Assembly (NCBI GenBank): GCA_964106645.2
Contig: OZ067043.1
Source of the DNA: Podarcis pityusensis
Lineage: Eukaryota
Length of the DNA stretch: 64,000 nt
Strand: one strand, 5' to 3'
Part shown: piece after piece, positions 1 through 64,000 of the stretch
Layout: each line of letters begins with the position of its first letter
How positions within the stretch are numbered: position 1 is the stretch's first letter
Made by a program: the position numbers and the translations under genes
Notes under the pieces: generated by a model
Seen by the model: the letters and a program-made list of their open reading frames with translations, nothing else
The model's database searches: none
What the model was told of the DNA's origin: nothing

Positions 1-2018
1 TGACCTGATTTCGATCAGCTGGAACCGTTTTCTGACATCTAGGTATGTAGACGATATTTAATTTACTCTCAAAATGTATCTGTCCCTATGGGAACCTGAT
101 TCCGGTAATAAAATTTGATATTGTTTAGATCAGTGTTTCAGTTGTTTAGAGCTTTTGTGATTATAGCCAAAACTTAGAACATTTTTTAAAAAATGAAAAG
201 CAAAAACACGCAAATGTGTGAGGTTTCTGGTGTCTTAAATGCAGATTATATAATTAAGATGTGTGAAAATAAGAATTGTGATGAAGTCCCAAAACTGGTA
301 TTTTTAAGAACTGGAAAAGTTCGGGGTGTGTAGTTATAAAAGGTAAAGGCAAAATTGTTTGCTTTGGCATATAGAAAACATCCTGTTTTATTTTGTGTTG
401 GAACGAAGTCCCTGCTCCATGTTTAGTGCAGGCCTCTGGATAGCTGCCAGAGAGCAGCGTAAAACCAGCAGCAAGCATTGTGTACCACTTTCTCACAATC
501 CTTTGTTAAAACGTTATGGAAATCTCGTAATAGGTCTTCTACAATCCATAAACAGCTTACAGTTTGGTGGTGGTTTTTTTTCTGCAGTCCCCATTAGTAG
601 AAATCCCAACATTGTTTATCCTGTTCCATGAAAAAAAACAAATACTTGTTTTGTGTGCTGCACCTTTAATTATTTATTTCTATTTTTTAATATATAATAT
701 TTTTTATTAGTTTTCAATTACATTCCAGTAATAGCCTCATTATAACAATACCAATTTATAATACAGTTACTAATACCAATTGTTCAAATACCAAATTATA
801 TAATTTAGGTGGCACCCCACGTGCTAGAATTGATGGTTGGATGATTTTCTTTATTTCTGTGTTCTAAAATCTTACTAATTTCAATTACATTTCTATTTTA
901 TTTCTATTAATTTCAATTACATTTCTAGTTTAATTCTAGTTTATTTTTAAACGTGTTTTTGAGGTACGTACGAGGAATCCCAGGGATTCCTGCCTTTGCA
1001 TCATGTTGATTCCAATATACCATAAAAGGACACCATAAGGACACCTGTTTGCGGTTCCCAACAGTTTTCATAACCACTCCTTTCTTGAAGGAAAAGAAGC
1101 TATTTTCCCCAACATTGAGGAAATTTATTAGATGTAACAATGGATGTCATAATTGACATGATGCTGCTCCTAGGAAAGCTCTCTCCCACTATTGATTTAT
1201 TTTAAAATATGTATATCCTGCTTATTTATTTATTTTTGTTATTTATTTAATTTATATACCGCCCTACACCCGGAGGTTTCAGAACAAAATCAAAATATGA
1301 AACCACAAAATATATAATCAAAATAAAAACAACAACCCAATACCCCCCCCTTTTTAAAAAGGGCATAGGGTGTCAATCAAATCCACCAAAGGCCTGCTTA
1401 CAAAGGAACGTTTTTGCCCAGTGCCTAAAGGTGCCAGGAGAGGAATTCTGGAGCCAGGGAGCAATTGCTTGCACAGTCACAGTTTTACCTCACATGGCAA
1501 GATGGCCCAGAGATGGGCTCCGGATGAAGATGTGCTTGAACTTTATTTTCTTTCTAGCGTAATCTAGAATGTCTTTTTAACAACAGAACATCTTCCTATT
1601 TTACCCCCGCCCCACATTAGCTATACTTATGGAAATTTAGATTTCGTTGTGGAAAGTGATTGAGGTGTTGAACCAGATCACAGGAAACCGAGGTTCAAAT
1701 CTCCAATTCCGCCATGAAGTTCTGGGTGACCTTGGGCCTCGCTTTTGGTGTAAACGACCTTCTCAGGATTGTTGCAAGGAAAAACATGGGAAAACAGGGC
1801 ATGGGTCACATTGAAAACATGACCATGTATTTTCTGCCCTGAACTCCTTGGAGAAAAGAGGGCGTATGCATCAAATAAACGGAGTCATTTCAGTCAGTTG
1901 TGTCTAGTTCTTCTCTTGGCTTCTGCTGGTTCTAGGGTGGATTTGCCTGGTTTTGTTAGGATTTTAGCTGCTGGGGTGAGTAGTATAACCACATAGTTTC
2001 ATCTAAAGTTTGTGTTGA

Positions 2019-2050
<32 letters not shown>

Positions 2051-2489
2051 TTATTATTATTTATACCCTGCCTATCTGGCTGGGTCGCTTTGCATTGAGC
2101 TGTTTATGAGCTTTGCACTGCACAGTAACTGAATTGGTGGCATTTTCAGTACTGAAGTTTATTTCTAGTTTATTATGGCATTTTTAGGGCTGGGTAACCT
2201 TTCATATTATCTGTTGAAATAATTGCATTTGAAATAATTGCCGGGGTGGGGTGGGGTAGGATAGGGAGCTGCAGTGACTGAAAGAGGGTGGAACTGTTCA
2301 CACAATCTCTGGAATTGGATCCAAGCCCACGTAGACTACAAACACATACTAAATCAATCAAGCATGGGCAGATATAAAAGAAGAGTCCACTATCTGTAAA
2401 AAGTTTCTCTCACGACACCATAGCCTTTTGGTTGGAACAGTGGCTATTCCCCACATGTGCAGTTGCAAGCGCATACATATAATTTTATT

Positions 2490-2712
2490 GCATGTATATC
2501 CCGCCACCTTCTCTAAGGAGCTCAAAGTGAAGTACAAGGTTCTCCCCTTCCTCATTTTTAGTCCCCACAACAACCCTGTGAGGTAGGTTAGGCTGAGAGG
2601 CAGTGACTGGCCCAAGGTCACCCAGTGAACTTCATGGTTGAGTGGGGATTTGAACCCTGGTCTCCCAGGTTCCTGACCAACACTCAAGCCACTAAGCTAC
2701 ATACTGGCTCTC
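2490..2712 (-). mobile_element. tRNA-derived (MIR/CORE-like) SINE
   Basis: CCCCACAACAACCCTGTGAGGTAGGTTAGGCTGAGAGGCAGTGACTGGCCCAAGGTCACCCAGTGA...GGATTTGAACCC. Related decayed copies at about 1660-1880 (+) and 3570-3660. Confidence 0.65.
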
Positions 2713-5161
2713 TCATGTTTAGCAGCCGGAACTGGATAGAGAATAAAGATGGAGGCGAGAGAAGAGTACAGAAAGAGAAGGGAAGAGAGGAAATGGATGG
2801 CAGATAGACTGACCCACACAATACATTTAAATCGCATCCAGCACACAGAGTATCCTGGGGACTGTGGTTTGTTAAAGAGTCTGGAGATTATAGCTCTGTG
2901 AAGGATAAACTATGTAAATTAAGAAGGGGGACAAAAGTTAAATGTTTTTAATAATAATAAGCCTGGACATAGAAAGGTGGGGTTAAGGCATGCAAGGTAA
3001 TCGTGAAAGGGGAAAAGAAATGACAGGAGATGACTAGAAACACTTTGAGATGTAAGTGCAAAAGGAATATTAGATAGCAAGGATCGGCTTTGAATAGCAA
3101 GGATCAAGAGCAGTGTGCAGGCCTGCTCAAGCTGCAGAATTCTCCTTCCCAATGCAGCTGTTGTTTCCTGTGTTTTTGGAGGAATGGGGTACATGGGACT
3201 GTAATGCTGTGATGGTAAGGAATTTTGGGTCTTGATCAGAAATTCCTGCACATGTCAGTGCAGAATCCTGGATTGAGGTTCAGATCTCGCCATTCACCCG
3301 CACTGTGCATGACCTTGGACATATCATGCTCTCTCAGGCTGTGTACACACCCCTGTTTGCTCTGCATCCAGTGTGCTCCCATTGCTGATTTGGGAAGCAA
3401 TGTCAACATGGTGTTAGGCACAACCCATATCTATTCTGTATCTATCCTGTCATTTCTTACGAAATACTGTATTTTGAGGTGTTTCCCCCTAAGCCAGCTT
3501 CATTCTGAATTGAGAAAAAGAACAACTTAGGTCCATTTTAAGCCAGTGATGTGTCTGCAGCCTCTTGTCTAACTGGCCTCACAGGGTTGTTGTGTGAATA
3601 AAAGGGGAGGGCATCTATTGCTGCCCTGTGTCCCCTGGAGGAAAAGTGAGATAAAAAATGAAATGTATACATAATTAGCATTGTTGTTGTCATCGTTTCT
3701 AAAGGATCTTAATCTTTTTGAATTGAACAACATATGTTTGTGTTATTTTGCCCTGTTAAGAAATATGGGAGGAAAGGCTTTGGGGAATACTGCCAATGAC
3801 AGCTACATTGTTCTCTCTCTCAATTTGGATCAAAGCTGGTTTGAGGGGAAAAGCAGTGTTTCTCAAGAAACAACAAAGTAGATAAGGGATTGTGACATAC
3901 GTACTCTTGCTTCCCAGAGCTCACTGGATGCCAAGTAAATGGGGGTGTGCGCACAGCCTCAGTTACTACAAACCTTCCTGTGAAAACAAGTCAAAGGAGG
4001 TCTTGTTTAATGCAAACATGCTGTTTTGCATAACTGTGTGCTTACAATGAATGACCCATTCTCCACTGATCTATTTCCCTCACTCACCATCCCCATCTCC
4101 AAAGGCACAATTTCTTATGCTCAGCTGAGTCCTCCTCACACACACACACACCACTGACTACTGAAGGCTTGGTGCTCATTGACCGAAAATAGCTCCTCTT
4201 GCTGCTGGTTTCAGCCCGCCCTGGCTGTGATGCTGCAGATGTCAAATAAGGATAAGGGGGTGACTGTAGGAGTGAGAGATGCAGGGATAAGGAGGCGGAT
4301 CTCTAGAAGAAAAACCATTGCAGCCCACACACTTTTTATATGCCACGTAGGGAGTAACTCTGTGTTTAAAGGAGGGAAAAACACAGTGGCATTCAGAGGG
4401 TGACCTCAAGTCCCCCTCTGCCTCTTGGTGCAAATTATGTTTCTAGGACACAGTTTTAAGGTTATGTATACAGAAACTGGATAATATGTCAACAGTGTGA
4501 TTAAGTCTTGCTAACATTAGACCGCTAGATGCAGAATTGGAAAAGCCACTGGGCATTTCATTAGACTTCCAGAGTGGTGTTAAATATTGTTCATGTAATA
4601 TTGTGGTCCATGTTGGCAGTTAACACAGGAAGCCTTAGGATATCCCCCCCCCCAGCACCAAGCAATGTGGTAACGGCTGTTTCCTATATTAAAATTGGAC
4701 AGAGGAACACTGTTGTTGGTTTTTCTGTACACATTATAACTTTAAAGCACATTCAAAGCGCAATCTTTCTCTCAGAGGTCTGGGCACTTTAGTTTACCCC
4801 CTCATAGAATTCCTAGCTGCCCTTAACAAACCAGCCCTATTCTACAAATATATACTGAAAAGTAAGTCCTACTGAATTTAGTGGGGCTTACTCCCACATA
4901 AGTGTGCTAGGGATTGCAAGCTCAGTAAACTTTATAGCAGGGATGGAGAATCTGGTTCTCTTAAGATGTTATTGAACTGCAACTCCCATCATTCCTGAAT
5001 ATTGGCCCTGCTGGCTGGGGCTGATGGGATATAGGTGTGGGCCACTCCCCCTAGGCCACATCAGGTAGAGAATTTTTTTCCAGATGTAACCCTCATTACC
5101 ATTTCTTCCTTACAGGACTTTTCTCCAGATGGGCAGTCACTTTGAATTACGGATGCCTCAA

Positions 5162-12919
<7,758 letters not shown>

Positions 12920-14402
12920 TTGTTTGATTGACTGGCTCAGGACTGAATATCCAGATCGACCTGCTGCTAGTTTTCATACAACTGGATCTCTTAAAAGCTA
13001 TTGCATTACCATAATTGCTCTATTCTCTAAATACAGTCTACATACGTAGAAAGGACTAGTGTTATTACATCATTTGCTGAGGCCTCCCAAGTATTCTCCA
13101 ATGAGAACGTGGACTCTGGGAATTAAGTTTACATCTCACCCTGTCAAAGAACAGAAATAAAATGTTCTCATTGAATTGAAATACGGTGTAAATATACATA
13201 CAGTTCTGTGTTAATGCTTAGCAGCCATCGCTTAGTTACAAATAGGCCAAGCGCTATAGCAATAATGACTTCACCGTCATGGGACAATTACCAGTAAGAA
13301 TAAAAAAACTATGCTTCTCATCAGTTGGGTGCAGCTACACAGCGGATAGCCTATGCAGTCCAGTGTTGTTGCTTTTTAAGTTTCCTTTTCAGTAGCTGTC
13401 CCACCAACTCCTTAAATTGCTTCTTAATCTCCAGGACCTGCTGGGAAGAGATTGAAAACTCTGATTTCAGAGGCATACCAAACAAGTTCACTTTGAGTCA
13501 TCAGTTTTCAAGAAACCAAATACCAGTCTGCACTACAAAGTGCTGTGTTTTCAACTCAAGGCACAATTGCTCTGCCATCCCCATACTTTAAAAAAGGAAA
13601 AAGAAAAAAAACTAACAGAACTGGACACAAGTTATTGCATTAGTGAATCCCATAAAAGTTGTGGTTTTAGGCAAGTTTACCTAGGAGTAAATCCTATTGA
13701 AAAGTGTGGGACTTTTCTTTCAACTAAACTTGCATAGGATTGTGCTGCAAGTCTACTGAAAAAGGGTTAAAGTTCTTTATATTCAGCCATACAAATGAAG
13801 AAGCGTCTCTCTCTACATGTTGTATCTGTAACTTGCTCTCTATTATGACTGTCGTAAATTAGTAGGAATATCTTTTAAGGTTACAGTGAGTGCTGAATCC
13901 TACTGGATTCAACAACAAAGCCAAGTGCAGAGTGCTTGGCGCAGTACAGATGTATTGCATAAACATTACGATGATTTTTCAGCATAGCTCTGCCAATCTT
14001 CTCTATTTTGTGTTACTTCCTTGGTTCTGTTCCAGGATTCTCATCTTGTTGCCGCTTGCGTGAAATTTAATATTGAACCTCTTCATATGTTCAACAACAG
14101 CACATGGTATTAGTGCTGCAGGGGCCATACGACTTCACAGTGCATGTAGCAGAAATGCCTGTCTTGATTTTGGATGATGTTTAGCTTTAATGGCTGCAAT
14201 AGAAATTGTGATTTAGGATTGTTGATGGGAGGGGATGCTGCTCTTCAGTGCTAGGATGTTCGGATCATTACCAACCTTGCCATGTTTTTTTAAAAGTTTG
14301 GTGGGATTAAAGATTTTATAATAAAATATGCCCTAAGATTAAAAGTTCCTAACATGAAGAAAGCCAGCACTTCTCACCAGTATGTTAGCTTTCAGTGTAC
14401 AG

Positions 14403-14650
14403 CATGGGTAGGCAAACTAAGGCCTAGGGGCCGGATCCAGCCCAATCACCTTCTAAATTCGGCAAGGACGGTCTGGGAATCAGTGTGTTTTTACATGTGT
14501 AGAATGTGTCCTTTTATTTAAAATGCATCTCTGGGTTATTTGTGGGGCGTAGGAATTTGTTCATCCCCCCCCAAAAAATATAGTCTGGCCCCCCACAAGG
14601 TCTGAGGGACAGTGGACCAGCCCCCTGCTGAAAAAGTTTGCTGACCCCTG
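14403..14650. mobile_element. hAT-type MITE with 8-bp TSD, within the probable KCTD20 3'UTR
   Basis: Imperfect TIRs CATGGGTAGGCAAACT / AGTTTGCTGACCCCTG; perfect TSD GTGTACAG at 14395-14402 and 14651-14658. Confidence 0.8.
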
Positions 14651-16434
14651 GTGTACAGGGAGATTTTGATGGGTTAAGCTCAGGGAAACATGCTGGTAGT
14701 TTGAATGGGAATTGGCTGTTATATGAGTTATGCACTGTAGTTATACCTGCCCATTACATTAAAGTGCTTCAAAAGCTTAGCCCATCCTCTGCAAGGTAGA
14801 GAAAAAACTTTTGACACATTCAGATGAAGAATCTTACTGCAGAAGAAAGCAAATACACACCTGAAGTCCTGAATTTTCAGCAACTTAAGTGTGATTTTAG
14901 AACAGGTTGTGCATAATGCTGGTCTGAATTAATATGTAGAGGACTTTGCAACTATCAGCACCTGCAATTATATACTTTTTAAAAAAATCAATGCACCAAA
15001 TATCTCTATCTTAAGAGCCTCAAAAGAACAAATGTGTAGCTGATTGCCATCTACTTGGGATCTGCTTAGAGGAATTAAGTGAATAGATATTGCCAGATAG
15101 TGGAGATAGCTTTCCAGAGTCAGAATAAATTGAGTTAATACTTCCAGTGAAGGGAGAATCGCCCAAGGTCACTAATTTATGTAACAAATGGTCTTTTTAA
15201 TTTTCAATTAAAACTTTTTGGTTTTATTTCCAAGCAAGATTAATGGACTATGCTATTGTTACACTGTTGAAGATGTTAAAGCAGACTTGTAGCACAATCT
15301 TATACATGCTTACTCAAAAGTAAGCCCCATTATGTTCAAAGGAGCTTTCTGGAAAGTGTGCATAGTTTTGCAGCCTTAGAACTGTATCAAGGAAGCTTTT
15401 ATCATTTCTGATCCAGTTATTTTATTTAAACAGCCATTCAACCTCTCACGAAAGTGCCTACAGCAACTTTTTTCAAAAGCTGCACTACTTGTGCTGTTCA
15501 CAAGGCAAGGTGGTCTTTTTAGAAATATTTAATTAGAAAAATATAGGGTGATTTATAGACAGGTGTCAACATTGAAAGAAACTCCAGCATGAAAATTATT
15601 GGAGAATACTTCCAGTATTAAATTCAAAAATTTGGGTAAGCCAAGTTTGCCATTCTCACATGTGTGTAAGAGCCATTCCCACGTATGCACTGAATGTTGA
15701 TAGAAAATTGAACCACTTTTACAGCTGTGAGGGTGGTGAGAATTTTTGATAAAATCTCTAACCTAGGAATTTTCAGAGTAGCTGCTTAGAAGATTGCAAT
15801 TTCATACAGTAGCTATGCTTGCTGCAGCTACATTGGTGTTTCCAAAAGAAAGTGCTGAAAGTCAGATACACGTTTCTGGACATTCAGGGATGCATGCTGA
15901 GCCCACAATGGCTATAACAACATGATCATGTCTGCTGCATGTTCACGGAACATATAGCTGCCCTTCACATTTTACATTTGCTGCAGCAGACACACTAGTA
16001 TAGGCAAAAACAAAGACAACTGCCACAGAAAATGAGAGGTAACTCTTAGGATTCCAAAAACAAAGAAATTCAAAAGTGAGGCAACCCCAATGAACTTGAA
16101 GAATGCCCACTGCAAACAAAGTCAAACCTGACTTGAAAAATTACACTTACTCCAAATTATAACCAGACATTCAGAGAGCCAATATAAGCCACTAAAAGCT
16201 TTTCACAAATAATAGGTTGCTTTCCCAAAGAAACAATGTATCTATATCTGATGCAAAATAAAAAAATAAAGTATTATATAGCATTGTCCAACTAGGAATA
16301 TTGGACTAATGGGATATTTCTATTCTGGGGTGATTTATTTCCTCTTCCGTTATCTGTAATTAAAAAGGCACAAAAACAAGTTTCTCCTTTTTTTATTTTG
16401 TTCAATATTCAGTGTTTACATTATCATACCTTTA

Positions 16435-16440
16435 AATAAA
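16435..16440 (+). terminator. Probable distal polyadenylation signal of KCTD20 (about 3.6-kb 3'UTR)
   Basis: AATAAA followed about 25 nt later by a GT/T-rich downstream element (GTTGTTTACGTCCTGTGTCTTAGTTTT). Proximal AATAAA motifs also occur near 13156 and 13298. Confidence 0.55.
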
Positions 16441-17351
16441 AAAAAATTTAAATACTTTTCCGGTAGTTGTTTACGTCCTGTGTCTTAGTTTTCAAAGAGT
16501 TTCCTTTTATCTGCTGCGTTATGTTTCTAATCCTGTGTTGTCTCTTTGGTTGTTGTTTTTCTAGTCAACTTGAATATGGTCTGGAAAATCATTTTCTTTG
16601 CATTACCTTGATGCTAAAGAACAGTGTGGCCCTACCTGTACTCTCCGGAGGGAGCCACACTGGCCCCAGCCCCCACCTGTGTGTACATATGGTATAAAGA
16701 ATGTATATAGCCACATCCCGTGTAACAGGAAACACCTGGTGCCTCCACTAACTCTTTAACACACGTGAAGCAACCCTGAAGATATTTCATGTTAGAACGA
16801 AAGTTTGCAAAACGCATGGCTGAGAAGGAGGATGCTCGTAAGTGCTCTCAAGCATAACGAAAAGTGTTTTTACGACACTTTCTATTGAGAGGCAGGCCTT
16901 ATCTACAGTTCCCCCATCCTATCCCTTCCGGTAATCATCCAGTGCTCTGTATCCCTTTCTATCCTGCCTCCCTTGCCTAAGTTGTGCTATTTCCAAAACT
17001 TATCGATTCAGCAACTGGAATTGGGTTTCCCCCCCTCCCCCCATTATTTTCCCTTTTATACAGGTGGTGTTTCTCTTTTTATTTTTCTCTTATGTATGTC
17101 TCACCATGTTTAGTGCACATATAATTATGTACTTTTTCAACTTTCAATGAAGATGTCGGTGTGTGGGGGGGGGGGGAATTCAGCGACTGGAATAAGTGAA
17201 CATGTCTATTGCTCATTATTCACTCTTATTGCACCTAATCAACACACTTAGCAAATACATCCAGGCACCCCCTTTGATTACCTCAGTGTCATCTGTTGCG
17301 AACAATAAGCTTTTCAATTCAAATAACTCACAAAACATTAGCAAAACTACA

Positions 17352-17357
17352 TTTATT
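17352..17357 (-). terminator. Probable distal polyadenylation signal of STK38 (about 3.6-kb 3'UTR)
   Basis: Minus-strand AATAAA followed by GT-rich sequence (GTAGTTTTGCTAATGTTTTGTGAGTTATTTG). Confidence 0.55.
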
Positions 17358-20300
17358 GAGGAAGTATTTTAAACAGCTCAGAATGCAAAGACACTTCCAT
17401 AAAAATTGGTCTTCACACAAAACCCCAGAATCATGTACAAAGTATATGAAATTTTACACTGCAAGTAGTTACAGCTGTATGCAGATACAAAATCAATTTT
17501 AATCGGCCATAAGGCGGAACCCAGGCACATTGGTTAAGCAGTACCTAAGTGCAATACTCTGCTAATAATCACACACAACTGGCAGCATTGCTCATCTTAA
17601 GTCTCAGCCAGGAATTTTCTCCTGTACCCAGACACGCCAAAAATGCAGTATTTTGCAGCTTTTTGTTGTGCCAGAGAGACATCAGCGTTACTAAATACCT
17701 CAGTAGAACAGGAAACAGAAAAATGATACCAACTTGCATTATGAGTAAGCTGTGTAATTGTTTGGCTTCTAGATCTAAAACTGCTTTCGAAGAAGAAATG
17801 TGCCACCCCGGAAAGGCAACAGTTTCTCTAGAATTTACTATGGGCTGCTGCAGGGTGACAAGAGCTAGGAACATGAGAGATTGGCAGCCACCTGTGGACT
17901 GTGCACTCCCTGCCACATTAATTGTGGTTAATATTGGCATTAAGCGTTGACACTTACAACGGTCATTAAGGCTTATTGGGATTCCTGTTTAACCAGGATT
18001 TAAATACAGGTTTCAGATCTTGGTTAAATGAGAACCTTAATTCTCTAAATTAGTGCCAACAGACTACTTAACTGATTAAAGAGGACATTTACTGCAGTGA
18101 CAGAGTTCATGCGGAAGCTCTCTAAAAAATTTGTTAAAAGGAAGCCAGCACTGGCTGCAACAGCCAATATATGATCTTCTCAGTTAATACTCCTGTTTTA
18201 GTGTTGTTGTTGTTTTTTAAAAAGCAATACCATAGGAATCCAAGTTATAATGTTGCTATGAGAGGGCAGCATTGATTTTACACCCCCCCACCCCCCAAAA
18301 AAGAAAATGGTTCACAGACTGATGTTCCAAGTTCCCAAATGCTTAATTCTCATTTCCATAAGCTTGTTGATGCATAATGTCCTTATTTGTGGGGAGCCTT
18401 CATTCACTGCACTGGCAGTGTTAATTAAGAACACTGGGTGACCTCTGGCAACTCAACTATGCTCTTGGCTGCTGCAGAGACTACAGGAACAAGGATTCGA
18501 CCTCAGTTATAACAATATGCTATATTCATTCTCACTACAATACACAAAGTAAATCTTTCAAAAATTCCCAACAGTAGAAGACAGAAAATTACACCTTGTA
18601 CTGCAATTCAATTTACTCACGTACACACAATGCTTGCACTCATCTGTCACACTGTGGCACAGAGATGCTTTGCTAAATGGTCATAATGCAAAAGGAAACA
18701 TCAAAGAGGCATGCAAGAATCTTGTTTTCTTCCCTTTTGTGCAAGTTATTGGCTGGGCAGCTCTCTAGGCAATCAAGTTATCCTGAGACCTTCTACAGCT
18801 TTTTTAATAAAAGGCTTTTAAAGCACCAGTTATGTATGCTACATATTTTCAACATTCAGCAAGCACCAGAAATTTAACTTTAAACCCATCATTATCTAAC
18901 CAGTAAGCAAAACTCTAGCCCCACCATGTGTAGGACACGTCATTGGAGCACCGTAATAATTACAAACTAGGCACAGAGGATATATTAAAGCAGGAATAAG
19001 AGTTACCTCCCTATAGCCTCTCTCTAGATACATTTTGTGGACAAAGCCTAAATGCAAAATATTTCATTAGTGACCTTCTCACTGAAGCTTCTGTGCACTG
19101 CCACATCTAGAAAACTAGTTAAGGACCAGGATCTATCTGGATTTATAGGAGTACTAAGGAAGATAGGAAACACTCATGGTATGATGATGGGGGGGCGGGT
19201 TTCCAAACCAGTACATAAGACTGCCTACCGGTGAAGGGTATGTGTAACAGTGCAGATTGGAGAACAACCACTATTAAAACAGTTTTTAATGTTTTAGCAC
19301 ATTAATCCCTCCAATTAATTTGCTAAAACTCCGATCTGATAAGGACAGATGAACCATCAGAGGACAAGTGAACTACTGCATAATTATGCACATTCAGTGA
19401 AAATTACTAAGACACCTGTTATTGAAATATCGCAGGCTTCATCATATCTTCTAAAGGCAGAGACAACAATAATATTTGACGACTGTCTCCTAAATTACAA
19501 CTGAATCCTGATCTCTACCTTTGTACAAGAACAAAGGACTTCAACTTCTTTCAGCCTATTTGGGCATCAGAGCACCTTACTAAAGGAAAGCTTAATGTTT
19601 TTACTAAATCGCCTGGTAACATAGCCTGATGTACAAGGACCATCCCAAGCTATCATGTTTAGGTCTCCTCCTCTGGCTTGCCTGTCTTCATTTTGGCTCC
19701 AGATGCACTAGGTCTCCTCCTGTACCGTTACCTGCCCCCATCCTCAGTCTGGAGCTTAACATTGTCTTGAACAAATGATTTCAAAGATAGTTATCTGAAC
19801 AATGTGGTGAACTACATGAGATACACAAAATGATGGCAGTCTCATGTACCATGCAGAGCCTGAGAGGGCAGGGGTCCACCTTAAGAATCTGAAGAACACT
19901 CAGAGGGTCAGTGCCACCTAATGGCAACAGCCCAAGAAGTAGAACTGCACCATGTAGATCCTTTGAACAACCAGTCACTATGATCCCATTACTTCCTGTA
20001 GAGCACTCCTAGGTTATCCCAAAAGGCACTTCAGGGCTCTCTGCGTCCAAGCTTCAGAAAGATAAAGCTCCAAAGTATATTATGCCACTAACACTTACAT
20101 TTTACAATTCTCTGCTTGCAGCAACTTCCTAAGCTTTCATTAATCAAAGTCTTGAGGGTGAGAAGTAGGGAAAGAATCTGAAAAAGCAGGGCTCCTTTCA
20201 CAGTATTAACTATGGTATCCTAATAATGCTATTAACAGTGATTTCTCTCTTACTACCGAGTAGAATGCAGTTACATAAATCTCACAAGGAATCATCTTTA

Positions 20301-20974
20301 GCTCTCTTGACAATGCTTGTAAAAAAGCGTAACGTTCCCCAAATCTGAAGTTTAGAGGGGTGGGGGGAAGCTCAATACTTTAGGATTACTATTTTAGTAC
20401 CAACAGTAAAGTGCAGCAGCTTTTGAGGCCATTGTTGGGTTGAAAAAATTGCTATCCAAAAGGCTTTTGAACTAAGTATACAACACACTAGTGACAATTA
20501 AGGCAATACAGGTTTTGCCCTCCTATAGGATAAGCTTCTGAGAATTTGGTCTACCTCATACTAGTTATTGCTCTGTTTCCTGTACAATACCTTAGCCCTT
20601 AGAATTGTGCTGTACCTTTGCACAGCACTTGTAAAACAGAAGATACAAAAAAAACCCAAACCACAATTATGTTATACTCTACAATGTAAATAAAAGCTTG
20701 CACTCTCCTTCTTGAAGTAACAGTCTTAGGAATTTTAACTAAAGCCAGAATAACCTATTTCTGCAATAAAATCTGCAAAGGCAGGCTCATAAGTGCCATT
20801 TGTGGAAGTTTTCAATGCATAAATCCATTTAAATGTAAACACTGTGCATAATGATGTTATTTTGCACTCTTCTCAAGAGTTCACAGGCCTCAGATAAAGT
20901 TTATGAAGCATAGGAGAAAAAACTTGTGCTGACAGGAAAGAATGAAGGTTCAGGAATAGTTTTGTTGTGAGTCA

Positions 20975-33542
<12,568 letters not shown>

Positions 33543-34844
33543 GGTTCCTGGAAGAGAGAAATTAGAAAATATCTGTGATCCTAAACCTTGAAGCAAGAAA
33601 TCTACACTACATGATGGCTTAAATTTAAATAAAGCAGCCAGTTTAAAAATAAACAAAAGCTTTGCAAAATGCAATATGCCCAAACTGGAAGCTACAAGTG
33701 TAAAAGGCCCCAATGTTGCAAAACTTCCTGTTTTTCTACATAAGTTATGAACAAGGAGGAAAGAAATGTGATAACTATTAAGTCTCTGAATGACATTTGC
33801 AGGTTGCATTACAAATGTCTCTTATTACTTTCATCTCCAGTCAATTAAAATTCTACCAACATGTTTTAAACCAATAATAGTACGTATTTCCATGTAAAAG
33901 TATTTACAAACATAGCACAAGCTTCATTTATTTCCTTGGAACTTGCTTGTATTGAGTAAGAGTCAATATCTGCAGGGCTGTCAACAAAGAGTGAGCAAAT
34001 TTGTTTCTGTTGCTCTAGAGCCTAGGGAAAGGGAATATTGATTACACTTTGGAAAGAAAGAATGTCCTGACCATATGAACTGCTAGACAGTGGAACAGGC
34101 TACCACACAAGGTAAAGAACTGTTGGAGGTTTCTAAGTACAAGATGGATGGCCACCTCGTTATTGCAGATAACTAGAGTAGCAGATAATATACCTAAGTA
34201 GAAGTGGACTACATGGTTTTTAATCCTTCCAACTAAGATTCTAATCAGTAATTTTCAGTTCAAATTTACTTGGAGATAAGTCCCAGTGATTTCAATGGAG
34301 CTTACCTCTAAGCAAGTGTTCATAGACTACAGCCCAAGCAGTATTTTTCCTTGGATGACAGCAGAAACAAAAGTTTCTGTTCCTATTTTCTTCACAGTGT
34401 AACTAGCCGACCTAGAACCAATTAGCTCTTACACATTTGCTTTAGTTAACAATTGTAACTGCTTTTAAAATCTTCCCAATTTCATCAGAACTTCTAACCA
34501 AACCAAGGTTATATAAAATAATTCTTTGAACTAATTAGAGTATTTTGCTTGCATGGCTCTTTGAATGCAATCGTTTTACGGTGCACTCCCGTCGAAGAAA
34601 AGTTGTACATAATATAAATTATCTCTGTGATACTAGGCAACTGCAGCTCCTTTTTGCCAGTTGAAATTTCCCATTAAAAAAATTATCATCATCCCCAGGG
34701 ACCAGAGTGTCACTATGGCCCATCTGCAGTGTACCTAGCCTATCATGCCAGTTACAGGATCATGCTGCATGATACAGCCATGGTGTCCTACAAAAGTTTG
34801 TTATGGGTGTTAAGGGTTGTTAGGAAAACCCCTGTTCCTCTCAA

Positions 34845-35200
34845 GGAGCTACAGTTCTCAGGATCTCTGGGAATTGTAGCTCTGTGCAGGGAATAGGGGT
34901 ATCCTAAGAACTCTGACCATGCTTAACAAACCACAATTGCCAGGATGCTTTTGGGGGGGAAACCACAGATGTTTTAAAGTGGCATGGTACAGCTTTAAAT
35001 GTACAGCACAGGTGGGGCCTACTAGAATTCAAAGCAAAGCCTTCCCCTATGCATCCAAAGCACATTTCCCCCCAAAGAATCCTGGCAACTGCAACTTACC
35101 CCTCCCAAAGCTGCAAATTCCCAGCACCCTTAACAAAATACAGTTCCCAGAGCTTGGGGGGCGGGAAGGAGCAAGAATTGTGCTTTTTACATGTAGGGCT
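34845..35200. repeat. Pair of palindromic squamate MITE-like repeats
   Basis: Repeated GAGCTACAGTTC / GGGAATTGTAGCTCTGTG / CTTAACAAA motifs in both orientations. A related copy lies at about 2810-2915. Confidence 0.45.
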
Positions 35201-35559
35201 TATACAATGACTAGAATCCCAGGAGACTTAACTATAAAAGAGCTGCTCCATTCCTAGGCACATTTACTCGGGAGCAATTCCCTCTCCTCAAGTCGGCAAA
35301 AGCCTCACTCGCCAGCAGAAACGACAAGGAGAAGATGAAGAAGGGAAAAGGAGCACGAGGTCCATTTTCCACAGAAGAAGTTTGCGAGGGGGAAGAGGCG
35401 AGCAGGTGTAAACAGAGGAAGGAAAGGCAGAGCCAGGCGTCAGGCTAAAAACCTAGGAGGACTCTATGTGGTCCAGAAGAAGAAAATGGGGGGTTTTTTT
35501 TAGAGGGGGGAGGCAGGAGATTCAAGAGAAGGAAGAAGAGGAGGAGGAGGACGGGGCAA

Positions 35560-36390
35560 CTTGAGGCGTCTCCCTCCCCTCTGTGGATGCTACCAAAGTA
35601 CCTACCTGGAAAGAGGGGGCGGGACAGGATGGCGCCCCGGGAGGCAGCTCAGCCTGAAGGGGGAGAGGAATAACTTTTGGGTGGGGGGGTTAAGAGCAAA
35701 CACCGGAGGAAGAGACGCTTACCAGACCCCCTTCTGGGAGCAGCGCCGAGGAGCCCCCGCCGTCCAATCCCTTCCCAGCCGACAACCACGGGAGAGAGAC
35801 GGGGAGAAGCAGTTTCCAGAGGCCGAGCCCCGCCCCTTGCTCCCCGCTCAGCCGCCCCCACCCCAAAGGAAAGCTGGAGCCCGCGACCGGACAAGCGCCG
35901 ACTGGAAACTCTGGCACAGCCCGCATGCGCAGAAGAGCTCTTTCTCTCTCTCCCGGCCGCGGCGCCGCCCTCTTCAAGGGGCGAGGCTCGCCTGATGGCC
36001 CGTTCCCCGCCCGCAGCCCCAGGAGGCGGGGCCGCCGCACTTTTGCCTAGCCTCCGGCGCTGCGCATGCGCCGGCTGCCGCTCTAGCGCCTCGGCGAGCG
36101 GGCCGCGAAGTTCGTGGCTGCTGCGCGCCGCTCCTTCGGCGTATGAGGAAGTCGGCAACTGTTTCCCGGGCGGCGCAAGGCGGCGGCCTCCTCCTCCGCC
36201 TCGCTCTCCGCTTGCTTACGCGGAAGTAATCGCGGCACGACGGGCGTTTGCTCCCCAAGTTAAGGGAAGGGGAGGGTTGCGGGTTTTTAGCGGCTTTGCT
36301 GGGAGGTATGTTGGCTTCCGTGCTTAGGATCGCACTGCGCGGGTGTTTTGGGCGGTCACCGTCGAGCCTGGGCTTACGCACGTTTATTCA
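35560..36390 (-). promoter_or_regulatory. STK38 CpG-island promoter and non-coding exon 1
   Basis: Dense CpG with two NRF1 motifs (CGCATGCGCA 35922-35931; TGCGCATGCGC 36061-36071), ETS CGGAAGT at about 36221, and GC-boxes. Minus-strand donors CTG|gtaagc (exon end 35723) and CAG|gtaggt (35606). The first coding exon acceptor opens at 33547. Confidence 0.85.
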
Positions 36391-38763
36391 GAAGAAAAAA
36401 AATCTCTGTTTTAAGGACACTCCACCCACAGAGCTCCCAGTTAGGGATGAATCGACGCTTTCATAGGTGGAAAGCAAGTCAGGAAGGTTCGTGGTTTCCT
36501 CAGGGTGTTTTTCCACAATCCCAAATCCACATAAAGATTGTATTAATTTCAAAAGATCCGAGTTCTTTTGCTGTCTTTTCAAGAGACTGGAACCTGCCTT
36601 GTTCCTGATTATTGTACAGTACAGTACTTGCATTTGGTTTTTCTCTGCTTTTCCAGACATTGGAACTGCACAAATAGGGAAATAGTGATGCTCACTAGTT
36701 TTATCAGATCACACCAAAAACGTTTGCTTTTATTGCTTGTATTGTTGCACTGTAAAAACGCCATATGCCAGGTTTATTCGGCATACACCTTTGTGGACTA
36801 GAGCCCACTTTGTCAGACGCCTATGCCAAAATAAATCTGCCAAAGGACTTGTTTTTCCTGCAAGAGGCTAGCCTGGCCACCTCTGTTGAATTTTTAAAAA
36901 ACATGAAGTTCTTTAAAACCATTTCCAGAAGAACAAAGGGCAGTATTTTACTTTAGCTCTCTCTTTGTCCTGATGATCTATCTTCTGAGACAGACACTTG
37001 AAGGAAGGACTCTAGACAATGGAAGGATTTATGCAACTAATAGAAGACTGGATACATACCATAAGCTGTACTCTGTGTCTATTAACCCTATGAAGAACCT
37101 CTGGTCCCTACTCGTTAATATCCATGAATTGAGAAAGTTGATGCCCTAAAGACGAAATTTTGAAATAAGCAACCATCGCTTTGTGGTTAAGCTGAGGTGT
37201 GTATATTTGAGACTGCCCGTTGCACATGCACAGTTGACAGCTTCAAGAATAGGAGTTGCGGGAAGCTGCAGGCATGGGGAAATCAAACAGGTACTGTCAT
37301 ATGCATAGAGTGAAGACACCCCTGCCCCTTCTCGGATGTAAATGTGACTTGAAGGGGAGTGGGGAGAACAAATTTGCTGTGTTTTAAGCTGTTAATATGT
37401 ATATAGCCTCAGATGAAAATTCCATTTCTACTTTTAAATCCACTTACAGGATAATATTATAACTCAGATGAACAGTGACAGCAAATTGTACATAGCTGTG
37501 GAAGTCCCTGTTGTTGCCAACATAGCTATCTAGTGTTTTTTTCTCTTCATTTTAATGGCATTTAATAACTTTTCCATTTTCTTCAAAAATGCATAGCTAT
37601 TAGCAAAATATAATCTTGCTTTATTTTATTTAGATTTCCAGCATTAATGATGTACAACATTTTGATAACTTTCATGCAAAAAACATGTATCTTAATGCGT
37701 TCCATAACACTGAGGATGGACAGTTTGTTTAAAATGGATCACTGTAAAATATGATCTATCAGCATTTTATCATTATCAAAAGATTATTTTAAGACAGCCT
37801 AAGCATTATATTTAAAGTAACTGAGACCTTGAATATTTTCGGTGACCCGAATAACAAAGCTATAGCAATACTACATATGTATTTTAGCATTTGTACATAT
37901 TGTTTAACATATTATTAAATATGAAGGACAAAATGTGTTCTTGCCATTTATTACTCCTTTGGAATGTACAAAGGTGGCTTTGTATAACATCTCAGCCCTG
38001 CACTTGTTGGCTTGGGAATATTCAGTGGGACTTATTTGCTAATAATTGTATTTAGAATTCTGCATTCAGAATTTTGTATATGTTTCCCCAAACTGGTTTA
38101 GATTTGAAATATGGCATTAGAAACTAAGAAACCAGTCTCCTTGCTCATGACAAAAATGGGATGTGAAGGCCAGATCCAGCCTCTACTTATGATAGCCTTC
38201 AGAGATTTTCCAGGGGGAAGTTGAGATATAAAATACAAATGTATTTGCAAAAGAAAAAAACAAGCAAGCAAGAAAAAACAAACTTGTCCCACATTAAGTA
38301 ATAAGACGCTCAGGCAGAGTCCCCCAAAACAAAATCTGCAAGGTGGTTTAGTATCTGGTGCCTGGACAACCAAAATCTAACCAGTCTGCGGTCTTCTCAT
38401 GGCCAAATGTTGATTATACACTGAATGTCAGTGGTATACAACAGAACTTCATGTTGTGCATTAGTATAAGCCCATTTTAAATTGTTACATTCACCATCTG
38501 TGTAATATTGTTTCTGTGTTGTATTCAGGTAGAGTAAATTAACAGCGTTGTCTCTGAAAGTTGACCCCTATAATTACCCACTTTCCTAGGATTAGGAGAA
38601 ACCTGGATGCAGGGCTGTTTAGAGACTTCCCGGGGAGCTGTATTTAACCCGCTTTTAATGCCAATTACATTACCAACACTTGTGTGGAGCCTAACAATCA
38701 ACATTTAGTTCTCACACATCACATTGTTTTAGGTTTCAGGTACGCAATCTGCACCTCTTATCT

Positions 38764-38899
38764 ATCATAGAATTGTAGAGTTGAAAGAGACCACGAGGGT
38801 CATCTAGTCTAACCCCCTGCAGTGCAGGAATATTTTGCCCAATGTGGGGCTCGAACTCACGACCCTGAGATTAAGAGTCTGATGCCCTCCTGACTGAGC
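38764..38899 (-). mobile_element. tRNA-Lys-derived SINE with CR1-type 3' tail
   Basis: Minus strand has a tRNA-Lys-like head (GCTCAGTCAGG...GACTCTTAATCTCAGGGTCGTGAGTTCGAGCCCCAC) followed by ...TTCAACTCTACAATTCTATGAT. A second copy lies at about 8772-8896 (+). Confidence 0.7.
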
Positions 38900-39447
38900 C
38901 CAATAGACTTTGGAACTCTTCTGACAAAACCTTTTCATCCCTCTGGAAAGTGGGAACCCTCAGCATACTTCTTCCAGAGGTATGCAGAATCTGAAATATT
39001 TTGTTCAAGCAGCTAACCAGTTACTTGCAATGATTGCTTCCAATTCCACATCTTCAGAGTTGCAGCAGAACGTTTTTACATTTGAAAATATGTATATTTG
39101 GACTTTTCTACTGAGTGTTCTAATCAGCTAGATGTGGGTGATAGGCTGAGGCATTATTCTGGATGACTTGATTCCTTTTGAAAACCTTGAGTAGGTCAGA
39201 ATTGCTGCAGCCTGACCCAATGCATGTTTACTCAAAAGTAAGTCCCATGGTGTTCATGGGTCTTATTCTTGTTTGCCTAAGATTCCAATCTTACTGTAAG
39301 ACGTATTCTTTCTGCAGTAAGGAGACAACATTAATATGCTCAAAGAACCAGGGGTGCATATTTAGAAGTATGCATTTTTACATGAAAAAATGTATTATAG
39401 AGCATTTGAATTTGCTTTCCAGCCTAGGTGTTTTCTCAGCCATGTGC

Positions 39448-39453
39448 TTTATT
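39448..39453 (-). terminator. Candidate PTH4 polyadenylation signal (AATAAA)
   Basis: Minus-strand AATAAA about 460 nt after the PTH4 stop codon. Confidence 0.35.
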
Positions 39454-39912
39454 ATAACTTAAACCCACATTGCTAAAGGGGAACAGTAGAAAACAGGCAC
39501 AAAAGACCTCAAGTAATTATATGGGTGGTGGAAGCAGGAAAGGAGCATAAGGGACAAAGAGTGAATACTTTCCACATACCCCAGCAGAATCTGCATGCAC
39601 AAACACACAAATACCTCAATAATATTGTTCAACAAATGCAAAGGAGTGAAGCAGCAATAATAATATATAGCCCCTGGCAATATTGCTAACAGTTATAAAA
39701 TATCTGTGCTATCTAGAAGGGAAAATTTTAAGCCCTGCACATTCCTGTTTAATAATCGGAATAAGGGGGAAATGTTCTGGCCTTTCAACAATGTGAAGGA
39801 GTAGTAAATGGCACAAACGCACATTTTCTTTGTTAACCAACTTTTCTTTTGATCTCCCTCAGTGTATATATCTCAAGTAGCAGATGGACTGCAATAGGTT
39901 CGGTCAGGAAAT

Positions 39913-41568
39913 CTATGTCTGGGTGCTGAGATTTCTTTTGCCATCTTGATCTCCACCTTGAAATATGTCAGAAAGATCCTGATTGCCCTTTACATTCTTT
40001 AGATACTGCAACACATTTGTTTTCCTGAGGACAGCAACAGGCTCTTCCTTCTCCATCAATCCCAGCAGCAGTTGCTTCATCATTTCTAGAGACTCTTCTC
40101 TGCCAGTTCCATCAGAGAGATCGGAGAGGTCTTGGTTCTTTGGTGAGGTCCACACAATGTGTGCCTGCGGGATGTCCCTGCCCACGGCTGTGTGCACTCC
40201 TCCCATGGCTTGGTGGAGCCAAATCAGTCGGTTTAACTCTTCACGGAGATTTCCTTTATTATGCAAGAACTGGAATTCTGCCACTCCTCTCTTACTGAAA
40301 TGTGAAAAAGCCAGTACTGTGCTTGAGAAGCAGAAACACATTCACAACAAAGCAAGAAAATATTCGGGTTACAAACACTTCAGGTTACAGCCTCCACTAA
40401 CCCAGAAGTAGTACCTCAGGTTAAGAACTTTATTTCAGGATGAGAACAGAAATTGCATGCCGGTGGTGCGGCAGCAGCAGGAGGCCCCATTAGGTAAAGT
40501 ACCTCAGGTTAAGAACGGACCTTTGGAACAAATTAAGTTCATAACCAGAGGTACCACTGTATTTGTGTGTGTGCTCCATCTTTGTAATAAAGTTGTGGTG
40601 TACTCCCTGCTCCATAAACTGGGCTAGGAGAAAAGTGCCTGGACTGATTGAATGCAGGGAGGTAAAAAAAGGGGGGGGGGAGTCATATTTCCTGCTCTAT
40701 GCACCTATTTTCATGTCAAGACTACCACATACTTTGGCCTGTTTCAGACATAATGGGAAACCATGATTTCCTACTCCATGAAAGAGCCTGTATGAGTCTC
40801 AGGTTTCTAGGCATCTCCTTGGCCACAAGGAGATTGGAAGCTTCCATTTTTGAACAAGCCACAGTTCCTCTTTATGCCCAGGCTGGAGAGATTGTAGCGA
40901 GAAGTACTAACCTTATGACCAGCAGACCATGTGAGCCTGAGGTTCATGTGGGCTCACTCATGTGGTGAGCAACTGGTTTCCCATTATGTCTAAACCAGGC
41001 TAATATATGTGAACACGACAGACATGTGAATAACATATGTAGCTGTCTTCATTGTTTCTGATTTTGCTATGGATTTGTGCTTTGACGTGTTAAAAGAGGT
41101 AGCTCTCTCGCCCTTATCATCACTATCTAGGAATGAACAGAAGATCACTTTATGGTTTTCGGAACCATCTTGGAAAGCTCTAACAACAAGAAGACTTTGC
41201 CTTTTCCCTTTGCTATCTTGTGACTTTCAGTACAGGATAATCTTGTTTTTAAAAGCACCTTCCAAATGTGTCACATTTTAAAGAAAAATCATTTTAAAAA
41301 TTACAAACGATGCTAAACATATGTTTGCACAGTGATCTCCTTCAGAAAAATACATTATATTGTAAAGCATTACTGCAATGTTATCATTTTGCATCCAATA
41401 GTCAACACAGTACCCCCCCCAAAAAACCCATCATAGTAAAATAAAGCTTATCAAAAATTTGACTAACAAATATTCTTACGTTTTTGTTTCTTGACATGTT
41501 GCAAACCAAACAAGAAAAAAAATGGACAAAAATGTTACCATCTGTAGATATCTTTGGGACAAAAGCAT
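39913..41568 (-). CDS. PTH4: Parathyroid hormone 4 / PTH-like peptide (PTH-L) prepro-hormone, 156 aa, 2 coding exons
   Basis: Exon 41480-41568 encodes MLLSQRYLQMVTFLSIFFLVWFATCQETK plus 2 nt (acceptor ttaatag at 41584, donor AC|gtaaga). It joins through a phase-2 intron to exon 39913-40294 (acceptor catttcag): T-KR-GVAEFQFLHNKGNLREELNRLIWLHQAMGGVHTA.... The PTH/PTHrP-conserved V2, E4, Q6, H9, G12, R20, W23, L24, V31 and H32 are present, as is the RLIWL motif typical of PTH4/PTH-L. The intron sits just before the dibasic site, as in PTH-family genes. Position next to STK38/SRSF3 matches recalled PTH4 synteny. Confidence 0.9.
40364..40560. mobile_element. Tc1/mariner (Tigger-like) MITE fragment in PTH4 intron 2
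   Basis: Ends with GAGGTACCACTG|TA (TIR plus TA target) and contains repeated GTACCTCAGGTTAAGAAC sub-terminal motifs. The left end is truncated. Confidence 0.6.
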
Positions 41569-42324
41569 CTTCTGTCTTGTAAACTATTAAACAAGATGAA
41601 ATAAGACGGACATTGAAATGCAACTTGCAGCTATAACATATTCCACTTAAATAATGGATAGTAAAATTAAACCGTAGTGGCTGATAGTAAGTATTGGCCT
41701 GAAATATATAATTTTAAAAAAAATATTATTCTTTGCCTTTTCATATTTACTGTGACAACAAAAGCCAAATAATTCCGTAGTGCATTTTATTTGTATATTA
41801 GGACACAAAAGGTTTTAATTTGAAATAGTAGAAAACCATCTTTTAAATATATATTCCAAATATTCCTGTCATAAATATATTACTGCAATCTTCACTCAGG
41901 TTAGTATAGCCTATGAAAATCAATAGCATAATATGTATATAAAATTGTTTGCTTTTGGAGGGAACAAAACAAATATTCTGATCTGAACCATAACTGGTTT
42001 TCTAGAAATATGTGAATACACAAAATACATCCTGAATGGCACAAGCCATTGGTTCAATTTTTCCAGTACTGTAATCACTTATTTGAGATATATTTGTATA
42101 GCTACATATAACCGACAATATCTTAATTAAATATTAGTTGAAATAAAATATTTAACAGTGCAACCCTATACATGTCTACTCAGAAATAAGTTCAATGGGG
42201 CTTATGTCCTGGTAAGTGTATATAGAGTTTTAAGCCCAACAGGTTAAAAATAGCAGTGGAATGTAGAGTACTTACTATTTCTTCTTGGATTGGAGTATGG
42301 TAAAGTTGATTTGGGGAGTCTTAC

Positions 42325-42365
42325 TTGTTGCTAGCAGATCTCTAGTGAGCCTCCTCCTGCAGTGA
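42325..42365 (-). other. PTH4: Predicted non-coding first exon of PTH4
   Basis: Starts about 30 nt downstream of a TATAAAA box and ends at donor CAA|gtaaga (42325), or alternatively ATA|gtaagt (42276). PTH-family genes have a short 5'UTR exon. The TSS is estimated. Confidence 0.55.
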
Positions 42366-42387
42366 CAGTGTTCGCCTTCCTAGCTTC

Positions 42388-42394
42388 TTTTATA
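42388..42394 (-). promoter_or_regulatory. TATA box of the PTH4 gene
   Basis: Minus strand reads CTATAAAAG, about 30 nt upstream of a short segment ending in consensus splice donors and about 0.8 kb upstream of the signal-peptide exon. Confidence 0.6.
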
Positions 42395-43433
42395 GTTCTG
42401 TAGCTGCACTTAACAATAGGGATGAGCTGCGCATCATGTTCTATGACTAAGATCTTTTCCTCCTTGTATAAATGAAAGATGTGCTTCTCCCAGAGACAAT
42501 CACCCTTGGACAATAAAGTTTACTATTTGGCTAGTGATTAAGACACTGGGACCTCCTGTTTTTGAAATATCTCTCATCCTGTCATTTTCATAGGATCGTA
42601 AAATCATGCTATGGAGGTTGGGATCAATAGCAAGGCTGAAGATTTGGAGACTTTTTATCACTGGGGGACTTATTCCAGCCATTACTTGCTGGATAACTTT
42701 TGATATAATTTCTGGATCAGCACCACATGTTTAAGGCAAGAATCAGCTTGATTTTTCTAGAAGGCAGCTGGAGAAGTGGAGAACTGACCATATGAACAAG
42801 GCAAGGAGGAATCTTCCTCTTCTTGACATGTTATTGTCAGATTTTGAATTGGACCAGGATTTACAACGGTGCATGGTCACAATAAGCCTTCAGTGCCATG
42901 GCTCAGCCTGGAAATATGAAGTGGGATATTAATATATCCAACTAAAAATGGAGAAACATAAATCAAACTACTTGCTCAGTAGAAATTAAAGACATACGGT
43001 ACTTCACACAGCCCACCCCAAATTTCGGGTTGATGTTTATCAGTCTTGGTTGAACTATGGCAGCCTCAATGGCAAACAAATATTCAGAATGCTCCCAGTG
43101 AAGTCTCCTGCATCCACCCAGTGTCACCAACAGTAACTTGCAAACTGACCCATAATCCCATCCACAGATCAGAAATGTGTGCAGATGGGGCATAGCTAGA
43201 GTCAGAAGATGCAGGGCTGTGAGGGCTCACCTAAATACTTTCCCAGCGGTGCTATCTCGGCAGGCCTGCTCTTCTTTGAGCTTTGATATAAGGCAGCAAC
43301 CTGCTATTCTGAACATCAGAACTGATCTTACATATGTGCCTCTCAGCTTTGCACAGAAAAAGAATTCTGCTGCCTTCATCTATCGTTTATTTGACGTTCT
43401 CAGTTTTCCCTCTTTATAGTTGTTTGTCTAGTG

Positions 43434-43569
43434 CAGGGATTCCCAAACTTGGCTCTCCAGATGTTTGGGGACTACAGTTTCATCATCCCTGACCACTAGT
43501 CCTGTTAGCTAGGGATGATGGGAGTTGTAGTCCCAAAAACATCTGGAGGGCCGAGTTTGGGGATGCCTG
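43434..43569. mobile_element. Palindromic hAT (Charlie/MER5-like) MITE
   Basis: CAGGGATTCCCAAACT...AGTTTGGGGATGCCTG with an internal palindrome and TSD (G/T)TCTAGTG at 43426-43433 and 43570-43577. Related decayed copies at about 4938-5060, 7096-7232 and 60091-60200. Confidence 0.8.
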
Positions 43570-45878
43570 TTCTAGTGGATTTTAGGCTCAGAGCAGCACC
43601 TTCAGAGCTCCCCAAACCCCTCATTCCTCCCATCACAGGGTTCTTTTCATAGATAAATAAATCACAGCTCTATTCCCCTTGGTTCCTGTCCCCTTGCCCC
43701 AACCTCCACTCCACTGCCAGGTAAATGAGTCTGCTTCTTTTCCCAGTACAATACCCTTTCAGAGCAAGTTCGTGCTCCTGAAGCTTTTAGACCCATGTCA
43801 GTCTCTTCTCTGTGGTAAAGGTGAGTTTCTCTGGGTGCATCTGAGGCCTGTCCCTCCTCTGCTTGCTGCTTCTCCGCTCTATAGTCCAGTGGTGAAGGCA
43901 ACAGCACATGCATGGCACAGCCACCTGCGGCTGGCGCAAGTTCACTTCCATTTAGGCCAGAGTCAGCAGAGAGTGGACATCACCAGCAGCTACTTGCAGT
44001 ATTGCCTCTCAGATTTGGATTTCCAAGACACCTTTCAAGAATTACGGCACAAATAAAATAAGACAATAGAAATGCAGAGCAAATAATATAATACCAGCAG
44101 CTAAGCAATCCTGAGCAGAGCCAGTACCTCACAACCTGGACTTCTGCTGGCACAACAGGATTTCCTCTATGCCTGCCCACTGCCCATCTACTCAATGATT
44201 CCCAAAGTGTCCAACACAGATTCTGGGAGTTTGCAGCAGCTGAAAGGTGAGGGTGAGAGGACAGGAAAGCATGGCTGAAAGCCCATTTTGATAGCATACG
44301 GACACCATTGAATGTCATATATATTTTCTATGCAGTCATATTGGTATAGCTGTTTGTGCCTCATTGCAGCTACAGTTAAATGTAGGATTGTTTTCATGAT
44401 GTTAATAACATAAAAAGTAGTAGCCAAATACCAATGTACAGACCTAACTGGTTCTGCCTTGTACCATCTGGGGCTAGAATTGTTTATTTTGAGCCATTGT
44501 GTTCATCAGCTAATCACTACAGGCTTCTAGCTTTGTAACAACTCTGCTCCTGGCGTAAGAGCCATTTATTGAAAAGGTCAAAACTTGTAACCAATTAAAG
44601 ATTTAAATTGAGGTTGCTAAATTGGTTGCTAAACTCTTGTGATCTCTTTTTAGTTTCCAGGACACCCAAAAAGTTAACGTAAATGATGTGCCTGCCACAG
44701 CAGAGCTTTCTAGTTACGTGTTTCCAGGCTAATAAGCACTAGCCATAGCCAAGTCTAAAACATCTGATCTTTATAACCACCTTTATGTAATTGAGGGGCA
44801 ACTATCATTATCATAAGAACTATGATTCCATTTGTCTGAGCAAGTGAATGTCAGCCAGAGAAATTGAAAGATGCTCATTGAATGACAACTTAAAGCATTC
44901 TATCATAGACAGTGTGTGCTGCCATGGCTACTCAATTCCACTACCCTTGGGAAGTTGCATTATAGGAAATATCTCAGCAGCTCTACTTTTAGAGAATGGG
45001 TGTTGCAACCAGCAGCATTTTTAACTCCCGCAGTAGTAGTTATGGAAGCTTCAAACTGTGCTGGCCTTCACTGAACAATACTTACCAGATGGTTACAAGC
45101 TGGCTTCCAGTACTGAGTTCAAGAGTATCCCAGGATTGGATAAAAGTGTCTAAAGAAGTGGAGCATATTGCAGGACAAAAAATCCATGCTAAATCCTAAA
45201 CCTGCCCTCCATTTTTATCTTTGAAGACTCCATAAAGATGTGATTATATTAACTGTGGCTAAATCCACCACAGAAAAGCTGTGGAGGATTTTGAAAGCAA
45301 ACTTTAAGTTGGACCGGTGGCAGCAGCTCTGAAACTTGTGTAGCTTTGAATGAGAAACTGGCCCATTATGTGTCAGCATATCAAAATAATTAGACAATTT
45401 CTATGCTGTGCACATCAACTTTATTAAATAGTTACCAAAGAACCTGAGCTTTGGCCTCTGGCAATGTAAGGGAACGTAAAGCAAGATATTATGGTTTGAT
45501 ACAACATACGTAATCAGTGATTCAGGTAATGTAGCCATGTTGGTCTGTCGTAATAAATAACAATGATGAAAGATTTAAAAAAAAATAATTGAAAGATGTT
45601 CCAGTAGCACTTTAAAGACCAACTAAGTATAAGCTTTCTAGGTATGAGCTTTTATGTAATCAGTGTTTTCTTATTTTTGAAATGGTATGTATATTTCTCT
45701 AAATTGTTGATGCGTTTCTTTCAAATAAATAAAATGCCTCCCTTTCTCTGCCAAATGTTTTGCATTTGATGTACATTTCAATGACCAGGTGTGTACCCAA
45801 GTTTCAGTTTCCTTGGAATGAGGAACAGCAGAGACTATGGTGTCTTTAGGATCAATGGTTTATATACATATATACAAC

Positions 45879-45953
45879 CTGGCGTGCCTGGCGTGCTCTG
45901 GTCCATGGGGTCACAAAGAGTCGGACACGACTAAACAATAACAAAACAACAAC
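45879..45953 (+). mobile_element. RTE/BovB 3'-end fragment
   Basis: CTGGCGTGCTCTGGTCCATGGGGTCACAAAGAGTCGGACACGACTAAAC with an (AAC)n tail and ACAACCTG on both sides as a possible TSD. Confidence 0.65.
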
Positions 45954-47679
45954 CTGTGGCTGAGACAGAAATCAGGCATAGTTCTGTCTTCCAGCTTCTA
46001 GCTTACATCACTCAACTCTCAATTCTCGCTTTGTCTTTCTAACAAAGGGAGTGGGGGACCCACGTATTTGTTATCTGGCACAGAACCACTTCCTTTGTTA
46101 CCTAATGGCCCATACTTAGAGAGTCATTACCTCACCAGGAACCTAACCTGGCTATTCCAGAAATTGAATCAATGCTGCCTCCAGGAATTAGAAGGAAGCT
46201 CAGGCATACAACCTACCCCACCTAACTCATAAAACTATATTAAGAGCACGTGACATGTCCAGCTTTTTACATAGCATTCATGCGAAACACAAAACTAGTT
46301 GCCTCCATATGTCTGCTATCTTTATAGGCCTTGTGGCCTTCTGGGGTTTTAACCTAGAATAACTTCAGACTACTCTACAACAGAAAGCACTCCTGTGTGG
46401 GTGACAAAATAGCAGAGGAGCTATGGATTATTCAGATAGAAAACTGTGGGGAAACAGTTAAGACAGACAGGCTTTTAGCTCCAGAAAAGCAAACAGGTTT
46501 CTTTGTTTGCCACTAGATGGCAGACCAACAGGGTCACGCATACTACAATGCAATCTACCAAATGTAAGGATTCACAAAAGTGTACTTTTAGAAGTATAAG
46601 TCCCAAAGAGGAGGAAGAAGAGGTCACACAACAGAACACTCACATGGAAATAGGATATTTCTTTCACCACATGGCAATAAGCCTGCAGAAAGGACCCTGT
46701 TTAAGATGCTCAGGGAATACTTTTTTTTTTTTTGCCAAGCAACTGAGAGGGATTAGGACAACACACGAAAAGGGGAACCACAGCTACACACTATCACACA
46801 CTGCTAGGACTATCCCATAGTGGTGCCCTACACAGGAATCAGAGTTGCGAAGCAGGTGGTGGGATTTTGAACCCCACTGAGGGAAAATGGCCTCACTCTT
46901 GCATACCTAGCCAAAAACTGTTAGATTACAGGGGGGCCAACTTGAATAAAATATTTGGGGACCTAGGTAAGCCCTTCCCCACATAATCACATGATGGGCA
47001 CACCCACACTATTTGAAGGGCAATGCCCATCAACTTTCTGTGGGGTGGTGCCCCCCGAAATATTCTCTTGGCGGGACCTCAGCCCCTAGGAGTTGGCAGG
47101 CAGCATCCCAAAACACTTTGCCCTCATCACCTCTCCGCACAACTTGCCAGCCAACGGACTGCCTCATCTGTCACAGCAGGGGCAATAACCACCCCACACT
47201 TGCCTTTAGGGCCTGCATCCCACCTAACCGAACACAGAATGGAGGTACCACTCGCTCCGACAGCATCCGATTCCTTGTCCTTCCTATTCTGAGGCCAGCT
47301 GAAGCCAGATCAGGTGTGGGAACGGGGTTCCTATCTAGCAACCCCTCTAGGAACAAAGTCACAGCACAGTTGGCAAAAGTATAGCTTTTTTCGTACAGCA
47401 CCTGGGATGGGCAACACCTATGCAAAGGGAAAACATAGCTCTTCGGAAACAAGCCCCACTTTGTAAATCGTTAGGAGAAAAGAATCAGAACTGAGGCCGC
47501 CTTAAATTCCCTTTTAAGGATTAATGGCGAGGTGGGTTCCCTCCACAATCCAGTGCGGGTTCAGGTTAAAGCTGAAGCGAGAGATGCCGCGCTTCTAAAA
47601 CAGGGACGCCCTTTAATACAAAGAGCTCATCCGGGAAATTTGAAAAGCGGTTGCGTCGAAGTGGAAATGGAGCAGTTGA

Positions 47680-48560
47680 CACCTCCCGCCCCACACGTTT
47701 CCACCATAAGCCCTGAGCCTCCGTGAGGCACTGTCGGCCCCGCCCCACCCATTCTCTCCCCCCTCCCCGCCCCACCTATTCTCTGGTTGCCACGGTGACA
47801 GTGGCCCGGCCTACTGGGCAAATAGGAGCAGGCACTACTAAGCGAACAAGAAGCGTCAGGAAGGATCTGCTCCTTGAGGCGGAGCCGTCTCTCTGAGAAA
47901 GGGGGTAGGGCGCAAGGAACCGTCGATCACCGGAGAAGCGACGTGCAATTGGTAAGAATCCTGGTCACGTGCTAGATGGGCAGGACATATATAAACTCGG
48001 GGTGTGTAGGCGCCTTCCGCCATTTTGTCCAGTGCGACGAAGTGGGAGAGGCGGCGGAATCGAGTCTTGGCGGGAAAACGGGCGACGCAGCGATCGAGCT
48101 CGGTGGCTGAGGGGCGAGAAGCGAGGGAGACTGCGGAGGCGACCGAAAAATAATAATCATAAAACCGTGTAGCGGTTACTCGTGAGAGTCGGTCACACTC
48201 CTGGCCCGGCAGCCGGTGAGGGAGGGGCTTGGTCGGGATGGAAGGCCTCGCGGTTGCGGCAGCGGACAAAGAGCCGCCGCCATTTTGTGTGGTTGAAATA
48301 ACGTCAGGTCTCCCGCCGGGATGTTGGACCCGGGGAGGAGATGAAAGGGGAGGCGGACTGCCTGAGCCTGAGGGGCGGCGTGGTGGGCATTATATGCGCA
48401 AGCTCGAGTCGAACCGAGGGAGAATTGTGAGGGCCAGAGGCCGCCGCGATGGGCGGGAAACCGCTCAGTAGTAGGCGCGCCAGTTACCCAAGGCGTAAGA
48501 AGCCCTTTTCGTCTCCTCGTGAGCGAGCAGCCCGAGGCCCAGCTCAAATCACCACAGGCT
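47680..48560 (+). promoter_or_regulatory. SRSF3 CpG-island promoter and non-coding exon 1
   Basis: CpG-rich, with repeated CCGCCCCAC GC-boxes (47686-47775), RFX X-box GTTGCCACGGTGAC (47786-47799), inverted CCAAT (47948-47952), E-box GTCACGTG (47964-47971), TATATAAA (47988-47995) and YY1 CCGCCATTTT at about 48017 and 48277. Candidate donors follow 48181 (CTC|gtgaga) and 48215 (CCG|gtgagg). Confidence 0.85.
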
Positions 48561-48953
48561 GCCTTGATGGGGACCTGCTTTGGGGATCTAAACACAACAT
48601 GCCCTTCCAAGACGAGTTGTCAACCCCTGGATGCCCTCAAATGGGGGAAAGGATCGGCAACTCCTTTCTTATATCGAGGTCTCTTAATTTTGACTTCGCT
48701 TGTGTGTTTTAAGGGCCCGGAGTATGGGTCTTCAATATAAGATATTAATACCTTGGAACAATGGATTATATTTCTAAAGTAGATAAGATGGACTTGAATG
48801 TATGAATAGTTATGCGTTGTAAGTCAAATCATCTGCACTGTATTTTCAAAATCATGAGCCTGTTTCAAATACCTTATAACCCAAAAGGTTCCCTAACTAT
48901 TTAATAAATATGAACAGAAGGCAAACCAGTTTTTCCTTGCATGTCTTTCAGAG

Positions 48954-51900
48954 ATGCATCGTGATTCGTGTCCACTGGACTGCAAGGTTTATGTAGGTAA
49001 CCTTGGGAACAATGGCAACAAAACTGAATTGGAACGAGCTTTTGGCTACTATGGACCACTACGTAGTGTGTGGGTTGCTAGGAATCCCCCTGGTTTTGCT
49101 TTCGTTGAATTTGAGGACCCACGTGATGCTGCTGATGCAGTCAGAGAACTAGATGGGAGGTAAAAATTCACTTATATTTGGGTTGAGCTTATGTGTATAC
49201 TCTGATCTATTAATGTGATATGCTGCTTTGATTGAAAAGAAAATTGGTCACAAGTAGCCTGGCTTCTGTACTTGGAGATCCAAAAGAAATATAACTGATT
49301 TTCTGTGGGAGCTAGTGGGGCTGGGAAGTAATTCTTACTAACAGTCTGTTAAATTTGTGTGAAATGTAATCCTTTGCTTGTGTTAGAAGAGTTTATTTTG
49401 AGTACAGTTTAAACATGTTGCATATTATTCCTGAGTTTCTAGACTTTGCACAGCTATCAAGTTTTGGAAACACTGGTTGTGAGCTCTTGTGATTCTGAGT
49501 GCCCTGTTTCAAACATTTAATATTTTTTTTAAATGGAAATATGCTCAACATTGCAGGCTCTTAATGGCTCAGTCTGTAGCTGAATTTCACTCATGTTGAT
49601 TTAAAAACATTTTTATTTTGACATCTATAATAAGCCTGAAGCTGAATATGCGTTCTATATGATCAAAACAATTTTAAGTGCTGGCTGCTTCTTAGGAGTG
49701 AAATACTGGTCCCCAGTCTAATTTTCAGTTAAACAAAACAAAATTCGACTGACTTGGTATGGTTTTGTGTTGAAGTTTAAATAACTAGGGAAATACAGGG
49801 GCACTAGTTGAAGTGTCTGGCTTAGTTTTATTAGGCTATTAGAACTAACAACTCTTCCCTTTTTCTCTTAGAACACTTTGTGGGTGTCGTGTCAGGGTTG
49901 AACTCTCCAATGGTGAAAAACGTAGTCGGAACCGTGGTCCACCTCCCTCATGGGGTAGACGTCCTCGAGATGACTATCGTAGGAGAAGTCCTCCACCTCG
50001 CCGCAGGTATTTAGGAGCAAAGAATTTGTATAGTAATGTTTGGCAGTATTACCATTTGGCATAATAGACTTTTTTTAAAAAAGAAAAAATGCTTGTCTAT
50101 ACCTACCCAGACACAGAATTTTAAAGCATTGAATATATGTTAGAGGGATACATTGTGTTGAACACTGACTTTTATCCTTAGGTGTCTATACCAGTTGATA
50201 GTGCCCTCTAACATGGATTATCATCTTTCCTTCTGAAGTCTGTTCATCTTCTAGTCACTTTCTTTTTCTTCCCAGTACTCCAACTTGGTTTTTTTTGCTT
50301 TTCTTTACACCATTGTTGTAAACATTGCATACAACAGCTTGGCTTTTCCACCTACTTGAGATTTTTCCACTTTAGCACAATGATGCCAGGCAGGCAACTG
50401 TTTTAAAAATGCTGAAGCAATGAACAGTTGCTTAGCTAAATCTGACAATAGTAAATCTGTTGAAATAAGACCAACTTTTGAGTTATGCAGGAATAAATTT
50501 CAAAATAAAGCAGGTTTTTTACAAGTAATGCATTCTCTGACCCTGACAGATTGGTTGGGTGTTTATTAGTCGTACTTAAGGTCTTTATTTCTGCAAGGGC
50601 TGATTTTAGCCTGTTTCAGGTAAATGAAGTCCATACAAGATAAGAGAGTGAAATCTGTTCCCTTTCACTGTAGAACACAATAGGAGTATTTGTTAGCTAA
50701 TAGATGGTTGTACTGATGGCTTGTTTTTCATTTTTNNNNNNNNNNNNNNNNNNNNNNNNNNNNNNNNNNNNNNNNNNNNNNNNNNNNNNNNNNNNNNNNN
50801 NNNNNNNNNNNNNNNNNNNNNNNNNNNNNNNNNNNNNNNNNNNNNNNNNNNNNNNNNNNNNNNNNNNNNNNNNNNNNNNNNNNNNNNNNNNNNNNNNNNN
50901 NNNNNNNNNNNNNNNNNNNNNNNNNNNNNNNNNNNNNNNNNNNNNNNNNNNNNNNNNNNNNNNNNNNNNNNNNNNNNNNNNNNNNNNNNNNNNNNNNNNN
51001 NNNNNNNNNNNNNNNNNNNNNNNNNNNNNNNNNNNNNNNNNNNNNNNNNNNNNNNNNNNNNNNNNNNNNNNNNNNNNNNNNNNNNNNNNNNNNNNNNNNN
51101 NNNNNNNNNNNNNNNNNNNNNNNNNNNNNNNNNNNNNNNNNNNNNNNNNNNNNNNNNNNNNNNNNNNNNNNNNNNNNNNNNNNNNNNNNNNNNNNNNNNN
51201 NNNNNNNNNNNNNNNNNNNNNNNNNNNNNNNNNNNNNNNNNNNNNNNNNNNNNNNNNNNNNNNNNNNNNNNNNNNNNNNNNNNGAGTAAGCGGCTTATAA
51301 GTAATTACTTTTTCTCAATCAAAGGCTGGCTGTGCATAATTTCGTGGTAACATACATATGTTGCTTGAGCAAAACTTTTAAGGGTGTTAAGGAAACTTAA
51401 TATAAGAAACTAAACTGCAGTATATTTGCATGCGAGATGGCAAACTACATTTAATTGCTAACTTAGTTCTTCCTTGCAAAAATCTGCCAACTCCTTTCAC
51501 CTTTAAACTGTTTTACTAACAGTTTTCGGAACTTAAAACAATTACTTTGGGGTTAAACTGGGCAAACTAAGGTTCTTTAGACTAAACACACTATGACATT
51601 TTAAATTTTTACATTCACAAATATGCAGTTCTAATGGTGTTTAATGGCTTTGTCACGGTGTGCGTTAGTCTTTGACTTGGTACCTTGTGTCCTGTTGCGG
51701 ACTTTTACCTTGCATGGGTTCCAAAATACTGGTTTATACCAATTTTGGGACTACTTGTGGGACATTAGTATAGTGTTCTAGGCAGTGGATTTAGTTGAGA
51801 TGGAAGTGCTGCATTGGACAGGTTTGCTTATGACATGGTGTTAGTTAAAGCAAACTCATGGTTGGAAGCGTGCTGATCACACTTGAGTTTTTAATGCCTG

Positions 51901-53211
51901 AATCTTTCCATTTTGCTGGACGATGAGTGCCATGTTATTTGGCACATTCACTGGGCCCAACAGTGACTTGACAAGTTGGGAATTGCCTCGCCCCACTAAT
52001 GTTGAATTGATGAAAATACTCACTTTTCTATTTTTGATTGTAGATCTCCACGAAGGAGAAGCTTCTCCCGTAGCCGCAGCAGGTAAACTATTGGTGCCGC
52101 ATTTGGGTTGTCTAGATAATGGGTAGGCAAACTAAGACCCAGGGGCCGGATCTGGCCCAATCTCCTTCTAAATCCGGCCCACGGACGGTCCGGGAATCTG
52201 CATGTTTTTACATGAGTAGAATGTGTCCTTTTATTTAAAATGCACCTCTGGGTTATTTGTGGGGCATAGGAATTCGTTCATTTTTTATTTTTTTCAAAAT
52301 ATAGTCCACCCGTCCCCACCCCCTTAAACAGATGGCTCTGTGGTGCAGATGGCACAGGTGTGACATTTCATAGCCCAAAGGATAGTTGAATTATACACTT
52401 GAAGTGCCATAAATCTCTGACTCCTTTGAAAGTGTACTTGGCCAGCACAGTTGTCAGTATGCTGTGTAAAATGCATGCCAAATGTGTTTATTAAAGTATA
52501 GTCTAATCTGAATTCAGCTTTAAACAATTTAAAAGTGTGTTTTTTTCTGCCATCAAATGCTGTGATAAACTAAAATACCTTTCGTTTTGAATCCAGTATC
52601 AATGATGAATTACATATTATTCTAAAATGTGCCTCATAAATTAAGATTTTCAAGCATGTTTACAAGCACTGTACTAGTTAATGCATTGATAGCATGTGTT
52701 GCTCAAATAGAAAGTAAAACCTGTGCACATACATTAGTATGTTATAGCCATTAATTTGCAACATATTTAAAAATATGAATTTAAGCTACAAGAAAAAGGT
52801 TATTCAAGGAGTGAGATTTGAGTATGCTGTTTTTCAAGAATTGCATGAAAAATATATTCTCTTGAAATCCTGATTATTCCTTTTATAGGTCCCTTTCTAG
52901 AGATAGAAGGAGAGAGAGATCACTGTCAAGGGAGAGAAATCATAAGCCTTCCCGTTCATTTTCCAGATCTCGTAGGTAAGAAAACTTCCATAACCTTAAT
53001 GTCTGAATACAGAGTTTAATTCTGTAGCATATTTACTAGAGAAATGTCATTTTCACTAGTGCACTAATTAAAAGCCTTATAATAGGTCAATTTGTCTAGT
53101 TGAAATTTCAGGTGTATGTTTAAATAACGATACTGAACTACTTCCATTGTTTGACTGAGAATCTCAATGTATATTCTATCTAGCCGTTCCAGGTCAAATG
53201 ACAGGAAATAG
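48954..53211 (+). CDS. SRSF3: Serine/arginine-rich splicing factor 3 (SRp20), 164 aa
   Basis: Exons 48954-49159, 49872-50006, 52044-52082, 52889-52975, 53184-53211 total 495 nt. Translation: [83 protein letters not shown], then an RS domain ending SRSRSNDRK*. Confidence 0.98.
50736..51283 (+). other. 548-nt N run at the expected position of the SRSF3 ultraconserved poison (PTC) exon 4
   Basis: Lies between coding exons 3 and 5. The left flank (GCTAATAGATGGTTGTACTGATGGCTTGTTTTTCATTTTT) and right flank (GAGTAAGCGGCTT) resemble my recollection of the conserved intronic flanks of SRSF3 exon 4. The exon itself is not visible. Confidence 0.75.
52119..52322. mobile_element. Truncated copy of the same hAT MITE family in an SRSF3 intron
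   Basis: Near-identical to 14403-14600 (ATGGGTAGGCAAACTAAG...GTAGAATGTGTCCTTTTATTTAAAATGCA...). Confidence 0.75.
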
Positions 53212-56200
53212 AACTTCAGGAACAGCAGTGTACAGGAAGTCATATTAGATCTGAAGAAAGGAGTATGTGAAAGGAGTATGTACAGAACATTGTTTTCTTT
53301 TAAGACTTCATAAGCTTGGTGCATTTTTAAAATGTTTTAGCTGTCAAATTTTGTTTTTCTTGTCTCTTGTAACAGGTGACAAATGTAACAGTTGTGAATC
53401 TGTATATGGTTCTGAGCAGGTCATATGAAGTGTAATAACTTGTTGCTTTACAGTGTACCCTTAAGCATAACTTTGATTTGCATTAATGTTTAGCTAATAA
53501 CCTTGCATAGACTTACCAAATAAAACCTCAAAAGCCATGCAAGTGGCAAATGTTCTTCATATAAATATTGTGTTCTGGAATCTCTGCAGGATCTAAACTT
53601 GAAAGGAAGTACACAACACACATGACCTTTTAATCCTGAGCATTTGCTACAATCACAAATGGGCAATCTATGCAGGGTGAGAGCAGGGTTAATGGACAGG
53701 ATAAAACCAATAGTAAGCAAAAGAGTTATGAAAGCCTTGTGGGAGCTATATGTTTTTGATACTGTTTTACAAGTTCTGATTTATACCAGTTTAGTCAGAA
53801 CTACCTTCTACCATGTAAAAGTGTAGATTAAGTTTTGTATCTTTGTGTGGATCAGTACTTACTGCTGAAATGTGAACTGCCTAATCTGTTCATTATAGAG
53901 CAGACCAAAAGAACAGATGATTAGCTTAAAGGATTTGGGTGCATAAGGGTACATTGTAGATGCGAAATTTTCTTATTGTGCATAAGTTGTCATGTCACTG
54001 TAAACTCTTTGAGATCTTTGGATTAAAATTTTGGTTACAAATCGTTCTAAGTATTTAACTTTCGTATTTTGACAAACTTTCGTGCAAATATAACATTCAG
54101 ATGGACTTGTGTACAGTTTAATTCAAATCTGTTATTGTGAACAATTTGAAGCCATAATCAAATTTCACTGTGTTAATGTTTGGATAAAGAGCTATTCAGA
54201 GAACGTTCATATGTAAGTAACAGACCACACATAGTTCCTTTTAAAATACCTCTTCAAATACCTAGAGGCAATTGCCTCAGTCATCATCTATGGTAATACA
54301 TGGTTACTTACTACAACACATTCACAACAAGTTACAATAATGATTGGCTTAGCATGCTGCACTCCAATGAGCATTCATTTTAGTAATGAAGCACTCAAAC
54401 TTGTATACCAAAAGTGAACTTGCTACGCAGGGATTCAAGTTAAGCATAAAAATTAAGCTTTGTAATGCCGACAAAGCTTTAAATGCTCTGCATTAAAACA
54501 AATGTTGCATGCAACGTTTATCCATTGGTCTTGTGCCCAGAAAATAATTGGTCTTGTGAATTTTAGATTAAATCCATACTACTTGAAAACATTTGGTTTA
54601 ATTTCATTATCTAGCCTTTTAAGGAAAATTACATGGTCATCCAAAGATTGTTAATGTTTAATATTCTATCTTAAACGGCTTCAAAAAGGGGAAATGCATG
54701 CTTCATTAAAGACTTGTCTTGCAGAGTTCCATTGTGCCTTGTCAACCTATGTGGATTAAATCCTCCTGGTAAATTTATTGGTTAAAAAATGATTACCTCT
54801 GGTGGCTTCCTGGTCCCCTTTTTATTCTTCGTGCAGTACAAATGTTTCCTTTGCCTGGCAAGCTTGCATCTGGGTCTGGTGATGCTCATCTGTACCTATG
54901 ATGGATGTGAATTGTGCATTCCCACTCCCAGTGCCTAAAACAACTGGTATAAGCATACAAAGGGGGAAGAAGTCACATTCTCAAATTGGTATTGAAATTT
55001 AAGGGAGTTTTGGGTATAATGAGAGGTGCACATGTACTCTTCAATGTAGCTGTCAACATCTCATTGTCAAGGCAATTTAAGTCCACAGAGAAGTGCATCG
55101 TTCTTCACAAAATGGCAATAGTATACAAACAGCTTATTCTACTTTTAGAAGAAATTGTACCATCAAGTGATGTTTGCTTTCTCTTGCCCTAGGCACGTGG
55201 CAACAGTTGGTTTCTTTGGATATGCATCATAAAGTTGTAATAAGCTAAAATTGCTATTGTGGGCTCCTACTGAGTAGCTAGGAGATACTCTCTGGCTGAA
55301 AAATGGTTACTTGACTGCCTACAGCAGTAATCTTTGCTAGTAGAACATGCAAAGTAATTGTAATGACAAGCCTTTGTGCTATATAGCTGTAGGTGTGCCC
55401 TGACGCTATAACCCAAAGAATGTTGCCAAAGAAGAATTCCTGAAGTGGTAACCTATCCATACCTTTTGGCTTGCCTTACTCTTACATATGTGGAGGAGAC
55501 AACGATGTTAACTTCATAACCATGTGATTTATTACAAGCAGTGTGCTTAAAACAAAACCCATTATAAAAAGCTCTTAACTGGTGATTAGGTACATAGGCT
55601 GGAACCTTAAATCTCCTTTTAGGTGTAAGGTGAGGTGGAATACATTTAGTGGGACTAAATTTTTTGAAAATTAAATTGCTTGCTATATTGGACATCTGAA
55701 AATGGTGAGTTTTGATACTGAATTAATACTGTGAGTAGGAAGCTAATGGCAAGGCTTTTTAGGTTATTATATAAAAACCTTAGCTGTGATTGCAAAGTAA
55801 TGTATGCATATTTTAACAATTGACAGACGTGTAGGCACAACTTGAATATTGCTATCTGAAGTTCTAGTTTCAGGTTGAATTGGTTATTGAATTCATCCAC
55901 AAATGCACTAAAACCTTTAACCAGTAAGGGGACCAATTTCTGGTCATCTTGACAGAATGCAGGCATAATCTGCATAATTAGGTTGCCCGTTTCTCTTGAC
56001 ATTGGTCACATTACATTTTCTTTGTAGATAGGTTTCCAGAACAGTTAATTGTTTTTGTTAGAGGGAACAAGGTAGTAAAGTTTAAATGGCAAAATCTGAG
56101 AAGTTCACTAATTCAGAGAAATGTCCTTGGTGTGTGAATATGGAGGCTTGTATCCAGTGCAGAACTAGGGATATACACTTGAGCAATGGAACTCTTCCCC

Positions 56201-59200
56201 CACCAGTACCCCATGAGTCTGTACTGAGGTTCTTCCAACACCGGGGGTGTGTGTGTGGATTTGGGGAGGATATGTGGTTGCAGGTAAAGTCATGTTACAC
56301 AAGCAGGAACCTATAAGTTGTCTGGACACTCACTAGAGCTTCCAGTGCTATTTTCCTTGGTTCCCTTCATGCTTGAATAATCATTGATTCAGTATAATCA
56401 AGAGCAAGAAGACCATAAACCATGTGACTGGATGAATATTGACTGAACGAACGACCATCTGCACTTTACTGCATCTGTACTGCACTTTACAACGCTGAAG
56501 CCTCCAATGGCGGTTGAGATTCTGGTGGCAAACATTCCAAATGATCACAGAACAAAGTGTCAACAATATCACAGTTTTTGTGAGAGTGGGATTAAAATGT
56601 CATCCTGGGGGAAAGAAGAATCAGGGCTGGAAAGCTGACTGGGAAGGAGATACTAGTAGGTTGCAATTCTTTGAAAATAAGAAATCCTAGAGGGCAGTGT
56701 AAGTAGATTCAGGAATTTGTGTGAAGGGCAGATAGGCCTTGAGAAAAAGGCTTTTGAGTTTCCAAGACTAGTCCCTAAGAAATTCCTGGAACTTGCATGG
56801 AACAATTCTGCTTCCTGTGGCTTCTACGATAAACTGCAGTGGGGTTACATTCTTTTATATGCTACATGCTAATGTAGTCAACTAATTCTTTGTGGCCTTC
56901 TAGTATCAATCAGTACCATAACACTAATATATTTGCATGTACACACTTTGAATACCATACTCTTTAATCAGATTGCCAGGAAAGACACATTATAAGCACA
57001 CGTGAACTACCTGCAATATTAAAATCTCTTCAATAAAAGCATGACTTAATGTATTTGTTTTCAGTGTTAATATTTTGGTAATAAAAAGATACAGTATAAG
57101 CTTGTTTATAGTTGTGTGGGATACGCTTGCCATTGGATATGGGAAACCTATGTAAGTGTCCCTTGCCTTCTGCCAAGAAGAATCCCAAGAAATTTTGGAG
57201 TTGCTTGCATGTGCTTGTGGTTTGAATATGAAAAAACAGGCATTTCTTCTGGCTTATCCATGTCTCCAGCACTAGTGAAACAAGATAACAACTCCTTTTC
57301 CTCTAGAATAGATACTTTGTAGGAATCAAGGAAAAATTGAGATTTGGCTAGCAAGCCAAAGTGATAATTTGTGGAACCCAGTCAGCTCATATGTAGGGGT
57401 GGAGTGGCACAGTGGATTTTACCGACAGCATGGAAAGCAGTCTCCTGTTACAAACAGGATACTCTTTCCATGCTGAATTCAGTCTGCAGTGGACAGTTGT
57501 TAGCAGGATACTTCTTTTTAAAAAACTTGCTGTACTTTAGTGCTGAATAGAGAAGGAATACTCCCAAGATTGAACGAATGGATTTATTATGGTCACAGAC
57601 CAGAAATCTCCCAAGATTAAGCCCCTTGTGACAAGAAAAAATGATTCATGTCAGAGGTGAGTCAAATATGTTGAGAAACCTCTTTTAAGGCCATCTAGTG
57701 ATGTCCTTTAAGAATTTTTATCCCCTTATCCAGGCACTGCTGGAGGCACTAGGCAAATGAAATTGCATGGCTGCCTAGTTACTGCAACTTTGCTGTTGGG
57801 ACTAAACTCTTCTTGTAATGCAATATATAGTAGCTGCCACCATCTTAGATACTGTAATAGATAATTGTTAGGAATAGTTGCTTGAGGCATCCAGTTGTAA
57901 TGCTAACAGCTGCTAGTTTTCACTAACCTCAAATATTAACACATTCTTCATAATTTTGACAAAAGAACTCTGGTGGTGTTGCTACTCCAAAATCAGTTGG
58001 GCTTAAACACTTCCCGCACATGTTCTAGCAAGGTAATGGTCATATTTGTGACTGCAAAAGAAAGTGATAGAGTCCTAGTGCTTGGCATTCTGAACTGGAG
58101 CACCTGGCTGTCACTGGAGATGGGAGAAGCCGTCTGAGGACCAAATTGGAAATGATGCTCCACCCACATCTTCACAGCTCCCTGTTGAGTTATTTAAGAA
58201 ACGTATATCCTGATTTTCACTTACTTCAAAGCAGCTAGGAGCGCTCCTAGAAGCATGAAAACTGCAGTCGCTGACTTAAGACAAAATCTTGGTGAGCACC
58301 TTGTTTCATTTAAATAGGGTATATGGGATATGGTTAGTTGCAAGTTAAATTTTGGTTTAATTCATTAGGATTAATTACCTTCAAAAGGCATCAAGTCTGT
58401 GTGCTCTATTCATACTACCTGCTCCTTCAAAGCCTTAACGTGGCATGAAATCATGGGAGGGAGGCTGACATGCCTGTTTATATTTGGTGGGGGTGGGATG
58501 CAAGATTATGAACTTGAATGGCAGTTCAACATTGAGCTTGAATGGCAGTTCTACCTAGCACATAGCATTGGTGCAGGGCTTTGAGGCAAATTAAAATGGC
58601 AGTGAAGATTTTTTTTTAATTACTGTGGGGATTTACAATGATGATTGGCTCCCAAAAACAGCTGCCTGGAATAGTGCCTGCTTCAAGCATGCATCAATAC
58701 AGTAGTGGACCCTATTGGGTCCCTCGTAGGTACTGAAGGATGTTGCGTGTCTCGGACAGACATGCAGTTACAGCTCACTTGCTTAGAGATATATTAATGT
58801 GCCACAGTTCCTAATTTAGAAACGAAATTTCCTTTCTGCCACCTGGGGAGTCTGGGTGCATCATAGAAAGCAGACCGCATAGTTTTTCCATTAACTTCAG
58901 ACTAAAGACAATTTAAAACAGTCAGCTGCATTCTTACATATATATAAGCTTGGCTGTTAACACAGCCTTAGGCATAACATGATCCTGGAAGTTAGAGTAA
59001 CAGAGAAGGAAAATTGCAGGCTTGTTCTGGTCACGTAAGACACATCTGTGGTAGTTTCTTCGTGTTTGTGGTGATCAGCAAACAACAGCTGGGATTAAAC
59101 GCCTCTATGTAACCTGGTCTCCTAGGAACAGCTGCAACTAACCAATGCAGACACATATTTATAAAATAAATATACCTCTGATAGGTAGTCATGTTGGTCC

Positions 59201-59503
59201 GTTTACGGAAAATGTCCAGCATCCCCTAGGCGTAGTCAGCTGCAATACTCCAGCCTGCTAATTTCAACACCTCTAAATTCTTCATTCTTAAGTGAGAGAG
59301 GAATTCCCAAGAACTAGGTGTTATTTTTCCTTTAGAGATAGTGCAATTACCTGTTAAATCCCCAATTATCACTGGGCAAATTCAGTCTGTTTCACCGTTT
59401 TCCTGCACTTAGTTAAAGCATGTAGTGCAAAGAGGTATAACACACATGGGATAATTCCTTGGAATATACATTCCGTTTTTAAAAAAACAAACTGAAGAAT
59501 TTG

Positions 59504-59852
59504 GGTAAAGGTAAAGGGACCCCTGACCATTAGGTCCAGTCGCGGACAACTCTGGAGTTGTGGTGCTCATCTCACTTTACTGGCTGAGGGAGTCGGTGTA
59601 CAGCTTCCGGGTCATGTGGCCAGCATGACTAAGCCGCTTCTGGCGAACCAGAGCAGCGCATGGAAACGCCGTTTACCTTCCTGCCAGAGCGGTACCTATT
59701 TATCTACTTGTACTTTGACGTGCTTTCGAACTGCTAGGTGGGCAGGAGCTGGGACAGAGCAACGAGAGCTCATCCCGTCGCGGGGATTCAAACCACCAAT
59801 CTTCTGATCGGCAAGCCCTAGGCTCTGTGGTTTAACCCACAGCGCCACCCGT
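59504..59852 (-). mobile_element. Sauria-type SINE
   Basis: Reverse-complement copy of the same SINE (GGTAAAGGTAAAGGGACCCCTGACC...GGTTTAACCCACAGCGCCACCCG). Confidence 0.85.
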
Positions 59853-60678
59853 ATTATTTAAAAAACCAAAACACATTGCTCCCTAAGTAGCCGGCTCTAG
59901 ACAGAAACTCTTAAAGGGGAAGGATCACCCATGATATTCAATAGCAGATACCTGAATAGACAGAAAGCATGACATCATCTCAATTTTTATCCAAATACTC
60001 AGAGGAGGGGCAACAGTATCTTTTAATTTGATGTACCCATTGTAGGTATGATGAGCCATCTTTGAACGCTTTGGGGCATGGCGTTCCACATGGGCAGGGA
60101 ACCTTGGGCCCTCCAGATGTTGAACTGTATCTCCCATCGTCATGTTCGCTGGGACTGGCGGAAGCTGGAGTCTGGCAAAATCTGGAGAGAGACAGGTTCC
60201 CCACCAAGGAAGCTGAGCCATTAATACTTTGCAACAACCCAAGAAGGTACAAAAATAAGAGGTGTGAACTAGGAGAGATTTCTTATTTACATTTGGTACA
60301 CCCATCAAAGGGGGAAATTCTGTCCTGTGTATTTGAGAGGTGCTTGAAACATCACAGAACAGCTGTTCTGGATTGGTTAAACTAGGTCAGTGGTCCAGAG
60401 ATAGAGGGATTTTTTCTTTAAAGAAAGAGACGTGGCTTTTTCCTTGAGCCATTTTCCTCACTGAGCAAGCTTTCAAGTTCTCCAGCGTGGATGGAAAAAG
60501 GAGAGAATGGGGAAGATTAGTCCTTGCAGCAACATGTTTTGTACCCTGAGCAATTTAATTAAGTGTGCATAACCCCTCCTGCACTCCCAACTTCAGACTT
60601 ACAAACTGCAGAATGAGATTTTTCTATCCTAACTTTACTGTCTTTCCTTTTGGAACTTTATATTGGAAGGCCTTAATC

Positions 60679-61328
60679 TAGGGTTACCAGATGTTCCTGG
60701 GGACAGTCCTCGGATTTGCAAATCTGTCCCCGGACAAATTCCGTCCCCTCAGCAGCCCAGAGCCAGCCTGGTAGTGCAGTTGGCTCTGGCTGGCTTCAGG
60801 AGCTGCTCACTGCTGCCGCCACTGCTGAAAGGGAACCAGGGATGTCTGGCGGTACACATCTCCTGCCCCCTTTGTTTTGACAGATCAGGGGAGGCTTGGG
60901 AGTCATGGGCGGCCGGCCGTTGCCCAGTTTCTTAAAAACTCTGCACATTTATGTTTTACAGGGTGCGAAAGAAGGGCTTTGCACTTTTCCTGCCAGAGAA
61001 ACCTTGCACCCCTCCTGGGCAACGGCCGCCTGCCCGTGACTCCCAAGCCTCCCCCGATCTGTCAAAATAACGGGGAAAGGGCGCAGGATATCAGGGAAGG
61101 CTAGGGAATCACGGGCGGGCGGTGCACCGTTGCCCAGGTTTTTAAAAACTCTGCACATTTATGTTTCACAGGGTGCGAAAGAAGGGCTTTGCACCTTTAT
61201 ACAATATGCATGTATGCTTGGGCCCAGGGTCTTTGGCCACACCACCCCCACTACTGACTCCCTGTTGATACTCAGTTTCAAAAAAAAAAAGCGTCCCCGG
61301 ATTCATTGAAAAGAATCTGGTAACCATA
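60679..61328. mobile_element. Non-autonomous hAT (Blackjack-like) DNA transposon with internal inverted and direct repeats
   Basis: TIRs TAGGGTTACCAGAT / ATCTGGTAACCATA; perfect 8-bp TSD CCTTAATC at 60671-60678 and 61329-61336. Confidence 0.82.
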
Positions 61329-62300
61329 CCTTAATCTGTTCCTTTTCTCTGACTTTGGAAGCCAAGCAGAGGGATGGCGTGGTTGGCAACTTACTATGCA
61401 TATGACTGTGCAACAAATAGATGTTTGAGTTTTTGTGAGTTGCTGTTTGCCTTGGCAAGATGATTATTTTTCTTCCCTCTGTCCCTCTCTCTTCTGTCCT
61501 CTTTGGCTGAGCCCCTTGCTATCAGCAAGACATGGAGCTCAGTTAGTAGATCACGTTTGTATGGCAGGAGGCAGCCCAGCACATATCCTGATCATAAGCT
61601 GTTCAGGGCTCTGTAGATCTGTGTTTCCCAAACTTTTTCCGACCGTGGCCCCTTTCCGACCCTGTGCCCCCCCATGGGCGTAGGCAAGGGGGGCAGCTCC
61701 CTCCAATAAGAAAACATCAATACAAATCTAAAGTTCTGCCCCCCCAACAAAAATCCTGGCTACGCCCCCCCCCCCCATCCTACCGGTAGAAAGGTGGCTA
61801 TTTAAATATTTTGTTTGTAAATAGAGCATGCTTTCTTTATATATTTTTTATAATTTATACAAAATACAATTTTATACAAAATACAATTACGTGAAATGAC
61901 AGGAACATAATGAAATAAGCATAAACACATAGAATCATGGAGCTGGAAGGGACCCCAAGGGTCAGCAAAGTAGGAAACTCAGCTAAAATTTACATGACAG
62001 ACCAACCTCTGCTCAGAAACCTCCAAGGAAGGAGAGTCCAGAACCTCCCGAGGAAGATCCATCTTCCATGTATTATAAAAAAAGAAAGAACACTTATTTG
62101 ACCCCAGTTATTTGACACAGAGGGGGAAACCTATAGATACAGTCCAAAAGGTGCACAGGGAGTTCTGTATATATGGGAGAATTTTAAAAAGCAAGTGGTC
62201 TTCACTGAACTGGTGCAAAAAGATCTTGCCATCTGGAGGAGCCCTGGGAGTGAGGCCCACTAAACTCAGTGCAGCTTTCTTAGTTACTAGATGCAAGTCA

Positions 62301-62662
62301 GGGACGTGGGTGGCACTGTGGTCTAAACCACAGAGCCTAGGGCTTGCCGATCAGAAGGTCGGCGGTTCGAATCCCTGCGATGGAGTGAGCTCCAGTTGCT
62401 CGGTCCCATCTCCTGCCCACCTAGCAGTTCGAAAGCATGTCAAGTGCAAGTAGATAAATAGGTACCGCTCTGGCGGGAAGGTAAACAGCATTTCTGTCCG
62501 CTGCTCTGGTTGCACCAGAAGCAGCTTAATCATGCTGGCCACATGACCCGGAAGCTGTCTGCAGACAAATGCTGGCTCCCTTGGCCTATAGAGCGAGATG
62601 AGCGCCGCAACCCCAGAGTCGTCCGCGACTGGACCTAATGGTCAGGGGTACCTTTACCTTTT
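62301..62662 (+). mobile_element. Sauria-type SINE with 10-bp TSD
   Basis: Full-length copy with ATGCAAGTCA at 62291-62300 and 62666-62675. Confidence 0.88.
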
Positions 62663-63489
62663 TATATGCAAGTCAGCAGCACCAGATGACCCTGATCTGC
62701 TAGGTGCTGGAGTAGATTGCACCCTGCACCTTGCAGAGTCAGGCGCAGGCTGCCACTGGGCCCAGCACTGACAGCAGCAACAAGCAGCTCCGGCTCTCCC
62801 AGTCGTACCCATTGCCACCCCACCACCGCACTTACCTGACCTGGTGGTTCTGGATTGCTGGCTCTACTGGTCAAAATTGGAGCCTCAGCAATTGCCCTCT
62901 CCCACCAGAAAGAAACCAGGACTGCTCCAGGAAAACACACATGGCAAAAAGGAGTGCCAGGGCCACGCCTTTACCCGCTTGTGATTGGCCAAGTGGATAG
63001 CCAATCAATCAGGATTTTTTATTTTTTAAAAAATATTCCCCCCCCCCATCACTTCTCACTTCCTTCTGTGGTCTCCTAGCCTTGTGCTGTGCCCCCCCCC
63101 CATCTATGTGATTTTCACCTGTGGCCCCCTTGAAATATCCGGGGGGTGGGGGTGGGCAGAGGGCAATATGGCCTCCAGTAGGAAAACACTGCTGTAGATG
63201 ATCAATGTTTAGAACTAGACCTGGAATCAAACTACAGTAAAGGTAAAAAGAAAGGCACGGCATGCTCCTCATAACTGGCTCCAGTCAGAAGGCTCACAGC
63301 AACGTTATGTATAAGTTTTTGAACATTTTTCAATGGTAGCCCCATGTAGCTGGAGCACCAGATTCAGCTAGGCAAAATTGTTCAAGGATACATCTGCCAC
63401 CAAAGCATCTAGGAGCATGCTGAATCTGCGAACTTTAAGAAGAGTGCTCCTTCATCCAAGATTGGTTATTTTATCAACAGGAACACTTC

Positions 63490-63915
63490 TGACTTGTCTG
63501 GATTAATCTTTAGTTAGTTAACCCCCGTTTGCTCTGTTAACCCTTGCTCAACATTGCTGATTCCAGGCAGTGATTCAGAATCTCCATGGCTTTCCTTGAT
63601 TAAGATGGAAAGAAGAAACGAGAGCTGAGCAACAGCTGCATACTGATGGCAGTGAACTCCAAATCTTCAGATCTTGATACGTTTCATATAGATGTTAAAC
63701 AGCATGGGAGACAAGATGATCAGTCGTCCTCAGCACCATCTTTCAGAACTGTGTGTTTCCATTAAGGACTGGAACCGCTGCAAGCAAGCGGAGTCTATCC
63801 CAGGCAGGTCCATGAGAACCATATTGTGGTGGATAGTACTGAAAGCTGTTGACAGGTCCAGCAGACCACCAGAGACAAGACTCCCTGGGTCTAGTTCCTA
63901 GTGTAGATTGTCTAG
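63490..63915 (-). mobile_element. Degenerate L2/CR1-clade LINE reverse-transcriptase fragment
   Basis: Minus-strand translation remnants LLDLSTAFSTIHHN (compare LLDLSAAFDTIDH), ILSPMLFNIYM and CHQYA (decayed YADD region), with frameshifts and deletions. Confidence 0.7.
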
Positions 63916-64000
63916 AGCAGTAACCAAACTGTGGCCTGTGAGCTTCATTCAGGTGGTCTATGCAGTGTTGGTAAAATTAAAATAAAAAATCATACAGCAT

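Follow-up and report, generated by a model that had tools for sequence, protein, structure and literature searches.

The parathyroid hormone paralogue known as PTH-L or PTH4 has been found throughout the vertebrates save placental mammals (Pinheiro et al. 2010, PMC3009671), and in chicken (chromosome 26) and Xenopus it lies in linkage with SRSF3, formerly called SFRS3 (PMC3009671). Both of these genes, which belong to the sauropsid/tetrapod PTH4 clade, carry the pre-pro and mature peptide on two exons. This is the structure of PTH-type genes in general, with the pre-pro region on one coding exon and the mature peptide on another (PMC3009671, PMC4354418) and an intron directly before the Lys-Arg (KR) site (PMC4354418). 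A Met-His-Asp (MHD) motif at residues 8-10 is reported as typical of PTH-L, a 2015 review having placed it in every PTH-L peptide studied by then (PMC4354418). Functional work comes from two systems. Chicken PTH-L(1-34) acts on calcium transport across epithelia and activates chicken PTH1R with an EC50 of 7.7 nM, while PTH3R is barely activated (Pinheiro et al. 2012, PMC3483286). Zebrafish Pth4 is reported to be produced by neurons of the hypothalamus and to control both bone mineral and phosphate (Suarez-Bregua et al. 2017, reviewed in PMC5640766).

Here, we describe a gene from a 64,000-nucleotide stretch of Podarcis pityusensis DNA (the window; contig OZ067043.1, assembly GCA_964106645.2) that is very probably the orthologue of PTH4 (PTH-L) in lacertids. 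PTH4 is the fourth paralogue of the parathyroid-hormone family and has been lost by placental mammals. The initial annotation of the window had read an intact PTH4/PTH-L gene at this locus, and that reading is upheld by the Pfam match, the phylogeny, the gene structure, and the synteny with an STK38-type kinase gene and SRSF3. The implied surprise at its presence is not. Because PTH-L/PTH4 has been reported in all non-placental vertebrates, with SFRS3 linkage (PMC3009671), and is already named in several squamates, its occurrence in a lizard is expected. The main finding is therefore the correction of a gap in lacertid annotation rather than a new hormone. The coordinates of all features are listed in Table 1.

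Table 1. Features of the PTH4 locus of Podarcis pityusensis, in window coordinates
Feature	Position	Strand	Basis
SRSF3, first coding exon, divergent from PTH4	48954..49160	+	ORF, Pfam RRM_1 63.2 bits
Conserved proximal promoter block, 5' of TATA box	42395..42582	-	blastn and alignment
TATA box TATAAAA	42388..42394	-	letters read directly
Exon 1, 5' UTR only, without ATG	42276..42365	-	sequence reading and three-species alignment
Exon 2, 15 nt of 5' UTR and 89 coding nt	41480..41583	-	sequence reading
Signal peptide, predicted, 25 residues	41494..41568	-	Kyte-Doolittle, (-3,-1) rule
Intron 2 (GT...AG)	40295..41479	-	sequence reading
Exon 3, coding part	39913..40294	-	translation, Pfam PF01279, homologues, tree
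Lys-Arg pro-hormone cleavage site, predicted, directly past intron	40288..40293	-	alignment
Mature residues 1-34, putative receptor-binding/-activating segment	40186..40287	-	alignments, replacement counts
ATTAAA, first poly(A)-signal-like hexamer, 160 nt past stop	39748..39753	-	motif, candidate
AATAAA, canonical poly(A) signal motif, 460 nt past stop	39448..39453	-	motif, candidate
NDR-family (STK38-type) kinase gene, first coding exon, downstream, same strand as PTH4	33411..33545	-	PDB match

Both flanking genes were identified, in agreement with the original placement of PTH4 between STK38 and SRSF3. About 6.5 kb separate the PTH4 promoter from the first coding exon of SRSF3, which is located upstream. 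On the other side, the first exon of the kinase gene matched an STK38-like N-terminus among PDB sequences (E=7.7e-6), and the next kinase exon (30357-30656) matched CBK1, NDR, and STK38. The kinase order is the same in Elgaria, where a 465-aa Pkinase/Pkinase_C gene is located downstream of PTH4 on the same strand. A run of Ns (~50.7-51.3 kb) falls within SRSF3.

The promoter region is 74-76% identical to those of Elgaria and Hemicordylus over 250-300 bp (blastn), and in these two lizards the counterparts of the proximal block precede the ATG exon by ~0.8-1.1 kb. An alignment of the block from the three species features long invariant runs, and the TATA-box motif CTATAAAAGAAGCT is identical in all of them. 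Exon 1 presumably starts ~25-30 nt past the TATA box and ends at one of two candidate donors, 42325 or 42276. The TATA box and short UTR exon first proposed here stand; the accompanying donor at 42325/42324 is doubtful, as its GT in P. pityusensis is GG in Elgaria and Hemicordylus. The donor ATA/GTAAGTACT at 42276/42275 is common to the three species. The choice between them touches the 5' UTR alone.

Exon 2 follows an acceptor AG at 41585-41584, opens the reading frame with an ATG at 41568-41566, and ends at the donor AC/GTAAGA after 41480. It codes for the signal peptide and the beginning of the pro-peptide, and its counterpart opens the Elgaria and Hemicordylus genes (76-81% identity, tblastn). 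Exon 3 follows the acceptor tttcAG (40296-40295) and holds the final base of a Thr codon, the Lys-Arg site, the 124-residue mature PTH4, and the stop codon (TAG, 39915-39913). The two exons were searched one at a time and their join was taken from splice phase: 89 and 382 nt sum to 471 nt, or 156 codons plus stop, with the split codon AC/T reading Thr. Splice sites, phase, and translations thus agree with the peptides given earlier, and the 156-aa prepro-hormone joined from in-phase exons is retained. The resulting gene has two coding exons with an intron directly before Lys-Arg, which is the PTH-type structure.

The boundary of exon 3 is shared with Hemicordylus, a second lacertid, and another squamate contig, and it has shifted in Elgaria. 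There the proximal acceptor is lost (AG to AA), and use of an upstream AG adds seven residues to the pro-peptide; at the protein level, Varanus carries the same 7-residue extension. The Elgaria-type AG is out of frame in P. pityusensis and reaches a stop. A further upstream AG that is in frame (ending at 40323-40322) was set aside for the proximal acceptor, which we prefer because it is intact and agrees with both Hemicordylus DNA and the short form of the Anolis protein.

The exon 3 product matches the Pfam Parathyroid profile (PF01279) over residues 1-58 at 36.3 bits, above the curated cut-off of 22 (E=9.6e-9), so the profile check that had been proposed gave a positive answer. Its best protein matches, found with this single exon and far beyond chance, are named parathyroid hormone 4-like (E=4e-50 to 1e-37), and a profile search recovered hundreds of PTH4 entries from sauropsids, axolotl, lungfish, and coelacanth. 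Over exon 3 as a whole, P. pityusensis is 60-71% identical to other squamate PTH4s (Elgaria multicarinata, Varanus komodoensis, Hemicordylus capensis, Ahaetulla prasina, Sceloporus undulatus, and Anolis G1KSU8). These genes share the two-coding-exon structure with an intron before Lys-Arg, the signal peptide, and the TATA promoter, and the C-terminal two thirds of the protein are conserved between them and P. pityusensis.

The precursor has a hydrophobic core at residues 10-24 (Kyte-Doolittle), and ATC/QET, after residue 25, is the sole cleavage site permitted by the (-3,-1) rule. Both observations fit the predicted 25-aa signal ending in A-T-C, and the signal-peptide sequence is conserved across other PTH4 precursors in our alignments. 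Likewise, no variation is seen at K38 or R39 among 12 PTH4 sequences spanning coelacanth to squamates. By analogy with the PTH family, the 156-aa precursor would enter the secretory pathway, shed its 25-residue signal peptide, and then be cut by a pro-hormone convertase past Lys-Arg to leave a 124-residue hormone. The N-terminal helix of this hormone (residues 1-34) would bind the extracellular domain of a class-B PTH receptor of the PTH1R/PTH3R type via Arg20, Trp23, and Leu24, and residues 1-14 would activate the receptor, leading to a rise in cAMP. The lizard gene would then encode a functional, secreted PTH4.

Relative to these conserved features, the N-terminal segment of the mature peptide is divergent. 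Its closest solved sequences are the PTH1R ligands PTHrP(1-36) and PTH(1-34) (PDB 7vvj, 8flr, 8haf, 7vvk, and others), which are different paralogues from PTH4 and align without gaps to P. pityusensis residues 1-34 (E=0.005 for PTHrP). Val2, Glu4, Gln6, Leu8, His9, Lys11, Gly12, Arg20, Leu24, and the His-Thr-Ala end are common to the lizard peptide and these ligands. P. pityusensis has Gly1, Ala3, and Phe5 where PTHrP has Ala1 (in PTHrP-type sequences), Ser3, and His5. At position 23 it carries Trp, as does human PTH, whereas PTHrP carries Phe.

From coelacanth to most squamates, PTH4s vary very little in the 1-34 segment. In P. pityusensis, 16 of the 34 residues differ from Elgaria and Hemicordylus, whereas comparisons among Elgaria, Hemicordylus, and another squamate contig show only 3-5 differences over the same 34 residues. 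The changed residues include Gly1, Ala3, Phe5, Asn10, Asn13, and Glu16-Glu17. Four positions conserved in at least 90% of 12 aligned PTH4s (Ala1, His5, Asp10, and Lys19) are all altered. Val2, Glu4, Gln6, Gly12, Arg20, Leu21, Trp23, and Leu24 have been kept despite this divergence, and four of these (Arg20, Leu21, Trp23, and Leu24) are invariant in all 12 PTH4 sequences including that of P. pityusensis. Arg20, Trp/Phe23, and Leu24 are the residues that we take, from established knowledge of PTH and PTH1R, to dock the 15-34 helix on the receptor extracellular domain.

One reading of this divergence is decay: the gene would be PTH4 by descent but would have ceased to work as a hormone gene in lacertids, its open frame persisting for want of time after the active 1-34 segment was released from constraint, as before the gene loss in placental mammals. 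Replacements against Elgaria are indeed concentrated in the segment (16/34, against 18/90 elsewhere; Fisher p=0.006), and parsimony counts on the lacertid stem give ~20 non-synonymous and 8 synonymous changes for residues 1-34 (pN/pS 0.72), with a pN/pS of 0.88 for residues 1-22. Evolution of the segment on that stem was almost neutral, which also fits a period of relaxed constraint. Further points on this side are that a full-length lacertid protein is not annotated in the collection searched and that, among the sequencing runs carrying the locus, none is recorded as RNA. Contigs of four runs are unbroken through the introns and contain no splice joints, the joints listed in them being inside or between repeats; these runs behave as DNA and are silent on expression. 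All squamate Logan proteins are genomic read-throughs of the intron rather than spliced products.

What makes decay improbable, to the point that we give it only a slim chance, is the comparison within the family. A second lacertid, ~9% apart from P. pityusensis at synonymous sites, shows no replacement at any of the 34 positions of the segment, and the whole comparison yields three non-synonymous and seven synonymous changes (dN/dS 0.12; binomial p=0.0016). The sole indel seen between the two is 9 nt long and in frame. In addition, the reading frame, the coding splice sites, the signal peptide, the Lys-Arg site, and Arg20/Trp23/Leu24 are all intact, and the TATA promoter is conserved. PTH4 looks constrained between the two lacertids, as expected under purifying selection. 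Frameshifts or stops in close relatives had been named as grounds against an intact gene; the second lacertid is in frame, and exon 3 is free of frameshifts in contigs of three related organisms.

With a constrained hormone gene as the preferred reading, the question turns to what the altered segment might do. Positive selection on the lacertid stem was considered and set aside: pN/pS is below 1 and residues 1-34 are not significantly different from the remaining protein (Fisher p=0.13), so we do not claim adaptive evolution. Nevertheless, a segment rewritten at 16 of 34 positions and then unchanged in two lacertids may differ in potency, receptor preference, or signalling bias. We tentatively raise the possibility, itself rather doubtful, that lacertid PTH4 is not a drifting copy but a re-tuned ligand, its preference among PTH1R, PTH2R, and PTH3R or its signalling bias at them having changed, perhaps in co-evolution with one of these receptors. 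The locus offers a natural experiment in which a conserved class-B GPCR ligand pharmacophore was rewritten in one lizard family and then held constant in two lacertids. In analogues of PTH and PTHrP, signalling bias and receptor selectivity are known to be controlled in part through positions 1 and 5, which could make lacertid PTH4(1-34) an informative natural variant for the pharmacology of PTH receptors, as well as a test case for ligand-receptor co-evolution.

The divergence extends to the MHD motif. Residues 8-10 of P. pityusensis are Leu8-His9-Asn10 rather than MHD, and the other aligned squamates feature Leu-Asn-Asp, with Leu-His-Asp in a gecko and Met-Ser-Asp in Sceloporus. The aligned bird PTH4s retain an AVTEHQ.MHDKGR start that P. 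pityusensis lacks. Teleost/zebrafish Pth4 has the same 1-34 framework (RL.WL...HTA). We consider MHD a frequent rather than a defining trait, because its description drew on a small number of sequences from fish, frog, and chicken, and it is also missing from squamate proteins that bear the name PTH4-like. Orthology thus rests on descent, as given by the tree and synteny, and not on the motif.

The maximum-likelihood tree comprised 42 sequences, with PTH2/TIP39 left out and outgroup labels following source names. The P. pityusensis gene falls within squamate PTH4 (100/100) and within sauropsid PTH4 (97/98), and teleost Pth4-type sequences (labelled by sequence type, zebrafish itself not among them) fall on the PTH4 side. 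Support is 99/99 for the branch that parts the PTH4 side from both PTH and PTHLH, in keeping with the first assignment to PTH4 rather than to either of these groups. That the gene is instead a PTH or PTHLH mislabelled as PTH4, as could be read from the UniProt name of the Anolis orthologue ('Parathyroid hormone'), the PTH-like His9-Asn10, the PTHrP-like Lys11-Gly12, and PTHrP(1-36) as the closest solved sequence, has next to no probability and, on sequence grounds, is already refuted by the tree, which places it deep within squamate PTH4, and by synteny, since SRSF3 linkage fits PTH-L where PTH is associated with ARNTL/BTBD10 and PTHrP with MRPS35 (PMC3009671); the PTH4-specific C-terminal part is also kept along its full length.

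The supposition that squamate orthologues might be unnamed is not supported. NCBI entries called 'parathyroid hormone 4-like' exist for at least five squamates (Elgaria, Varanus, Hemicordylus, Ahaetulla, and Sceloporus), and PTH4 entries under other names are present for Anolis, Phrynocephalus, Naja, Sphaerodactylus, and Lerista. The description of the gene as hidden is apt for lacertids only, where no full-length protein occurs among the 5.8 billion proteins searched and the Podarcis muralis database entry is a 109-aa partial model; it does not apply to the other squamates in which the gene is already named. Squamate PTH4 had also been called essentially uncharacterised, and our literature search on PTH4/PTH-L in lizards, squamates, or reptiles turned up no paper on it, functional studies included.

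Finally, intron 2 harbors a very high-copy interspersed repeat at ~40364-40565. A tRNA-like head was looked for in this repeat and none was found. Contig depth over it reaches 10^4-10^5 in the four sequencing runs, and a 19-mer occurs within it as inverted copies at 40410, 40498, and 40537.

The exon-3 product of the minus-strand gene belongs to the parathyroid hormone family and falls with PTH4 (PTH-L) rather than with its paralogues. As the window holds 47 open reading frames of at least 90 aa, the PTH4 reading frame by itself means little; its product, however, scores 36.3 bits against the Pfam Parathyroid model (cut-off 22; E=9.6e-9) and matches squamate proteins named "parathyroid hormone 4-like" by NCBI at 60-71% identity (E=1e-38 to 4e-50). 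A Logan contig product is 95% identical to it, and tblastn detects one PTH4 copy in the window. A profile built from squamate sequences retrieved 200 proteins; among the best 120 of these almost all are PTH4, carried by squamates, alligator, turtles, more than 100 birds, axolotl, lungfish and coelacanth. An exhaustive profile search yielded 115 representatives, PTH and PTHLH included, ten of them labelled through source names. In a maximum-likelihood tree of 42 PTH4, PTH and PTHLH sequences, the window pairs with a second lacertid (100/100) and nests inside squamate PTH4 (100/100) and sauropsid PTH4 (97/98). The PTH4 side is divided from PTH plus PTHLH by a branch supported at 99/99, which bears out the PTH4 identity given in the initial annotation. 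Two ranid frog proteins named "parathyroid hormone" (P0136, P0155) also fall on the PTH4 side of this split rather than with PTH, and their branch is long (1.58); the Rana temporaria copy is named "parathyroid hormone-like", and the frog name may be a mislabel of frog PTH-L.

The minus-strand reading and the translations of exons 2 and 3 reproduce the gene anatomy and peptides first described. Downstream of the TATA box, a short ATG-free stretch can end at a donor site, and the coding parts of exons 2 and 3 sum to 471 nt, or 156 codons and a stop, with the codon split by intron 2 (AC/T) encoding Thr. The two exons were searched separately, and the joined protein is deduced from their splice phase. 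Its predicted signal peptide has a hydrophobic core at residues 10-24 (Kyte-Doolittle profile) and a single cleavage site permitted by the (-3,-1) rule, after Ala-Thr-Cys at residue 25; a Lys-Arg site follows seven residues later, directly after the intron. Both introns carry a very high-copy interspersed repeat, weaker in intron 1. For the intron-2 copy, summed contig depth reaches 10^4-10^5 in four lizard runs vs about 5-10 on the flanks; it includes inverted copies of a 19-mer, and ARAGORN found no tRNA-like head in it. Most probably it is a SINE of squamates or a MITE-like element.

Features of the PTH4 locus and its surroundings in the window
Feature	Position	Strand	Remarks
Run of N	about 50720-51290		within SRSF3 gene body
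SRSF3 first coding exon	48954-49160	plus	RRM_1, 63 bits; about 6.5 kb upstream of PTH4, divergent
Promoter block	42395-42582
TATA box TATAAAA	42394-42388	minus	direct reading of sequence
Exon-1 donor AA/GTAAGA	42325/42324		initial annotation
Exon-1 donor ATA/GTAAGTACT	42276/42275		alternative
Repeat, intron 1	42075-42296		weaker
Exon 2	41583-41480	minus	after acceptor ttaatAG, before GTAAGA; 89 coding nt; ATG at 41568, A at -3
Repeat, intron 2	40364-40565
Exon 3	from 40294	minus	after tttcAG; open to TAG at 39915-39913; direct reading
Mature residues 34-37	40177-40188
C-terminal tail	39934-40026
Poly(A)-type hexamer ATTAAA	39753	minus	160 nt past PTH4 stop
Poly(A)-type hexamer AATAAA	39453	minus	460 nt past PTH4 stop
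NDR-family kinase exons		minus	downstream of PTH4, same strand

The gene was initially placed between STK38 and SRSF3, and rightly so, with the SRSF3 exon upstream and the NDR-family kinase exons downstream. We take the N-terminal sequence of this kinase to be of the STK38 type rather than STK38L. Likewise, a 465-aa Pkinase/Pkinase_C gene lies about 7 kb past the PTH4-like gene of Elgaria, on the same strand. In Xenopus, and in chicken on chromosome 26, PTH-L is linked to SFRS3 (the older name of SRSF3; Pinheiro et al. 2010, PMC3009671). Given the Elgaria order and this published linkage, the STK38/SRSF3 interval is the expected place for PTH4. Eutherians have lost the gene, and its former site has been assigned to human chromosome 6 (PMC5640766).

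Between the two lacertids compared, the coding sequence looks constrained. Between the second lacertid contig and the window, exon 3 differs by seven synonymous and three non-synonymous changes (dS 0.089, dN/dS 0.12; binomial probability of so few replacements if neutral, 0.0016), of which two synonymous and no non-synonymous changes fall within residues 1-34. In one of three related organisms (organism A), the three differences listed within this segment are all at third codon positions and synonymous by reading. Frameshifts or stops in relatives, which would speak against the intact gene originally claimed, were not encountered: the single indel between the two lacertids (9 nt) is in frame, and in the contigs of the three related organisms exon 3 is spanned with no frameshift. 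Among the sequencing runs that contain this stretch none is recorded as RNA, and the four compared at the locus resemble DNA.

Relative to this recent conservation, the predicted receptor-binding segment (residues 1-34) was extensively rewritten on the lacertid stem, a long branch in the tree (0.38 changes per column). Across 12 aligned PTH4s (coelacanth, lungfish, amphibians, birds, turtles, alligator and squamates including the window), the mature start is nearly fixed as AVTEHQ...D.GR...QGLKRLMWL. At least 90% of the 12 carry Ala1, His5, Asp10, Gln16 and Lys19, and the departing sequence is the window each time. Window and Elgaria differ at 16/34 positions within residues 1-34 vs 18/90 in the rest (Fisher p=0.006); the corresponding counts are 3/34 and 15/88 for Elgaria vs Hemicordylus, and 0/34 and 3/90 for the two lacertids. 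Parsimony assigns about 20 non-synonymous and eight synonymous changes in the segment to the lacertid stem. Since the resulting pN/pS of 0.72 is near neutral and not above 1, the substitution counts are compatible with a period of relaxed constraint as well as with an adaptive burst, renewed constraint following in both cases. The window keeps the docking residues Arg20, Leu21, Trp23 and Leu24, along with Val2, Glu4, Gln6 and Gly12. An "MHD" motif has been described as a mark of PTH-L peptides (PMC4354418); none occurs in the window, which has Leu-His-Asn, or in the other squamates examined.

Beyond this segment, Arg37 is invariant in 12/12 aligned PTH4s, which makes this Arg an ancient feature. 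A Gly at position 36, as amidation would need, is not general: birds, alligator and turtle have Ser or Ala there. Squamates share a conserved C-terminal tail with a Gly-Lys-Arg close to its end, and a Lys-Arg is kept also in the aligned bird, turtle and alligator sequences. As far back as coelacanth and lungfish, a middle helix-like stretch (KQLLLG...) can still be recognised. Together, the tail and middle stretch suggest that constraint extends past residues 1-34.

By analogy with other family members, the lacertid precursor would be secreted, its signal peptide removed and the pro-peptide then cleaved at the predicted Lys-Arg site, and the 1-34 helix may activate a class-B PTH receptor. The solved sequences nearest to the window peptide are the PTH1R ligands PTHrP(1-36) and PTH(1-34). 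Chicken PTH-L(1-34) is an activator of PTH1R (EC50 7.7 nM) to which PTH3R hardly responds, and Anolis has PTH1R, PTH2R and PTH3R (PMC3483286). In zebrafish, the hypothalamic neuropeptide Pth4 acts on the balance of bone mineral, and its gene is reported to be regulated by Runx2 (PMC5640766).

In Elgaria and Hemicordylus, both the TATA motif and some 230 bp upstream of it are conserved (74-76% identity across 250-300 bp, long stretches being invariant), which argues for a maintained promoter. Invariant ATTGT-type motifs (candidate SOX-like) and a TAAT core occur in this block. The exon-1 donor proposed in the initial annotation is window-specific, with GG in Elgaria and Hemicordylus, whereas the alternative donor is common to all three; the choice affects the 5' UTR only. 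The proximal exon-3 acceptor has been lost in Elgaria (tttcAG to tttcAA; L001:14480-14580, the Elgaria PTH4 region, vs window 40294-40364) but is kept in the window, Hemicordylus and the second lacertid. For Elgaria, the NCBI model instead takes an AG lying 22 nt further upstream, lengthening the pro-peptide by seven residues and explaining the 166-aa Elgaria model; a 166-aa Varanus protein has the same extension at the protein level. Here, in a small and clean example, the acceptor has shifted with no change to the mature hormone.

PTH4 is already known as a kind of gene, PTH-L occurring throughout vertebrates with the exception of placentals (PMC3009671), and it is already named in several squamates, contrary to the initial idea of possibly unnamed orthologues. 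What is new is a correct full-length lacertid model, absent from the protein collection searched, and the lacertid-specific rewriting of the active segment. For Podarcis muralis that collection holds a 109-aa partial model alone (P0006, A0A670IHM8 in Ensembl/UniProt). It lacks the canonical signal-peptide exon and departs from exon 3 half-way; over the 60 residues in common it is 97% identical to the window (two differences), and by this comparison it looks like a mis-modelled PTH4.
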